Made by a program: the position numbers and the translations under genes. A stretch of DNA of 64,000 bases from NCBI GenBank assembly GCA_964202905.1, contig CAXNJO010000008.1, positions 128,001 to 192,000 of the forward strand, written 5' to 3'. The number at the start of each line of letters is the position of its first letter. Positions within the stretch are counted from its first letter, which is position 1. The notes beneath the pieces are model-generated. The model did no database searches, was not told where the DNA came from, and saw nothing but the letters and a program-made list of their open reading frames with translations. This stretch comes from Polyangiales bacterium. Its GTDB lineage: Bacteria > Myxococcota_A > Polyangia > Polyangiales > JADJQN01. Below, piece after piece: positions 1-64,000 of this stretch.

Positions 1-365
1 TGCGGGCCGGGCCGCACGAAGGCGAGCAGGCCGAGTTCGTGCGCGAGATCGAGGAACGCCCCGAGATCCTTGCGCGCGTCGCGACGGCCGAAGTCGAGCT
101 CGCCGGGCCCCGTCTCGTGTACGCCCCACGGCACGTACGTCTCGACGATGGGCAGGCCCAGTCGCACGAGCGACTCGAGCGCGGGCCGCCAGGCGCTGCG
201 CTCCAGCCGCCAGTAGTGGACGGCGCCGGAGAGCAGCGGCACGGAGCGCGTGCCCACCCGGAGCGCGCGGTCACGCAGGTCCACGCGGAGCGCGCGCGGG
301 GGTTGATCGACGGGGCCGCGTGCTCGCACGGCGCGGGGGCGCTCGGAGGCGCGGGGGCCGGGCAT
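1..365 (-). CDS. Glycoside hydrolase family 35 (beta-galactosidase-like), N-terminal part; runs off the window start
   Basis: Manual minus-strand translation from ATG at 365: ...LLSGAVHYWRLERSAWRPALESLVRLGLPIVETYVPWGVHETGPGELDFGRRDARKDLGAFLDLAHELGLLAFVRPGP, the GH35 N-terminal pattern. Not in the ORF track because there is no stop in the window. Confidence 0.85.
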   Translation of the reverse strand, partial: MPGPRASERPRAVRARGPVDQPPRALRVDLRDRALRVGTRSVPLLSGAVHYWRLERSAWRPALESLVRLGLPIVETYVPWGVHETGPGELDFGRRDARKDLGAFLDLAHELGLLAFVRPGP

Positions 366-593
366 GATGGGCTGCGGAGGATAAACGCAGCGCGGAGCCA
401 CGCCAAGGGCGCCGCGCAGGGGCCTGCAGCGCCGATCACGGCGGTCGGACGGGCGCTCGCCACGTCGGTCATGCCCACGCTTGGTGTCGCCGTGCGTTGT
501 CGAAGGCCCCGCGGGCTCCGCATGCGGTTGCCCGCGCGCCGCGCCGCCCCTGCGCCGTCGCGCGCGCCCGAACGAGGGCGGTGTCCGGGGCCG

Positions 594-1775
594 TCAGGGC
601 TGCACGGCCGCGTAGGTGGGGCCCACGGCCGAGAGCCACGACAGCGCGCGCGAGTCGCCCGTCGCGAGGTCGATCACCGTGAGCACGTTGGGCCCGGGCA
701 GCGGCACGAAGGCGTGCGACGCATCGGGGGACACCGCGACGCCGAGCGGAATCGAACTGCGATCGCCGCCCGCGAGCGGCCACTCGGCGAGCTCGCGCGG
801 CTCAGTGTCGGCGAGCGAGACGCGCAGCAGGCGGCTCGGGCGCGCGCCGATCGTCACGAGCACATCGCTCGTGCCCGGGACGTGCGTGACGCCGTACGCG
901 ATGCCCGCGAGCGGCCGCTCGGCCACGATCCGCGGACTGCGGGGGTCGCCCACGTCGAGCACCGTGTAGCCCGAGGGCGTGAGCGAGCGGGCGATGAGCG
1001 CGCGCCCCGTGCCGGGCACGAAGGCGGTGTCGCCCGGATCGCCGCCGATGAGCAGCGGCGCCGAGAGCGTGCCGCCCGGATCGGCCGGATCGAAGGTGCG
1101 GACGGTGCCCGTTCCGTCGAGGTTGACGAGCCCGACGGTGCCCGTCGCGTCGAGCACGACCTGCTCGGGCAGCGGGCCCACCTCGACGCTCTCGACGAGC
1201 GTGCCCGACGCGAGGTCGATGACCGACATCGTCGTGCCGCGCGCGCCTTCGACCCCGAAGTCGGCGGTGAAGGCGCGCATGCCATCCGGTGTGATGGCGA
1301 TGCTCATCGACACGCTCGGGGTCGCGATCCGCGCGCGCACCGTCCGCGTCGCGAGGTCGACGAGCAGCAGCCCACCGCCCGCCGGGATGCGCCGCGCGCC
1401 GAGTCCGACACCGACGATCGTGTCGAAGAAGCCCGGTCCGACCGCGACGACGGCGGTGCGTCCGTCGGGCGTGAGCTCGAGCTCGATGGGGCCCGGCGCG
1501 TCGTCGGGGAGCGCGATCGTGCCCGTGATCGCGCACGCTGCGGACGCGCCCGATTCGAGCCGCGCCTCGTCGAAGAGCGTGAGCGAGCGCGCGAGCCAGT
1601 CGGCCGTGACCACGAGCCGCGGGGCCGTCATCGGCGTGCCGCAGTCCGGTGGCACCGCGGCGTCCGCGCGCCCGGGGTCGGCCCCCGCGTCGGGCGAGGC
1701 CGGGCCCGGTGTCGACGCGTCGCAGGCTCCGGCGAGCACGGCGCACAGCGCCCACGCGACGGCGCGCGGACTCAA
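594..1775 (-). CDS. YncE/YVTN-type beta-propeller lipoprotein
   Basis: C-terminal part of ORF 594..2426. Lipobox-like LAGAC and repeated propeller blades (IAITPDG, VAVSPDA, LELTPDG). TTG at 1775 overlaps the upstream stop; the start is inferred. Confidence 0.7.
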   Translation of the reverse strand: MSPRAVAWALCAVLAGACDASTPGPASPDAGADPGRADAAVPPDCGTPMTAPRLVVTADWLARSLTLFDEARLESGASAACAITGTIALPDDAPGPIELELTPDGRTAVVAVGPGFFDTIVGVGLGARRIPAGGGLLLVDLATRTVRARIATPSVSMSIAITPDGMRAFTADFGVEGARGTTMSVIDLASGTLVESVEVGPLPEQVVLDATGTVGLVNLDGTGTVRTFDPADPGGTLSAPLLIGGDPGDTAFVPGTGRALIARSLTPSGYTVLDVGDPRSPRIVAERPLAGIAYGVTHVPGTSDVLVTIGARPSRLLRVSLADTEPRELAEWPLAGGDRSSIPLGVAVSPDASHAFVPLPGPNVLTVIDLATGDSRALSWLSAVGPTYAAVQP

Positions 1776-2842
1776 CCCCGCGGCTCCCGCTCGCTGCGCG
1801 GTGGACGGAGAAAGGCGCCGTCGTTCTGGAACACGCACACGCGGTCGCGGCCTTCCGACTTGGCCTGATAGAGCGCGCGATCCGCGGCCTTCACGAGCTC
1901 GTCCTTCGCGTTGACGTCGCGGCTCGGGTAGAACGCGACGCCGATGGAGACCGTGACGCGCAGCTCGTTCGTGCCGACGCGAATCGGCGGGCGCGAGACC
2001 GCACGCCAGAGCCGATCGGCGACGACGATCGCGCCCGAGGAGTGCGTGCCTGGCAGCACCAGCATGAACTCCTCGCCCCCGTAGCGCGCGACCACGTCGA
2101 TCTCGCGGAGCCCCGTCTTCAGACGGGCACCGACCTCGCGGAGCACCACGTCGCCCACGTCGTGGCCGTACGTGTCGTTGACCCGCTTGAAGTGGTCGAC
2201 GTCGATCATCGCGCAGGCGAGGGGCTCGTGGTAGCGCTCTGCGCGCTTGTACTCTTCGACCAGCCGCGAGTGCAGGTAGCGGTAGTTGTAGAGGCCCGTG
2301 AGCTCGTCGACGACCGAGAGCTGCTCGAGCCGCGCGCGCGATGCCTGCACGTGGTCGTGCAGGCGCTTGATGCGGAGCATCCCGTTGACGCGCGCGAGCA
2401 GCTCGCGCTCGTCGAAGGGTTTGCACACGTAGTCGTCGGCCCCGATGCGGAGGCCCTCGACGCGGCTCTCGGTGTCGCTCTTGCCCGTCACGAGCATGAC
2501 CGGCAGGAACGTGTCGGCCGTCATCGTCTTGATGAGACGGCAGCAGTCGATGCCCGAGAGCCCGGGCATCACGACGTCCATCATCACGAGGTCGACGCCG
2601 CCCTGGCCGACGCGGTCGACCGCAGCCTTGCCGTTGTCGATGACCTCGACCTGCATGCCCTGCGCGCGGAGCAGGTGCGCGACGCGCTCGCGGCTCGCGC
2701 GGTCGTCGTCTGCGATGAGCACGCGCGGCGTCGTCGGCGGCGTGTCCAGACGCAGGCCCCAGGGGGGCGTGACCGAGCGCGCGCCGCGACCGACGGGGGG
2801 ACGGCTGCTCACGGGGGGTCCGGGGGGACGACTCGCCGACAT
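1772..2842 (-). CDS. Response regulator diguanylate cyclase (REC-GGDEF)
   Basis: REC domain (VLIADDD, LVMMDVVMPG, CKPF), then DELTGLYN, MIDVDHFK, I-site REID and active-site GGEEF. Confidence 0.93.
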   Translation of the reverse strand: MSASRPPGPPVSSRPPVGRGARSVTPPWGLRLDTPPTTPRVLIADDDRASRERVAHLLRAQGMQVEVIDNGKAAVDRVGQGGVDLVMMDVVMPGLSGIDCCRLIKTMTADTFLPVMLVTGKSDTESRVEGLRIGADDYVCKPFDERELLARVNGMLRIKRLHDHVQASRARLEQLSVVDELTGLYNYRYLHSRLVEEYKRAERYHEPLACAMIDVDHFKRVNDTYGHDVGDVVLREVGARLKTGLREIDVVARYGGEEFMLVLPGTHSSGAIVVADRLWRAVSRPPIRVGTNELRVTVSIGVAFYPSRDVNAKDELVKAADRALYQAKSEGRDRVCVFQNDGAFLRPPRSEREPRG

Positions 2843-2999
2843 GACGCGGAGGCTATCACCGCGGGCGCAGCGTCACGGAGCACGCTCGCGGTGAATCGAC
2901 GCACGGGTCGTCGCGGCGCGCGAGGAGGGAGGCTCCGGGGGGCTGACGCGCGGCCGCGTGGGCTGCGTGAAGCCCTTTGTCAACAACGATTTAAGCGCG

Positions 3000-3016
3000 C
3001 GGCTCGTGCCTTGCAT
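3000..3016 (+). promoter_or_regulatory. Sigma-54-type -24/-12 site upstream of rpoN
   Basis: CGGCTCGTGCCTTGCAT: GG (3001-3002), N10, GC (3013-3014) within TTGCA. A TATACT -10-like hexamer lies at 3046-3051. Confidence 0.45.
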
Positions 3017-3074
3017 ATTGCTTTCGCCGCGCTTCGCCCGGTGTCTATACTGAGCGCTCAGGAGGCTTCGCCGC

Positions 3075-4574
3075 ATGGAGATCAAGCAGCAGCTCCGCCT
3101 GTCCCAGCAGCTGGTGATGACGCCGCAGCTGCAGCAGGCCATCAAGCTGCTGCAGATGTCGCGGATGGAGCTCGTCGATCTCGTCCACGAGGAGATGCTC
3201 GAGAACCCCGTGCTTGAGGACGTCGCCGAGATCGGCGTCCCCCTCGAGAAAGTCACCGCCAGCTCCGCCTCGGTCGACAACGAATCCCGCGGCGAGCACG
3301 AGGTCCGCGCGCTCGAGGCGGCCGCGCCCGGCGAGGTCCCGACCCAGAGCGACGCGTCGCGCGAGGCCGAGAAGAAGACCGACGAGATCGACTGGGAGCG
3401 CTACCTCGAGAACCACGCGCTGCAGGCGCCGCTCCCGAGCTTCCGCGGTAGCGACGAGGAACTCCCCGGGCTCGAGGCCACACTCACGCGCGGCGCGGAT
3501 CTGCCCGACCACCTCATGTGGCAGATGCGTCTCACCGACTTCGTCGACGACGAGCAGCGCTTCGCCACGCTCGTCATCGGGAACCTCACCGACGACGGCT
3601 ACCTCAAGCTCGAAGACGTGCCCCCCGAGGAGGTCGTGCCGCGGCTCGCCGCCGAGGCGGGGCTCGACGCGGAGGATGCCGAGGAGGTGCTCGCGCTCAT
3701 CCAGCGCTTCGATCCCGTCGGCGTCGCGAGCCGTGACCTGCGCGAGTGCCTGCTCGTGCAGGCGCGCACCTTCGGGCTCGACCAGCTCGTGCTCGACGTG
3801 CTCGACCGGCACCTCGGCCACCTCGAGCGGAAGAACTACGGCGCCATCGCGAAGGACCTGCGCTGCGCGCTCGAGGAGGTCTACGACGTCGCGCAGGTCA
3901 TCGCGGAGCTCGAGCCGCGGCCGGGCCGCAACTTCATCACCGAAGAGCCGCAGTACATCACCCCCGACGTCTACGTGCACAAGGTCGGTGACGAGTACTA
4001 CGTGCAGGCCAACGACGACGGGATGCCGAAGCTGAAGATCAGCGGCTTCTACCGCGCCGCGATGCAGGGCGACCCGAAGGCGAAGGAGTACATCCAAGGC
4101 AAGCTGCGCTCGGCGCAGTGGCTGATCCGCAGCATCGATCAGCGTCGGAAGACGATCGTCCGCGTGACGGAGTGCATCGTCGAGAAGCAGAAGGAGTTCT
4201 TCGAGCTCGGCATCGAGTACCTGAAGCCGATGATCCTGCGGGACGTCGCCGACACCGTCGGGATGCACGAGAGCACGATTTCACGCGTGACGAGCAACAA
4301 GTACGTCCACACGCCACGTGGAATATTCGAGCTCAAATACTTCTTCAACAGCGCAATCCGCCGCGATGACGGGCAGGACGACATCGCCTCGGAGAGCGTG
4401 AAGCAGGCGATCCGGAAGATCATCCAGGAGGAGGACGACAGAAACCCCCACAGCGACCAGAAGATCGTGGAGATCCTCGCCGCGGCCGGCATCGTCATCG
4501 CCCGCCGCACCGTGGCGAAGTACCGCGAGATGCTCGGTATTCTCAGCTCGTCGAAACGCAAGAAGTTCTTCTGA
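3075..4574 (+). CDS. rpoN: RNA polymerase sigma-54 factor
   Basis: Gln/Leu-rich region I (LSQQLVMTPQLQQAIKLLQ), HTH MHESTISRV, RpoN box ARRTVAKYRE; RBS GGAGG. Confidence 0.98.
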   Translation: MEIKQQLRLSQQLVMTPQLQQAIKLLQMSRMELVDLVHEEMLENPVLEDVAEIGVPLEKVTASSASVDNESRGEHEVRALEAAAPGEVPTQSDASREAEKKTDEIDWERYLENHALQAPLPSFRGSDEELPGLEATLTRGADLPDHLMWQMRLTDFVDDEQRFATLVIGNLTDDGYLKLEDVPPEEVVPRLAAEAGLDAEDAEEVLALIQRFDPVGVASRDLRECLLVQARTFGLDQLVLDVLDRHLGHLERKNYGAIAKDLRCALEEVYDVAQVIAELEPRPGRNFITEEPQYITPDVYVHKVGDEYYVQANDDGMPKLKISGFYRAAMQGDPKAKEYIQGKLRSAQWLIRSIDQRRKTIVRVTECIVEKQKEFFELGIEYLKPMILRDVADTVGMHESTISRVTSNKYVHTPRGIFELKYFFNSAIRRDDGQDDIASESVKQAIRKIIQEEDDRNPHSDQKIVEILAAAGIVIARRTVAKYREMLGILSSSKRKKFF

Positions 4575-4620
4575 ATCCGAGAGCACGCAGCGTTCACAGC
4601 CCTTCCGAGGAGGCCCACCC

Positions 4621-4953
4621 ATGCGCGTCGCATTCACGTTTCGGAACCTCGAGTCGTCGGATGCCGTCAAGCAGTACGCGACGGACAAGATCGCGAAGTT
4701 CCAGAAGTACCTCCGCGCTCCGCTCGAGGCGGAGGTGGTCGCGTCCCTAGAGCGTCACCTGCAGTGCGTAGACATCGTGATCGTGTCGGGCAGCAGCCGG
4801 TACGAAGCGCGCGAGGAGTCGCAGGACATGTACGCGTCGATCGACATGGTCATCGACAAGCTCGACCTGCAGCTGAAGCGTGACAAGGGCGCGCAGACCG
4901 ACCGCAAGCGCGGCGCGGGCGGCATCGCGCAGCTCACGGGCAAGAACCGCTAG
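4621..4953 (+). CDS. hpf: Ribosome hibernation promoting factor (HPF/RaiA)
   Basis: TFRNLESSDAVKQY...DMYASIDMVIDKLDLQL; canonical position after rpoN. Confidence 0.9.
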   Translation: MRVAFTFRNLESSDAVKQYATDKIAKFQKYLRAPLEAEVVASLERHLQCVDIVIVSGSSRYEAREESQDMYASIDMVIDKLDLQLKRDKGAQTDRKRGAGGIAQLTGKNR

Positions 4954-5017
4954 CCACCTCGGCCCCGGTGCGCCGCGACCTCCGCGGCGCCCGCCGGCCA
5001 GCCCCTGTGAGCCGGTC

Positions 5018-5479
5018 ATGCGTCTCCGCGAGATCCTCCAGCCCGAGCGCGTCGTCCCGCGCCTCGACGTGCACGACAAGCCGGCGGCCCTCCGCGCGCT
5101 CGCGCGCATCTTCGCCGCGAGCGACGCGCGGCTCGTGGAGGAGGACGTGCTCCGCGTGCTCTCGGAGCGCGAGGCGCTCGGCTCGACGGGCGTCGGGAGC
5201 GGCGTCGCGATTCCCCACGGCCGCCTGCATGGGCTCGACGCGATGCAGGCGGCCATCGCGCTCTGTCCGGATGGCGTCGGCTTCGACGCGGTCGACGGCG
5301 AGCCGGCGCAGATCTTCGTCGCGCTGCTCGCGCCCGATCGGCACACCGGCGATCACCTGAAGGCGCTCGCGCGCGTCTCTCGGCTGCTGCGCGACGCCTC
5401 CGTGCGTGAGCGCTTGCTCCGCGCGGAAGGCCGCGAGGCGTTGCTCGCGGTCGTCGAAGAAGAAGACGCGCGCCACTGA
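5018..5479 (+). CDS. ptsN: PTS EIIA(Ntr)-like protein
   Basis: REALGSTGVGSGVAIPHG (phospho-His) and HLKALARVSRLL; ATG at 5018 within ORF 4880..5479. Confidence 0.92.
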   Translation: MRLREILQPERVVPRLDVHDKPAALRALARIFAASDARLVEEDVLRVLSEREALGSTGVGSGVAIPHGRLHGLDAMQAAIALCPDGVGFDAVDGEPAQIFVALLAPDRHTGDHLKALARVSRLLRDASVRERLLRAEGREALLAVVEEEDARH

Positions 5480-5552
5480 GCGGCGTGGCGCCGCGGCACG
5501 GGCGGCGTGCGCGCACGGCCGTGCGGGAGGCCCGGCGAGGTCCTGGGCGCGC

Positions 5553-8500
5553 TCAGCCCGCCGCGGCCGTCGCCGGCGTGCCCGCTGCGGTGGCATCGAG
5601 ACGCGCGCGCACGGCGTGCCAGATCGCCTCGTGCGTGAGCGGTGAGGGCACGGTGACGCAGCCGCCTGCGGGGCCGAAGGACGCGATGGCGTCGCGCAGC
5701 GCCTCGCGCACCGAGAGCGCGAGCATGAGGGGCGGCTCGCCGACGGCCTTGCTCCCGTGCACCACGCCCGACTGCGTCGCGTGGGGGAAGAGCGTCACGT
5801 CGAAGCGCGACGGCGCGTCGCCGAAGGCGGGGATCTGGTAGGTGCTCGCCGAGTGCGTGAGCAGACGTCCGTCGTCGGACCAACGGAGCTCCTCCGCGGT
5901 GAGCCAGCCGACGCCTTGCAGGAAGCCGCCCTCGATCTGGCCGCGATCGATCGCGGCGTGCAGCGTGTCGCCGACGTCCTGCACGATGTCGACCGCGACG
6001 AGGCGCTTCATGCCCGAGAGGCCGTCGACCTCGACCTCGGCGAGCGCGGCGCCGAGCGCGAAGTAGTGGAAGGGCTTGCCGCGGCCTTTGGCGGCGTCGT
6101 AGTGGAGGGCGGGCGTGCGGTAGAAGCCCGTCACCGAGAGGGGCACCTGCGCGAAGTAGGCGTCGGACACGACGCGCTCGAAGGCCACCGCGCGCGCCGG
6201 CTCGTCGTGCGGCGCGACGTGACCGTCGGACCACACGAGCGCCTCGGCGTCGGGCGAGGCGCCGCCGTGCGCGGCCACGATCGCGCGGGCGGCGATGGGC
6301 GCGAGGCGCGCCTTCAGCTCGACGCACGCGTGGCGGACGGCGGCGCCGTTCAGATCCGCGCCCGCGGAGGCGGCCGTCGCCGAGGTGTTCGGGCACCTTG
6401 TCCGTCGCGGTCTTCATCACCCGCACGCGCTCGCGTGACAGGCCGAGCTCGCGCATCGCGATGCCGACGATCTTCGTGTGGAGCCCTTGGCCCATCTCGG
6501 TGCCGCCGTGGTTGACCTGCACGGAGCCGTCCCGGTACGACGAGCAAGAGCGCGCCGGCCTGGTTGAGGAAGCTCGCGGTGAACGAGATGCCGAACTTCA
6601 CCGGCGTGAGCGCGAGCCCGCGCTTCACCCACGGATTCGCGGCATTCCACGCGTCGATGTCGGCGCGGCGCGCGTCGAGGCGGGCGTCGCGGCGCAGCCC
6701 GCGCCAGAGCCGCTCGATGCGGTCGTCCTCGAGCAGCTGCCCGTAGTGCGTGGTGCGCGAGTCGCCTTCGCCGCGGTAGAGGTTGCGCTCACGGACGTCC
6801 TCCGGGCGCAGGCCGAGCGTGCGCGCGACGTGGTCGAGGACGTCCTCGACGACGAGCATGCCCTGCGGCCCACCGAAGCCGCGAAACGCGGTGTTCGAGA
6901 CGAGGTGCGTCTTCGCGACACGCCCGGTCGCGGAGAGCGCGGGGACGTAATACGCGTTGTCGAGATGGAAGAGCGCGCGGTCGAGGATCGACTGCGAGAG
7001 GTCGAGCGACCAGCCGCCGTTCGAGACGAGCTCGGCGCGCAGCGCGAGCAGGCGACCCTCGTCGTCGAAGCCCACCTCCCACCGCGCCGCGAAGGGGTGC
7101 CGCTTGCCCGTGAGGGCCATGTCGACGTCGCGATCGAGCATCACGCGCACGGGGCGGCGCGTCTTCCACGCGGCGAGCGCGACGAGCGCGGCCCACGTGT
7201 TGCCCTGTGTCTCCTTGCCGCCGAAGCCGCCGCCCATGCGCGGCGCGGTGACGACGACCTTGTGCCGCGGCAGGTGGAGCACGTGCGCGACGACGGCCTG
7301 AATCTCGGACGGATGCTGCGTCGAGGACACGACCTGCACGTCGTCGTCGTCGCCGCGCTCGGCCCACGCCGCCTGCGTCTCGAGGTAGAAATGCTCCTGC
7401 CCGCCGACGACGCTGTGGCCCGCGAGGCGGCGCGGCGCGCCCGCGAGCGCCGCGTCGACGTCACCGCGTGTGATGGTGTGCGGCTCGGTGTGGAAGGAGC
7501 CGGCCTCGATCGCGGCGTCGATCGTGAGCAGCGCGGGCAGGGGCTCGACCTCGACGATCACGGCGGCCGCGGCCGCGCGGCACGCGGCGACGCTGTCGCC
7601 GACGACGACCGCGACCATGTGGCCGTGGAAGAGGATCTCGCGATCGGCGAGCAGCGACTCGTCCTTGCGCAGCGCGCCGACGTCGTTCTCGCCGGGGATG
7701 TCGGCGGCCGTCAGCACCGCGGCGATGCCGGGCATCGCGCGCGCTGCGGTGGTGTCGACGCGCAGCACGCGCCCGTGCGCGCAACGTGCGGAGACGGGCC
7801 AGAGCGTGAGCGCGTCGGGCGGGAGTCGCGCGTCGTCCACGTAGCGTGCGGCGCCCGTGACGTGGCCACGGGCGCTCTCGTGCGCGAGCGCGCGTGACGG
7901 GCCTCCGGGCGCGTCGGTGGCGGCGAACCGACCGGGGACCTCGTAGTCGATCGCGTCGTCCTGCGCGCCACTCTCGACGCCGCGCGCGAGCTTCTCGAGC
8001 AGCCCGACGACGAGCCCGGCGCGGAAGGCCCGGCCGCCGCGCGCGTCGTCGAGCGGCGTGAACTCCGCGGCGAGCACGTCCCGGATGGCGTCGATGGCTG
8101 CGGGGCCCCACACGCGGCCGAGCAGCGCTTGCTCGGCGCGTCGCGCGCGCGCCGGGGTCGCCGCCACGCCCCCGTAGGCGAGCCGCGCGTGGCGCACGAG
8201 GCCCGCGTCGTCGGTGCCGATGCAGAACGCGGCGGCGACGATGCTGATGTCGAGCTCGCGTCGCTTGCTGACCTTCGCGGCGCGAATCGTCCGCGCGAGC
8301 CCGTCGCGCACCGCGCCCGGGCGCGGGATCACGATGGCGCGCACGATCTCCCCTGGCGCGAGGGCGGTCTTGCGGTACGCGAGGAAGAAGTCGGCGAGCG
8401 GCATCGTGCGCTCGCCGGACGCGCTCGCGAGCGTGAGGTCTGCGTCGAGCGCGAGCAGCACCGGGGCCATGTCGCCGATGGGCGACGCGGTGACGAGGTT

Positions 8501-9425
8501 GCCCGCGAGAGTCGCGCGGTTGCGGATCTGCCGGGACGCGAACACACGCAACATCGCGTCGACGGCCGGGATCTCGCCGGCGAGCGTCTCCTCGAGTTCG
8601 GTGAGCGTCGCCGCGCCGCCGACGACGAACGCATCGGGGCGAACCTCGATGCGGCGCAGGTCGGGCACCGCTTCGGTGGACACGAGGAACGGATACGTGT
8701 CGCCGCGCTTGTTGAGCCAGACGCCGATCTCCGTCGCGCCCGCGACGAGGACCGCCTCGGGGTGCGCGGCGAGCAACGCGAGCAGGGCCGTGAGGCTCGC
8801 GGGACGGGCGAAGCGCTGCCCGTCGCGCGTCTCGTCGAAGGCCGCGAGGGGCGCGTCCTTGCGGCGGAGCGTGAGCAGGTGGGGGTCTTCGCCGGCGCCC
8901 GTCCACGCGGTGCCGCGCTGGGCGATCGCCGCATCCATCGCGTCGCGGATCGGGCGGTAGCCGGTGCAGCGGCAGAGGTTGCCGCAGAGCTGGTCGGAGA
9001 CGTCGGCCGGCGTGCGGCACGCGTCCCGGTAGAAGCCCTCGAACATCGAGACCACGAAGCCGGGCGTGCAGAATCCGCACTGCGACCCGTGCTGGCGCAC
9101 CATCGCGTCTTGAACGGGGTGCAGCACCGTCGCCGTCGCCGTCGCCCGAGGTCGCGGCGAGCCCCTCGACCGTGAGGACCTCGCGCCCCGCGAGGGCGGT
9201 CGCGAGCGCGATGCAGGCGTTGATGGCGCGGAAGCGGCGCTCGCCGCTCGCGGGATCGGTGTCGACGAGGGCGACCGAGCACGCCCCGCAGTCGCCCTCG
9301 TTGCAGCCCATCTTCGTGCCGCAGAGCCCGGTGCCGCGAAGCCAGTCGAGCAGGGTGGTCGTGGTCGCCGTGCCCGCGAGGGACCGCTTCTCACCGTTGA
9401 CGATCACGTGCAGCGCGGAGGTCAT
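5553..9425 (-). CDS. xdhB: Xanthine dehydrogenase, fused small (2Fe-2S/FAD) and molybdopterin subunits; three +1 frameshifts (~9125, ~6540, ~6390)
   Basis: GTKMGCNEGDCGAC, GSQCGFCTPG, GNLCRCTGYRPI, ATLAGNLVTASPIGD, GGQEHFYLE, RMGGGFGGKE, AFRGFGGPQG, GTEMGQGLHTK and GSKAVGEPP are spread across four ORFs (7461..9461, 6350..9394, 5353..6522, 5553..6278). Confidence 0.9.
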
Positions 9426-9470
9426 CGCGCGACCATACCGCAGAGGCCCCGCTGCGATCACGCGCGCCGA

Positions 9471-10325
9471 TCAACGTGCGCGACGCCAGCGGATCAGCTC
9501 GCCAGCGATCGCGACCGCGATCTCGTCGGGGCTGCGCGCGCCGATGTCGAGCCCGATGGGCATCCGCACCCGCGCGAGGTCCGCCGCGGGGAAGCCGCGC
9601 GCCTCGAGCCGCGCGAGCGTCCGTGCGTGCTTGGCGCGCGAGCCGACGCCTCCGACGAACGCGAAACCCTCGCGGAGCGCCCACTCGACGACCGCCTGAT
9701 CGCGCTGGTGATCGTGGGTCATCGCGACGACCGCGGCCTCTCGGGGCAGGGTGCGCCCCGCCTCGTCCCACGGCTCCGCGAGGCAGCGCAGGCGCGGCCC
9801 CGCCATCGTCTCCGCGGCGCGCGCGATCCACGCCTCGCGCTCATCGGCCAGGGTCACGGCGAAGCCGCACCGGGCGAGCAGCGGCGCGCACGCCTGGCCG
9901 ACGTGGCCCGCGCCCACGACGAGCACGGGGCACGCGGAGGCGAGCGTCTCGATCAGCACCTCGACGGTGCCGCCGCAGCACATGCCGAGCGAGGCGCCGA
10001 GCCGATACACCTCGCGCGCGGCCCCGGCCTCGCCGCCCGCCGCGAGCCGCCGCGTGAGCGCGTCGAGCACCGCACGCTCGAGCGCGCCGCCCCCCACCGT
10101 GCCGACGCAGGCGCCCTCCGACGCGAGCAGAAGTTTCTGTCCGGGCGTCGCGGGCGTCGAGCCGCGGCGGTCGATCACCGTCGCGAGCACGACCCGCGCG
10201 CCTTGCCCGGCGAGCTCGCCCGCGACCCGCAGCACCTCGGCCGCGTCCGCGGTGCGCGGGGCGTGCACGACATCGCGTGCGGTGTCTTCCTCGACGAGGT
10301 GCTCCGGCCGCGCGTCGGACGTCAT
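9471..10325 (-). CDS. xdhC: Xanthine dehydrogenase accessory protein
   Basis: GSTPATPGQK, GTVGGGALE, LGMCCGG, VVGAGHVG, AMTHDH, GGVGSRAK, PIGLDIGARSPDEIAVAI. Confidence 0.92.
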   Translation of the reverse strand: MTSDARPEHLVEEDTARDVVHAPRTADAAEVLRVAGELAGQGARVVLATVIDRRGSTPATPGQKLLLASEGACVGTVGGGALERAVLDALTRRLAAGGEAGAAREVYRLGASLGMCCGGTVEVLIETLASACPVLVVGAGHVGQACAPLLARCGFAVTLADEREAWIARAAETMAGPRLRCLAEPWDEAGRTLPREAAVVAMTHDHQRDQAVVEWALREGFAFVGGVGSRAKHARTLARLEARGFPAADLARVRMPIGLDIGARSPDEIAVAIAGELIRWRRAR

Positions 10326-11188
10326 GGCGATGCCCCGGCCGCGCGCTGCGCCGCGAACTCCCGGGCGATGCGCGTGAGCAGCAGGCCGGGCAGGGCGCCG
10401 TGCCCGGCGCGGCTCGCCTCGATGCGCACGCGTGCGACGCGCTCTCCCGGCGTGCGTGCGCGCTGCGCGAGTGACGCGAGACGTGCGCTCTCGTCGCGCG
10501 TCCGTCCTGCGCCGGTGTGGACGCTGAGCACGTGGCGTGCGGGGTCGCGCACCACCCAGCGCGCGAGGGCGGGCGCGCCCGCGTAGAGCGCGTCGAGCAG
10601 CGCGACGAGGTGCACCCGTCGCGCGCTCGAGGGATCGCGCGTGATCGCGAGTGCCGTCTCGAACCCTGCGCTGTGCGCGACGAGCGCGACCGGGGCGTCG
10701 CGCCAACGGTCCACGCCGCCGGGGAGGCGCGCCGCGAGCGCGTCGAGCGTCTCCGCGAGCCAAGCGCCGAAGAAGCCGCGCTCCGCGAAGCGCCCGGCGC
10801 TGCCGTCACGCTCCGCGAGCGAGAGCTGCGGGACGAGCAGCAGCGAGGCCGTGTCGCTCTCGTCCACGCGCGCGCCGAGTCCCCAGCCCGGCCGCACGCG
10901 CCCCGCGCAGCGCGCCGCCTCGGACGCGATCATCGCCGCGGCGCAGCACGTCCAGCCGTGCAGCACGACGAGCACCTGCGGTGCGCCACGCGCGGCCCCG
11001 GGCGGCAGGTACGCGACCGTCGTCGGCGCGCCGCGCGGTACGGGATGCGAGGCGTGCGTGAGGGCGAGCGTCACCGTCGTGCCGCGCGCATCGGCCGACG
11101 CCGCACCAGGCGCGGGCAGGGCGCCCGCGAGCACCACGACCGCCGCGAGGTGCCACGCAGCGAGCGACGCGTCGGAGGCGAGGGACAC
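10322..11188 (-). CDS. Secreted alpha/beta-hydrolase-fold protein
   Basis: Signal-like N-terminus, VVLHGW, nucleophile elbow AHSAG, LLDALY, C-terminal His (GHG). Confidence 0.6.
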   Translation of the reverse strand: MSLASDASLAAWHLAAVVVLAGALPAPGAASADARGTTVTLALTHASHPVPRGAPTTVAYLPPGAARGAPQVLVVLHGWTCCAAAMIASEAARCAGRVRPGWGLGARVDESDTASLLLVPQLSLAERDGSAGRFAERGFFGAWLAETLDALAARLPGGVDRWRDAPVALVAHSAGFETALAITRDPSSARRVHLVALLDALYAGAPALARWVVRDPARHVLSVHTGAGRTRDESARLASLAQRARTPGERVARVRIEASRAGHGALPGLLLTRIAREFAAQRAAGASP

Positions 11189-11242
11189 CGGCCGACCCTA
11201 CCGTGGCCGCGTGCGCGGGCAAACGTCGTATTCTGCGCGGCG

Positions 11243-12217
11243 ATGTCGGAGTCCATCGTCCCCGTACTGGTCTCCGCCCTGCTCGCGCACCCGCGCCTCT
11301 CGCCGCTCGTGGCCCTTCGCGCGGGCACTGAGGGGCTCTCGCGCACCGTCGCGCACGCCCGCGTCCAGAAGTCCGGGCTCGTCTTCGCGGGGCACGTGAC
11401 CGGTATGGACCCGGCGCGTGTGCAGGTCGTCGGCGAGACCGAGCAGAGCTACCTGCGCACCCTCGATGACGTGACGCGCCGCGTCAACATCGCGCGCTAC
11501 TTCGCGCTCGCGCCCGCGCTCACCGTCGTCACGCGGGGCGCGGCGCCGCACGACGATCTGCGGCTCGAGGCCGAGCGCAGCGGCGCGCCGCTGGCGGTCG
11601 TCGAGGCGTCCTCGAGCGACGCGATCCAGCTCGTGCACGCCGCGCTCGACGAGCTGCTCGCGCCGCGCGCCATGCTGCACGGCGATCTCGTCGAAATCCA
11701 TGGGATGGGCACGCTCCTGCTCGGACCGAGCGGCATCGGCAAGAGCGAGTGCGCGCTCTTCCTCGTCGAGCGCGGACACCGGCTCGTCGCCGACGATCGC
11801 GTGCGACTCACGCGTCCTCCGCGCGGCGGCGTGGTGGGCAGCCCCGAGCCGCTGCTCCAGCATCACCTCGAGATCCGCGGGCTCGGCATCCTCAACGTCC
11901 GCGATCTCTACGGCGCCACCGCGGTGCGCGCCGAGGTGCCGATCGAGCTGGTCGTCGAGCTGTGCCCGTGGGACGACGCCGCGCCGTACGATCGACTCGG
12001 CATCGACGACGCGTTCCACGTGCTGCTCGGGGTGCCCGTGCCGATGTTGCGGATCCCCGTGCGGCCCGGCCGCGAGATGGCGACCCTCCTCGAGGTCGCG
12101 GCGCGCAACGAGCAGCTCAAGCGCGACGGTCACCACGGCGCACGCGCGTTCGTGGCGCGGCTCGCGCAAGCGCGACCGACGACGCCCGACGAGGGCAGCG
12201 GCGAGGCCGCGGGCTGA
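11243..12217 (+). CDS. hprK: HPr(Ser) kinase/phosphorylase
   Basis: Walker A GPSGIGKSE, GHRLVADD, HHLEIRGLGIL, IPVRPGR; ATG at 11243 within ORF 10517..12217. Confidence 0.93.
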   Translation: MSESIVPVLVSALLAHPRLSPLVALRAGTEGLSRTVAHARVQKSGLVFAGHVTGMDPARVQVVGETEQSYLRTLDDVTRRVNIARYFALAPALTVVTRGAAPHDDLRLEAERSGAPLAVVEASSSDAIQLVHAALDELLAPRAMLHGDLVEIHGMGTLLLGPSGIGKSECALFLVERGHRLVADDRVRLTRPPRGGVVGSPEPLLQHHLEIRGLGILNVRDLYGATAVRAEVPIELVVELCPWDDAAPYDRLGIDDAFHVLLGVPVPMLRIPVRPGREMATLLEVAARNEQLKRDGHHGARAFVARLAQARPTTPDEGSGEAAG

Positions 12218-12299
12218 CGCGGGCACGGCGTTCGGTGCGGACACGGCGCAGGGGGACGCGCGTCGCGCGCGCCGCTGGTTCCCGGACCGGCGCGCCGCT

Positions 12300-13169
12300 A
12301 TGCTCACGCGCGTGTCTGCGCTGCATGTCGTCGTGGTGACGGGGCTCTCCGGTGCGGGGCGCAGCACGGCCCTCGACGTCCTCGAGGACCTCGGCTTCTT
12401 CTGCGTCGACAACCTCCCGCCCCCGGTCGTGCCGCAGATGCTCGCGACCCTCGCCCCGGAGGCCGCGATCGCGAAGGTCGCGCTCGGCATCGACGTGCGT
12501 ACCGGCACTTTCCTCGAGGCCGCGGACCCCATCCTCAAGGACCTGAGCGCGGGCGGGCACGACGTCGAGATTCTCTTCCTCGACGCGGCCGACACCGCCC
12601 TCGTTCAGCGCTACTCCGAGACGCGACGCCCGCATCCGCTCGCGCCGGGCGGCGACCTCCTCGCGGCGATCCAGAGCGAGCGCGAACGCCTCGCGATCCT
12701 GCGCGCGCGGGCCCGCCACGTCATCGACACCACGCGCCTCAACGTCCACGACCTCCGGCGCCTCCTCGTCGACCTCGTCGCGCGCACGGGCGGACGCCCG
12801 CGCATGGTCACGCGGTTCGTGTCGTTCGGCTTCAAATACGGGCTCCCCGTCGACGCGGACCTCGTCTTCGATCTGCGCTACCTGCCCAACCCGCACTTCG
12901 TCCCCGAGCTGCGTCCGAAGACCGGTCAGGACCCGGACGTCGCCGCCTTCGTGCTCGGCGCGCCGGAGACACAGGAGCTGCTCGGCGACCTCGAGCGCAT
13001 GCTCTCGCGCATGCTCCCGCGCTACGAGCGCGAGGGGAAGGCGTACCTCACGATCGCGGTCGGTTGCACCGGCGGCAAGCACCGCAGCGTCGCGGTCGCG
13101 GGCGAGCTCGGGCGTCTCTTCGAGCGCGCGCGGGAGATCGCCGTGGTGCATCGCGACGCGGCGCGCTGA
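12300..13169 (+). CDS. rapZ: RNase adapter protein RapZ (YhbJ)
   Basis: TGLSGAGRS, CVDNLP, RYSETRRPHPL, SFGFKYG, DLRYLPNP, IAVGCTGGKHRSV, HRD. Confidence 0.95.
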   Translation: MLTRVSALHVVVVTGLSGAGRSTALDVLEDLGFFCVDNLPPPVVPQMLATLAPEAAIAKVALGIDVRTGTFLEAADPILKDLSAGGHDVEILFLDAADTALVQRYSETRRPHPLAPGGDLLAAIQSERERLAILRARARHVIDTTRLNVHDLRRLLVDLVARTGGRPRMVTRFVSFGFKYGLPVDADLVFDLRYLPNPHFVPELRPKTGQDPDVAAFVLGAPETQELLGDLERMLSRMLPRYEREGKAYLTIAVGCTGGKHRSVAVAGELGRLFERAREIAVVHRDAAR

Positions 13170-13175
13170 GGCGGG

Positions 13176-13463
13176 ATGGAGGACGCGGACGCGGTCGCCG
13201 AGGCGACGTTCGAGATCGTGAACCACCTCGGGCTCCACGCGCGCGCGGCCGCGAAGCTCGTGCAGCTCGCGGGGCGCTTCGCCGCGCACGTCGAGGCCGC
13301 GAAGGACGGGCAGTGCGTGAACGCCAAGAGCGTGATGGGCGTGCTCCTGCTCTGCGGCGCGCGGGGCACGCACGTCACGATCCGCGCGCGCGGCGCGGAC
13401 GCGGCCGAGGCCGTCGCGGCCATCGGCGCGCTCATCGCGGCGCGCTTCGGCGAGGAGCGTTGA
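13176..13463 (+). CDS. ptsH: Phosphocarrier protein HPr/NPr
   Basis: NHLGLHARAA (His15) and NAKSVMG (Ser46). Confidence 0.93.
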   Translation: MEDADAVAEATFEIVNHLGLHARAAAKLVQLAGRFAAHVEAAKDGQCVNAKSVMGVLLLCGARGTHVTIRARGADAAEAVAAIGALIAARFGEER

Positions 13464-15238
13464 GCGCCCGCGCTCAGGCCGACGAACGCTGTCTGCGCGG
13501 CGTCGCGGCCGCGCCCGGGATCGCGCTCGGCCCGGCGCACGTGCTCGATGGTCGGCCCCTGCCGATCGCCCGCGCGCGGCTCGACGAAGCCGACGTGCCG
13601 CGCGAGCTCTCACGGCTGCGCGTCGCGCTCGACGCGGCGGCGTCCGAGCTCGAGTCGCTCGCGGCGACCACGCCGCACGAGGCCGCGGTCGCGCTCCGCC
13701 CCATGCTCGACGCGTACCTCGCGATGCACCGGGATCCGCTCCTCGTCGCCGGCTGCGAGCGCGCGATCCGCGACGAGCGCAAGGGCGCCGAGTGGGCCGT
13801 GCGCGACACCGTCGATGCGCTCTGCGCGCAGCTCTCCGCGGTGCGCGATCCGTATCTGCGTGAGCGCGCCGCGGACGTCGCGCACGTCGGCGACCGGATC
13901 GTGCGCGCGCTGCTCGGGCGCGGCGGGACGTCGCCGGTGGTGCCGGCGGGCTCCGTGATCGTCGCGCACGATCTGGGCGCCGCGGAGGCCGTGGCGCTCC
14001 TGCGCGCGCAGGTCGCGGGCCTCGTGCTCGAGCTCGGCAGCCCGACGAGTCACACGGCGATCCTCGCGCGCACGCTGCAGGTCCCCGTGGTCGTCGGTGT
14101 CGCGGACGCGGTGCGTCGCGTCCCGCAGGGCGCGCGTGTCGTCGTCGACGCGCTGCGTGGCGAGGTGCGCGTCGACCCCGACGAGGCCGCGACGCGCGGC
14201 GCCGACGAGCGCGCCCGCCGCTATGGCCACTTCCGTGGGCGCCTGCGTGCGCACCGCGACGCGGGGTGCGCGACGCGCGACGGGCTCACGATCGCGCTCG
14301 GCGCCAACGTCGAGCAGGCGGCGGAGGCGGCGCATGCGGTGCGCGAGGGCGCCGCGGGGGTCGCGCTTTTCCGCACCGAGTACCTCTACCTGGGTCATGC
14401 CGAGCCGCCCGACGAGGACGCGCAGGCGCGGCTCTACGCGGAGGCCGCGCGTGCGCTCGGCCCGCAGCCGCTCGTCATCCGCACGTTCGACCTCGGCGCC
14501 GACAAACTCGCGGTTGCGAGCGAGCCGCTGCGCGCCGCGAACCCCGCGCTCGGTCTGCGCGGCCTGCGCCTCGCGCTCACGCGCCCGGACCTCTTCCGCA
14601 CACAGCTCCGCGCGATCCTGCGCGCCGCGGTCGAAGGCGATGTGCGCCTCATGTTCCCGATGGTCGCGGGGGTCGCGGATCTCCGCGCCGCGCGGTCCCT
14701 CGTCGAGCGTGCCGTGCACGAGCTCGCGGCCGACGGCTTGCCGCATCGCCGCGTGCCGGTGGGCGCGATGATCGAGGTGCCCTCGGCCGCGCTGATGGCC
14801 GACGCGCTCGCGCGCGAGTGCGACTTCTTCAGCGTCGGCACCAACGATCTCGTGCAGTACGCGCTCGCCGTCGATCGCGGTGATCCGCGGCTCGCAGCCC
14901 TCGCTCGGGCGCACGATCCCGCCGTCCTGCGGCTGCTCGACGCGACGGCGCGCGCCGCCGCGGCGCGTGGCGTCCCGCTGGCGATGTGCGGGGACATGGC
15001 CGGCGATCCGAGGACGCTCCCCCTCGCGATCGGCCTCGGGTACACGGCGCTCGGGATGCCGCTCCCGCAGATCCCGCTCGCGCGCGCGGTGATCGCCGCC
15101 CTCGACGCGGACGAGGTCCGCGCGATCGCGCGGGAGGCGCTCGGGCTCGCGACCGCCGAGGACGTCGAGGCGCTCGTCGTCGCGCGGCTCGGGCCCTCGC
15201 TGCACGCGATCTGGGAAGAGCAGGGGCTCGAGAACTAG
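13460..15238 (+). CDS. ptsI: PEP-protein phosphotransferase (PTS enzyme I)
   Basis: SPTSHTAILAR (phospho-His), LFRTEY, IRTFDLGADK, NPALGLRGLR, DFFSVGTNDLVQY, MCGDMAG; TTG start overlaps the HPr stop. Confidence 0.93.
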   Translation: MSARAQADERCLRGVAAAPGIALGPAHVLDGRPLPIARARLDEADVPRELSRLRVALDAAASELESLAATTPHEAAVALRPMLDAYLAMHRDPLLVAGCERAIRDERKGAEWAVRDTVDALCAQLSAVRDPYLRERAADVAHVGDRIVRALLGRGGTSPVVPAGSVIVAHDLGAAEAVALLRAQVAGLVLELGSPTSHTAILARTLQVPVVVGVADAVRRVPQGARVVVDALRGEVRVDPDEAATRGADERARRYGHFRGRLRAHRDAGCATRDGLTIALGANVEQAAEAAHAVREGAAGVALFRTEYLYLGHAEPPDEDAQARLYAEAARALGPQPLVIRTFDLGADKLAVASEPLRAANPALGLRGLRLALTRPDLFRTQLRAILRAAVEGDVRLMFPMVAGVADLRAARSLVERAVHELAADGLPHRRVPVGAMIEVPSAALMADALARECDFFSVGTNDLVQYALAVDRGDPRLAALARAHDPAVLRLLDATARAAAARGVPLAMCGDMAGDPRTLPLAIGLGYTALGMPLPQIPLARAVIAALDADEVRAIAREALGLATAEDVEALVVARLGPSLHAIWEEQGLEN

Positions 15239-15762
15239 CGGGCGTGCTCGAGCAGCCGCTCGAGCTTGGTCTCGCTGGCGAACCCGGTGTGCCTCGCGAC
15301 GATGTGGCCCTCGGCGTCGAGCACCACGAGGGTCGGCACACCCGCGAGCGTGCCGAGCGCCGTGCGACCCGCGAGCACGCGCGGCTCGGGCTCGTACGCC
15401 ACGGTGAAGGCGACACCGAGCGCCTCGGCCCACGCACCCGCGAGCGCCGCCGCGTCGGGCTGCACGGCGACGGCGACGACGTGCACGTCCGCCCCGTGCA
15501 GGCGCGCGAACCGGGCGAGTGGCCGCGTCGCGGCCTGCGAGAGCGCGTCGAACGTCGCGAAGAAGAAGAGCACGACGGGGCGCCCGCCCATGGCGCCGAC
15601 CTCGATGAACGACCCTTCAGTCGTGCGGAGCGCGAGCTCGAGCGGCTCGGCCTCGCGCGGCGCGTGGCTCGTCCCGACGCCGCCGTTCGCGGGCCCGCCA
15701 CACGCGGCGATGAGCGCGACGAACGCCACGGCGCCCGCGTGACGCGTCCCGCGCGGACCCAT
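15235..15762 (-). CDS. TlpA/redoxin-like lipoprotein lacking the CxxC motif
   Basis: Lipobox LIAAC; thioredoxin-fold pattern GRPVVLFFFATFDALSQ ... GVPTLVVLDAEGHIVARHTG. Confidence 0.65.
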   Translation of the reverse strand: MGPRGTRHAGAVAFVALIAACGGPANGGVGTSHAPREAEPLELALRTTEGSFIEVGAMGGRPVVLFFFATFDALSQAATRPLARFARLHGADVHVVAVAVQPDAAALAGAWAEALGVAFTVAYEPEPRVLAGRTALGTLAGVPTLVVLDAEGHIVARHTGFASETKLERLLEHAR

Positions 15763-17087
15763 CAGCGGCGCTCCCCGGGGCGCCTGCGCGCGGCCCGCGC
15801 GCGCCGCACGCCGAGCATGATCACGAGCGCCGCCGCGAGGAGCCCCGCGGCCTGCGGCCAGAACCGCACGATCGCTTCGACGACGCCGAGCGGCATGTCC
15901 ACGACGCGCCCGCGTCCCCCGCCCGATCCGCCCCCGCACCGCCACGGCCCGCCCTCCACGAAGCCGCACGCGTCGAGCACGCTGCCGTCCTTGCGGATCG
16001 CGGTGATCGTCACCGCCGGTCCTTCGACGACCACGCGGACGAAGTGGTGCGCGGGCTCGAAGGCGAGCTGCGAGGGGAGGCGCTCGTTCGTCACGTAGAG
16101 CGGTGCGCCCGCGCCGCCCGAGAGGATGTATTTCAGACCCGCCGCGTCGCCGCGCTCGTAGGCGTGATCGTGGCCCTCGAACACCACCTCGACGCCCGCC
16201 TCGCGGAGCAGCGCCTCGACGCGCGTGCCGGCGATCGCCGGGTTCGAACCGTGCGCGCCGCTCGAATACGGTCCGTGGTGCACGGCGGCGAAGAGGTGCG
16301 CCGGCGCATCCGGCGCGTGGGCCCGCGACACCTCCGCCTCGAGCCACGCGCGCTGCGGCGTCCCCTCGTCGAACGACTGGTTGGAGTCGAGCACGAGCAC
16401 GCGCACCGGCCCGTGATCGAACGCGTAAAACGCCTCGTCTCCGGGGCCCTCGCGCGTGCGCACGTGGCGGCGATATGCCGGGAGTCCCTCGCCGCCCGCG
16501 CGCGCCTCGTGGTTGCCGAGCGTCGGGAACACGGGCAACTCCGCGTAGAGCGGACCCGACGCGTCGAAGTACGCCTGCCAATCGGCCGGGTCCCGACCGT
16601 CCGCGAGCATGTCACCCGTGTGCACGACGAAGTCGGCGTCCTCCTCGCGCATGCGGCGCACGATCCGCTGGTGTGCGGCCGCATCCGTCCGCGCGTCGCC
16701 GTAGACGAGGAAGCGCGCGGAGGCCGTCGTGCCCGGCTCCGGCGCCGTCACGAAGCGGCCGCGCGCGCGCCCGCTCCCACCGCCGCCGAGCTGCACCTCC
16801 CAGGTGTGGCGCGTGCCGGGCGGCAGATCGCGCAGCACGATCTCGTGCCACACGGACGCGCCCGCCTCGTAGCGATGCGCCGCGCCCGAGGCCTCGCGCG
16901 CGACGACGACGGCAGGCGCCGGCGCGTCGAGCTCGAAGAGAAGCGCGACCGAGTCAGGCCGCACGTCCATCAGATACGGCCCCTTCACGAAGCGGGGCGC
17001 CGCCGCAGCGGGCCCCGGTGCGGCGCCGACGACGCAGAGGGCTGCGCAGAGCGCGGCGAGCGTCGTGGGCTGCTTGAGGCGCCTCAT
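15762..17087 (-). CDS. Purple acid phosphatase-family metallophosphoesterase, with signal peptide and C-terminal TM helix
   Basis: VYGD, HTGD, LGNHE, VHHGPY, GHDHAYER, SGGAGAPLY. Confidence 0.88.
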   Translation of the reverse strand: MRRLKQPTTLAALCAALCVVGAAPGPAAAAPRFVKGPYLMDVRPDSVALLFELDAPAPAVVVAREASGAAHRYEAGASVWHEIVLRDLPPGTRHTWEVQLGGGGSGRARGRFVTAPEPGTTASARFLVYGDARTDAAAHQRIVRRMREEDADFVVHTGDMLADGRDPADWQAYFDASGPLYAELPVFPTLGNHEARAGGEGLPAYRRHVRTREGPGDEAFYAFDHGPVRVLVLDSNQSFDEGTPQRAWLEAEVSRAHAPDAPAHLFAAVHHGPYSSGAHGSNPAIAGTRVEALLREAGVEVVFEGHDHAYERGDAAGLKYILSGGAGAPLYVTNERLPSQLAFEPAHHFVRVVVEGPAVTITAIRKDGSVLDACGFVEGGPWRCGGGSGGGRGRVVDMPLGVVEAIVRFWPQAAGLLAAALVIMLGVRRARAARRRPGERR

Positions 17088-17109
17088 CGGCGCTTCTATA
17101 ACGCGGAAC

Positions 17110-17983
17110 ATGCGCCCGCTCATGCCCCGAATGGCGCGCGTGCGCGAGCGGCTCGACGTCCTCGTCGCCACGAGCGAGGTCTCTACGCATCTCGCGGCCG
17201 ATCCGCTCGGCTTCGTGCACCGCGCGGCGCCCGCGGATCGCGAGGTCGTCGCCCTGCTCGCCGCGACCCTCGCGTTCGGACAGGTGAAGTCGATCCGCGC
17301 CAGCATCGCGCGGGTGCTCGCCGCGCTCGGGGACGCACCGGCCCGCGCCGTCGACACGCTCGACGAGCCCGCCCTCGCGGCACGCCTCGACGGCTTCGTG
17401 CACCGGGTCTACCGCGGCCGGGACGTCGCCCGCATGCTGGCGTCGGCAGGCGCGCTGCGGCGCGTGCACGGCACGCTCGGCGCCTATTTCGCGGCGCGGT
17501 TCCGCGCGCATGGCGCGTTGCGCGAAGCCCTCGCCGACCTCGCGGACGCGCTGCGCGGCGGCGCGCTCGCCGATGGCGCGACGCCCTCGCGCGGCCTCGC
17601 GCACCTCGTCCCCGACCCGCGCAAGGGCAGCGCGAGCAAACGTCTCCTGCTCTGGCTGCGCTGGATGGTGCGCCCCGACGGACGGCGTCGATCTCGGCCT
17701 CTGGGACGTGCCCGCGTCGGCGCTCGTCATCCCGGTGGACACCCACGTACACCGCATCGCGCGCAACCTCGGGCTCACGCGCCGCAACGACGCCTCGTGG
17801 CGCACGGCCGAGGAGATCACCGCGGTCTTGCGTCGCTTCGACGCGGGCGACCCGGTGAAATACGACTTCGCGCTCTGTCACCTCGGGGTGTCGCGGAGCT
17901 GCCCGAGCCGCCGCGACGAGGCCAAGTGCGCCTCGTGCGTCGTGCGCACGGCGTGCACCCACTGGGGGCGCGGCAGTGACTGA
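17110..17983 (+). CDS. TIGR02757/DUF2400-family protein, +1 frameshift near 17675
   Basis: DPLGFVH..DREV..LAFGQV and SASKRLLLWLRWMVR in one frame; DGVDLGLW..LVIPVDTHV..DPVKYDFALCHLG in the next. Extra C in CGCCCC. Confidence 0.8.
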
Positions 17984-18015
17984 GCGGTGACGCCGCCGCG
18001 ACGAGGCGCCGCGCT

Positions 18016-18058
18016 TCCGATGCGTTGCATTCGCGAGGCAGATGCAACAGCAGTCGGA
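18016..18058. terminator. Imperfect hairpin between convergent genes
   Basis: TCCGA-TGC-GTTGCAT ... ATGCAAC-AGCA-GTCGGA between the stops at 17983 and 18084. Confidence 0.4.
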
Positions 18059-18083
18059 TTGCGTATCGGGCGCCCCGCGCGCG

Positions 18084-19826
18084 TCAGCTGCCCTTGAGCA
18101 CGCCGAGCGCGACGCCGGGCACCTTCAGCCAGCTCGGATGCGCCTCGAGATCGACGAGCTTCTCGCCCACGCGGTGCGCGTTGCCGTGCGTGACGAACCA
18201 GGGCGGCTTCGGTGACGAGGTGAGCGGCGCGCGCAGCACGCACTTCTCGATGCCCTCGAGCATGAACGTGTTGTGCACCCAGCCGAGCCCGCCCTGGATG
18301 TCCTCCGGGGTCGAGCTCGGGTGCGCGCCCCACGGCGGCGTGACGAGGCCGTAGACGAGCCCCGTCCAGGCGTTCACGCCGACCGCGCCGTAGCGCAGCG
18401 CCGCGATGCTCCGCTCGAGCGCCGCGCCCGCGTCCGCGCGCGCCTGCGTCTTCGGGTGGATGAAGACGATCGCGCTCAGCGTCCCCCACAGGCGCTCGTT
18501 GCAGAACGTCGTGGCCGCATCGAGGAAGGCCGCCGCGTCCGTCTCGGGGAGGCTCGTCTCGCTGAGGATCGGACAGAACGGCTCGGTGACGAACAGGGCT
18601 TCGCCCGCATCGTCCGCGTCGAGCCCGAAGACGAGCGTCCACGGGAGCTGATCCGCCCCCGCGTCGCCGAGCTTCTCGACCGCGGCGCGCCCCTCGGTGA
18701 GCGCCTTCCAGCGATCGAACGCGCCCGGGTAGTAGGCCTTGCGCGGCGGCTGCTGCGCGAGGACGGAGCGGACGCGCGCGAGCAGATCCGCGCGCTGCGG
18801 CCAACCCGCGGCGGTCACGATCATCTTGCCCGCGTTGCAGTTGCAGCTCGCGTTGTTGGTGACCATCGACGCGATGTTCTCGGCGACGAACTGCAGCTCC
18901 GCGTCGCTGAACGTGCCCGGCACCACGACCACCGGCGTCACGCACCCGAGTTCGCTCGAGATCGGCTTCTTCAGCAGCGGATCGTGGGCTGCTTTGCGGC
19001 GCTCGCGATCGGGCCCGGGCGGCCCCCACACGATGAGGTCGTGCGTGCGGTCGGAGCCCGTGATGTGCACGTCGTCGACGAGCGCGTGCGTGCAGAGATA
19101 GCCGCCCTCCGCGCCGCCGCCCCGCACGAAGCGCAGGTAACCCGCCTCGATCAGCGGCGCGAGCGCGCGCTCGTAGTGCGGCTCGAGGTACTCGTTCACG
19201 GGGTTCATCTTCACGAGGCAGACGCTGCCCTCGACGAACATCTTGTAGAGCGCGTCCATCGGCGCGATCGACGCCACGTTGCCCGCGCCGAGCACGAGCG
19301 AGACGCGCCCCGCGGGGGACTTCTGCCGGTAGAACGAGCCCGCCTTCTCCCTCACGTCCGCCGGCCCGAGGCCGCGCTCCATCCGCACGTCGGCCGTGAA
19401 GCCTGCGTAGAGCGCCTTGTCCATGGCGCCGTTCGGGAACACGCGCACCTGCGTCGCGCCGTCGGCGGCCGTCGAGAAGCGCCAGTCCTCGAGCGTCACG
19501 CGCCCGCCCGCGTCGATCGCGTCGAGCATCTCCGCGAGCAGGCGCAGGTTGCGCACCGTCGTCATCGGGCCGCCGGCCCACTCCTCGAAGGCGTGCGGCG
19601 CGTCGAGCGACAGCCCCTTCGCGGTGACCGCTGCCGTCGTCCATGCGCGCGCCTCCGCGAGCGTCGCGTCCACGCACGCGCGCAGCAGGCGCGCCTTCGC
19701 GGGGATCGAGAGCCGCGCGAACGGCGTGGCCTTGGCGGCGAGACCGGTGAGCAGCGCGTCGAGGCGCGGGTGCGGGGTGGCGGAGCGGCTCTGCGCCGTG
19801 GCGCTCATCTCGAGGGAGGCGGACAT
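18084..19826 (-). CDS. NAD(P)-dependent aldehyde dehydrogenase family protein
   Basis: LVLGAGN, VHITGS, SSELGCVTP (catalytic Glu), NNASCNCNAG (catalytic Cys), TEPFCP. Confidence 0.85.
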   Translation of the reverse strand: MSASLEMSATAQSRSATPHPRLDALLTGLAAKATPFARLSIPAKARLLRACVDATLAEARAWTTAAVTAKGLSLDAPHAFEEWAGGPMTTVRNLRLLAEMLDAIDAGGRVTLEDWRFSTAADGATQVRVFPNGAMDKALYAGFTADVRMERGLGPADVREKAGSFYRQKSPAGRVSLVLGAGNVASIAPMDALYKMFVEGSVCLVKMNPVNEYLEPHYERALAPLIEAGYLRFVRGGGAEGGYLCTHALVDDVHITGSDRTHDLIVWGPPGPDRERRKAAHDPLLKKPISSELGCVTPVVVVPGTFSDAELQFVAENIASMVTNNASCNCNAGKMIVTAAGWPQRADLLARVRSVLAQQPPRKAYYPGAFDRWKALTEGRAAVEKLGDAGADQLPWTLVFGLDADDAGEALFVTEPFCPILSETSLPETDAAAFLDAATTFCNERLWGTLSAIVFIHPKTQARADAGAALERSIAALRYGAVGVNAWTGLVYGLVTPPWGAHPSSTPEDIQGGLGWVHNTFMLEGIEKCVLRAPLTSSPKPPWFVTHGNAHRVGEKLVDLEAHPSWLKVPGVALGVLKGS

Positions 19827-19922
19827 GCGCGCGACGCTATCACGGCCGGGTGCGGCGCTCGCCGGCGGCCGCCGGGCTGGCCATGCGCGACATCCGGCGT
19901 CCGTCGCGCGCGGTGCGTGCCG

Positions 19923-22601
19923 TCAGGCCGTGTGGCTCGCGAGCCGATCGCCAAACGCCCGGATCTCGGCGAGCGAGCCGGCCTCGGCGCCGGGCTTGAG
20001 CGTGTCGAGCTCGCCGAGCGCGATGACACCATGGTCCCGGAGCGCCTGGATCGCGGTCTCGAGCTTCGGCCGGGAGATCGACTCGCGGCGCTCCAGCTCG
20101 CCCGCGAGGTACATGCGCTGGCCGATCGCGAGCGTGCGCTTCAACCACTCCTTGCGTCCGAGCGGCGCTTCGAGGAGCAGCTCGACGCCGCGAAGGGCGA
20201 CGCGGTAACTCTCGAAGTAAGTGCGCAGGAGCTCCGCGTACGTGGCGATCCGCTGTCCGCCGCGCCCGCTCGCCGCGCGGATGTGCCCGGCTTCGCGCTC
20301 GAGCTCGCCCGCTCCGACGAGCGTCGCGATGGCATCTTCGAAGATGGCATCGAATGGCGCGTCCGCGCGGTACATGAACTCGTACTTGAAGAGGCGTGAC
20401 AGCGAGCGGACGCGCTCCTTCAGCACGTCCTCCGCGACGGGGTCGGCCTCGCCGCCGCGCAGCGCCGCGGCGATGAGCGCGTTCGGAACGAAGAAGTGCA
20501 GGATGTTGTTCTTGTAGTATTCGAGGGCGATGCGACGCTCCTCGGGGACGCTGTAGATCGGCGCCGCGGCGTGGCTCGCGTCGGGCGCGTGCGCGACGAT
20601 GAGCTTGCCGTCGAGAAAGAGGCGGATCGTCTCGCGCACCGCCTCCTCGCGGAGCTGCCCCGCCTCGTCGAGGATCGAGGGCGCGAGCGGCGCGCCGAGC
20701 CGCTCGAGGCTCGCGAGGATCGTGCGCGCCTCGGCGACCAGGTCGCGCTCGACGATCCCACGGTGGCGGTTGGTGAGCAGCGCGGTCGCGACGAGCGCCG
20801 CCGGGGTCGCGACCGTCACGCGATCGATCTCGTGCGTGATCTGATGCGCCACGCGCTGCACGAGCGCGCGCCGCTGCGCCGGGCCGAGCGCGCGCCCCGG
20901 CTCGGTGTTTGCCGTGTCGCCGTCCGCGACCTCGCGCACGATGTCCTCGAAGCGCAGCACCTCGCCGAACTGGATGTAAAGCCTCCCGTAGCGCGAGCGC
21001 AGCACCTTCGAGGAGTTGAGCAGCCCGCCGACGTTCTCCTTCGCCTTTTCGCCGCCGCCGAGCTCGTGCACGTACGACCGCTCTTCGATGATGCGCTCGT
21101 AGCCCACGCTGATCGGCACGAAGTAGGTCGGCCGCTGCCGCAGCTCGAGCGCCGCGTCGACGATCATCGAGAGCAGCCCGAGCTTCGGCGGCAGGAGCTT
21201 GCCCGTGCGCGAGCGGCCACCCTCGACGAAGAGCTCGATCGAGAAACCCTCGACCATCACCTTGCGGATGTACGCATCGACGAGCGCCGCATAGAGCTTC
21301 TTGCCCTTGAAGCTGCGCTTGATGAAGAACGCCCCGCCGCGCCGGAAGATCGGGCCGATCGGCCAGAATCCGAGGTTGTCGCCCGCGGCGATGAGCGGGG
21401 TCGAGAGCGCGTTCGCGTAGAAGACGTCCGAGAGCACCAGGTAGTCGACGTGGCTCTTGTGGCTCGGTACGAGCACGAGGTTCCCGGTGCGCGCGGCGGC
21501 GCGGACGCGCTCGAGGCCTTCCTTGTCGATGACGAGCCCGTCGTAGATCCGGTGCCAGATCCAATCGAGCACGCGGTGGAAGAGCGCAGTGACCGTCGGA
21601 TCGGGTGCCGCGCAGAGCCGGCGCAGCTCCGCGTCGGCCTCCCGCGTCGTCGCCGCGACGCTCTTCTTCGCGGCGCGCGCCGCGCTCTCGATGTGCTTGC
21701 GGACGCGGGGGCTGCGCAGGATCTCCTCGCGGATCCGGAACGGCGTCTTTGCGCTCGGTCCGATCACGATCGCGCGTTCGCGCTCGATCCGGCGCAGCAG
21801 CGCGTAGCGCACCTTGTCGGCCGCCTCGCCGTCGGTGAGATCCTGATGCGCCTCGAGAAACGCCTTGAGATCGAAGGGCTCACCCGTGCGCAGCAGCGCG
21901 TTGCGGTGGTTGAGCAGGAACTGGAAGAACACGCGGATCTGCCCCGGCCACTCGGTCGGACCGAAGACGAGGTCGACGAGCGTGCGCTGTTTCTTCGGCG
22001 GCAGCTTCGACCAGACGAACGTCTGCGGCAGCAGCAGGATCGGCCGATCGAGGCTGCGCTGCGTCTCGACGAGCGTGCGGATGAGGTCCACCTCGATGCG
22101 CGCGCCCTTGCGCTCGTCGCGGCCGATCCCCGGCGGCTGGCGGAGGAAGAGCAGGGCGCTCGCCCGCGCGCCGACCACCGAGGCGAGCGCCTTGTCTTCG
22201 GGGATCTGCCGCCGCAGACGCAGCCTGCGCTCGCCCTTGCCGAAGGGCTCGAGGATCCACAGGCCAAGATCGTTCACGAATCGCACGAGCGGCAGCCCGA
22301 GCTGCTTCACGAGCCAGTCGAGGCAGAGGAAATCGAGCACCGAGAGCGAGCGCATCACGTAGACGACGACCCCGCGCCGCGCCGCGCTCTGCACCGCCTC
22401 GCTCCAGGTCTCGTCGACGTGGATGTGCGAGAAAAAGCGCCGGTAGAGCCAGCGCAGGATGCCGTTCGGCTCGTAGGCGCCGTGGCGCGCGCTCGATTGG
22501 GGATCGCGCGCGCGGGACTCCACCGCGGTCATGGAGCGACCCGTCCCCGCGTCCTCCGACCCCGGTTTCGGGTGCTGCTCGTCCTCGCGCGCGCTCGGCA
22601 T
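19923..22601 (-). CDS. plsB: Glycerol-3-phosphate acyltransferase (PlsB-like)
   Basis: PSHKSHVDY (HxxxxD), GAFFIKRSF, FVEGGRSRTGKLLPPKLG, PISVGYE. Start uncertain (22601 or 22532). Confidence 0.88.
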   Translation of the reverse strand: MPSAREDEQHPKPGSEDAGTGRSMTAVESRARDPQSSARHGAYEPNGILRWLYRRFFSHIHVDETWSEAVQSAARRGVVVYVMRSLSVLDFLCLDWLVKQLGLPLVRFVNDLGLWILEPFGKGERRLRLRRQIPEDKALASVVGARASALLFLRQPPGIGRDERKGARIEVDLIRTLVETQRSLDRPILLLPQTFVWSKLPPKKQRTLVDLVFGPTEWPGQIRVFFQFLLNHRNALLRTGEPFDLKAFLEAHQDLTDGEAADKVRYALLRRIERERAIVIGPSAKTPFRIREEILRSPRVRKHIESAARAAKKSVAATTREADAELRRLCAAPDPTVTALFHRVLDWIWHRIYDGLVIDKEGLERVRAAARTGNLVLVPSHKSHVDYLVLSDVFYANALSTPLIAAGDNLGFWPIGPIFRRGGAFFIKRSFKGKKLYAALVDAYIRKVMVEGFSIELFVEGGRSRTGKLLPPKLGLLSMIVDAALELRQRPTYFVPISVGYERIIEERSYVHELGGGEKAKENVGGLLNSSKVLRSRYGRLYIQFGEVLRFEDIVREVADGDTANTEPGRALGPAQRRALVQRVAHQITHEIDRVTVATPAALVATALLTNRHRGIVERDLVAEARTILASLERLGAPLAPSILDEAGQLREEAVRETIRLFLDGKLIVAHAPDASHAAAPIYSVPEERRIALEYYKNNILHFFVPNALIAAALRGGEADPVAEDVLKERVRSLSRLFKYEFMYRADAPFDAIFEDAIATLVGAGELEREAGHIRAASGRGGQRIATYAELLRTYFESYRVALRGVELLLEAPLGRKEWLKRTLAIGQRMYLAGELERRESISRPKLETAIQALRDHGVIALGELDTLKPGAEAGSLAEIRAFGDRLASHTA

Positions 22602-22716
22602 GGCGGCGCGAAGGTAACACCCGACGCGCGATTCGCCGGTGCAGCCGCGTCGAGGGGGCTGGCGAGAGGCCCCCGCGGTCCAGCGCGGTCCGCGGCGTCG
22701 GAGGTTCGCAGTGTGG

Positions 22717-23325
22717 CTAGAAGGTCGCCGCGAGCGAGCGGCGCTCGGCGGGCGCGAGCGTGACGGCGTCGAAGCGCTGCTCGGCGCCGCGGTAGCGCGC
22801 GACGATGTCGTACGTGCCCGCGCTGAGGTGGCCTGACACGCCGCTCCCGAGCGTGCCGACCCGCTCGCCGTTGCGGAAGATCGTCGCCATCCCGGCGGCG
22901 CGGCGCCCCTCAGCTTCGATGCGTACCTCGAGGATCGCCGTCTGGAAGTCGGCCGCGGCCGTCGCCGTGCCGCCCGGGGCGACGGTGACCTCGACCGTCT
23001 TGACGGGTCGGTCGAGCGCGCCGTCCAGCCCGAGCACGACCTCATAACTGCCCGACGGCACCCCCACGGGCTCCCCGCAGGTGCCGGTCGCGATCTCCTG
23101 ACCGTCCTTCCGGATCGCCACAGTCCCGGAGGCGGCGCCCCCGTTCTCGGTGATGCGACAGGCGATACGGCCACGCGCCTGCGTCGCGCGCACGGGCTCC
23201 ACGATCGTGCTCCGGGGCGCGGCCTGGCCGACCGATGACTGCGCGCAGATCAGCGCCATCGTCAGCGAAAACAACACCATCGGCGTCCGTGCGTCGCGCG
23301 TCATCGGGTTCTCCTCACGGGACAT
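22717..23325 (-). CDS. Hypothetical secreted beta-sandwich protein
   Basis: Signal-like segment ([13 protein letters not shown]) and two beta-rich repeats (VPSGSYEV / LSAGTYDI). Start uncertain. Confidence 0.5.
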
Positions 23326-23429
23326 CGCGCCCCGCCATGCGTGTGCGAGCATAGACGGTGCACCCCGCGCGGCGATACAAACGCCCCGCGGCCCGCCCGG
23401 CGCGCCCCGTCCCGCCCCGCCTCCAACGC

Positions 23430-23458
23430 TTGACACCTCCGGACCCCCGGCGTACATC
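23430..23458 (+). promoter_or_regulatory. Housekeeping sigma promoter of rplM-rpsI
   Basis: TTGACA-N17-TACATC. Confidence 0.65.
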
Positions 23459-23587
23459 TCCGCTCCCTTCGCGCCCCCCACCGGGGCGCATCTCCCGAAG
23501 GCCGCGCCCCGACCCGGCGCCCCCTCGGGAATTCCCGCTCCGAAGCCACGCGCCGAAGTCGGCGCCCCGACGAGAAGCAAGACGACG

Positions 23588-24055
23588 ATGAGCACTCCGA
23601 CCCGCGCCGCCACGGCCTCCCAGCCGAACGCCAGCTTCCTCGCGAAGCCCCTCGAAGTCACGCATCGCTGGTTCGTGGTCGACGCGGCGGGCATCCCCCT
23701 CGGTCGGCTGGCGTCGCGCATCGCCTCGGTACTTCGCGGCAAGAACAAGCCGGAATACACGCCGAGCGTCGACACGGGCGACTTCGTCATCGTCGTGAAC
23801 GCCGAGAAGGTCGGCCTCACCGGCAACAAACTCGACGGTAAGTTCTACTACCGCCACTCCGGCATCCCGACGGGCTTCAAGCAGGAGTCCTACCGCCTCC
23901 TCATCCAGCGCAAGCCGGAGTTCATCATCGAGAAGGCCGTGAAGGGCATGCTCCCGAAGAACGTCCTCGGCCGTCAGATGCACGGCAAGCTGAAGGTCTA
24001 CGCCGGCCCGACGCACCCGCACACGGCGCAGCAGCCCGCGCCGCTTCCGGCCTGA
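23588..24055 (+). CDS. rplM: 50S ribosomal protein L13
   Basis: [57 protein letters not shown]. Confidence 0.98.
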
Positions 24056-24097
24056 ACCTCCCCCGAACCCGCCATCCCCTGACGAGACGAGACCACG

Positions 24098-24502
24098 ATG
24101 CCCCCGGCCACGATTGATTCCCGCTTCTACGGCACCGGCAAGCGCAAGTGCGCGATCGCGCGCGTCTTCCTCAAGAGCGGCACCGGCACGGTGACGGTGA
24201 ACGGCCGCACGCTCCCCGACTACTTCCCCCGCGAGACCTCGCAGATGGTCGTCGCGCAGGCCTTCGAGGCCGTCGAGAAGGTCGGCAAGTTCGACGTCGA
24301 AGCGAACGTCTGCGGCGGCGGCGTGAGCGCCCAGGCCGAGGCCGTGCGCCACGGCATCTCGCGCGCCCTCCTGAACGTCGATGCCGACCTCCGCCCGACC
24401 CTCAAAAAGGCGGGCTTCCTGACGCGCGACTCGCGCAAGGTCGAGCGCAAGAAGGCCGGCCAGCCCGGAGCGCGTCGCAAGTTCCAGTTCAGCAAGCGCT
24501 GA
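24098..24502 (+). CDS. rpsI: 30S ribosomal protein S9
   Basis: [35 protein letters not shown]. Confidence 0.98.
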
Positions 24503-24540
24503 TCGCGCGGGTCCGCGATTTCATCGCGGCTCTTCACACT

Positions 24541-24573
24541 CGGCCCGGGTCCCTCGCGGATCCCGGGTCGTTT
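24541..24573 (+). terminator. Intrinsic terminator-like hairpin after rpsI
   Basis: CGGCCCGGG...CCCGGGTCG followed by TTT. Confidence 0.55.
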
Positions 24574-24695
24574 GCGTTGGAGCAGTCCAGTTGGGATGGA
24601 TTGCGCGCGCGTCGCACGGGGCGCGCTCGAGGTCGTGCGCGCGGTCGGGGAGCGGGTCGCGCGCGCTGGGTGGATGTCACGGCATCGGAGGGGCG

Positions 24696-25745
24696 ATGGG
24701 CGAGCGACGGGTCGCGGTCATCGGGGCGACGGGTTACACGGGCGCGGAGCTGCTGCGCCTTCTCTGCGCGCATCCGCGCGTCGCGGTGACGCGGATCGTC
24801 GGTCACGGGAAGGCCGGGCAGCCGATCGCGCAGGTGCTGCCTGCGTTCCACGGCGTGCTCGACGGGACGATCGCCGCCTTCGATGCGGATGACGTCGCGG
24901 CCCACGCCGACACCGCCTTCCTCGCGCTGCCCCACGGCGCGGCCGCCATCGTCGCGAAGGCGCTGCGGGCCCGCGGTGTCGTCGTGCTCGATCTGAGCGC
25001 CGATTTCCGCCTTCGCGATCGCGCCGTGCACCGCGAATGGTACGGCGAAGACCACGCGCCCGAGCTCGCTGCCGAGGCGGTGTACGGCCTGCCCGAGCTG
25101 CACCGCGAGGCACTGCGGCGCGCGGATTTGATCGCGGTGCCGGGCTGCTTCCCGACGGCGAGCACCCTCGCGCTCGCGCCGCTGCTCCGCGCAGGACTCG
25201 CGCGCACGACGGGCCTCGTGATCGACGCGAAGACGGGCGTGTCCGGCGCCGGTCGGTCGCCGCTCCCCAACACGCACTTCCCCGAGACGAGCGAAGGCGT
25301 CCGCGCCTACAAGGTCGCCGGGCAGCACCGGCACACGCCCGAGATCGAGCAGGAGCTGTCGGGCGTCGCCGGTGTCCCCGTGCGCCTCGTCTTCACCCCT
25401 CACCTCATCCCGATGACGCGCGGGATCCTCGCGACGGCCTACGCGAGCGCCACCCGCGACGACGTCACCGCCGCGGCGTGCACGGAGGCCGCGCAGTCCC
25501 TCTACGCCGACTCGCCGGTCGTCGCGGTGCTGCCGCCGGGGAGTCATCCCGACACGCTCTGGGTGCGCGGCAGCGCGCGCGCGCACGTCGCGTACGCCCG
25601 GGACCCGCGCACCGGGACGATCGTCGCGCAGGCGACGCTCGACAACCTCGGCAAGGGCGCCGCGGGCCAGGCCGTCCAGTGCTTCAACGTGCGCTTCGGC
25701 TTCGATGAGGGCGAGGGCCTGCCGCGCGTCGGCATGTTCCCCTGA
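24696..25745 (+). CDS. argC: N-acetyl-gamma-glutamyl-phosphate reductase
   Basis: IGATGYTG, LALPHG, DLSADFRL, YGLPE, PGCFPT, GVSGAGR, HRHTPEI, DNLGKGAAGQAVQ. Confidence 0.96.
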   Translation: MGERRVAVIGATGYTGAELLRLLCAHPRVAVTRIVGHGKAGQPIAQVLPAFHGVLDGTIAAFDADDVAAHADTAFLALPHGAAAIVAKALRARGVVVLDLSADFRLRDRAVHREWYGEDHAPELAAEAVYGLPELHREALRRADLIAVPGCFPTASTLALAPLLRAGLARTTGLVIDAKTGVSGAGRSPLPNTHFPETSEGVRAYKVAGQHRHTPEIEQELSGVAGVPVRLVFTPHLIPMTRGILATAYASATRDDVTAAACTEAAQSLYADSPVVAVLPPGSHPDTLWVRGSARAHVAYARDPRTGTIVAQATLDNLGKGAAGQAVQCFNVRFGFDEGEGLPRVGMFP

Positions 25746-25794
25746 GCGCCGCAGGGCGTCGCGCGACCGTGGGTTCCGCGCTAGAGCCGTCGAC

Positions 25795-26513
25795 ATGTCG
25801 ACCTTCTTTCGTCGCGCGTGGGTGCTCCCGCGCAGCCTCTGTCTCGTCGGTCTGCTCGGCGGCGCGTGCACTCGGGGCTACGAGCCGGTGAGCGAGGCCG
25901 AGGTGAGCGGCCTCATCGCGGAGCCGGCGCCGCACGCGCACGCGAGCGAACCCGTCGCCCCCGTCGGCGTCAGCGCCTGCCGCGCTTCCCGCGCCCGCAG
26001 CCCCGGCGACGCCGCTTGTGCCCGCCACGGGGGCTGAGGTGTCCGCCCGCGCCGGCGGGCTCTCGTGGTCCGCGGCTCCCCCGCTCGTGGCGCGCCGCCC
26101 TGCGGTACCGATGCGCGCGGCCGAGTATGCCATCGCTGGAGAGGGTGACGAAGAGGCCGTGCTGACGGTGTTCCACTTCGGCCCGGGGATGGGCGGCAGC
26201 GTCGCGGACAACGTCGCGCGCTGGGCGGGCCAGCTCCGCACGGAGCGTGGCGAGCCGGTCGAGGCCCGCACGACGACACGGCGCGTGGGCGCGCTGCCGG
26301 TCACGGTCGTCGAGGCGGAGGGCCAGATGTCCACGGGCATGCCCGGTGCGCCGCAGCCCGCCCCGGCTCCAGCGCGCGCGGCTTCTCGGCGCGATCGTGG
26401 AAGGCCCGGAGGGCCTCGTCTTCTTCAAGCTGAGCGGCCCGCCGGCGACGGTCGACCGCGGTCGCGCGGCCTTCGACGCGCTGCTCGCATCGCTCGTCGC
26501 CGCGTCGCGCTGA
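25795..26513 (+). CDS. Hypothetical lipoprotein, two frameshifts (~25960-26020 and ~26365)
   Basis: Lipobox LGGAC, then MRAAEY..VFHFGPGMGGSVADNVARWAGQ, then LLGAIVEGPEGLVFFKLSGP in three successive frames that read as one protein. Confidence 0.6.
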
Positions 26514-26648
26514 GCACGTCGTCGCGGGGGCCGCGGGCCCACGCACCGCGCTCGGAGGACCTGTCGAGCTCCGCGCGGCGTTTGGGGATCGCCGCGCACG
26601 TCGGGCTGGCTTCCAGCTCAGGGCTGAGCGCTGCTATGGTCGCGTGGC

Positions 26649-27542
26649 GTGATCCGCGTCCTGCACTGCAGCGATCTCCACCTCGGCGTGCCGCTCTCGA
26701 CGCTGCCGCGCGCGGACCTCGCACCGAAGCGTCTGCTCGGCGCCGCGAACCTCGCGCTGCGCCGTGGTCGCCGCTTCGCGGACGCGCACGCGCGCGTCGC
26801 GGCGCTCTGCGCGTTCGCCGAGGAGGCGGGCGTCGACGCCGTCGTCGTGACGGGCGACTACACCGCGCTCGGCACCGTGGAGGAGCTCGCGTTGGCGCGC
26901 CGCGCGACAGCGCCGCTCACCACGCGTCGGCTTGGTTTCGCGACGGTGCCCGGCAACCACGACGTCTACGTCGAGCCCGGGGGGCGCGGAGGCCGCTTCG
27001 AGCGTGCGTTCGCGGATTTGCTCGCGAGCGACGCACCGGAGCACGCCGTGGACGGCCCGTGGCCGCTCGTGCGCTGGCTGGGTGACGAGGTCGCCGTCGT
27101 CTGCGTCGACAGCGCGCGCCCCAACCCGCAGCTCTGGCGCTCGAGCGGTCGCGTCCCGCCCTTGCAACTCGCTGCGCTGCGGCGCGTGCTTGCCGACCGG
27201 CGCCTCGCGGACCGCTTCGTCCTCGTCGCGACGCACTACGCGCCGCTCCGCGCCGATGGCTCGCCGGACCGCGTGTGGCACGGGCTGGTCAACGCGGATG
27301 CGCTGCTCGCTGCGATCGGAGGGCGCCCGCGGACGGCCCTGCTCCACGGGCATCTGCACGAGCGTTTTTCCCTGCCGGCCACCGCCTCGCGTCCGCCGAT
27401 CTTCGGTGCCGGGAGCGCCACCGATGGGCACCACCAGTCCTTCTGGGTCTACGAGCTCGACGCGACGTCCCTGCGCGCGATACCCGGCGCGTGGGGTGGT
27501 ACCGGCTACGTGATCGACTCGGCGGCTGCCGTCCACGTGTAG
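26649..27542 (+). CDS. Calcineurin-like metallophosphoesterase (CpdA-like)
   Basis: SDLH, TGD, PGNHD, THY, HGHLH. Confidence 0.85.
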   Translation: MIRVLHCSDLHLGVPLSTLPRADLAPKRLLGAANLALRRGRRFADAHARVAALCAFAEEAGVDAVVVTGDYTALGTVEELALARRATAPLTTRRLGFATVPGNHDVYVEPGGRGGRFERAFADLLASDAPEHAVDGPWPLVRWLGDEVAVVCVDSARPNPQLWRSSGRVPPLQLAALRRVLADRRLADRFVLVATHYAPLRADGSPDRVWHGLVNADALLAAIGGRPRTALLHGHLHERFSLPATASRPPIFGAGSATDGHHQSFWVYELDATSLRAIPGAWGGTGYVIDSAAAVHV

Positions 27543-27761
27543 CCGCGCGTCGTCGCGAGCGGCCCACCACGCGTCGGCCGACAAGCGCTCGACACCGCGT
27601 ACGACGTGCCCCGCGTGCCGTCGCGCGGCGCGCGTTTGGAGGGTGGAGGCAGCGGCCGGCGCGTCGCCCGACGGGTCGCAGGCGCGAAATTGTTGACCAC
27701 AAATTTGGAGTCGTTCGCGAGGCCATCCGATAGTCGAAGGCGTCCCACGCTGGAGGTCGCC

Positions 27762-28490
27762 TTGAATCGTCCCGTCGCTCCCTCACCCGACACTGTCTGC
27801 TCCGTCCCGTCCGCCGTCGAGTCCGGGGAGCGTCGCGCGCTGCGGCGCTCGGTCGCGCTCTTCTGCGACGTCCTCGCATGGGATGGGGGCAGCCGGACGC
27901 GGCTTCGTGTCACCGACCTGTCGCCGTTCGGCGCCTGGATCGAGACGCCGCAGCCGCTCGCATTGGGCGCGGCGCTCCTCGTGTCGATCGTGCCGCCGGG
28001 CGCCGACCCCGAGCATGGCGCGCTCGTGCTCCCCGCGCGCGTCGTGCAGGCGCACCAGGGTGATGCGCCGGACGGCTCGGGCGCGGTCGGCATGGGCGTC
28101 GCCTTCGACGCGAGTCCGTCGGAGTGGGAGATTCTCGCCGCCGCGCTCCACGGCCTCCCGCCGCCGCTTCGCGCGTCGCGCCTCGCTGCGGCGAGTCCCG
28201 AGCCGATCGACGTGTCCGCGTCGATCGACGATGCGTCCGACCCGCGGACGCTCTCGATGACGCCCGTCGCGTCGGTCGCCAACCCCGTCGACGACCTCGA
28301 CGCGCTGCGGGAGATGGAGACGTGGTTCCTCTCGCCTGGTCCGGCCACCCGCGTGACGGCCGCGCCCGCGGTCACGGCGCGCGCCGCTGAGGCGCCGCTT
28401 TCTGCCGAGACGCCGCGCTTCGCGGAGGCGCCGCGCTTCATTCGCTGCAAGACCATCGTGCGCCATCCGGTGGCGGCGCTGCGTCACTGA
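27762..28490 (+). CDS. PilZ-domain protein
   Basis: ERRALRR and DLSPFG motifs, GMGVAF; TTG start after GGAGG is inferred. Confidence 0.7.
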   Translation: MNRPVAPSPDTVCSVPSAVESGERRALRRSVALFCDVLAWDGGSRTRLRVTDLSPFGAWIETPQPLALGAALLVSIVPPGADPEHGALVLPARVVQAHQGDAPDGSGAVGMGVAFDASPSEWEILAAALHGLPPPLRASRLAAASPEPIDVSASIDDASDPRTLSMTPVASVANPVDDLDALREMETWFLSPGPATRVTAAPAVTARAAEAPLSAETPRFAEAPRFIRCKTIVRHPVAALRH

Positions 28491-28526
28491 CGGGGGCGCC
28501 CGCGTGGGATGCGACATTGCGCCCGT

Positions 28527-28928
28527 TCAGTCCGGGCGCGTCGTGTCCTCGTCTCGCAGGTAGGCGACCGTCCGCACCAGCGCGACGAGTCCCTCCCGCG
28601 TCGCCGGACCCAGCTCGAGAAAGCGGATCCCCATGCCCGGATTCGGGTTTCCGCCGCCCGGTCGCAGCGGGTTCACCCACGCCACGACCCCGGGGAGCTC
28701 GAGCGCTGCGCCGTCCGGGGCGGCGAAGCGCAGCGTGAGCGACGTTCCGCGCGGGGCACGGGCCTCCGAGCGGACGAAGATGCCCATCTCGCTGATGTTG
28801 GTGATGTACGAGAAGAGAAAGGTGTCGCCGCTCGCGTAGTCGATCTGAATCGACGCGTCACAGCGTGCGAGGCGGCGTCGGTCGGCCGGCGAGCCGCCCG
28901 GGCTGTCTTCGTCGGCTGGGGGACTCAC
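28527..28928 (-). CDS. PilZ-domain protein, myxobacterial TIGR02266 type
   Basis: DRRRLAR, NISEMGIFV, GVVAWVN, GMGIRF. Confidence 0.85.
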   Translation of the reverse strand: MSPPADEDSPGGSPADRRRLARCDASIQIDYASGDTFLFSYITNISEMGIFVRSEARAPRGTSLTLRFAAPDGAALELPGVVAWVNPLRPGGGNPNPGMGIRFLELGPATREGLVALVRTVAYLRDEDTTRPD

Positions 28929-31348
28929 CGGACGCGCACGGTGCCCGCGGGGACGCGGTTGGCGTCGTCCTTCGGGCCGCGAACGATCGCGAGCCGCGAT
29001 TCACCGCTGTAGAAGCCGATGTACATCGTGTACTCGCCCGGACGGTAATTGGCTGGCACCGCGAGAACCTGCACGTCGGCCACGACGTCGCCGACATCCC
29101 AGAGTCGCGTGGGGTATTTGTCGTCCACCGGCTCGTGATCGCCGTTGAGCCGCTGCCCCTGCCCGTCGACGTGGAGGAAGATCTTCTGCCCGCCGGGCAC
29201 GGCACGCAGCGCGCGCCAGTACCAGGTGACCTTGAACGACTCGCCGGCGCCGACGTAGCTGCCGTGCGGCAGATCGAGGTCGTAGCCGACCAACTCGATC
29301 TTGTCCTCGAAGAACGCCCCCACCCGGTGCTGCACCGCGGGCGGCGCGGAGAGCACGTATTTCGCGAGGAAATTCTGGTTCTCGCGGCCGCTCACGGGCT
29401 CGCTCGCGACGAGCACCACCCGCGCGCTGCGCGCGTCCGCCACGAAGAGGTGGCGCTGCGTGCGCTGGCGAAAGGCGCGGTCGATCGCGGGGAGCTCGTC
29501 GGCGGGGAACGCAGCCCAGCGCCGCCCCGGCTCGGCGAGCCAGGCGAGGAGCAGGGGCTGACTCGCGATCTCCCGGATTTCTCCGCGCGCGTAGTAGGCC
29601 GCTGACCGTCCACCGACGCGGTACTCCGCAAGCGGCTCGCCCGGGCGCGCTTCGGCGTTGTAGGTGTCGTAGACCTCGCGCGGAGACAGATGCGCCGAGA
29701 GCGCCGGCAGGTAGCCGTGCGACGCGTACACGCCGACGAGCGCCGCCGCGAAGAGGGCCGGCCAGAGGCGTAGGTCTCCGAGCCGCGCCCACAGCCTCGG
29801 GACGGCGTAAATACCGAGCGCCGCGACGGGAAGAGCGAGCGGCACGAGCAGCAGACGCTTGCCCCACTTCACGACGATCGACGTCAGGCCGAGGCGCTCG
29901 CCGCCGACCGCGCAGACGATCCCGAACACGACGATCCCCGCGAAGACCGCGCCGGCGCCGCCCATCCAGATCTTGAAGGCGAGCGGCCGCCGCCACTGCG
30001 CGCGCAGCAACCGAAAGGGCGCGGCGGGCTCGAGCGACGGACGCCCCGCGTCGGCGCCGATTCCGAGGAACGCGAGCGCCCCGAACACACCGAGGACGAC
30101 CGCCCAGGCGCGCTTCGGCACGAGGATCGGGTTCGACGCGGCGGTGTTGAAGACGTCCGGGACCGTGATCTCGCCGGCGCCGAGGCCCTCGATCGGCGTG
30201 CCCGGGAAGAGCGCGAAGTCGCGGATCACGAGCCCGGTCAGCATCGCGACGATGAGCCCGGCGCCCCAAGAGCCGCGGCCGCCGCGCTCGAGGTCGCGGA
30301 GGTAGAGCGCGACCATCGCGCCGAGCGCGACGACCGGCATGAATGTCGTCGGTCCATAGCGGGACTCGAAGAGCGTCTCGGCGGCGTAGCCGAGCGTCGC
30401 CCAGGCGACGAGCACCGTGCGCAGGGGGCGGTCGCCGCGGGCTGCGGCAGAATCGCCTTCCGCCGAGACGGGCACGACCGGGGCGCCGACGAGCATCGCG
30501 CCGACGGCGAGCGGCAGGACGGCGCTCCAAGGTGCGAACGCGTGGAAGAGCGCGTCGATCGCGTGGTCGAACGTGGGCGGGTTCCCGCCGCGCGGGGTGC
30601 CCCCGAGCCAGTGCGTGTATCCGGCCTGATCCGCGGCGACTGCGGCCGCGGTCATCATGCCCAGGCCGACGGCCAGCGCCGTCACCGTCCACGCAGCACC
30701 CGCGGCCCACGGGTCGCGGCGCGGGCGGAGGGTCACGCCCTCGAGGCCTGCGGCGATCGCCACGGCGCCGAGAGGCGGGAGCACGCCGACGAGCACGCCG
30801 CCCGCCGCGGTACCGAGCGCCACACCCGCGGCGAGCAGCAGCATCCAGAGGCCCGTCGCGCGGGCCCGGGCGCGCGCGTCGGCCGCGGCGCCTGCCGGCA
30901 GGAACACGGCGGACGTCGCCGCGAGCGCGATGAGCGCGTGCGCCGCGAAGGTCGGCGCGTGGCCAAGCATTTGCCGTGCGTTGAAGAGGAAGAGCGGCGT
31001 CGTCCCCGCGACGAGCAGCGCGTAGGCGCCCGCGCGCGCCCCGGCGAACCGCGCCACGAGTCCGGCGCCGAGCAGCAGCGCGCCGAAGCCGGCGAGCCCG
31101 AGCGGCAACCGCCCCGCCCACTCGTGCACGCCGAACGTGCGGAACCCCCCGGCCACCAGGTGCGCAGCGAGCGGTGGCTCCCGCAGCGCGACCGCCACAC
31201 CCTCGGCGATTTGTCGCGCCTCGTCTGCCGCGCCGAGCTCCCAAGGATCCCAGATACCGAACGACGAGAGCCCCGCGAACACGGCGATGACCACCGCCAC
31301 GAGGGCGAAGGCCCACGCGATCGACGCACTGATTCTGTCTGGCCTCAT
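28925..31348 (-). CDS. ArnT/PMT-like (GT-C fold) membrane glycosyltransferase with C-terminal soluble domain
   Basis: GIWDPWE, PPL, FGVHEWAGRLP, many TM segments, C-terminal Ig-like domain (IELVGYD..KIFLHV..PGEY..GFY). Confidence 0.7.
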   Translation of the reverse strand: MRPDRISASIAWAFALVAVVIAVFAGLSSFGIWDPWELGAADEARQIAEGVAVALREPPLAAHLVAGGFRTFGVHEWAGRLPLGLAGFGALLLGAGLVARFAGARAGAYALLVAGTTPLFLFNARQMLGHAPTFAAHALIALAATSAVFLPAGAAADARARARATGLWMLLLAAGVALGTAAGGVLVGVLPPLGAVAIAAGLEGVTLRPRRDPWAAGAAWTVTALAVGLGMMTAAAVAADQAGYTHWLGGTPRGGNPPTFDHAIDALFHAFAPWSAVLPLAVGAMLVGAPVVPVSAEGDSAAARGDRPLRTVLVAWATLGYAAETLFESRYGPTTFMPVVALGAMVALYLRDLERGGRGSWGAGLIVAMLTGLVIRDFALFPGTPIEGLGAGEITVPDVFNTAASNPILVPKRAWAVVLGVFGALAFLGIGADAGRPSLEPAAPFRLLRAQWRRPLAFKIWMGGAGAVFAGIVVFGIVCAVGGERLGLTSIVVKWGKRLLLVPLALPVAALGIYAVPRLWARLGDLRLWPALFAAALVGVYASHGYLPALSAHLSPREVYDTYNAEARPGEPLAEYRVGGRSAAYYARGEIREIASQPLLLAWLAEPGRRWAAFPADELPAIDRAFRQRTQRHLFVADARSARVVLVASEPVSGRENQNFLAKYVLSAPPAVQHRVGAFFEDKIELVGYDLDLPHGSYVGAGESFKVTWYWRALRAVPGGQKIFLHVDGQGQRLNGDHEPVDDKYPTRLWDVGDVVADVQVLAVPANYRPGEYTMYIGFYSGESRLAIVRGPKDDANRVPAGTVRVR

Positions 31349-31423
31349 TCTCGCGCTCGTCCCCGCGTCGGCCCGCGGCGCGCCGAGACTAGACCGCGCA
31401 TCCTGAGAACGCCAGCGCGGGCG

Positions 31424-33001
31424 TCAGCGCGCTCGCGCACGCGGAACGTCGATGTCGTCCTCGTCCCCGTCGAACGTGTCGGCGGGGGGCGGGGCGCCCC
31501 GGTCCGTCGGCGCCGCGGCGAGCGGGATGTGGGCGAGTTCTGCGGCGAGCTCCCGGGCCACGCGTCGGAACGCCGGCAGCGACCCGGACGACATCATCCG
31601 GCCGGGGCCGTTCAGATGGCGGGCCGGGTCGACGAACCGGCCGCGCCGCTGCAGCCCGAAGTGCAGGTGCGGTCCCGTGGAGCGCCCGGTCGTCCCGACG
31701 GCGCCGATGACCTGGCGCTGCCGCACGGTCGCGCCGACGCGGATGCCCCGCTCGATCCGAGAGAGGTGGGCGTAGTAGGACTCGAAGCCGTCGGCGTGCC
31801 GGATGCCGACGAGGTTCCCGTTGGGGCCGCGCTCGCCCGCCCAGAGGATCGTGCCGTCGGCCGCGGCCCACACCGGGGTCCCGCTGCTCGCCGCGTAGTC
31901 GACCCCGTTGTGGGGCTTGATGCGCCGCAACACGGGGTGCATCCGCCGCGGGTCGAAGACGGACGAGATGCGGTCGTAGGCGACGGGGGTGCGCAGCCAA
32001 CCGCCGTGCATCGAGCGCCCCGTCTCGTCGAAGAACTCCGCGCTGCCGTCCCGCGGCGTGAAATGGAAGGCGCGGTGCGCCCCGGAGCGCGCGCCGGTGT
32101 ACTCGAGCGCGTGCACGGTGCCGTAGCGCAGGAACTCGCCGTGGATGCGCTCCTCGTCGACGAGGATGCGGAAGGCGTCCCCGGCGCGCGTCTGCGTGCC
32201 GAAGTTCACCTGACTCGCGAGCGCGTCGACGAACACGCCCACGAGCGAGCGGCCGAGGCCGTTGTGATCGAGCGCGTCGCCGAGCGAACCGGAGACGTGG
32301 CCGCCCTTCGCGACGCGGACCCGCTGGATGGGCACGTCGACCTGCCTGCCGACGAGCGCCCCTCCGGGGCCGCGCCGGACGGCCTCGTAGATGTGCGTGC
32401 GGTCAGCGTGGTACTCGAAGCGGACGAGCGCGCCGGTGGCGTCCCGCTCGTAGGTGAGTTGGTCTTCGGGGTGGCAGCGTCGGAAGTCGAGCACGCCCGT
32501 GAGCGCAGCCGTGAGGCGCTCGGCCTCGTCGCGGCTCGAGCCCGCCGCGAGCAGCGCGGGCTGAAAGCCCCCGGCTCGCCCGAACGACAACGTCCGCCGG
32601 GTCGTCGCGTCCGGGGAGGTCGGCGTGACGTCGTCGGTCGGGGGAGGGCCCGCGTCGAGGCGCGGCGGTGCGGCGAGGGCGGCCGTCGGGGGCGCGGCGA
32701 CGGCCACGCCGGGCGCGGGGACCGCGGCACCCGCCGCGCCGTCCACCGCGGACGCGCCGAGGGCGGCCGGCACCGCCGGCGCGCTGACCGACGAGACCGC
32801 CGACTCGGGGCTGCGATCGAGCAGACCGGGTACGAACAAGGCCGCGACGGCGCCGCCTCCGAGCGCCGCGACGACGGCCGCCGTGGTCACTAGGTGCCGC
32901 GTGCGGCTCGCACGCCGATCCCCGCGCAGGACGGGGATGTCCACGGACGGGAGGGGGCGGTGGGTCCGGATGCCCTCCTGCGGTGTCTCCTCGGCCGCCA
33001 T
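31424..33001 (-). CDS. M23 family metallo-endopeptidase (MepM-like)
   Basis: RMHPVL, HNGVDY, YAHLS, VGTTGRSTGPHLHF; N-terminal TM anchor. Confidence 0.92.
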   Translation of the reverse strand: MAAEETPQEGIRTHRPLPSVDIPVLRGDRRASRTRHLVTTAAVVAALGGGAVAALFVPGLLDRSPESAVSSVSAPAVPAALGASAVDGAAGAAVPAPGVAVAAPPTAALAAPPRLDAGPPPTDDVTPTSPDATTRRTLSFGRAGGFQPALLAAGSSRDEAERLTAALTGVLDFRRCHPEDQLTYERDATGALVRFEYHADRTHIYEAVRRGPGGALVGRQVDVPIQRVRVAKGGHVSGSLGDALDHNGLGRSLVGVFVDALASQVNFGTQTRAGDAFRILVDEERIHGEFLRYGTVHALEYTGARSGAHRAFHFTPRDGSAEFFDETGRSMHGGWLRTPVAYDRISSVFDPRRMHPVLRRIKPHNGVDYAASSGTPVWAAADGTILWAGERGPNGNLVGIRHADGFESYYAHLSRIERGIRVGATVRQRQVIGAVGTTGRSTGPHLHFGLQRRGRFVDPARHLNGPGRMMSSGSLPAFRRVARELAAELAHIPLAAAPTDRGAPPPADTFDGDEDDIDVPRARAR

Positions 33002-33138
33002 GACGCGGGGAAGGGTTATCAGGCCGCTCGGAGGATGGCAAACGCGGCCTGTTCAGACGTGCAGGGCTGCTGGTCCCGATGTCCATGGCGCAGCGCGTCG
33101 CGAGCCGTTAGACTCGCCCGATCGCCGGGGAGAACTGC

Positions 33139-34128
33139 ATGGACGACGCTGTCGAGGACGTGACGTTCCGGGACATCCTTCGCGCCTGGCCGGTGGTGCA
33201 CCGTTATCTCCAGCGGACACCGCTCTATCGCAACCCGCTCCTCTCCGCGCGGTGCGGGTTCGATGCGTACGTCAAGCACGAGAACCACCTGCCCATCGGT
33301 GCGTTCAAAGTCAGGGGCGGCGTCAACCTCTTCGCCAACCTCTCGGACAAGCAGCGCGCGCGGGGCATCATCACCGCGACCCGGGGCAACCATGGCCTCA
33401 GCATCGCGTACGCCGCGCGGACCTTCGGAGCCCGGGCCGTGATCTACGTCCCGAAGGGCAACAACCCCGAGAAGAACGCGCTCATGACGGCGCTCGGCGC
33501 CGAGCTCGTCGAGTTCGGCAGGGACTTCGATCAGGCGCGCGAGGAGGCGGAGGCCCGCGCCAGCAACGACCTCATGCGCTTCGTCCACCCGGCGAACGAC
33601 CCGCTCCTCGTCGCCGGCGTCGGCACGTTCGCGATGGAAGTCGCCGAAGACCTGCCGGACGCCGACGTCGTCATCGTCCCGATCGGTGGCGGCTCGATGA
33701 TCAGCGGCGCCGTGCTCGCGCTCCGCACGATGCGGCCGGACGTCCGCATCATCGGCGTGCAGGCCGCGCGTGCTGCGGCGCTCGCCCGCTCGCTCGAGGT
33801 GGGCTCGATGACGACGGTCGAGTCCGCAGACACCTTCGCCGACGGGCTCGCGACCCGCTACGCGTTCGAGCTCCCGTTCAGGGTCCTCCAGCGCTTCCCG
33901 GTCGATCAGATGGTCCTCGTGACGGAGGACGAGATGAAGACGGCGGTCCGTCTCGCGCTCGAGACGACGCACAACCTCGCCGAGGGCGCCGCTGCCGCGA
34001 GCTACGCGGCCGCCTGGAAGCTCCGCGACGAACTCAAGGGGTTGCGCGTGGTCGTCGTGCACAGTGGCCAGAACATCGATCGCAACACCCTGCGCTGGGC
34101 CCTCGGGACCTTCGATTACGATGCCTGA
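33139..34128 (+). CDS. PLP-dependent serine/threonine dehydratase family protein
   Basis: KHENHLPIGAFKVRGG, TRGNHG, VPIGGGS, TFADGL, AEGA, SGQN. Confidence 0.9.
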   Translation: MDDAVEDVTFRDILRAWPVVHRYLQRTPLYRNPLLSARCGFDAYVKHENHLPIGAFKVRGGVNLFANLSDKQRARGIITATRGNHGLSIAYAARTFGARAVIYVPKGNNPEKNALMTALGAELVEFGRDFDQAREEAEARASNDLMRFVHPANDPLLVAGVGTFAMEVAEDLPDADVVIVPIGGGSMISGAVLALRTMRPDVRIIGVQAARAAALARSLEVGSMTTVESADTFADGLATRYAFELPFRVLQRFPVDQMVLVTEDEMKTAVRLALETTHNLAEGAAAASYAAAWKLRDELKGLRVVVVHSGQNIDRNTLRWALGTFDYDA

Positions 34129-35092
34129 ACTCTCTCCCGACACCGACACCGACACCGACGCCGAGGTCCTCGAGCATCTGCGCGGCCTGGTCCGCGAGCA
34201 CGAGGTCGTGCTCTTCATGAAGGGCACGCGGCTCGCTCCCGAGTGCGGGTTCTCAGCCCAGACGGTCAACGCGCTCGACGGTTTTCTCGAGTCGTACGAG
34301 ACGGTCGACGTGCTCGCGAGCCCGCGCCTCCGCGAGGGAATCAAGCGCCTCTCCGAGTGGCCGACGCTCCCGCAACTCTACGTGCGCGGGCAGTTCATCG
34401 GCGGGGCCGACATCGTCGCCGAACTGCGGGAGAGCGGCGAGCTCGGCGCGGTGCTCGGCCACGAGCGCCGCGAGACGCCCCGACCGACGGTCGCGATCAC
34501 CGGCCGTGCGCTCGAGGCCCTGCGCGGCGCGCAGGCGTCTGCACGCAGCGAAGCGGGTGAGGACGAGACCCTCCTGCGCCTCGAGATCACGGCACAATTC
34601 GTCCACAACCTCTTTTTCGGGCCACGGGAGCCGAGCGACGTCGAGGCGGACACGGCGAGCCTCGTACTCCTGCTCGACCCGACGAGCGCGCGCCGCGCCG
34701 AGGGGCTCCGGATCGACTTCGTCGATGCGCGGGGAGGCGGTGGCTTCGTGCTCGACAACCCCAACGAACCGCCGCGCGTGCGCGCGCTCTCGGTCGAGCA
34801 ACTCGCCGCCATGCGCGAGCGCGGGGACGCCTTCGTGCTCCTCGACGTGCGCACCCCCGAAGAGCAGCGCACCGCGTCGATCGCGTTCGCGAGGCCGCTC
34901 GACGACGCGGGCCGTGCGCTGCTCGAGGGGCTCGAGCCGGACGCGCGGGTCGTGTTCGTGTGCCACCACGGCGTGCGGAGCCGGGCTGCCGCCGAGCACG
35001 CGCTCCGGCTCGGGTTGCGCAACGTCTGGAACCTCGAGGGCGGCATCGACGCCTGGTCCGACCGCGTCGACCCGGGCGTGCCCCGCTACTGA
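34121..35092 (+). CDS. grxD: Monothiol glutaredoxin (CGFS) fused to HesB/IscA-like and rhodanese domains
   Basis: VLFMKG..PECGFS..WPTLPQLYV.GQFIGGADI; middle LLLDPTSARRAEGLRIDFV..GFVLDNPN; rhodanese LLDVRTPEE..CHHGVRS..NLEGGIDAW. Confidence 0.88.
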   Translation: MPELSPDTDTDTDAEVLEHLRGLVREHEVVLFMKGTRLAPECGFSAQTVNALDGFLESYETVDVLASPRLREGIKRLSEWPTLPQLYVRGQFIGGADIVAELRESGELGAVLGHERRETPRPTVAITGRALEALRGAQASARSEAGEDETLLRLEITAQFVHNLFFGPREPSDVEADTASLVLLLDPTSARRAEGLRIDFVDARGGGGFVLDNPNEPPRVRALSVEQLAAMRERGDAFVLLDVRTPEEQRTASIAFARPLDDAGRALLEGLEPDARVVFVCHHGVRSRAAAEHALRLGLRNVWNLEGGIDAWSDRVDPGVPRY

Positions 35093-35097
35093 GCCGC

Positions 35098-35937
35098 GTG
35101 CGCCTTCACGAGGTCGTCGTCGAGGGGCTGCCCCCCTGGCTCGACGCCGCGCGGCTGCTCGGGGAGGGGGCCTTCCGCTCGTCGCCTCAGGCCGACGGTT
35201 CGTTGCAGGCCACGGCGCGGCTCGACACCGCCGCCGCGGCCGACCTCGGCGCTCGGCTGCGCGGTGTCGGGATCGGCGGGTGGCGCCTCGCCGTGCGGGT
35301 GGTCCCCGCCCTCCCGCGTGAGGCGGTGCGCGCGGCGCGGCTCGCCGAGGCGCGTCGCCGCCGCGACGGCACGCCCGGCTTTCTGCGTAGCGGCACCCGC
35401 CTCGACGCCGAGGGGCGCGTGTCGCTCACCCCCGAGGCGATCGCGGACGCCTTCGCCGCCGAACTCGTCGCGTCCGGTGTGCGCACCGTCCTCGACGTGT
35501 GCGCGGGCGCGGGCGGCGACGCGATCGCCTTCGCCCGGCGAGGCCTCCGCGTCACGGCCGTCGAACGCGACGCAGAGCGCCTCGCGCTGCTCGCGCACAA
35601 TGCGCGGCGGTACGGCGTCGCGGGTCGGATCGCCCTCGTGCACGGCGACGCCGTCGACGCGGCGACGACCCACACGGCCGACGTGGTGTACGTCGACCCC
35701 CCCTGGGGCAGCGCGTACGACCGGGCCTGCGTTCCCCTCGAGGCGCTCGCTCCCTTGCCCGAGGTGCGCGTCGCCCTGGCGCTCGCAGCAAGCGGCGCCC
35801 TCCTCATCGCGAAGGTGCCCCCGAGCTTCGACGTGCGGGCCGTGCCGGGCGCTTCGGCGCGGGCCGTCTTCGGGGAGGCGCCGGGCGACTGGCGGCGCGT
35901 GAAGATGTTGCGCGTGGCGCTGCCGACGCGCCCTTGA
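35098..35937 (+). CDS. SAM-dependent amino-methyltransferase resembling trimethylguanosine synthase (Tgs1)
   Basis: LDAEGRVSLTPEAIA, VLDVCAGAGGDAIAFA, HNARRYGV, VYVDPPWGSAY. Start inferred. Confidence 0.7.
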   Translation: MRLHEVVVEGLPPWLDAARLLGEGAFRSSPQADGSLQATARLDTAAAADLGARLRGVGIGGWRLAVRVVPALPREAVRAARLAEARRRRDGTPGFLRSGTRLDAEGRVSLTPEAIADAFAAELVASGVRTVLDVCAGAGGDAIAFARRGLRVTAVERDAERLALLAHNARRYGVAGRIALVHGDAVDAATTHTADVVYVDPPWGSAYDRACVPLEALAPLPEVRVALALAASGALLIAKVPPSFDVRAVPGASARAVFGEAPGDWRRVKMLRVALPTRP

Positions 35938-35962
35938 CGTCGCCGCGCATGTCGGCTACACC
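35934..35962 (+). promoter_or_regulatory. Promoter of tRNA-Val
   Basis: TTGACG-N17-TACACC. Confidence 0.55.
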
Positions 35963-35982
35963 GCGGCTCCCTTGGGGATTTT

Positions 35983-36057
<75 letters not shown>

Positions 36058-36060
36058 GCA

Positions 36061-36079
36061 GGGTCGCCACGGGCGACCC
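36061..36079 (+). terminator. Hairpin after tRNA-Val
   Basis: GGGTCGCC-ACG-GGCGACCC; no clear U-tract. Confidence 0.45.
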
Positions 36080-36104
36080 GCTGCCCGCATTGTAAAGGCG
36101 CCTC

Positions 36105-36219
36105 GAGGCCGCGAGTCTCGGCGCCACGCGGCCGCGCGTCTCGGCGCCACGAGGCCGCGAGTCTCGGCGCCACGAGGCCGCGAGTCTCGGCGCCATGAGG
36201 CCGCGGGTCTCGGCGTCAC
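36105..36219. repeat. Tandem repeat, 5 x 23 bp (GAGGCCGCGAGTCTCGGCGCCAC)
   Basis: Contiguous copies at 36105, 36128, 36151, 36174 and 36197, each with 0-2 mismatches; no spacers. Confidence 0.93.
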
Positions 36220-36476
36220 GAGGACGTCGGGCAGACAGACCGAACGCCTGTCTCGCCGCACCGTGACCCGTGTCGTCGTAGCCCTCTGCGCGGTGGCTCC
36301 CCGCACCGCGGCTCCCTGAACCGCGACTTCCCTGCGCGTCGGCATCGCGACGGCCTCGCGCACGGCGCGGAGCGGCCAGCGCGTCGCGGCGATGCCTCGT
36401 TCGGCGTGGGCGTGCTAAGCGCTCCGCCGAGCGGGCGTCCCGGCGCCCGCATGCACCCGAGGAGCACGCTCGTCCC

Positions 36477-38489
36477 ATGGAATCCGCATCCCTCGTCACG
36501 GCTCGTACGGTTCTCGAACAGGCTGCGCTCGCGCAGGGGCAGAAGCTCGGCGGCGACGTCGTCGCGGCGCGCGTGGGCGGCAAGGTCCTCGACCTGCACA
36601 CGCCGCTGCCGCTCGGCACCGACGCCGCGGCGGTCCAGGCGATCCGCGGGGACGATCCCGCGGCCCTCGAGGTCATCCGCCACTCGGCGGCCCACGTGAT
36701 GGCCGACGCCGTGCAGCGGCTCTTTCCTGGAACGCAGGTGACGATCGGCCCGTCGATCGAGGACGGCTTCTACTACGACTTCCTCCGGCCGGGCGGACAG
36801 CCGTTCTCGGACGATGACCTCGCCGCGATCGAGGCCGAGATGAAGCGGATCGCCGCGGAGGACTACGCCTTCCATCGCGAGGTCGTGTCGCGCGAGGCGG
36901 TCGAGCAGCTCTTCGGCGGACTCGGCGAGACCTTCAAACTCGAGATCATCGCGCGCGCCGACGGCGAACTCACTCTCTACCGTCACGGCCGACCGGGTGA
37001 GCACGACTGGGTCGACTTCTGCGCGGGGCCGCACGTCCCCTCCACCCGCTTTCTCCGCGCGGTGAAGTTGACGCACGTCGCCGGCGCGTACTGGCGCGGC
37101 GACGAGCGCAACCCGATGCTCCAGCGCATCTACGGCACGGCGTTCGCCCATGAGAAGGCGCTCCGCGAGCATCTCGCGGCGCTCGAAGAGGCGAAGAAGC
37201 GCGACCACCGCAAACTCGGCAAGGAGCTCGAGTTGGTCGGCTTCCACCCGCTCGCGCCTGCGTCGCCCTTCTTCCTTCCGCGCGGCGCGAAGGTCTATCA
37301 GGGCCTCATCGACTACGTCCGCTCGATGTACGTCCGCACCGGCTACGAAGAGGTCGTCACGCCGCAGATCTTCGACAAGCACCTCTTCGAGACGAGCGGC
37401 CACCTCCCGAACTACGCCGACAACATGTTCTTCGCGATCACCGAGGAGAGCATCGAGCATCTCTCGGCCGCGCTGCCGAAAGTCGCCGGCGCGCCAAGCG
37501 AGCTGCCCGCGGCCTACGCCGCGAAGATCCGCGATCACATCCGCTTCGGCGTCAAGCCGATGAACTGCCCCGCTCACGCGCTCTTCTTCGGGATGACGCG
37601 CCGGAGCTACCGCGAGTTGCCGCTGCGCATCGCGGACTTCGGACGCTTGCATCGCTTCGAGCGGAGCGGCGTCGTCCAGGGCCTCACGCGCGTTCGGACC
37701 TTCGCGCAGGACGACGCGCACATCTTCTGCACGCTCGACCAGATGGCCGGCGAGATCGGCGCGTTCATCGACCTCGTCTACGACGTCTACCGCGACTTCG
37801 CGTTCACCGAGGTGCGGGTCGTGATCGCGACTCGCCCGGAGAACCGGCTCGGCTCGGACGAGGTGTGGGATCGCGCCGAGCAGGCGCTCGAGCACGCGGT
37901 GCGCGAGAAGGGGATTCCGTATGAGGTCGCCGCGGGCGAGGGCGCCTTCTACGGCCCGAAGATCGAGTTCCACCTGAAGGACGCCCTCAAGCGCTCGTGG
38001 CAGCTCGGCACGATGCAGGTCGACTTCAACCTCCCGGAGCGCTTCTCGCTCACGTATGTCGGCGATGACAACACGGAGCATCGCCCCGTGATGCTGCACC
38101 GCGCGATCCTCGGCAGCGTCGAGCGCTTCTTCGGCGTACTCGTCGAGCACGTCGCCGGGGCGTTCCCGACCTGGCTCGCGCCCGAGCAGATCGCGATCGT
38201 CACGGTCAGCGAGAAGGTCGACGATTACGCGCGGCAGGCGCACGCGGAGCTCGTGGCTGCGGGACTCCGCGTCGTGCTCGACACGTCGAGCGAAAAGCTC
38301 GGCGCGAAGATCCGGCATGCCCGCCTCAAGCGCGTCCCGTACATCGGCGTCGTCGGGCTCAAGGAGGCCGAAGGCCACGGACTCGCGTTGCGGTCGCGCG
38401 ACGAAGACAAGGATCTCGGCTTCCTTCCGCTCGCCGACGTGATCGCCCGCCTCACCGCCGAATCGCTGCCACCCTCGCGTCGCGCGTAG
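36477..38489 (+). CDS. thrS: Threonine--tRNA ligase
   Basis: RHSAAHVMA, DFCAGPHV, GAYWRGDE, RDHRKLG, KPMNCPAH, GLTRVRTFAQDDAHIF, GAFYGPK, HRAILGS. Confidence 0.98.
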   Translation: MESASLVTARTVLEQAALAQGQKLGGDVVAARVGGKVLDLHTPLPLGTDAAAVQAIRGDDPAALEVIRHSAAHVMADAVQRLFPGTQVTIGPSIEDGFYYDFLRPGGQPFSDDDLAAIEAEMKRIAAEDYAFHREVVSREAVEQLFGGLGETFKLEIIARADGELTLYRHGRPGEHDWVDFCAGPHVPSTRFLRAVKLTHVAGAYWRGDERNPMLQRIYGTAFAHEKALREHLAALEEAKKRDHRKLGKELELVGFHPLAPASPFFLPRGAKVYQGLIDYVRSMYVRTGYEEVVTPQIFDKHLFETSGHLPNYADNMFFAITEESIEHLSAALPKVAGAPSELPAAYAAKIRDHIRFGVKPMNCPAHALFFGMTRRSYRELPLRIADFGRLHRFERSGVVQGLTRVRTFAQDDAHIFCTLDQMAGEIGAFIDLVYDVYRDFAFTEVRVVIATRPENRLGSDEVWDRAEQALEHAVREKGIPYEVAAGEGAFYGPKIEFHLKDALKRSWQLGTMQVDFNLPERFSLTYVGDDNTEHRPVMLHRAILGSVERFFGVLVEHVAGAFPTWLAPEQIAIVTVSEKVDDYARQAHAELVAAGLRVVLDTSSEKLGAKIRHARLKRVPYIGVVGLKEAEGHGLALRSRDEDKDLGFLPLADVIARLTAESLPPSRRA

Positions 38490-38589
38490 TCCGGGGTGCG
38501 CCCCCCCTTGCGGGAACGCGCCCGGATCGGTATGGAGCCTATGCAGAGTCCCGGAGAGCCCTCCGCTCTCCCTTCAGGAGGAAGTTCCC

Positions 38590-39546
38590 ATCTCTCGCCC
38601 CCGCTTTGACCCCCGCCAGCGCGTCCAGACCGGTCCCCGCACGAACGAGCGCATCCGAATCCCTGAGGTCCGAGTCATCGGCGCCGAGGGTGAGATGCTC
38701 GGCGTCATGGAGACGCGCGACGCGCTCCGCATCGCCCGGGAAAAGGACCTCGATCTCGTCGAGGTCAACCCCAAGGCCTTCCCGCCGGTCTGCAAGATCA
38801 TGGACTTCGGCAAGTTCAAGTACGAAGAGTCCAAGAAGACGCGCGAGGCCAAAAAGAAGCAGACGGTCGTGAAGTTGAAGGAGATCAAGCTCCGCCCGAA
38901 GACCGATGATCACGACATCGACTTCAAGGTGAAGCACATCCGCAACTTCATCGCCGAGGGCGACAAGGTGAAGATCACCGTGCGCTTCCGTGGCCGCGAG
39001 ATCACGCACCCGGAGACCGCGCAGCGGCAGTTCGAGACGATCATCGACCGCGTGAAGGACGTCGCGCTCGTCGAATCCTCGAGCCGCATGGAGGGCCGCG
39101 CGATGATCGTCCTGCTCGCGCCGCGGCCTGCGGGCAGCAAGGGAGGCGGGAATGTCTCCGCCCCGCGTCCCACGGTCGTGACGCAGCCCCGCCGTGACCC
39201 CCCCCCCGCGGCCCTCGCGCCGGTCGGAGACGACGTGGACGACGACGACGACGAGGACGACGACACGCCGGACGACGCCGAGGCGGCCGAGGCTGCCGAG
39301 GTCGAGGCCGCGCGTCCTCGCGTCGTGCCCGCTGCGCCTGCGGTCGCGGTGCCCCCTGCCGCCGCACCCGCGGCGGCTACCCCCGCTCCCGCCGCCGTCG
39401 CGCCCGCGGCCCCGGAACCCGCCCCAGCGGACGCTGCGCCTCAGTCCGCGGCATCGCCCGCGCCTGCCGCGGCGCCTCCGGCAGATGCAGCGCCGACTGC
39501 GTCGAAGGCGAAATCGCCGCGCGCGCCCGCGACCCGCAAGAAGTGA
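38590..39546 (+). CDS. infC: Translation initiation factor IF-3, ATC start, long acidic and Ala/Pro-rich C-terminal extension
   Basis: GGAGGA then in-frame ATC at 38590 gives ..RTNERIRIPEVRVIG..DLVEV..PPVCKIMDFGKFKYE..KEIKLRP..FRGRE; the tail runs to 39546. Confidence 0.93.
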   Translation: MSRPRFDPRQRVQTGPRTNERIRIPEVRVIGAEGEMLGVMETRDALRIAREKDLDLVEVNPKAFPPVCKIMDFGKFKYEESKKTREAKKKQTVVKLKEIKLRPKTDDHDIDFKVKHIRNFIAEGDKVKITVRFRGREITHPETAQRQFETIIDRVKDVALVESSSRMEGRAMIVLLAPRPAGSKGGGNVSAPRPTVVTQPRRDPPPAALAPVGDDVDDDDDEDDDTPDDAEAAEAAEVEAARPRVVPAAPAVAVPPAAAPAAATPAPAAVAPAAPEPAPADAAPQSAASPAPAAAPPADAAPTASKAKSPRAPATRKK

Positions 39547-39658
39547 CGCGATCGCCCCGCGCCGGTCCATGGACTGGCCGGCGCTAGCGGATCGCCCCGT
39601 ACATGGGGGCCGCGCCCAACGAAGGGCCCGCGAAGATGCGGTCCCAACCCGAACAAGA

Positions 39659-39687
39659 TTGACAGAGGAACGGAGGCGCCGTACATC
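39659..39687 (+). promoter_or_regulatory. Housekeeping sigma promoter of rpmI-rplT
   Basis: TTGACA-N17-TACATC, the same hexamers as upstream of rplM. Confidence 0.65.
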
Positions 39688-39753
39688 ACGCCTCCCTTCC
39701 GCGCAGCGCCGCGTCGCGACGCCGGTTCTGCGCCAGAGAGAACGGAGCTTCCA

Positions 39754-39954
39754 GTGCCGAAGATGAAGACGAACAGCGCTGCAGCCAAGCGCTTCAAGGT
39801 GACGGGCGGCGGCAAGGTGCGCCGGGGCAAAGCCGGCTTGAGCCACATGATGCGCGGGAAGTCCGCGAATCGTCGGCGCAAGCTTCGGAAGAACGGGATC
39901 GTGTCGGATACCCATCAGGGGCACATCGAGCGCCTGATGCCGTACGCGTTCTAA
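39754..39954 (+). CDS. rpmI: 50S ribosomal protein L35
   Basis: MPKMKT.SAAAKRFKVTG.GK..LMPY. Confidence 0.97.
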   Translation: MPKMKTNSAAAKRFKVTGGGKVRRGKAGLSHMMRGKSANRRRKLRKNGIVSDTHQGHIERLMPYAF

Positions 39955-40011
39955 ACACCCGCTCCACTCCCCGGTCCATCCCTTCCAGCTGACATCTCCT
40001 AGGAGTTTCGA

Positions 40012-40356
40012 ATGCCGCGCGCTAAAAGGGGCTTCAAAGCCCGCCGTCGTCGTAACCGTATTTTTCGTCATGCCAAGGGCTTCTACGGCGCCCGTGGCCG
40101 CATCTTCGGTGATGCGGTCGAGCAGGTCCGCAATGCCTGGCAGGATGCATTCAAGGCGCGTCGCATGCGCAAGCGCGACTTCCGCCGTCTCTGGATTGCG
40201 CGCATCAACGCGGCCGCGCGTCTCGTGGGTGTCAGCTACAGCAAGCTGACCCACTCGCTGAAGACTTCGAAGATCGAGATCGATCGCAAGATCCTCGCAG
40301 ATCTCGCGGTCCGCGACCCGGGCGGCTTCAAGGCCGTCGTCGACGCCGCGCGCTGA
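40012..40356 (+). CDS. rplT: 50S ribosomal protein L20
   Basis: [40 protein letters not shown]. Confidence 0.98.
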
Positions 40357-40415
40357 CGCACCGGGCCGACGCGCGTCGTCGGCCCGCGGTCGTCTCCTTG
40401 GGGAGGGCGGATCCC

Positions 40416-41516
40416 GTGAGCGCCGACGATCCGGTCCGAGAGTTCGAAGAGGGCCTCGCGCGCATCGAGTCCGCCTACCCGCAGGCGCTCGACGCGTGCG
40501 TTGACGAGCACACGCTGCGCGCTGCCAACGCGCGCTTCGTGGGCCCCCAGGGCGAGCTGACGGCGTTGCTCAAGTGGATGCCAAAACTCCCGGGCGATCG
40601 CCGCAAGGCGCTCGGACAGCGGGCAAACGGAACCAAGGCGGGCGTCGAGCGGGCGTTCGCCGCGCGGCTCGGCGCGCTCGCGGCGGCGGCCCGTGCGGCC
40701 GAATTGTCGGGACCTGCGGTCGACGTCTCGCTACCGGGACGCGGCGTGCGGGCCGGGCGTCTGCACCCGATGACGCGCGTCGTGAACGAGTTGATCGACG
40801 TCTTCACGTCGCTCGGCTTCGACGTCGCCGAGGGGCCGGAGGTAGAGCTGTACGAGTACAACTTCGACAAGCTCGGCTTCCCGCCCGACCACCCCGCGAC
40901 GGACATGCAGGACAGCTTCTTCGTGGAGACGGGTGCGGGAGACCCCGCGCGCGCGAAGACGGTGCTCCGCACGCACACCTCGAACATGCAGGTGCGCGAG
41001 ATGCTGGCGCGGCGCCCGCCGATGGCGGTGATCGCCCCCGGGCAGGTCTACCGGCGCGACGACGACGTCACGCACTCGCCCATGTTTTTTCAGATTGAGG
41101 GCTTCCTCATCGATGAGGACGTCTCCTTCGCGAACCTGCGCGGGGTCCTCGCTCGCTTCGCCGAGCGCATGTTCGGCGAGGGCACTCCGGTCCGGCTCCG
41201 TCCGAGTTACTTCCCCTTCGTCGAACCGGGCGCTGAGGTCGACATCGGCTGCATGATTTGCCGCGGCTGGCGCGGCGACACCGAGTCGCGAGCGCGCCAA
41301 GCGGAGTGCCGCGTCTGCAAGACCACCGGCTTTGTCGAGGTGCTCGGCTGCGGGATGATCCACCCGGTCGTGCTCCAGCATGCCGACATCGACCCTGAGC
41401 GTTACTCAGGCTTTGCGTTCGGCATGGGCATCGACCGCATCGCGATGCTCCGCTACGGCATCACCGACATCCGGCTGCTCTACGAGAACGACACCCGTTT
41501 CCTCGAGCAGTTCTGA
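40416..41516 (+). CDS. pheS: Phenylalanine--tRNA ligase alpha subunit
   Basis: GPEVE..NFDKL..HPATDMQD, LRTHTS, THSPMFFQIEG, RPSYFPFVEP, GFAFGMG. Confidence 0.97.
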   Translation: MSADDPVREFEEGLARIESAYPQALDACVDEHTLRAANARFVGPQGELTALLKWMPKLPGDRRKALGQRANGTKAGVERAFAARLGALAAAARAAELSGPAVDVSLPGRGVRAGRLHPMTRVVNELIDVFTSLGFDVAEGPEVELYEYNFDKLGFPPDHPATDMQDSFFVETGAGDPARAKTVLRTHTSNMQVREMLARRPPMAVIAPGQVYRRDDDVTHSPMFFQIEGFLIDEDVSFANLRGVLARFAERMFGEGTPVRLRPSYFPFVEPGAEVDIGCMICRGWRGDTESRARQAECRVCKTTGFVEVLGCGMIHPVVLQHADIDPERYSGFAFGMGIDRIAMLRYGITDIRLLYENDTRFLEQF

Positions 41517-41528
41517 CGGAGACGAATC

Positions 41529-44006
41529 TTGCGCGCCTCGACCCAGTGGCTGAGTGAGCTCGCCGGCGTGGTTGCGACGCCGGCCCAGATGGCCGAGCGT
41601 CTGACGGCGGGCGGCATCGAGGTCGAGGCGCAGCACGCCTACGGTCTCTCGCTCGACGGGGTGATCGTCGCGGAGGTCCGGGCGAAATCCCCGCATCCGC
41701 GGCGGGACAAGCTGACGGTCGTCGAGGTCTTCGACGGTGAGGCCGTACACACCGTCGTCTGCGGCGCGCCGAATGTTCCGGCCCCCGGAGGTCGGGTGCT
41801 GCTCGCGCGCGTCGGCGCCACGCTTCCCGGCGGGCTCGCGATCGCCGAACGCGACCTCGCCGGGGTCGTGTCGCGTGGGATGCTGTGCAGCGAGTCTGAG
41901 CTCGGCATCGGCACGGAATCCGGGGGGATTGTCGTCCTCGGCGCGGGCGACGCGGCCGCGCTTGGCGCGCGCGTCGATGACGCCTTCGGCCTGCGGGACG
42001 TCGCGCTCGAGATCTCGCTCACGCCGAACCGGCCGGATTGTCTCGGGCACGTCGGGCTCGCACGCGAACTCGCCGCCCTGAGCGGCGTGCCGTTCGCGCC
42101 GCCCGTGCCCGGCACGACGTTCGCGCTCCGTGCGCTCCCGCGTGCGCACGGCGTCGTCGCCGTCGACGGCGGCGACGTCACCGTCACGATCGCGTCGCCG
42201 GAGCGCTGTCCCCGGTATGCGGCGACGCTCGTGCGTGGCGTAGAGGTCGGAGCCTCGCCGCTGCGCGTACGGGCGCGTCTCCACGTGCTCGGCGTCCGCG
42301 CGGTCTCCAACGTGGTGGACGCGACGAATCTCGCGCTCTACGAGTGGGGCCACCCGACACACGCGTTCGACCTCGAGCGCGTCCGGGGCCGGCACATCAC
42401 GGTGCGTCTCGCGGTCGATGGCGAGCGGATGCGGACGCTCGATGGCATCGAGCGCGTGCTCACGCGCGACGATCTCCTCATCTGCGACGCGGAGAGGCCG
42501 GTCGCAATCGCGGGCGTCATGGGCGGCGCCGACACGGAGATCCGCGGCACCACCCGCGACGTCCTGCTTGAGTGCGCCTGGTTCGATCCGCGCGGCGTTC
42601 GGCGTACCGCGCGGCGCCTCGGGCTGCACACCGACGCCAGCCACCGCTTCGAGCGCGGGGTCGACCCTGCGGCGGTCGCGGCGGTCGCGCGCCGTGTGAC
42701 GGAGCTCGTCCGCGGGCTCGCCGGTGGCGAGATCGGTGCGGACGCGGTCGATGTGCATCCGCACCCGCACCGCACCGTGAGCCTGCAGCTCCGAGGCGAT
42801 CGGCTGCGCGCGATCCTCGGCGATCCGGGCGCGACGCTGGCGCTCGCGGGGCCGCTGCTCGCGGGCCTCGGCTGCGCGGTTTCGGCGACCCCCGCGCCCG
42901 TCCCGGCGGGTACGGTCCTCGACGTGATTGCGCCGTCGTGGCGACCTGATCTCACTCGCGAAATCGACCTGATCGAGGAAGTCGCCCGCGTCCGCGGCTA
43001 CGACCGCATCCCGACTGTCGTGCCCAACGTCCGTCCGAGCGTGACGGGAACGCCGCCGCGCGTCCGCTTCGGGCGCCGGCTCCGCGAGCACGCGGCCGCG
43101 GCGGGGCTCTTCGAGGCGATCAACTTCGCGTTCCTCGCGCCGGCGGACCTTGCGGCGAGCGCGGTGTCGCGCGATGCCGTGCCGCTCGCGAACCCCCTCT
43201 CCGAAGAGCGGTCCGTGCTGCGAACCTCGCTCGTCCCGGGGCTGCTGGCGGACGTGCGTCGCGCGCAGCGGCACCAGGTCGAGCGCATCGCGCTGTTCGA
43301 GCTCGCGCGTGTCTTCGCGCCGCAGACGGAGGGACCGCTGCCGGTCGAGCGTCGCGAGCTGGGCGTGGTGTTGTGTGGTCCCCGCGCGCGCTGGATCGGC
43401 GACGCCGATCCGCTCGACTTCTTCGATCTGAAGGGCATGGTCGGCGCGCTCGTGTCTTCAGCGTGCGGGCTGGCGGTCGAGACGGTCCTCGACGCGCGGC
43501 TCGATGCGTCGGTGGAGCACGGCGGCGCGCCCTTCCTCCATCCAAGGCGGCGCGCGCGGGTCCTCGCCGGAGGCCGCGAAGTCGGCGTCCTCGGGGAGGT
43601 CCATCCCGATGTGGTCGAGGCGGTCGGCTTGAACGGTCGGCCGCTCGTGGCCGCGCTCGACGTCGAGGCGCTCTTCGACGCGACGGAGGCCGCTGGGCTG
43701 CCGCGCGCGCGCGCGCTGCCGCGCTTTCCACACGTCACGCGGGACGTCGCGCTCGTCGTCGCCGAGTCCACCGTCTCCGGCGAGGTCGCAGCCGCGCTTC
43801 ACGAGGCGGGCGAAGGTCTCGCCGAAGACGTCCATCTCTTCGACGTCTACCGCGGTGCGGGCGTGCCTGAGGGCCACAAGTCGCTCGCGTTTCGCGTCGT
43901 CTACCGCGACGCGGCGGCGACGCTCACGGACGAGCGTGTCGACCGCGCGCACGAGCGCGTGACGCGCGCCGCGCGCGAGCGCTTCGGCGGTACGCTCCGC
44001 GCCTAG
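41529..44006 (+). CDS. pheT: Phenylalanine--tRNA ligase beta subunit
   Basis: VVCGAPN, SRGMLCS, LTPNRPD, SHRFERG, DLIEEVAR, NPLS..LRTSL, FDVYRG..KSLAF. Confidence 0.97.
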   Translation: MRASTQWLSELAGVVATPAQMAERLTAGGIEVEAQHAYGLSLDGVIVAEVRAKSPHPRRDKLTVVEVFDGEAVHTVVCGAPNVPAPGGRVLLARVGATLPGGLAIAERDLAGVVSRGMLCSESELGIGTESGGIVVLGAGDAAALGARVDDAFGLRDVALEISLTPNRPDCLGHVGLARELAALSGVPFAPPVPGTTFALRALPRAHGVVAVDGGDVTVTIASPERCPRYAATLVRGVEVGASPLRVRARLHVLGVRAVSNVVDATNLALYEWGHPTHAFDLERVRGRHITVRLAVDGERMRTLDGIERVLTRDDLLICDAERPVAIAGVMGGADTEIRGTTRDVLLECAWFDPRGVRRTARRLGLHTDASHRFERGVDPAAVAAVARRVTELVRGLAGGEIGADAVDVHPHPHRTVSLQLRGDRLRAILGDPGATLALAGPLLAGLGCAVSATPAPVPAGTVLDVIAPSWRPDLTREIDLIEEVARVRGYDRIPTVVPNVRPSVTGTPPRVRFGRRLREHAAAAGLFEAINFAFLAPADLAASAVSRDAVPLANPLSEERSVLRTSLVPGLLADVRRAQRHQVERIALFELARVFAPQTEGPLPVERRELGVVLCGPRARWIGDADPLDFFDLKGMVGALVSSACGLAVETVLDARLDASVEHGGAPFLHPRRRARVLAGGREVGVLGEVHPDVVEAVGLNGRPLVAALDVEALFDATEAAGLPRARALPRFPHVTRDVALVVAESTVSGEVAAALHEAGEGLAEDVHLFDVYRGAGVPEGHKSLAFRVVYRDAAATLTDERVDRAHERVTRAARERFGGTLRA

Positions 44007-44235
44007 CTCCCCAGTGCGCGAGCGGCGCCTGCGAGGACCCCGCGCCGGGCACCGGGAATCGGCAGACGGGCGCTGCACGGCTCGCGTGGCGCCCCCGGAG
44101 CGCGCGGTTGGGGGGCGGAAGTCCTGGTCCCGCCGGGCGGCGCGGGGGCGAGGCGCGCTGCGGTTGAGTCCGAGCCGCAATCGTGATTGTATCCGAGGGC
44201 TTGCCGAACGTGACGGATGCGTGGAGGAGTACGCG

Positions 44236-44574
44236 ATGACGAAGGCGGAGATCATCGACAGCGTCTACGAGCAGGTCGGGGGCTTCTCGAAGAAGGAGTG
44301 CTCCGAGGCCGTCGAGGCCGTCTTCGACGTGATGAAGGAAGTCCTCGAGGACGGCAAGAAGATCAAGATCTCCGGCTTCGGAAACTTCGTCGTGCGCGCC
44401 AAGAAGGAGCGCATGGGACGCAATCCGCAGACCGGCTCGCCCATCCCGATCAGCGCGCGCCGCGTACTCACGTTCAAGCCGAGCCAGGTACTCAAGAGCG
44501 TGCTCAATCCCCACAAGGCGGGTGTGCCGCTCGGGCAGGGCGGCTCGCGTGGCGGCGGGTTCCCGGCGACCTGA
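44236..44574 (+). CDS. ihfA: Integration host factor alpha subunit
   Basis: MTKAEI..KISGFGNF..GRNPQTG..ISARRVLTFKPS; follows pheT. Confidence 0.93.
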   Translation: MTKAEIIDSVYEQVGGFSKKECSEAVEAVFDVMKEVLEDGKKIKISGFGNFVVRAKKERMGRNPQTGSPIPISARRVLTFKPSQVLKSVLNPHKAGVPLGQGGSRGGGFPAT

Positions 44575-44790
44575 GCGCGCGGGGCGCGGACGTCGCGGAC
44601 CAGGTCTGAGTCACCAAGGGAGCGCGTCGCGCATCGCCCCGACGAGGGGCCCTGCGGGAGGCGCGCCCACGCCGGGCGCTCGTGGCTCGATACGTCGCGG
44701 ATGCGTGTGCCTCACGGTCGGCTTGGGGGCAGGGCGCGTGTCGCACCGTGGGTTCGAAGAGGCGACGTTCGCCGTCGTCGAGGGAGTCCC

Positions 44791-45336
44791 ATGTCGCTGC
44801 GCAAGCCCCTGTCGGACAAGCTTTTCTTCAAGATCGGCGAGGTCGTCGCGATCGTGGGAGTCAAGGCGCCCGTGCTCCGCGCCTGGGAGGGGGAGTTCCA
44901 GGTTCTTCGCCCGTTGAAGACGCGCGGCGCGCACCGCGTGTACCGACGTCGGGACGTGGAGCTCGCCATGCTCATCCGACGGCTCCTGCACGACGAGGGC
45001 TTCACGATGGCTGGCGCCCGCAAGCGCCTCCGCGAGCTCGGGCACGCGCGGGACGAGAGCGGCGAAGGGCGCGGCGCCGCGCGTGAGGTGCTGCTGCGCG
45101 CGGAGCTGATCGCGCTGCGCGAGGAGTTCGCGACGCTCCTCGGGCAACTCGACGCGATCGTCGCGCCACCCGCGCCGGGCGAGGTGCCGACGCGCGTCGT
45201 GGTGCATGGGGCGACGCCCCGCGCCGCGCATCCGGCCAGCCGTTCGTCCGCCATTCCGGGCGTCTCCTCGGCCGCGACGGTCGTGCCGGCGCCGCATCCC
45301 GCGTCATCGACCCGGCGGGGCCCGACGCAAGGATGA
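44791..45336 (+). CDS. MerR-family transcriptional regulator
   Basis: [44 protein letters not shown]; conserved position after ihfA. Confidence 0.88.
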
Positions 45337-45416
45337 GAAGCCTGCGCGCGATTCATCGTTGCGGGCAGGCCGGAACCGTGTATCTTCCGCCTCCCCTTCG
45401 CGGGGGACGTGATCAT

Positions 45417-45494
45417 CGGGGCGTAGCGCAGCCTGGTTAGCGCACCAGACTGGGGGTCTGGGGGTCGCTGGTTCGAATCCAGTCGCCCCGACCA
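45417..45494 (+). tRNA. tRNA-Pro(GGG)
   Basis: Acceptor CGGGGCG/CGCCCCG, anticodon arm CCAGA-CTGGGGG-TCTGG, GGTTCGAATCC, encoded CCA. Confidence 0.97.
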
Positions 45495-45497
45495 CGT

Positions 45498-45531
45498 GAG
45501 GGGCCGCAAGCCGAGAGGCTCGCGGCCCTTC
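45498..45531 (+). terminator. Terminator-like hairpin after tRNA-Pro
   Basis: GAGGGGCCGCAAGCC-GAGA-GGCTCGCGGCCCTTC with a GNRA loop. Confidence 0.7.
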
Positions 45532-45537
45532 CTATTG

Positions 45538-45703
45538 GTGCGCCCAGCATGGGCGCGATGTTGCGTGTGGTGCGCCCAGCATGGGCGCGATCCTGCGGGT
45601 GCAAGTCCTGCCGAGAGGAGACCATCCTGATCGAAGCGCGCCGCAACTGCGGAAGGGCGACCGATCTTGGGGAGGAAGCGGGGAGCGAAACCGCGGGCCG
45701 AAC
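45538..45703 (+). mobile_element. Truncated group II intron (class C-like) 5' remnant with a duplicated 5' end
   Basis: GTGCGCCCAGCATGGGCGCG at 45538 and 45570, then GGGTGCAAGTCC, GCAACTGCGGAAGGGCGACCGA and GGGGAGGAAGC; starts 6 nt after a terminator stem. No RT ORF or domain V seen. Confidence 0.72.
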
Positions 45704-45750
45704 GGGGCCCGGCCCGGCGCGGGCGGGTTCGCGTGGTACACCTGCGCGCG

Positions 45751-46542
45751 ATGAACGACCGCCCGCTGGTGCTGCTCTCGAACGACGATGGGGTCCAGGC
45801 CGCGGGGATCCGTGCTCTCGCCGAGGCGCTGCGGGCCGTCGCCGACGTCGTCGTGTGCGCGCCGGAAGGAGAGCAGAGCGCGCAGTCGCATGCGCTGACG
45901 CTCTCGCGGCCGCTGCGCCACCGCGTGCTCGGTGACGGGGTCCACGCCGTCGACGGCTCGCCGGCGGACTGCATCTACGTGGCGCTCCACCACGCCCCGA
46001 TCCTCGCGCGGCGTCCGGACGTGGTCGCGAGCGGCCTCAACCACGGCGTCAACCTCGGGTCGGATGTCTTCTACTCGGGGACGGTCGCGGCCGCGCGGGA
46101 GGGGGCGCTGCGAGGGATTCCGTCGATCGCGTTCTCGCTCGAGACCGGTGGGGATCGCGCCGCGTCGTCGGCGCTTGCCGCGCAGATGGTGCTCCGCCTC
46201 GCCGAGGCCTCGCGCAGCGCGCCCACGCCGGACGGCGTCACGCCGCTCCTCAACGTGAACTTCCCGCTCGTGTCGCCGCGGGGCGTGCGCACGACGCGCC
46301 TCGGGCGGCGACTCTACGCGGACGAGGTCGTCGTCCGCCACGACCCGCGCGGTCGCGAGTATTTCTGGATCGGCGGGCCCGGGGGCGCGCGTCACGAGCC
46401 CGTCGACGCGAGCGACACGGAGGCGATCGACGCGGGCTACGTCTCGGTGACGCCGCTGCTGATCGAGGCGACGGCGGCCCACCACCTCGGTCTCGCGGCC
46501 TTCGTCGTCGGGCCGGCGGACGCCGCGGAGCCCGCGCGATGA
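45751..46542 (+). CDS. surE: 5'/3'-nucleotidase SurE
   Basis: LLSNDDG, QSAQSHALT, GSPADC, SGLNHGVNLG, YSGTVAAA, VSVTPL. Confidence 0.96.
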   Translation: MNDRPLVLLSNDDGVQAAGIRALAEALRAVADVVVCAPEGEQSAQSHALTLSRPLRHRVLGDGVHAVDGSPADCIYVALHHAPILARRPDVVASGLNHGVNLGSDVFYSGTVAAAREGALRGIPSIAFSLETGGDRAASSALAAQMVLRLAEASRSAPTPDGVTPLLNVNFPLVSPRGVRTTRLGRRLYADEVVVRHDPRGREYFWIGGPGGARHEPVDASDTEAIDAGYVSVTPLLIEATAAHHLGLAAFVVGPADAAEPAR

Positions 46543-47075
46543 GCGACCTCGATCCGCGCCTCGCCCTGCTGCGCGGGCTCATCCGCGACGTCCCCGACTT
46601 CCCGAAGCCGGGCATCCTCTTCAAAGACATCACGCCGCTGCTCGCAGACCCGCGTGGCCTCGCGACCGCGGTCGCGCTCATCGCGGAGCGCTTCGACGAC
46701 GCGCGCATCGACACCGTCGTCGGCATCGAATCGCGTGGTTTTCTGTTCGCGGCCCCGCTCGCGGTGCGTCTTGGGGCGGGCTTCGTCCCGGCGCGTAAAC
46801 CGGGCAAACTCCCAAGTCGCGCCGACCGCGTGGCGTACGCGCTCGAGTACGGGTCGGACGCGCTCGAGCTCCACAGCGACGCGATCCACCGCGGCGCGCG
46901 TGTGTTGATCGTCGACGACGTCATCGCGACCGGTGGGACCGCGTGGGCGGCGGCGGAACTCGTGCGCCGGCAGGGCGGCGTGCTGTGCGGGGCGGCGTTC
47001 CTCCTCGAGCTCGGCTTCCTCGGTGGGCGTGCACGACTCGCACCCGTCGAGACCAGCGCGCTGCTCACTTATTGA
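46539..47075 (+). CDS. apt: Adenine phosphoribosyltransferase
   Basis: PDFPKPGILFKDITPLL, GIESRGF, RKPGKLP, YALEYG, IVDDVIATGGT. Confidence 0.97.
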   Translation: MSDLDPRLALLRGLIRDVPDFPKPGILFKDITPLLADPRGLATAVALIAERFDDARIDTVVGIESRGFLFAAPLAVRLGAGFVPARKPGKLPSRADRVAYALEYGSDALELHSDAIHRGARVLIVDDVIATGGTAWAAAELVRRQGGVLCGAAFLLELGFLGGRARLAPVETSALLTY

Positions 47076-47167
47076 AGCCCTTCCATGAGCGCGCGCCTCG
47101 CGCGTCGCCGAGGCTGCGCGCGTCGCGTGCGTCGTGCTACACCGCGCGCGCCGGCGATGGTCGGCTG

Positions 47168-47240
47168 GCTCCCGTAGCTCAGGGGATAGAGCAGCGGTTT
47201 CCTAAACCGTTGGCCGCACGTTCGATTCGTGCCGGGAGCG
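47168..47240 (+). tRNA. tRNA-Arg(CCT), integration target
   Basis: Acceptor GCTCCCG/CGGGAGC, anticodon arm GCGGT-TTCCTAA-ACCGT, T-arm GCACG-TTCGATT-CGTGC; CCA is not encoded. Confidence 0.95.
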
Positions 47241-47242
47241 CC
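47199..47242 (+). repeat. Left att core (44 bp)
   Basis: TTCCTAAACCGTTGGCCGCACGTTCGATTCGTGCCGGGAGCGCC, identical to 54160-54203. Confidence 0.95.
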
Positions 47243-47269
47243 GTAAAAAATAAGGCGAAGCGCGGGCCG

Positions 47270-48445
47270 CTACCGCCGCGTCCTCGAGGTGCCGCGAGCC
47301 TGTGTGGGCAAAGGCGGAGCAAGGTCGATCACCCGTTCACGCGTGACGACTTGCGGTGCGCTCGCGGCGACGAGGAAGGCGCGCGTATCCTCGACCTCGA
47401 CGTGGGCGTAGCGTGCGGACGTTTGGATGTTGGCGTGCCCGAGGACCTTCGCCACCGTGTCGAGGCCGCCACCGGCGCGACGAATCATGGTCGCCGCGTG
47501 GTGCCGGAGGTCGTGAGCGCGGAGGTCGGCGAGGCCGTGCGCCTTCGCGAAGATTGCCCACGCCTTGCTCGCGAGGTCCCGGCGGCGCTGTTCCTCTGTG
47601 CGCTTCAACTCTTCGATGCGTGCCGCGCGACGAGGAATCGGGAACACGAAGGCGTCGGGCTCCCCGACGTGGAGCGCGTCGAGGACGTCGGCCAGGACCG
47701 GGACGATGGCGACCTCCCGCGTGCGATGCGTCTTGGTCCGCGTGAAGCGCACGACCTCGGCCGAGCGGTCGACGTCACGCCAGCGGAGGGACGTGATCTC
47801 GCCGAGCCGAGCGCCGGTGAACTTGCACGCCAGCGCGACCGGACGGAGCCAGCCCTTGAGCTTCGCGGACACGAGGGCCTCTTCCTCGGGTGACAAGTAG
47901 CGCACGCGACCCTCGGGCTCGCGAAGGCTCTTGAGCTCGCGGAGCGTGGCGGCGGTGCTTCGCTCCATGAGTCCCTCCCGCGCAGCCCACGCCGCGAAGG
48001 TCTTGAGCGTGGAGACGTGGCGATTCACCGTCGCCGGCGACCGCCCGCTCGCACGCATCGACGCCTTGAAGCGTTCGACGTCGAAGGGCGCGAGGGACGC
48101 CAGCGCCTTGTGCTCGCCGAGGAAGCCACGCAACGCCTTCCCGTGCGCCTCACGGTCGCGGACGGTCTTGATCCCGTGCGTCGCGCAATGGGCGAGCCAG
48201 CGGTCGAACGTCGCGCCGAGCGTTGCGGGGGGCGCACGAAGCGGATCGAACGAACCGTCGACGATCTCCGCGAGGAAGGCCTGTGCGCGCCGCTTCGCGG
48301 CTGCGGTCGTCGTGCCTCTGGGTAGACGCTCGCGGAAGCGCTTGTGCTCGCCCGTGCGGACGTCTTGCCACCGAAGGTCGATATGGAAGGTCCCCTCGGC
48401 CGAGCGAAACAGTCCACGCACGCCGTATCGCGTGGGGCGAGACAT
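47270..48445 (-). CDS. Tyrosine recombinase/integrase
   Basis: SPATVNR, FTGARLGEI (R), TKT (K), AHDLRH (HxxR), LGH, ARYAH (Y); ATG at 48445 overlaps the upstream stop (TGATG). Confidence 0.95.
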   Translation of the reverse strand: MSRPTRYGVRGLFRSAEGTFHIDLRWQDVRTGEHKRFRERLPRGTTTAAAKRRAQAFLAEIVDGSFDPLRAPPATLGATFDRWLAHCATHGIKTVRDREAHGKALRGFLGEHKALASLAPFDVERFKASMRASGRSPATVNRHVSTLKTFAAWAAREGLMERSTAATLRELKSLREPEGRVRYLSPEEEALVSAKLKGWLRPVALACKFTGARLGEITSLRWRDVDRSAEVVRFTRTKTHRTREVAIVPVLADVLDALHVGEPDAFVFPIPRRAARIEELKRTEEQRRRDLASKAWAIFAKAHGLADLRAHDLRHHAATMIRRAGGGLDTVAKVLGHANIQTSARYAHVEVEDTRAFLVAASAPQVVTRERVIDLAPPLPTQARGTSRTRR

Positions 48446-48633
48446 CACGCACCTCCGCGAGCGCGACGAGCCTTCGCGAGCGCGACCTCTCGAACCCACG
48501 TCGAGAGCTCCACGTCGCCAGCGCCCCCGAGCAACGTGCGTCGCTCGTCGGCGGAAACGCGAATCTCGAGCCGCTCCGAGCGGCGGTCCTGCGCAGGGAT
48601 GGGAGGCCGACCGGGCTTGCGTTGTGTTGCCAT
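48445..48633 (-). CDS. Small ribbon-helix-helix-like DNA-binding protein
   Basis: 62 aa: GRPP..RLEIRVSADERRTL..LSTWVREVAL; coupled to the integrase start. Confidence 0.65.
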   Translation of the reverse strand: MATQRKPGRPPIPAQDRRSERLEIRVSADERRTLLGGAGDVELSTWVREVALAKARRARGGA

Positions 48634-48641
48634 CGTGCGAG

Positions 48642-48670
48642 ATTGTGTCCGGACACGGAGCGCACGTCAA
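48642..48670 (-). promoter_or_regulatory. Promoter of the RHH-integrase operon with an overlapping palindromic operator
   Basis: Minus strand TTGACG-N17-CACAAT; perfect palindrome GTGTCCGGACAC at 48645-48656. Confidence 0.55.
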
Positions 48671-48777
48671 GAGAGGCGGCGTGCGGCCGTGTAAAGCTAA
48701 CGGCGCACGCCTGAAATAGACCCGCCCGCGACGCGCGAACGTCCGGGCGGATGGTCACCCCGAGCCCCCGGAGCGAC

Positions 48778-49509
48778 ATGGCCAACGTAAAGCCCGGCCG
48801 CGCGAAAGACAACGCGCGAGCCAACGTCGACGTGCCGAAGCGCAAGAGCGCGAAGGCCACGGCGACGCCTGCGAACACACGCCCCACGAGCGCGTCCGAC
48901 GTATGGGCCGCGATGGAGACGCTGCTAGGCCATCGGCGAGTGCTGAATCTTCAAAGCAAGACAGCCGGGAAGAGGCTTCGAGGCGTCGAATCAGGACAGG
49001 TCCCGGCGGCGGAACGGGCGTATTGGACCCGAGCACAAGGGGAAGCCGACGATGCGTTGCGCGACCTTGACGACGCCGTGCACAAGGCGTCGGCCCGTGT
49101 GGATGGGCTCGTCGACCTCGCGAGGAACAACGTCAACGCAGCGTCGTCGTCGTGGGTCCCGCCGCAACGCGAGGAAACTCTCCATCTCTTCGACGAGGCT
49201 CGAGGTGCGGTCGACGCGCGAATCAAGACGCGGAAACGCTCCCCGGCAAGCGACGAAGGAAGAGAGGAGGCGTTGCGATCCGTCGTCGCCCTCGGGCTTC
49301 GCCTCGACGTGAACTTCGACCGGGAAGGCAGGGATGCGTCGGCGCTACGCGAACAATTGGAGCGGCTATGCGGCGACCCGCCCGAGAGCACAAAGCACGG
49401 CCGGGCGGCGCTGATCGTTGAAAGGCTCACCCGGGCACCCCTCGACACACTCGAGCGATGGCGGCGACGCCTGCGAAAATCAGGCTCGTCGACGCTTCCC
49501 CGACACTGA
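48778..49509 (+). CDS. Hypothetical protein of the element
   Basis: 243-aa ORF after GGAG; looks helical, no motif recognised. Alternative start at 48751. Confidence 0.55.
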   Translation: MANVKPGRAKDNARANVDVPKRKSAKATATPANTRPTSASDVWAAMETLLGHRRVLNLQSKTAGKRLRGVESGQVPAAERAYWTRAQGEADDALRDLDDAVHKASARVDGLVDLARNNVNAASSSWVPPQREETLHLFDEARGAVDARIKTRKRSPASDEGREEALRSVVALGLRLDVNFDREGRDASALREQLERLCGDPPESTKHGRAALIVERLTRAPLDTLERWRRRLRKSGSSTLPRH

Positions 49510-49526
49510 TCGAAGAAGTGTCGGGG
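49498..49526. repeat. 10-bp inverted repeat at the end of the orphan gene
   Basis: CCCCGACACT-N9-AGTGTCGGGG. Confidence 0.6.
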
Positions 49527-49597
49527 GAATCGCTCGCCGCCCATCCGTAGACATGGCCCTGCGACGCCACCGATGGCGGTCGTCAAGGAGCCCCAAC

Positions 49598-49897
49598 ATG
49601 GACCGTTCATCCCGTTTCAATTCGCGGAGCGAAGAGTCGCGCGCGTTCTACACGGCTCGCCCCGAAGGCGACCTCTCGACGCGCAAGGTTGCCCCCAAGC
49701 TGTTGACACTCGACGAGGCGGCCGATGCCGCACGAGCTCCCGTGCGGAGCGTGCGGTCGTGGATCGCCGATGGTCGCTTGAAGGCGAACCGGGCAGCGCG
49801 TCGCGTGCTCGTGCGTCGCGCCGACCTCGCCGTGTTCCTCGGCGTCGACGTCTCCGACCTCGAGGTGTCGCGCGTCCGTGAAGGGGGCGAGCCGTGA
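49598..49897 (+). CDS. Excisionase/AlpA-like HTH (HTH_17) protein
   Basis: AAGGAG RBS; LLTLDEAA..VRSWIADGRLKA..RVLVRRADL. Confidence 0.8.
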   Translation: MDRSSRFNSRSEESRAFYTARPEGDLSTRKVAPKLLTLDEAADAARAPVRSVRSWIADGRLKANRAARRVLVRRADLAVFLGVDVSDLEVSRVREGGEP

Positions 49898-50754
49898 GCG
49901 CCCTCGACGTGGCGTGCGGGTTCGCCGCGCGCGGAATACCGACCTTCCCGTGCACGCAACACAAGCGGCCGCTCACCGTTCACGGCTTCCATGACGCGAG
50001 CACGGACCCCTCGACGCACGCCGCTTGGTTCGAGCGCTGGCCGGGCGCGAATCTCGCGATCCCCACGGGCACGCGGAGCGGCGTGCTCGTCGTCGACCTC
50101 GACGTGAAGGAAGGCCGCGACGGTCGCGCCACGCTCGCCGGCCTCGAGGACCGCTTCGGCACGTTGCCCGCAACGCTCGTCGTCGAGACACCATCGGGCG
50201 GCGAGCATCGTTGGTTCGTGATGCCCGACGTCCCGATCCGAAACTCGGCGGGCCGTCTCGCGGGCGAGGACGTGCCGGGCTTCGACGTGCGCGGCGAGGG
50301 CGGCTACGTGCTCGTCCCGCCGAGCCGCATCGAAGGGCGCGCCTACGCATGGCGGGAACGTCGACGACCGGCCGAGCTTCCGCGCGCGTGGATCGACGTC
50401 CTCGCACCGCGGGTGCGTGAGGTGACGACCGCGCCCGCTTGGACGCCAAGCGAAAGGCGTGAGCGGGCAGCGGCCGGGCGCTATTCGGCGGCCGCGTTGC
50501 AGCGCGAGGCCCGTGAGCTCGCGGGGACACCGAAGGGGGCGCGCAACGACCGGCTATGGCGCGCCGCCGCTGCTCTTGGCGGGCTCGTGCGCCTCGGCGG
50601 GATCGACGTCGCCGACATACGCACGGCCCTCGCGTGGGCGTGCCGTCAATGGCGCGACCGTGACGACGTGAAGGACGCCGCGACCATCGACCGCGCGCTC
50701 CGCTTCGGCCTCGCGAATCCGCGGACCGTCGACCTCTCGCGGAGGGCGGCATGA
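49894..50754 (+). CDS. Bifunctional DNA primase/polymerase (Prim-Pol, AEP family)
   Basis: FPC..KRP..GFHDASTD..W..WPGANLAIPTG..VVDLD..TPSGGEHRWF..DVRGEGGYVLVPPS; C-terminal GARND helical domain. Confidence 0.92.
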   Translation: MSALDVACGFAARGIPTFPCTQHKRPLTVHGFHDASTDPSTHAAWFERWPGANLAIPTGTRSGVLVVDLDVKEGRDGRATLAGLEDRFGTLPATLVVETPSGGEHRWFVMPDVPIRNSAGRLAGEDVPGFDVRGEGGYVLVPPSRIEGRAYAWRERRRPAELPRAWIDVLAPRVREVTTAPAWTPSERRERAAAGRYSAAALQREARELAGTPKGARNDRLWRAAAALGGLVRLGGIDVADIRTALAWACRQWRDRDDVKDAATIDRALRFGLANPRTVDLSRRAA

Positions 50755-52415
50755 CGACGACGCGCACCAAGCGAGACAACCCACCCCCGCGCGACGAGCA
50801 AGGTGTTCCGCTCTTGAGCGGTGAGCTCACGGAGCTCGAAATGTCGGAGCGCCTCGTCAAATGGTTTGGCGACGACCTCCGCTTCTGTCGCGGCCTCAAG
50901 GGATGGCATATCTGGACGGGGACGCATTGGAAGCACGACGAGGCGAAACTCGCTCAAGAGCACGCGAAGGACGTCGCACGTAGGCTCAAGGAAGAAGCCG
51001 ACGACGTCCAGGATCGCGGCACACAAAAGAGCGCCAGCCGCGCGGGCTCCCTCAACGGCAACAAGGCGATCCTCGGGCTCGCCGAATCCGAACCGCGCAT
51101 CGTGTTCACCGTCGAGGACGCGGACCGCGACGGGTATCTGCTGAACTGCGCGAACGGTACGGTGGACCTTCGGACGGGCGGGCTTCGACCGCACGACCGC
51201 GGCGACCTTATCACGAAGGTCGCGCCGATCGCGTTCGACCCCGACGCACGCGCCCCGCGCTTCGAAGAGGCTCTCGTCGAGTGGCAACCCGACCCCGACG
51301 TGCGCGCGTTCCTTCAACGGTGGGCGGGCTACGCGGCGACGGGCGTGATCCGCGATCACGTCCTCCCGGTCGCCTTTGGCGTGGGCGCGAACGGCAAGAG
51401 CACGCTGTTCGATCTGCTCGCGCGAATCCTCGGGGACTACTCGGCGGCGATGCCCGCGCACTTCCTCGCCATCCAAAAGCAAGAGAAGCACGACACCGAG
51501 ATCGCACGGCTTCGCGGCGTGCGTCTCGCGGTCGCGAGTGAGACGAGCAACGGGTGCGCGCTCGACGAGGCGAAGGTGAAGCGACTCACCGGCGGGGACG
51601 TGCTCACCGGGCGCTTCATGCGCGCCGACTTCATCGACTTCCGACCCACGGCGAAGTTCGTGCTGCTCACGAATCATCGACCAAGACTGCGCGGCACGGA
51701 CGAGGGCATCCGACGCCGCGTACTGCTCGTGCCGTTCGACAACGTGATCCCCGCGGACAAGCGCGACGGGAAACTCGCCGAGCGCCTCTTCCGAGAGGAA
51801 GCGCCCGGCATCCTCCGGTGGATCGTCGACGGTGCGCGGGATTGGTACGCGCGCGAAGAACGCCTCGAGCCGCCCGCCACCGTCATGACGGCGACCACCG
51901 AGTATCACGCGGACGAGGACGTGCTTGCGCGCTTCGTGGACGAGCGGTGCACGCGGGACGCCAACGCGAAGGCCGCACCCACCGTCCTCTTCAACGCCTT
52001 CCGAGCATGGTGCGAGAGGAACGGCGAACGGCACGACGTGTCCGCACGCAACATCGGCGAGCGCCTCGACCGGCTTGGATTCAAGCGAGGCCGAAGCCGT
52101 AGCGTCCGCTGGATCGCAGGGATCGCGCTCGAACATGACGGCACGGGGGGGGATGGTGACGATGGTGACGCTTCCACCATTTACCCTCTACACGCGCACG
52201 CACGCGCGCACACACCGAAGGGGAAGAGGGCGGGTGCGTCACCATCGTCACCGCCGACGAGGACGCCGAGCGTGAGGCGTTCGACAACCTCGGCGGCGAC
52301 CATGAGTGAGCGGCGGGCCCGTCGATTCCTCGGGCTCGTCGTGCTCGTGCTGCTCTCGACGACGTGCGGGGAGCTTCCGGCGTCCTCCCGCGCGACGTCC
52401 GAGCGTGCACTGTGA
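50751..52415 (+). CDS. P4/D5-family primase-associated SF3 helicase
   Basis: D5_N (WHIWTGTHW, LNCANGTVDL), Walker A GVGANGKST, Walker B RLAVASE, KRLTGGD, TNHRP, GIRRR..VPF. Confidence 0.92.
   Translation: MTTTRTKRDNPPPRDEQGVPLLSGELTELEMSERLVKWFGDDLRFCRGLKGWHIWTGTHWKHDEAKLAQEHAKDVARRLKEEADDVQDRGTQKSASRAGSLNGNKAILGLAESEPRIVFTVEDADRDGYLLNCANGTVDLRTGGLRPHDRGDLITKVAPIAFDPDARAPRFEEALVEWQPDPDVRAFLQRWAGYAATGVIRDHVLPVAFGVGANGKSTLFDLLARILGDYSAAMPAHFLAIQKQEKHDTEIARLRGVRLAVASETSNGCALDEAKVKRLTGGDVLTGRFMRADFIDFRPTAKFVLLTNHRPRLRGTDEGIRRRVLLVPFDNVIPADKRDGKLAERLFREEAPGILRWIVDGARDWYAREERLEPPATVMTATTEYHADEDVLARFVDERCTRDANAKAAPTVLFNAFRAWCERNGERHDVSARNIGERLDRLGFKRGRSRSVRWIAGIALEHDGTGGDGDDGDASTIYPLHAHARAHTPKGKRAGASPSSPPTRTPSVRRSTTSAATMSERRARRFLGLVVLVLLSTTCGELPASSRATSERAL
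52155..52252. other. Putative replication origin of the element
   Basis: 17-bp perfect inverted repeat GGTGACGATGGTGACGC / GCGTCACCATCGTCACC flanking a 64-bp spacer. Confidence 0.55.
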
Positions 52416-52975
52416 GCGAGCCGTTGGAACCCGACGAAACGGCAGACGTAACGGGCGAGGTCCTCGACGACCCGCCCGGCCACCGGCGAGGCGGGCAGCG
52501 CGCACGAGCCGCGGAGCTACTCGCCGAAGGTGCGTCGCCCGTCGAGGTCGCCGCGGCCCTCGGCGTCTCGCGGACGACCGGATGGCGGCTCGCACAGGAA
52601 CCGGAGGTCCTCGTCGCGGTCAAGTCGATCCGCGACGCACGAGCGCACAACGCGGCCCTGCGCATTGAACACTTCGCCTCGCGTGCCGCACAGGTCCTCG
52701 GCGAGCTCGTCGACGACCGCGAGATGCCGCCGATCGTGAGGCTTCGCGCCGCGTGCGAGCTCCTGGACCGCGCCGGCTACGGGCACGTCGAACGGAGCCA
52801 CCGCGCCCGCGTCGACCGCGAGCTCGCCGGCTTCCTCGACACGTTGAAGCGGACCGTCGACGCCTCGACCTACGTGAGCGTCCTCAAGGCGTTGCACGCG
52901 TGGGCGTCGCACGACGTCGAATCCTCGTCCGCGTTGTGGTCGGAGCAATCGGACGGGAAGGTGTCGCGGGGGTAG
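52412..52975 (+). CDS. HTH protein, terminase small subunit-like
   Basis: N-terminal HTH (AAELLAEGASPVEVAAALGVSRTTGWRL), then helices with VRLRAACELLDRAG; GTG overlaps the helicase stop. Confidence 0.55.
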   Translation: MSEPLEPDETADVTGEVLDDPPGHRRGGQRARAAELLAEGASPVEVAAALGVSRTTGWRLAQEPEVLVAVKSIRDARAHNAALRIEHFASRAAQVLGELVDDREMPPIVRLRAACELLDRAGYGHVERSHRARVDRELAGFLDTLKRTVDASTYVSVLKALHAWASHDVESSSALWSEQSDGKVSRG

Positions 52976-53018
52976 ACGCGCCGCTCTAGGGCCTCGACAC
53001 GGTGCTAACGTCGCGGGC

Positions 53019-53486
53019 GTGCTCGAGAACCTTGAAACCGGCTCGCTCTATCTCTTCCGCGATTGGCCGGTTGCAGCCGTCCCGCGCGCCGCCGGCGTCT
53101 ACACCATATGGGAGGCCGATGCTCTCATGTACGTCGGCATGGCCGGGGCTCGCCGCACGGAAGCGGAGATCGCGGAGCGGGCCACAACGAAGCGGGTCGG
53201 GCTCGCCGACCGTCTTACAAGCCACGCCCGCGGTTGGCGAAGCGGCGACCAATTCGCCGTGTACGTCTGCGACCGGCTCGTGCTCCCGACGTTGAGCCGC
53301 GAACAGATCGAAGCGGTCGCCGCGGGCGCGAGGTCGTTGGACGTGCTCACGCGAGACTACATCCGCGCGCACCTCGGGTTTCGCTTCATCGCGACCGAGG
53401 ACGGTACAAGCGCGACCGCTCTTGAGCGCCGTGCACGCGGGGGCGAACTTCGCGCCGGCAAGCCTCGTCTGAATCCCGGCCGTTGA
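53019..53486 (+). CDS. GIY-YIG nuclease-family protein
   Basis: AGVYTIW..LMYVGMA..LADRLTSH..ALE..PRLN. Confidence 0.72.
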   Translation: MLENLETGSLYLFRDWPVAAVPRAAGVYTIWEADALMYVGMAGARRTEAEIAERATTKRVGLADRLTSHARGWRSGDQFAVYVCDRLVLPTLSREQIEAVAAGARSLDVLTRDYIRAHLGFRFIATEDGTSATALERRARGGELRAGKPRLNPGR

Positions 53487-54159
53487 ACCGCGAGCGATCC
53501 GCCGCGCGCGGAAGGTGTGCCGCCGGCCCCGCGTGGGGCGTCGACGAGGACGAGCGCCTCGAGGTGCGGGTCGCACGGGGAAGCGCGCTCGCGGGCCCGT
53601 AGCGCGTCCTCGAGGACGACGACGAGGATCGGCCCGGCGTGGCCATCGACGTTGCCAGCCCGCGGAGGTCGACGGGAGCGGCGACGCCTCGACGTGTCGG
53701 CGACGTTGCCCGCGCGCGGAGGTCGTCGACGACGGCCGGGCCCTCGACGAGCGCCAAGCGTCAACGCCGGGCCGTGGCGGGCTCCACAATCGGCGCGCCG
53801 CTGTTGACGTGTTCAGTGTCGGTCGGGCCGCTCGAAGCGACGCACGGGCCAGCTACGGCCGGCGGCTTGCCGCGCGCGGAGGTCGACGGGGACGGGGACG
53901 GCGACGTCTCGATGCGCCGCCATCGGCCGGGCGTGTTGCCCACACGGAAGCGCACCCGCGGCCCGCGACGGCGGCAGCGTGAAACGCTTGTCGAACGTGG
54001 GCTTTGGCGTGGGCAAAGGCGTGGGCAACGTCCGCCATCCGTCGCCGACTTCGGCCTAGTTTGCCCACGATGGCGATCGCGCCCTTGAACCGCCGAAGAG
54101 CGCCGAAGCCCTTGTTTATAAGGCGTTTCGCGCGATGCATCGAGCGAAGAGGGCACGGA

Positions 54160-54203
54160 TTCCTAAACCGTTGGCCGCACGTTCGATTCGTGCCGGGAGC
54201 GCC
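54160..54203 (+). repeat. Right att core (44 bp; duplicated tRNA-Arg 3' half)
   Basis: Identical to 47199-47242; the sequence upstream lacks the tRNA 5' half. Confidence 0.95.
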
Positions 54204-54235
54204 CAGTTGGCGGGGGAGCGTGGGGCGCGTGCGCG

Positions 54236-54784
54236 TCAGGGGCCGGGCGGTGCGCCGCCGTCGAAGCCCGGGGGCGGCACGGGCTCGCGCACGACGTGGA
54301 CGCGCTGCTCGGCCACGGCGACGGCCCCGTCGCGCGTCTCGACCCGCGCGCGCACGATGACGTCCTCGTCGAGCACGTCCTCGGCGCTCAGCACCTCGGC
54401 GCGGAGACCATAGATTTCTTGGCGATCCGCGCCCGGAACGCGGTCGAAGCTCACGCGCACGCGGAACGGGTACGACACGATCGCGCCGTCGCGCACGCGC
54501 TCGTAGGTGACCTCGACGAGCGGGGACATCGTCGTCGCGGGGTTCCGCGCGCGCAGCGAGGTCCAGATGTGGAAGCCGCCCTGCGGGCCCGCGACCAGCT
54601 CGCCCGTGGCCGGCGGCTCGTAGGGAACGAAGCGGTCGTAGCCCGTGCCGAGTTCGAGCCAGTCCGCGGGCGGTCTCGCGTCGGGCGGGGTACCTGCGTC
54701 GCCCGTGTCGATGTCGCCGCCGCAGCCGACGCACGCCGCGGCGACGACCAGCGCGAGCTGCAGTGCGGCCCGCGCGGCCGTCAC
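54236..54784 (-). CDS. Hypothetical lipoprotein
   Basis: ACVGC lipobox-like; WLELGTG..LVAGPQGGFHIW; GTG overlaps the upstream stop. Confidence 0.6.
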   Translation of the reverse strand: MTAARAALQLALVVAAACVGCGGDIDTGDAGTPPDARPPADWLELGTGYDRFVPYEPPATGELVAGPQGGFHIWTSLRARNPATTMSPLVEVTYERVRDGAIVSYPFRVRVSFDRVPGADRQEIYGLRAEVLSAEDVLDEDVIVRARVETRDGAVAVAEQRVHVVREPVPPPGFDGGAPPGP

Positions 54785-56127
54785 GGCACCCGCGCGAGCA
54801 GCGCGATGAACTCGTCGGGCGGCACGAAGTGCTTGAGCCGCGTCACTTCCGCGCCGTCCGGGCCGTGGAGCACGACGAGCGGCAGGCCACGCTCGTTGTA
54901 GGAGCGAAGCACCGCGCGCTTCTCGGGGGTGTCCTTGTCGGGGCTGAGATCGACGCGCACCGGCACGAAGTCGCGCGCGGCGGAGACGACGCGCGGATCG
55001 CTGAACGTGTCGCGGTCCAGCTCGCCGCACGCGCCGCACCAGGAGGCGCCGAAGTCGACGAGCAGCGGCTTGTGCTCGCGAAGCGCACGCGCGCGCGCGG
55101 CGGCGTAGTCCTCCATCCACTCGATGCGGGCGCCGGGCGGCAGGGCGCTCAGCCAACCCACCAACGCCACGAGGCCCGCGGAGGCGAGCGCGATGCCGAC
55201 GCCCTTGCGCACGCGCGCGCTCCACGCGTCGTGGAAGGAGAGGTGCACGGCGCCGAGCGCGAGACCCACCACGACGAGCGCGAGCGCCCCGGCGAGCCAA
55301 GGGGTGGTGCGCTGCACGACGTCGCCGAGGCCGACCAGGTCGCGCACGTAGTAGACCGCGGCGACGATCATCACGAGGCCGAACGCGCTCTTCGTCCACT
55401 CGACCCAGGCGCCGGACTTCGGCAGCGAGATGGCGAACGTGCCGACGCACCACGTGAGCGTGCCGAGCCCGAGCGCGTACACGAACATCGCGAGTCCACC
55501 GAAGGCGACGCTGCGCGTGGTGCCGATCCAGGAGAGCAGCGCACCGACCACGGGGCCCGTGCACGGCGCCGCGATGATCGAGCTGACGAGGCCGAAGAGG
55601 AACGCGCCGAGGAAGCCGACACCCCCGACCGTCGAGAGGCGGTTTTGCAACGAGGGCGGCAGGTTCAGCTCGAATGCGCCGAACATCGACGCCGCGAGCG
55701 CGAGGAAGAGCACCGCGAGCGGCACGAGCACCCACGGGCTCGCGAGCGCCGCGCCGAACAGGTCGCCCGAGAGCCCCGCGACGACGCCGAGCGGCGTGAA
55801 GAGCGTGGCGATGCCGAGGACGAAGGAGGTCGAGAGTTTCGCGCCCTCGAGCCGGCTCTTCGCCTGTCGGGCGCCAAAAACGCTCACCGTGATGGCGATC
55901 ATCGGGAACACGCACGGCGTGAGCGAGGTCGCGAGGCCCGCGAGGAAGATGAGCCCGAGCGAGAGCCCCCACGTACCGTCCGCGAGCGAGCGCTCGAACG
56001 TCTGCGCGAGATCGCCGAGGAAGTCGGCGTGGGCCGTCGTGGGCGCTGCGAGCAGCGCGACCAGGACGGCGAGGGCGCCGGCGACGTGCGTCGCGGGCAG
56101 CGGAAAGCGGCGAAGCGGCGAGGACAT
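54781..56127 (-). CDS. DsbD/CcdA-type thiol-disulfide transporter with C-terminal thioredoxin domain
   Basis: SLTPCVFPM, AAPCTGP, multiple TM helices, DFGASWCGAC, GLP. Confidence 0.88.
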   Translation of the reverse strand: MSSPLRRFPLPATHVAGALAVLVALLAAPTTAHADFLGDLAQTFERSLADGTWGLSLGLIFLAGLATSLTPCVFPMIAITVSVFGARQAKSRLEGAKLSTSFVLGIATLFTPLGVVAGLSGDLFGAALASPWVLVPLAVLFLALAASMFGAFELNLPPSLQNRLSTVGGVGFLGAFLFGLVSSIIAAPCTGPVVGALLSWIGTTRSVAFGGLAMFVYALGLGTLTWCVGTFAISLPKSGAWVEWTKSAFGLVMIVAAVYYVRDLVGLGDVVQRTTPWLAGALALVVVGLALGAVHLSFHDAWSARVRKGVGIALASAGLVALVGWLSALPPGARIEWMEDYAAARARALREHKPLLVDFGASWCGACGELDRDTFSDPRVVSAARDFVPVRVDLSPDKDTPEKRAVLRSYNERGLPLVVLHGPDGAEVTRLKHFVPPDEFIALLARVP

Positions 56128-56246
56128 CGGCCGCGAATCTAGCAGCCCCGCGCGCGTTCGTCGTCGGGCGCCGCGCGCGCGGCATGCGTGGCACCGAACG
56201 CTTTGACCGCTCCGGTGGGGGTCGATACGATGGCGGCGCCTTGCCG

Positions 56247-56795
56247 ATGCCCACGCTGTTCCTGCTCGCCTTCGCCTCGGGCGTCGCCGCGGCGCTCGCT
56301 TCGAGGCGGGAGCTGCGCCTCAGCCCGCGGCCCGCGGTGCTCACGCTCGGGTTCGGCGCGCTCGCGCTGTTCCTATGCCTCGTGCTCGTGCCGGTGTCCG
56401 TCTATTTCTTCGTGTTTCACGGTGACTGGGCGCTGCACTACCTCGTCGACGTGGCGTCGGTTCCCTCGGCGGTCGCGCTCGTTGGCTTCATGCTCGAGGT
56501 CGCGCTCGGCGCGGGCGGCTTCGCGGTGGGTGCAGCCCTCGTGCGCGGTCAGCGCGAGCCGATCGCCGCCGCGCTCCTCGCCGGGGTCGTGCTGGTAGGG
56601 GCCGCCGCGCTCGTCGTCGCACGCGAGCGCCTCGCGGTGGTGGGCACCTGGGCGCAATTCCATGGGGGCTTCGGCCTCGCGCCGTTTGGCGTCGGCACGA
56701 TGGTCTACGAGACTGTCGTGATGGCCGTCTTCGTCGTGCTCGGGCTCGGCTACCTGATCGCGCGGGTCACGACGGGCGGTCGCCGCGGGGTGTGA
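56247..56795 (+). CDS. Hypothetical membrane protein
   Basis: About five hydrophobic segments; codon pattern looks coding. Confidence 0.55.
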   Translation: MPTLFLLAFASGVAAALASRRELRLSPRPAVLTLGFGALALFLCLVLVPVSVYFFVFHGDWALHYLVDVASVPSAVALVGFMLEVALGAGGFAVGAALVRGQREPIAAALLAGVVLVGAAALVVARERLAVVGTWAQFHGGFGLAPFGVGTMVYETVVMAVFVVLGLGYLIARVTTGGRRGV

Positions 56796-56837
56796 CGCGC
56801 GGTCCGGGTCTGCTTCCGCGCGCGTTGCGCCCGAGAG

Positions 56838-58460
56838 TCAGCAGATCGGCTCGATGCGACGGATCCCCTTGCGCGACACGACCACGCGGATGCGGTGCCA
56901 CGGCGACTCCACCCCCTCCGCGCGGAGGCGGTACACGATCGCGATGTTGTAAACGCGCGGCGCGACCGCCGAGTAGATCTGGCGATCGTCCGGGTCGGCG
57001 AACACGATCTTGCGGCTCGGGTCGTCGGTGTGATCGAGCCACCGGCGGAGATTGAGGCGAAAGATCTCGGTGAGCGCCGTGAAGCGCGCGTCGGCCGCGG
57101 CGACGCGTCGGCCGTGCACGATCACGGTCTTGTGGTGCCAGAGCACGCGCTCGGGGCGCGCGCTCTCCTCGAAGGGGTGCGTCCGCGTCATCCTTCGCAC
57201 GGCGAGCGCCTCCGACGGCACGCTCGCGAACGGCAGGAATGCGCTGCGCTCCTCGACCTCGCCGAGCCGCACCTCGCGCTCGCGGTCGAGGATGCGCCAG
57301 CGCCGATCGGGGAAGTGCTTTTGCACGACGCGGGAGAACGTGCCCTGCAGCGCCGCCTTGATGCGGTCCTTCGCGGCGTAGGCGAGCACCACGAGCAGGG
57401 CGCCTGTCCAGAGGTTGCCCGCGGCGCCCGGTATCATGGCGCTGTTGCCCTGCAACATCGCGAGCACGAACGCGAAGCCCATCGCGACGCTCGCCGCGAC
57501 CGCGTAGAGCAGCTCGAGCGCCCAGCGCGCGCCGGCGCGGACCTCGAGCGTGAGCCAGAGCACGGAGGACGTGAAGCGCTTGAGCACGTGCCGGCGGAAC
57601 TCGAGGTGCTCGATCTCGCGGTCGTCGACGTTCGCGTGGCCGACGCTGCGCAGCCCGCGGGCCGCGCGTTGCCGGGCCTCGTCGACCGCGCCGGCGGCGA
57701 CCATCGCGACCACGCGCTCCTCGACGCCCGCGGCCCGCTGCGCGATGGCGAGTGAGCCGAGCAACGCCTCGAGCGCGCGCGAGACGTCCTCGTCGATCCA
57801 GGTGCAGGCCTCCCTCAGCGCGACGTCCTCCGCCGGCACGGCGTCGAGCGCGGTCCGGAGCGCCGCGATGACGCGGGCGGAGCTCTGCACGAGCCGTTGC
57901 GACGCGTCCGCGACCCCCGGGGCGCTCTCGGGCAAGTCGTGCAGCATCCCGAGGATGCGCCGCCGCGCGACGCCGCTCGATGCGCGGACGAGGCACGCGA
58001 AGAACCGCAACTCGCGGAGCGCGGCGTCGGTGTCGGACCCGGGTCCAAGGGCCTTCCGCAGCCGCTCGACCGGCTCGCCCCCGAGCGCCTCGAACGCCAT
58101 CGAAGGCACGGCAAAACGCACGTACGACTGCAGATCCTCGTAGATTTCGTTCTTCGCGTAGGTCTGATCGTGGAGCCTCAGGCTCTCAGGCACGAAGAAG
58201 TATGCGTCCCACTCGAAGCGCTGCGGGGCGTCCGCGGCGGGTTGTCCGGCACGGATGCGGTAGTCGACGGCGAACTCGAGGTGCGTGCGGTCGTGCACGC
58301 GCCACTCGGGCTCGCGGGGCACGTCCCCTGCCGAGAGGTCGCTGATCAGGCTCGCGAACTCGCTCGAGCCAGTCGCTTCCTCCTCCTCGAACACACCGAG
58401 CACGAGCGGCCGCGGCGCGCGCTTCGCGGGGCGTGAAGGATTCTTCGTGGAGCTCCCCAT
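56838..58460 (-). CDS. Hypothetical protein with two TM segments
   Basis: Long ORF with globular composition (YFFVPESL, YEDLQSYVRF, KDRIK). Start uncertain. Confidence 0.6.
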   Translation of the reverse strand: MGSSTKNPSRPAKRAPRPLVLGVFEEEEATGSSEFASLISDLSAGDVPREPEWRVHDRTHLEFAVDYRIRAGQPAADAPQRFEWDAYFFVPESLRLHDQTYAKNEIYEDLQSYVRFAVPSMAFEALGGEPVERLRKALGPGSDTDAALRELRFFACLVRASSGVARRRILGMLHDLPESAPGVADASQRLVQSSARVIAALRTALDAVPAEDVALREACTWIDEDVSRALEALLGSLAIAQRAAGVEERVVAMVAAGAVDEARQRAARGLRSVGHANVDDREIEHLEFRRHVLKRFTSSVLWLTLEVRAGARWALELLYAVAASVAMGFAFVLAMLQGNSAMIPGAAGNLWTGALLVVLAYAAKDRIKAALQGTFSRVVQKHFPDRRWRILDREREVRLGEVEERSAFLPFASVPSEALAVRRMTRTHPFEESARPERVLWHHKTVIVHGRRVAAADARFTALTEIFRLNLRRWLDHTDDPSRKIVFADPDDRQIYSAVAPRVYNIAIVYRLRAEGVESPWHRIRVVVSRKGIRRIEPIC

Positions 58461-58683
58461 CTCGTGCGCGACTCTCCGAAGGTGACGAGGGAGTGATAGC
58501 GTGTGACGGACGCGTGACACCGCAAGCACTTTCTCCGGCGCGGCGCGGCGAGGCTCCGGCCCGGAGCGCTGCGGCGCGCGCGTCGGCGAGTGTTGACGCC
58601 TGCGCGCTGCGCGAGGTAGCGTCACGGCGCTGCCACGCCCGCGCGATATCCCGTCGCGAGGGGGCGCCCCCGCCGAGCCAACG

Positions 58684-58998
58684 ATGCGCGCACCTCTCTC
58701 CATCCCCGTCGTCGTCGGGCTCGGCGTCGCGTCGCTCGCGGCCGGCGGCTGCAACCCCATGCTCTACACGATGCACGTCGGGGCGGCGGCGCACAGCGTC
58801 GAGGAGGCCCGCCTCGCCGACGCGCCCAACCACGCGCCGTACGAGTACTACCTCGCTGAGGCGTACCTCGACAAAGCGCGCGAAGAGGCTGCCCGCGGCC
58901 AGTACCAGGACGCACGCCGCTTCGCGAGCGTCGCGGAGGAGCATGGCGTGAAGGGCCGCGACCTCGCGCGGCGTCACATGCGGGAGACCGGACGCTGA
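58684..58998 (+). CDS. DUF4398-like lipoprotein
   Basis: Lipobox AGGC; HAPYEYYLAEAYLDKAREEA. Confidence 0.75.
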   Translation: MRAPLSIPVVVGLGVASLAAGGCNPMLYTMHVGAAAHSVEEARLADAPNHAPYEYYLAEAYLDKAREEAARGQYQDARRFASVAEEHGVKGRDLARRHMRETGR

Positions 58999-60164
58999 TG
59001 CGGATCACGTCTGCGTGCCGCCGCGGCTCGGTTCCCCGCGGCGCCGTCGTCGGCACGCTGGCCGCGTTGGCGTTGGCCGTCGGCTGTGGCCGCGGGACAC
59101 TCCTCGCCGGCCGGATCAGCGGCCTCCGCGACATCGTCGAGCAGGCGGAGCGCAACGGCGCCTACCGCTGCGCGCCCCGGGAACTCGCGCTCGCGCAGGC
59201 GAACCTCGAGTTCGCCTCGACCGAGCTGGGACAGGGCGACGCCGCCCGCGCCGACGATCACGTCGAGCTCGCGGAACCCAACGCGCGCGCCGCGCTGCGC
59301 ATGAGCCCCGCTGCGCGCTGTGCGCCTCGGGGCGTCGCGGTCGTGCGCCGCGCGCCCCCGCCCCCGCCGCCGCCTCCGCCGCAGCCGGGCGATCGGGACG
59401 GCGATGGCATCCTCGACGACGTCGACCAGTGCCCCGCCGAGCCGGAAGACTTCGACGGTTTCGAGGACGCGGAGGGCTGCCCCGAGGACCAGGACTCGGA
59501 CGGCGACGGCCTGAGCGATGCGCGTGACGCGTGCGTCGCGGAGCCTGAGGACCTCGACGGCTACGTGGACACCGACGGCTGCCCGGAGCCGGACAACGAC
59601 CTCGACGGCGTGCTCGACGGCGCGGACCGCTGCGGGAACGACGCCGAAGACCCGGACGGCTTCCAGGACACCGACGGCTGCCCCGACCGCGACAACGACA
59701 CCGACGGTGTGCCCGACGTCGGCGACCGCTGCCCGAACGAGCCTGGCCCCGAGAGCGAGCAGGGGTGCCCGCGCGTCTACCAGGACGTCCAGATCACGGA
59801 CAACGCGATCCGGATCACCCAGATGATCCACTTCGAGTTCAACCGTGCGGTCATCCGCCCCGAGTCGTTTGGCATCCTCAACACGGTCGCGCAGGTGCTG
59901 CGCGATTTCCCGAACATCACGCTCGAGATCGGCGGGCACACCGACAGCCGCGGCAACGACGCTGCGAACCTGCGCCTCTCCTCGGACCGGGCCGAGGCGG
60001 TGCGGTCCTACCTCATCGGTCAGGGGACGGCCGCCAACCGGCTGACTTCCCGCGGCTTCGGGGAGACGGCCCCCATCGAGTCGAACCGCTCGGACTCCGG
60101 CCGGGCGGCCAACCGCCGTGTCGAGTTCGTGCGCACGGACTCCAACGCGAATGCCGGGCGCTAG
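58998..60164 (+). CDS. OmpA-family lipoprotein with DUF4398-like and thrombospondin type-3 repeats
   Basis: DxDGDG..D.CP repeats; IHFEFN, GGHTDSRG, NLRLSSDRA, GRAANRRVEF. Confidence 0.9.
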   Translation: MRITSACRRGSVPRGAVVGTLAALALAVGCGRGTLLAGRISGLRDIVEQAERNGAYRCAPRELALAQANLEFASTELGQGDAARADDHVELAEPNARAALRMSPAARCAPRGVAVVRRAPPPPPPPPPQPGDRDGDGILDDVDQCPAEPEDFDGFEDAEGCPEDQDSDGDGLSDARDACVAEPEDLDGYVDTDGCPEPDNDLDGVLDGADRCGNDAEDPDGFQDTDGCPDRDNDTDGVPDVGDRCPNEPGPESEQGCPRVYQDVQITDNAIRITQMIHFEFNRAVIRPESFGILNTVAQVLRDFPNITLEIGGHTDSRGNDAANLRLSSDRAEAVRSYLIGQGTAANRLTSRGFGETAPIESNRSDSGRAANRRVEFVRTDSNANAGR

Positions 60165-60312
60165 TCCGGCGACGGGGCGCGGCGTGCGGGCCGGCCGCGC
60201 CGGACGCGCGACGACCGGCCTCGCGGCATGGCGCGCCGCCGCCCCGTGGCGTGCCGAACGAGACGTTTTTCCGGCGGCGTCCGGACGATCCGTGGACGGA
60301 GAGAGAAGAACC

Positions 60313-62178
60313 ATGAACGTGCGTCACATCGTCGCCCTCGCGCTCTCGCTCGCCCTGATCGGCATGGCGTCGGGCGCGGCCGCCCAGCGCCCCCTCCAAC
60401 AGGTGCTCGACCTCAACCGGCAGGGCATGGAGGCGTACAACAACCTCGAGATCGACACCGCCGTGGCGAAGCTCGAGGAGGCCATCCGCGTCGCGCAGCG
60501 CGGCAGCGTGCTCGGCGCGCCCCTCGCACGGACGTTCCTCAACATGGGGGTCATCCAGGTCGGCGGCTTGAGCGACAACGCCACCGGCCTGCAGTACTTC
60601 ACGCAGGCGCTCCAGGTCGACGCGAACATCCAGCTCGACCCGCTGACCAGCACCCCCGACATCCAGACCGTCTTCAACCTCGCTCGCCAGCGCGCGGGGG
60701 CGTCGCGGCCGGCGGGAGGCGGTGGCAGCGCCCCGGCGGGGGGAACTGGCGGCGGTACGGGGTCGACGCCCGGTGCAGGGGCGGGCCAGGTCGGCACGGG
60801 TGGCGGCACGACGGGCTACGGGGGCACGGGCGGCGGGACGGGCGGCGGGCAGGCCGTGCGGCCTCCCCCGCAGGCCGCGACGGTGGGCGGGGACATCCCG
60901 CACGTAGCCGTCCCCGAGCAGCTGACGCAGACGGCGGTGCCGGTGTTCCTCGAGGTTCCCGCCGAGGCGAGCGTCGGCAAAGTGTACGTTTATTACAAGT
61001 CCCAGGGCATGCGGGACTTCCGCCGCGCGGAGATGGCGCGCATGGGCGGCGGATACGGCTACGAGGTGCCGTGCACCGACGTGTTCGAGCCGGAGGTCGC
61101 TTATTACATCGTCGTCTTCGCGCCGGATGGCTCGCCCGTCGGCTCGGCGGGCACGCAGCGGCAGCCCGTGCGCGTGCCGATCGTGTCGACGCGCACGCAG
61201 CCCGAACCTGCGCTCCCGGGCCGTGCGGCGCCCCAGCAGTGCTCGGCCGACGAGGAGTGCCCGCCCGGCATGGCTGGCTGCGCGCGCCGCGGCGGTGGCG
61301 CAGGCGGCGGCGGCGGGAGCGGGTCCGGCGGCATGGGCGACAGCTGCTCGCGGGACGCCGACTGCGGTCAGGGCCTCGTCTGCGACGATGACCTCTGCTC
61401 GATCGGCAGCCGGGACGGCGACGAGGAGTCCGGGGACGGTGACGGAGACGAGAGCGGCGGCGGAGGCGGCGACCAGGCGCGCTTCTTCCTCGACTTCGGC
61501 GCCGGGCTCGGTTTCGGCTACGTCTCGGGCGGGCCTGCGGATCAGGGGCCGGAGCTCGACTTCGGTGCGGATCCCGTCGGTGCCAACGACGACCTCGACC
61601 CGCTCACGGACATGGCCCCCGCCGAGGGCGTCGGCTCGCTCACCCCGTATCAAGGGTGCGACTACGACAACGGGTTCTTCCCCGACGAGAGCGGCACGCG
61701 CGCGAGCGGCTGCGAGGTGCGCGTCGAGACGCCGGGCTTCCTCAGCTCCGTCGCGCTCCGCTTCGGCATCGGGTACTACGTCATCCCGCGGCTCGCGCTC
61801 TCCGCGCAGTTGCGCTTCCAGGTCGCGACGGTCGATGGCGGCGGCGGCTTCGGAGCAGGCGGGGGCGCCGGGACGCTCGCGAACCTGCTCGTCGGGCTGC
61901 GCGCGCAATACCTCGTCACCGATCCCGCCGCGACCGAGGGGCTCTTCGTGGCGCCCTTCCTCGGCACGAGCGTCGGACAGATCCAGCTCCGCCCCGATCA
62001 GGCCGGTCAGGCCGAACCCTTCCTCCGCTCGGGTCTCAACGGCGTGCAGGTCGGCTCGGTCGTCGGCTTCCACCTGACGAAGAACTTCGGGTTCGTCGTG
62101 GTCCCCGAGGTGCACGTCCTCTTCCCCGACTTCCTCTTCAACTTCGACATCACGCTCGGCGTTCAGGCCGCGTTCTGA
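60313..62178 (+). CDS. Secreted TPR / Gly-rich / Cys-rich protein with probable C-terminal beta-barrel
   Basis: Signal peptide, TPR-like helices, Gly linkers, CSRDADCGQGLVC, amphipathic strands ending LGVQAAF. Confidence 0.6.
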   Translation: MNVRHIVALALSLALIGMASGAAAQRPLQQVLDLNRQGMEAYNNLEIDTAVAKLEEAIRVAQRGSVLGAPLARTFLNMGVIQVGGLSDNATGLQYFTQALQVDANIQLDPLTSTPDIQTVFNLARQRAGASRPAGGGGSAPAGGTGGGTGSTPGAGAGQVGTGGGTTGYGGTGGGTGGGQAVRPPPQAATVGGDIPHVAVPEQLTQTAVPVFLEVPAEASVGKVYVYYKSQGMRDFRRAEMARMGGGYGYEVPCTDVFEPEVAYYIVVFAPDGSPVGSAGTQRQPVRVPIVSTRTQPEPALPGRAAPQQCSADEECPPGMAGCARRGGGAGGGGGSGSGGMGDSCSRDADCGQGLVCDDDLCSIGSRDGDEESGDGDGDESGGGGGDQARFFLDFGAGLGFGYVSGGPADQGPELDFGADPVGANDDLDPLTDMAPAEGVGSLTPYQGCDYDNGFFPDESGTRASGCEVRVETPGFLSSVALRFGIGYYVIPRLALSAQLRFQVATVDGGGGFGAGGGAGTLANLLVGLRAQYLVTDPAATEGLFVAPFLGTSVGQIQLRPDQAGQAEPFLRSGLNGVQVGSVVGFHLTKNFGFVVVPEVHVLFPDFLFNFDITLGVQAAF

Positions 62179-62245
62179 GCGCGGGCGTGCTCCCGCCGGA
62201 CGGGCCTGCCTGCGCGTGCGGGCAGGCCGCGGCGCGGGGGCACGC

Positions 62246-63718
62246 TCAGGCGCGCGTGCGGCGCGCGCGGCGGAGGATGCGCGCGGTCGCGAGGCGGAAG
62301 AGCGCCTTGCAGCAGTCGAACGAGCCTGTGCCCGTCTCCTCGATGATGGCGCGCACCGTGCGGCGTCCGTCGACGCACGCGAGCACCGCGCGCTCTTCGC
62401 GGGAGAGGGCGTCGAGGTCGAGGCCGGCGAGCACGTCGCCGTTGCGTTCGAACACGAGGTCGAAGTCGTGGATCTGCTCCTCGATGAGGCGCCACTCGTC
62501 GACGCGGCGCAGCCCCTCCATCAGGATCGACGCGATCGGCAGGCCGAGGCGCGCGGCGTCCGCCTCGGGGCGCGTCGCGTAGCGCGCGAAGCGGTAGCGC
62601 CCCTCGCGCCAGCGGAGCGCGTCGTAGACGACCTCGCTCGTCTGTCGCACGAGGGCGCGGCGCAGCTCGTCGGCCGAGATGTAGCCCAGCTTCACGAGCT
62701 GGTCCCCGAGCAGGCGCCGCGCAGGGCCGCTCGGCGGATGCGCGGCGCGGCTGCGGAGCAGGTGGTCGAGGTCGTCGCGCTCGAGCAGATCTTCCTCGAT
62801 GAGGTAGCGGCCGAGCAGGAACTCCGGGTCGAAGCCGCGCGCGCTCGCGAGATCGACGAGACCGCCACGCAGCGCCACCCAGGTCTGCCGCGCGCCCCGC
62901 TCGAGCTCGAGCACGCCGCTCTGCTGCTGCATCTGCATCAACTGCAGGATGTCGCCGAGCCCCACGTGCTCGATGCGCCCCTCGAGCGCCACGACACCGA
63001 GCGGCCCCGGTGACTGCGACGCGGCGCGATCGAGCCGCTCGATGAAGGCCTCCGCGCCGTCGGCGAGGAGCGCTTCGACGAGCGGGGCGGGCGGGACGTC
63101 GGCGCCCGTCGCGCGCCGGAGGGCCGGGGCCAGGGCATCGGCGAGCGACTCCGCGGCGCGGCACGCAGCGCGCTCGCGGAGTTGGCGGAGTACGTCGGGG
63201 TGCGAGCCGCGCTCGGCTGCGGGCGGCGGGCTCGACGCGCGCGCCGGTGCGGCCGCGTCGGGTGCAGGCGGCGGGGCGCTGAGGCGCTGCGACGGCGAGG
63301 TGGCGTCGTCGCTCGCGTCGAACTCGAACGCGCTCGGGCCCGTGCGCGGCGCGCGCTCGAGCGCGTGGGCGACGACGGCGAGCAGCGCCTCCGGGGAGAA
63401 CGGCTTGGTGATCGCGTCGATGGCGCCCGTCTGCGCCGTGAATTGCGCGCCGATCTTCTCCGCGCGCGCGCTCATCAGCACGACCGGCAGGTGCTGCAGG
63501 TTCGCGACGCTGCGCAGGGCGGTCGTCATCTGGAACCCGTTCATCCGCGGCATCAGGAAGTCGACGAGGACCAGGTCGGGGACGAGGCGCTGGGCCTCCT
63601 CGAGGCCCTCCTGACCGTCGCTCGCGACGACGACCTCGTAGCCGCCGCGCGTGAGCGTGCGCTCCACGATCTTGAGCAGTGTGGGGCTGTCGTCGACGAC
63701 GAGGACACGGGCCGGCAT
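62246..63718 (-). CDS. Response regulator with DUF4388 domain
   Basis: REC (VLVVDDS, LVDFLMP, TKPF); LEGRIEHVGLGDILQL..SGVL, LLGDQLV, LRWREGRYRF, ILMEGLRRVDEW. Confidence 0.85.
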   Translation of the reverse strand: MPARVLVVDDSPTLLKIVERTLTRGGYEVVVASDGQEGLEEAQRLVPDLVLVDFLMPRMNGFQMTTALRSVANLQHLPVVLMSARAEKIGAQFTAQTGAIDAITKPFSPEALLAVVAHALERAPRTGPSAFEFDASDDATSPSQRLSAPPPAPDAAAPARASSPPPAAERGSHPDVLRQLRERAACRAAESLADALAPALRRATGADVPPAPLVEALLADGAEAFIERLDRAASQSPGPLGVVALEGRIEHVGLGDILQLMQMQQQSGVLELERGARQTWVALRGGLVDLASARGFDPEFLLGRYLIEEDLLERDDLDHLLRSRAAHPPSGPARRLLGDQLVKLGYISADELRRALVRQTSEVVYDALRWREGRYRFARYATRPEADAARLGLPIASILMEGLRRVDEWRLIEEQIHDFDLVFERNGDVLAGLDLDALSREERAVLACVDGRRTVRAIIEETGTGSFDCCKALFRLATARILRRARRTRA

Positions 63719-63765
63719 CGGGGCCTCGAAACTCTACACAGGAACGCGCGTCGTGGGTGCGGCGA

Positions 63766-64000
63766 TCAGGCTTGCGTGCCCGGCAGGGGTGGCAGTGTGC
63801 CCGCGCGGCGACGGGCAGCGAGCGCGGGCTCGGAGCACCAGAAACGAAGGAGATCCGCGATCGCCGGCGCTGCGCGGACGAGCGCGGCCCCCTCGAGGCC
63901 GGCCGCGTCGCGCTCCGAGCGGCGCAACACCTCGACCGCGCCGGGCAGGTCGTCACACACGAGCACGGCGCCCCTGTGCGCGGTCTGGTGGAGGCTACGC
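63766..64000 (-). CDS. C-terminal fragment of a large protein (resembles the ends of myxobacterial TPR proteins); starts beyond the window
   Basis: TAHRGAVLVCDDLPGA..DLLRFWCS; the frame is open to the window edge. Confidence 0.5.
   Translation of the reverse strand, partial: RSLHQTAHRGAVLVCDDLPGAVEVLRRSERDAAGLEGAALVRAAPAIADLLRFWCSEPALAARRRAGTLPPLPGTQA

Follow-up and report, generated by a model that had tools for sequence, protein, structure and literature searches.

An intact PICI-like candidate satellite with a small terminase homologue at a tRNA-Arg gene of a probable freshwater myxobacterium

Satellites influence both the success of phages and gene flow; the closest described systems to the element analysed here are the PICIs. 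In the available text of two sources (PMC6092414; 10.1101/2022.09.14.508007), the Gram-positive or SaPI layout consists of a leftward regulator-int module and a rightward xis-pri-rep-ori-terS-cargo run, at a tRNA att site, in about 7 kb and without structural or lysis genes; the part of PMC6092414 available also places an origin with two iteron sets after the primase-replicase. In SatelliteFinder, type B stands for elements in which one of the five cores is missing, and myxobacteria are not named in the main text as available (10.1101/2022.09.14.508007). PICI-like tycheposons and marine VEIMEs, likened here by description from partial texts, have in common with our element a tRNA-targeted tyrosine integrase, interchangeable replication modules and TerS or a capsid gene as the hijacking part, but belong to marine cyanobacteria and proteobacteria and have their own integrase clade. 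No paper on myxobacterial satellites was found in the literature searched, the supplements of a bioRxiv myxobacterial virus survey being outside its scope; in a 2026 survey covering 3,229 myxobacterial genomes, the word "satellite" occurs in the references only.

Within the window, which is the whole stretch of 64,000 nucleotides analysed, the segment between two att cores follows the published Gram-positive PICI layout, so far as the sources above give it, in the order originally predicted (int, regulators, AlpA-Xis, pri-rep, ori, terS, cargo). Its features are the following.

47168..47242, plus strand: tRNA-Arg(CCT), the integration target (ARAGORN; Rfam RF00005, 64.9 bits)
47199..47242, plus strand: attL core, 44 nt, first letter at the anticodon loop
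47270..48445, minus strand: tyrosine integrase, 391 aa (PF00589, E 2e-20)
47304..47311, plus strand: predicted integrase arm site GTGGGCAA, with further copies at 47554, 53936, 54009, 54021 and 54061
48445..48633, minus strand: likely ribbon-helix-helix (RHH) regulator, 62 aa, its stop overlapping the int start
48642..48670, minus strand: sigma-70-like promoter TTGACG-17-CACAAT, its end 8 nt ahead of the RHH start; leaderless transcription predicted
48778..49509, plus strand: orphan protein of 243 aa, all-helical and matching no family or fold
49598..49897, plus strand: Xis/AlpA-like HTH_17 protein, 99 aa (PF12728 E 5e-7, phrog_66, TIGR01764)
49894..50754, plus strand: Prim-Pol primase-polymerase, 286 aa (PF09250 E 2e-43; motifs present)
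50751..52415, plus strand: D5/P4-family SF3 helicase (PF08706, PF19263, PF03288, TIGR01613 E 2e-84; D5_N/DUF5906/Pox_D5)
52155..52252, no strand: predicted replication origin with 9-nt iterons in two inverted sets, separated by a 64-nt spacer
52412..52975, plus strand: small terminase subunit (TerS) homologue of PaP3/NV1/phBC6A51 type, 187 aa
53019..53486, plus strand: GIY-YIG-like nuclease, variable cargo (ESM Atlas neighbours)
53487..54159, no strand: right arm, apparently non-coding, no gene called; it contains imperfect repeats as well as four of the six arm-site copies
54160..54203, plus strand: attR core, 44 nt

Judged from its sequence, the element is intact and integrative; it encodes an integrase, replication proteins and a small terminase of its own and lacks virion genes. 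We consider it, at a probability of roughly three in four, a PICI-like satellite that redirects the terminase of a helper phage; gene order, the TerS family and the excision junction of sisters support the satellite reading of the original prediction, and packaging with a helper is predicted. The tRNA att, the size, the lack of structural and lysis genes and the two iteron sets, inverted here, are common to the element and PICIs, and PICI type B is the closest SatelliteFinder category. The differences are an RHH-like regulator beside int instead of Stl/Rpr, AlpA or MerR, a TerS of PaP3/phBC6A51 type, an origin spacer that is not clearly AT-rich, the lack of a recognisable capsid-size gene, and the myxobacterial host. 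Because the TerS family is a very large one, with 6,681 clusters, what is new relative to known PICIs is confined to the host lineage and the RHH-int regulatory module; the basic mechanism would, on confirmation, be that already known from PICIs. The earlier suggestion of a possibly undescribed family is overstated as to the split Prim-Pol and helicase, as a split primase and replicase belong to the standard PICI description (PMC6092414, available text).

The att repeat (47199-47242 and 54160-54203) is exact over 44 nt at a spacing of 6961 by sequence comparison. Its left core is the 3' 44 nt of the tRNA gene, and modelled excision between the cores restores this gene letter for letter, as had been claimed. 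A genome of the same genus (G001) has the same tRNA site without the element; presence in all relatives, which had been named as an argument against the satellite, is therefore not what was found. The predicted arm-site 8-mer occurs six times in the 64 kb, against 0.62 expected; every copy lies no more than about 320 nt from an att core, and the copies cluster at both element ends, and the element of G002 has the identical 8-mer just inside its tRNA-Arg att. Alternative ORFs in 53487-54159 have no family match and none is called as a gene, and the Rfam scan of the element gave no match besides the tRNA.

The integrase contains all six catalytic residues (R213, K238, H311, R314, H337 and Y346), which are invariant or nearly so in the alignment, in agreement with the claim of complete catalytic motifs; its scans gave mostly distant matches of 24-39% identity. 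The claimed leftward RHH-int operon is borne out by the overlap of the two genes, and the identity of the regulator is less direct. The 62-aa protein itself has no Pfam or PHROG match, and its likely RHH label comes from homologues and language-model neighbours: in the alignment, four of ten members match a NikA-like family and two of ten RHH_1, the family profile matches NikR at E 0.014, and in L111 a 54% identical protein precedes int. The promoter-like site upstream is the sole one in the element (0.2 expected) and is overlapped by a 12-bp palindrome (48645-48656); the site is partly altered in two sisters. The RHH protein would auto-repress a leaderless RHH-int message. Among regulators the search detected the HTH_17/excisionase match and a weak MerR-like one (phrog_2474, E 3.5e-3), and no AlpA or Stl family match. 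The Xis start is most likely ATG 49598, because two sisters have a 2-nt insertion just upstream.

Stop/start overlaps join Xis to Prim-Pol, Prim-Pol to helicase and helicase to TerS, as RHH to int, so that the claimed rightward run is present with its family matches. Homology of the helicase stops near residue 462, and the last ~90 codons of its ORF cross the predicted origin, a length that is not kept in sister L086. The origin scores 17 against a maximum of 14 across 200 host windows, has a fold z of -4.3 and shows one compensatory change in L086. An iteron origin lies 3' of the helicase in two prophages too (L105 and L124) and is thus not satellite-specific.

The TerS assignment is weak for the window protein alone (phrog_2538, E 5e-3) and becomes firm, as claimed, at the family level. 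The family profile matches the solved PaP3/NV1 small terminases (PDB 6w7t, E 3.4e-11; 7joq, E 1.2e-9), and the window protein has in common with these and with phBC6A51 (2ao9) an HTH, oligomerisation helices and the motif RxRAAxxILDRAG. The PaP3 protein, from a cos phage, is a nonamer that binds DNA sequence-specifically (PMC7672466, available text); a four-copy homo-oligomer prediction for the window TerS reached 0.23, with the mark at 0.42, and speaks neither for nor against a ring. Fold searches gave weak matches that agree with the TerS identity. Three prophages of the same order have the homologues directly 5' of TerL-portal, and a widespread HTH protein family thus appears, from sequence comparison, to serve as TerS in both phages and islands. 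Only five of 26 inner branches of the TerS tree are supported and no supported link joins the window TerS to any prophage TerS, so no donor is named; tblastn against deposited phages gave no match.

As claimed, no capsid, portal, tail, lysis or relaxase match was obtained among the 10-11 element ORFs scanned, and a search with 16 head, packaging and tail proteins of phages, taken from related loci, gave no match in the element. The cf-PICI set (own capsid, portal, protease and TerL) was not found; the left half, with int, xis and replication genes, is common to both, and the window element differs in having no TerL, portal or capsid. Psu, Delta and Sid of P4-like satellites have no Pfam, PHROG or NCBIfam match in any of eight genes, and no capsid-morphogenesis or capsid-size gene was recognised, the orphan being without a match.

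TerS homologues occupy 23 places in 21 of 301 genomes of the same order, and 22 places were examined, a 1.6-kb TerS contig of G047 being left out. Ten of the 22 are att-bounded islands of 5.9-15.5 kb without a TerL, portal or capsid match, so that the family is not limited to complete prophages or plasmids, as it would be in a second situation named beforehand as unfavourable; the rest are three prophages, three loci with TerL and no portal seen, one TerL at a contig end and five unresolved loci. In L018, L109 and L111 a TerS of the same family is followed by TerL; for the G002 element, the absence of portal and capsid derives from 11 L018 ORFs and a local six-frame search, the PHROG scan having omitted the L019 genes. 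In the host genome (G000, 94% complete), four TerL families gave no match and neither did a prophage capsid; the helper would therefore come by infection. A simple repeat scan detected no CRISPR array in G000, which leaves no spacer route to the helper.

Close sisters of the element, about 92-98% alike, occur excised, and likely circular, in water samples. In metagenome run X1 a sister contig joins 54159 to 47199 (34 flank and 44 core letters, depth 12.7), and in run X5 an 8,329-nt contig leads from 54203 around to 47213, its ends overlapping by 30 nt within the att core, at a depth of 11. Of excision and packaging, whose detectability the original prediction had raised, it is the excision junction that was detected, in these sisters. 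In X2 and X3, which match the element at 99-100%, no attP joint is listed and element and flanks are both near 3x. The related element L111 makes up an entire 11.6-kb contig whose ends are identical over 141 nt. Scans of IMG/VR with TerS, helicase and integrase gave no close relative, and neither single-protein pattern scans with the helicase (genome and viral contigs) nor a TerS alignment scan of viral contigs gave a match.

These data also bear on other readings. That the TerS-like protein is a transcription regulator, an HTH with a helical dimerisation domain, in a generic integrative island is the least credible: its direct matches are mainly to HTH_23, and structure searches gave no match with E <0.001 in PDB and none with Z >6.1, but the PaP3/NV1 profile match falls in the oligomerisation region, outside the HTH, and homologues stand immediately before TerL in at least seven of the 22 loci. 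A deleted prophage that kept its early region and terS and lost everything from terL onward is highly improbable as well. One deletion in a prophage such as L105, in which helicase, origin and terS directly precede terL, would give a similar order; against this stand the perfect att cores, the intact overlapping ORFs, the excised sisters with the same ends and swapped replicon and cargo, and nine other islands, independent and similar in size, which lie at different tRNA/tmRNA genes.

Unlikely, but deserving more weight, is an integrative plasmid-like element that replicates itself and spreads without being packaged by phages (through vesicles, cell contact or conjugative mobilisation in trans), with TerS as a decoy poisoning phage packaging. 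The circle-like form seen at 11x is compatible with an intracellular replicon, the nearest Pfam family of the RHH homologues is that of NikA, a plasmid mobilisation protein, related islands carry defence genes including PifA, AbiTii, Upx and PDC-M32A, and tycheposons are reported, in the available text, as enriched in vesicles (10.1101/2020.12.28.424599). However, no relaxase, oriT-associated or conjugation gene of the IME/ICE kind was found among the element ORFs scanned, and TerS is retained across islands with completely different replicons, some of which have TerL or tail genes in addition, an indication of packaging.

For the satellite reading, we propose that helper phage activity would cause the element to excise, through Int and Xis, and to replicate, with Prim-Pol and helicase firing the iteron origin; its TerS would then pair with the helper TerL, so that element DNA is packaged into helper heads. 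Likely helpers would be tailed, temperate phages from the same order with a TerS of this family. Together with matching prophage candidates, this compact and evidently mobile element offers a satellite-helper pair open to testing, in a lineage for which genetic tools are scarce. More tentatively, at somewhat short of even odds, the element could be the minimal member of an undescribed, order-wide myxobacterial satellite family, with a TerS family common to the temperate phages of its hosts, an RHH-int switch replacing Stl/AlpA, free replicon swaps and graded hijacking kits (TerS only, as in the window element; TerS and TerL; TerS and tail-fibre or baseplate genes; or a capsid-protease gene).

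By its position, the orphan may be the best candidate for a phage-responsive switch or interference factor. It has no Pfam or PHROG match, none in BFVD or PDB sequence and none above 0.85 in the ESM Atlas, VIA gives a generic helical hairpin and nothing more, and there is no detectable homology to the same-slot genes of seven related islands. It has six matches counting itself, the other five being 40-88% identical, and its corrected start at 48778 is supported by all six aligned homologues. The claimed GIY-YIG gene is upheld by its ESM Atlas neighbours (0.92-0.97, with GIY-YIG families) and not by its own protein, which has no Pfam, PHROG or PADLOC match; PADLOC gave none for the three window proteins tested. 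This gene would be swappable cargo, possibly anti-phage, and in sister L086 the same slot is occupied by a different gene.

The element is real, intact and recently mobile, and its organization is that expected of a satellite of the PICI (phage-inducible chromosomal island) type, a reading to which we assign a probability of about 0.75. The exact direct repeat seen in the original prediction is 44 nt long with a spacing of 6,961 nt and is the 3' part of tRNA-Arg(CCT), starting at the anticodon loop; the tRNA would be regained upon excision. The predicted gene order between the two cores is also confirmed, including an integrase with all six catalytic residues; the ribbon-helix-helix (RHH), small terminase (TerS) and GIY-YIG genes are labelled "-like":

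47270..48445, minus strand (leftward), tyrosine integrase
48445..48633, minus strand, RHH-like gene
48778..49509, plus strand (rightward), orphan gene, followed by HTH_17 Xis-like, Prim-Pol and D5/P4-type SF3 helicase genes
52412..52975, plus strand, TerS-like gene
53019..53486, plus strand, GIY-YIG-like gene

The element is present as a single copy in its genome, with a G+C content of 69% against about 73% for the genome. An 8-mer found six times in the 64 kb (0.62 expected), each copy no more than about 320 nt from an att core, probably marks the integrase arm sites. In the apparently non-coding right arm there are also imperfect direct repeats (53658-53935, about 214-294 nt apart) that may act in packaging or as binding sites. 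When the integrases of the window and three same-order genomes were aligned and used as a query, the named record that matched best was L132, titled Polyangiaceae; one neighbour cluster of the GIY-YIG-like protein is commonest in Myxococcota, and the host therefore probably belongs to Polyangiales. The orphan gene opens with 28 codons (48778-48862) that are predicted to encode a disordered segment and that hardly vary, even in a homologue only 33% identical overall; a DNA or RNA signal possibly overlaps them, and Rfam gave no match for this region.

A search for an empty site had been proposed. In a genome of the same genus (G001, 80% complete) the tRNA shares a contig with the downstream lipoprotein and DsbD genes and is separated from them by three host-type genes; neither an element protein nor a second copy of att is present there. 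In G002, of the same family, the same tRNA is occupied by a relative of the element with the genes orphan, Xis, fused primase-helicase, TerS, large terminase TerL and integrase; this relative shares the arm 8-mer, and its second att, 21.8 kb away, is degenerate. Its TerL is of the prophage family (phrog_38), and an Upx-like defence gene and an Rhs-like gene come next (L018:8879-15882, L019:8188).

Four metagenome runs were compared with the window at 85% likeness, using contigs assembled with 31-letter words, which cannot show packaging. In X1 a contig of depth 12.7 joins 54159 to 47199 (the attP junction), and among the matches listed element pieces occur at 4-15x with several flank bins at 0. 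X5 has a single contig of 8,329 nt that extends from 54203 to 47213, with a 30-nt overlap of its ends within the att core, consistent with a closed circle or concatemer; in this sister int, RHH, orphan, Xis, TerS and GIY are retained with about 93-96% likeness, other sequence replaces 49915-52392, and 1,123 nt are inserted 3' of the GIY gene. The circular junction is thus that of sister elements and not of this copy. In X2 and X3 (one study) both flanks and element are represented by pieces that match at 99-100%, at a depth of about 3x, and the matches listed include no attP joint. The whole contig L111 (L111:1-11615, G247:C177), with identical 141-nt ends, carries a VapE-like helicase, TerS, TerL, small genes and an RHH-int pair (RHH 54% identical to the window's), with no portal or capsid match, and has the appearance of a circular satellite with TerL that ended up in a genome bin.

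We consider it very unlikely that TerS is mis-called. Alone, the protein matches HTH_23 and only weakly phrog_2538 (E 5e-3), and fold searches agree weakly with the terminase call. A profile search reached 6,681 clusters at E<=0.001, and a 120-sequence family alignment matches the small terminases of PaP3 and NV1 in the oligomerisation region (E 3.4e-11 and 1.2e-9) and phBC6A51 (E 5e-5); PaP3 TerS, from a cos phage, is described as a nonamer with sequence-specific DNA binding (PMC7672466). In three prophages of the same order, TerL, portal and head protease genes come directly after a family member (hhalign 98-99%), with a major capsid gene further on and, in one, a tail sheath.

A prophage remnant is also considered very unlikely. 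Within 301 same-order genomes the alignment search found TerS at 23 places, spread over 21 genomes, and 22 of the places were examined. The window's locus and nine more are islands of 5.9-15.5 kb delimited by att repeats at a tRNA or tmRNA gene, without TerL, portal or capsid matches among submitted genes or by six-frame search; in one of these ten (L098) no integrase was called, and two (L094, L108) have tail-class genes. The rest are three prophages, three loci with TerL and no portal seen, one TerL at a contig end and five unresolved loci. Replicons vary (SF3, VapE-like, AAA/RecA-type and phrog_2373 helicases, rolling-circle-like Rep). The RHH-like gene adjoins int again in L111, L121 and L114, and L121 also has the split Prim-Pol and helicase.

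Several loci deserve separate mention. One genome (G022) has three TerS islands. A short rolling-circle-like Rep stands beside TerS in place of the primase-helicase in L099:8985-10297 (weak phrog_3419 match) and L101:8942-10344. Tail-class genes in small TerS islands (L094:8029-9621, L092:4318-5829, L108:6595-8814) encode two homologous 500-aa fibre/baseplate-like proteins (mutual E 1e-57) and one baseplate wedge subunit; satellites could possibly swap tails or receptors in this way. Three unassigned genes (394, 341 and 164 aa) without PHROG match lie directly 3' of TerS in a 14-kb att-bounded island (L102:10441-13151). A 9.8-kb att-bounded island at tRNA-Asp (L123:5631-15500) has a different TerS (phrog_57), a fused protease-major capsid gene and a helicase match broken by a stop.

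In the proposed mechanism Int and Xis would excise the element, Prim-Pol and helicase would replicate it, and its TerS would recruit a helper's TerL, leading to packaging of element DNA. No helper was found in the element's own genome. The strongest rival, though an improbable one, is an integrative replicon that does not depend on phage and whose TerS serves as a decoy. The prophages L104, L105 and L106 have portal genes with an extra C-terminal domain (RNA ligase-like matches in L105 and L106) and are candidates for the helper type.

That the element works like a PICI is likely, as predicted from its genes. Compared with the SatelliteFinder definition (10.1101/2022.09.14.508007), integrase, pri-rep and terS are present and forbidden genes absent, a capsid morphogenesis gene was not recognised, and the element resembles type B. 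For the regulator slot there is an HTH_17/excisionase match and a weak MerR-like one (phrog_2474, E 3.5e-3), and no AlpA or Stl family match. The layout is divergent, as in Gram-positive PICIs; for Gram-negative PICIs a unidirectional arrangement is described (PMC6092414). In a literature search covering few subscription papers, no description of a Myxococcota satellite turned up.

PMC6092414 places PICI origins directly 3' of rep, as two iteron sets around an AT-rich region. The predicted origin here, just 3' of the helicase domain, consists of two inverted sets of 9-nt repeats separated by a 64-nt spacer. It scores 17, against at most 14 for any of 200 host windows. Such a repeat exceeds all 30 shuffles at 13 of 20 helicase loci, two prophages included, with differing iteron sequences. 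The sole promoter-like site in the element is leftward, ends 8 nt before the RHH start and is overlapped by a 12-bp palindrome. This may be an operator, a reading made tentative by two sisters that alter the palindrome in part. Judged by eye, similar promoter-plus-palindrome layouts precede the RHH-like genes of L092, L102 and L121.
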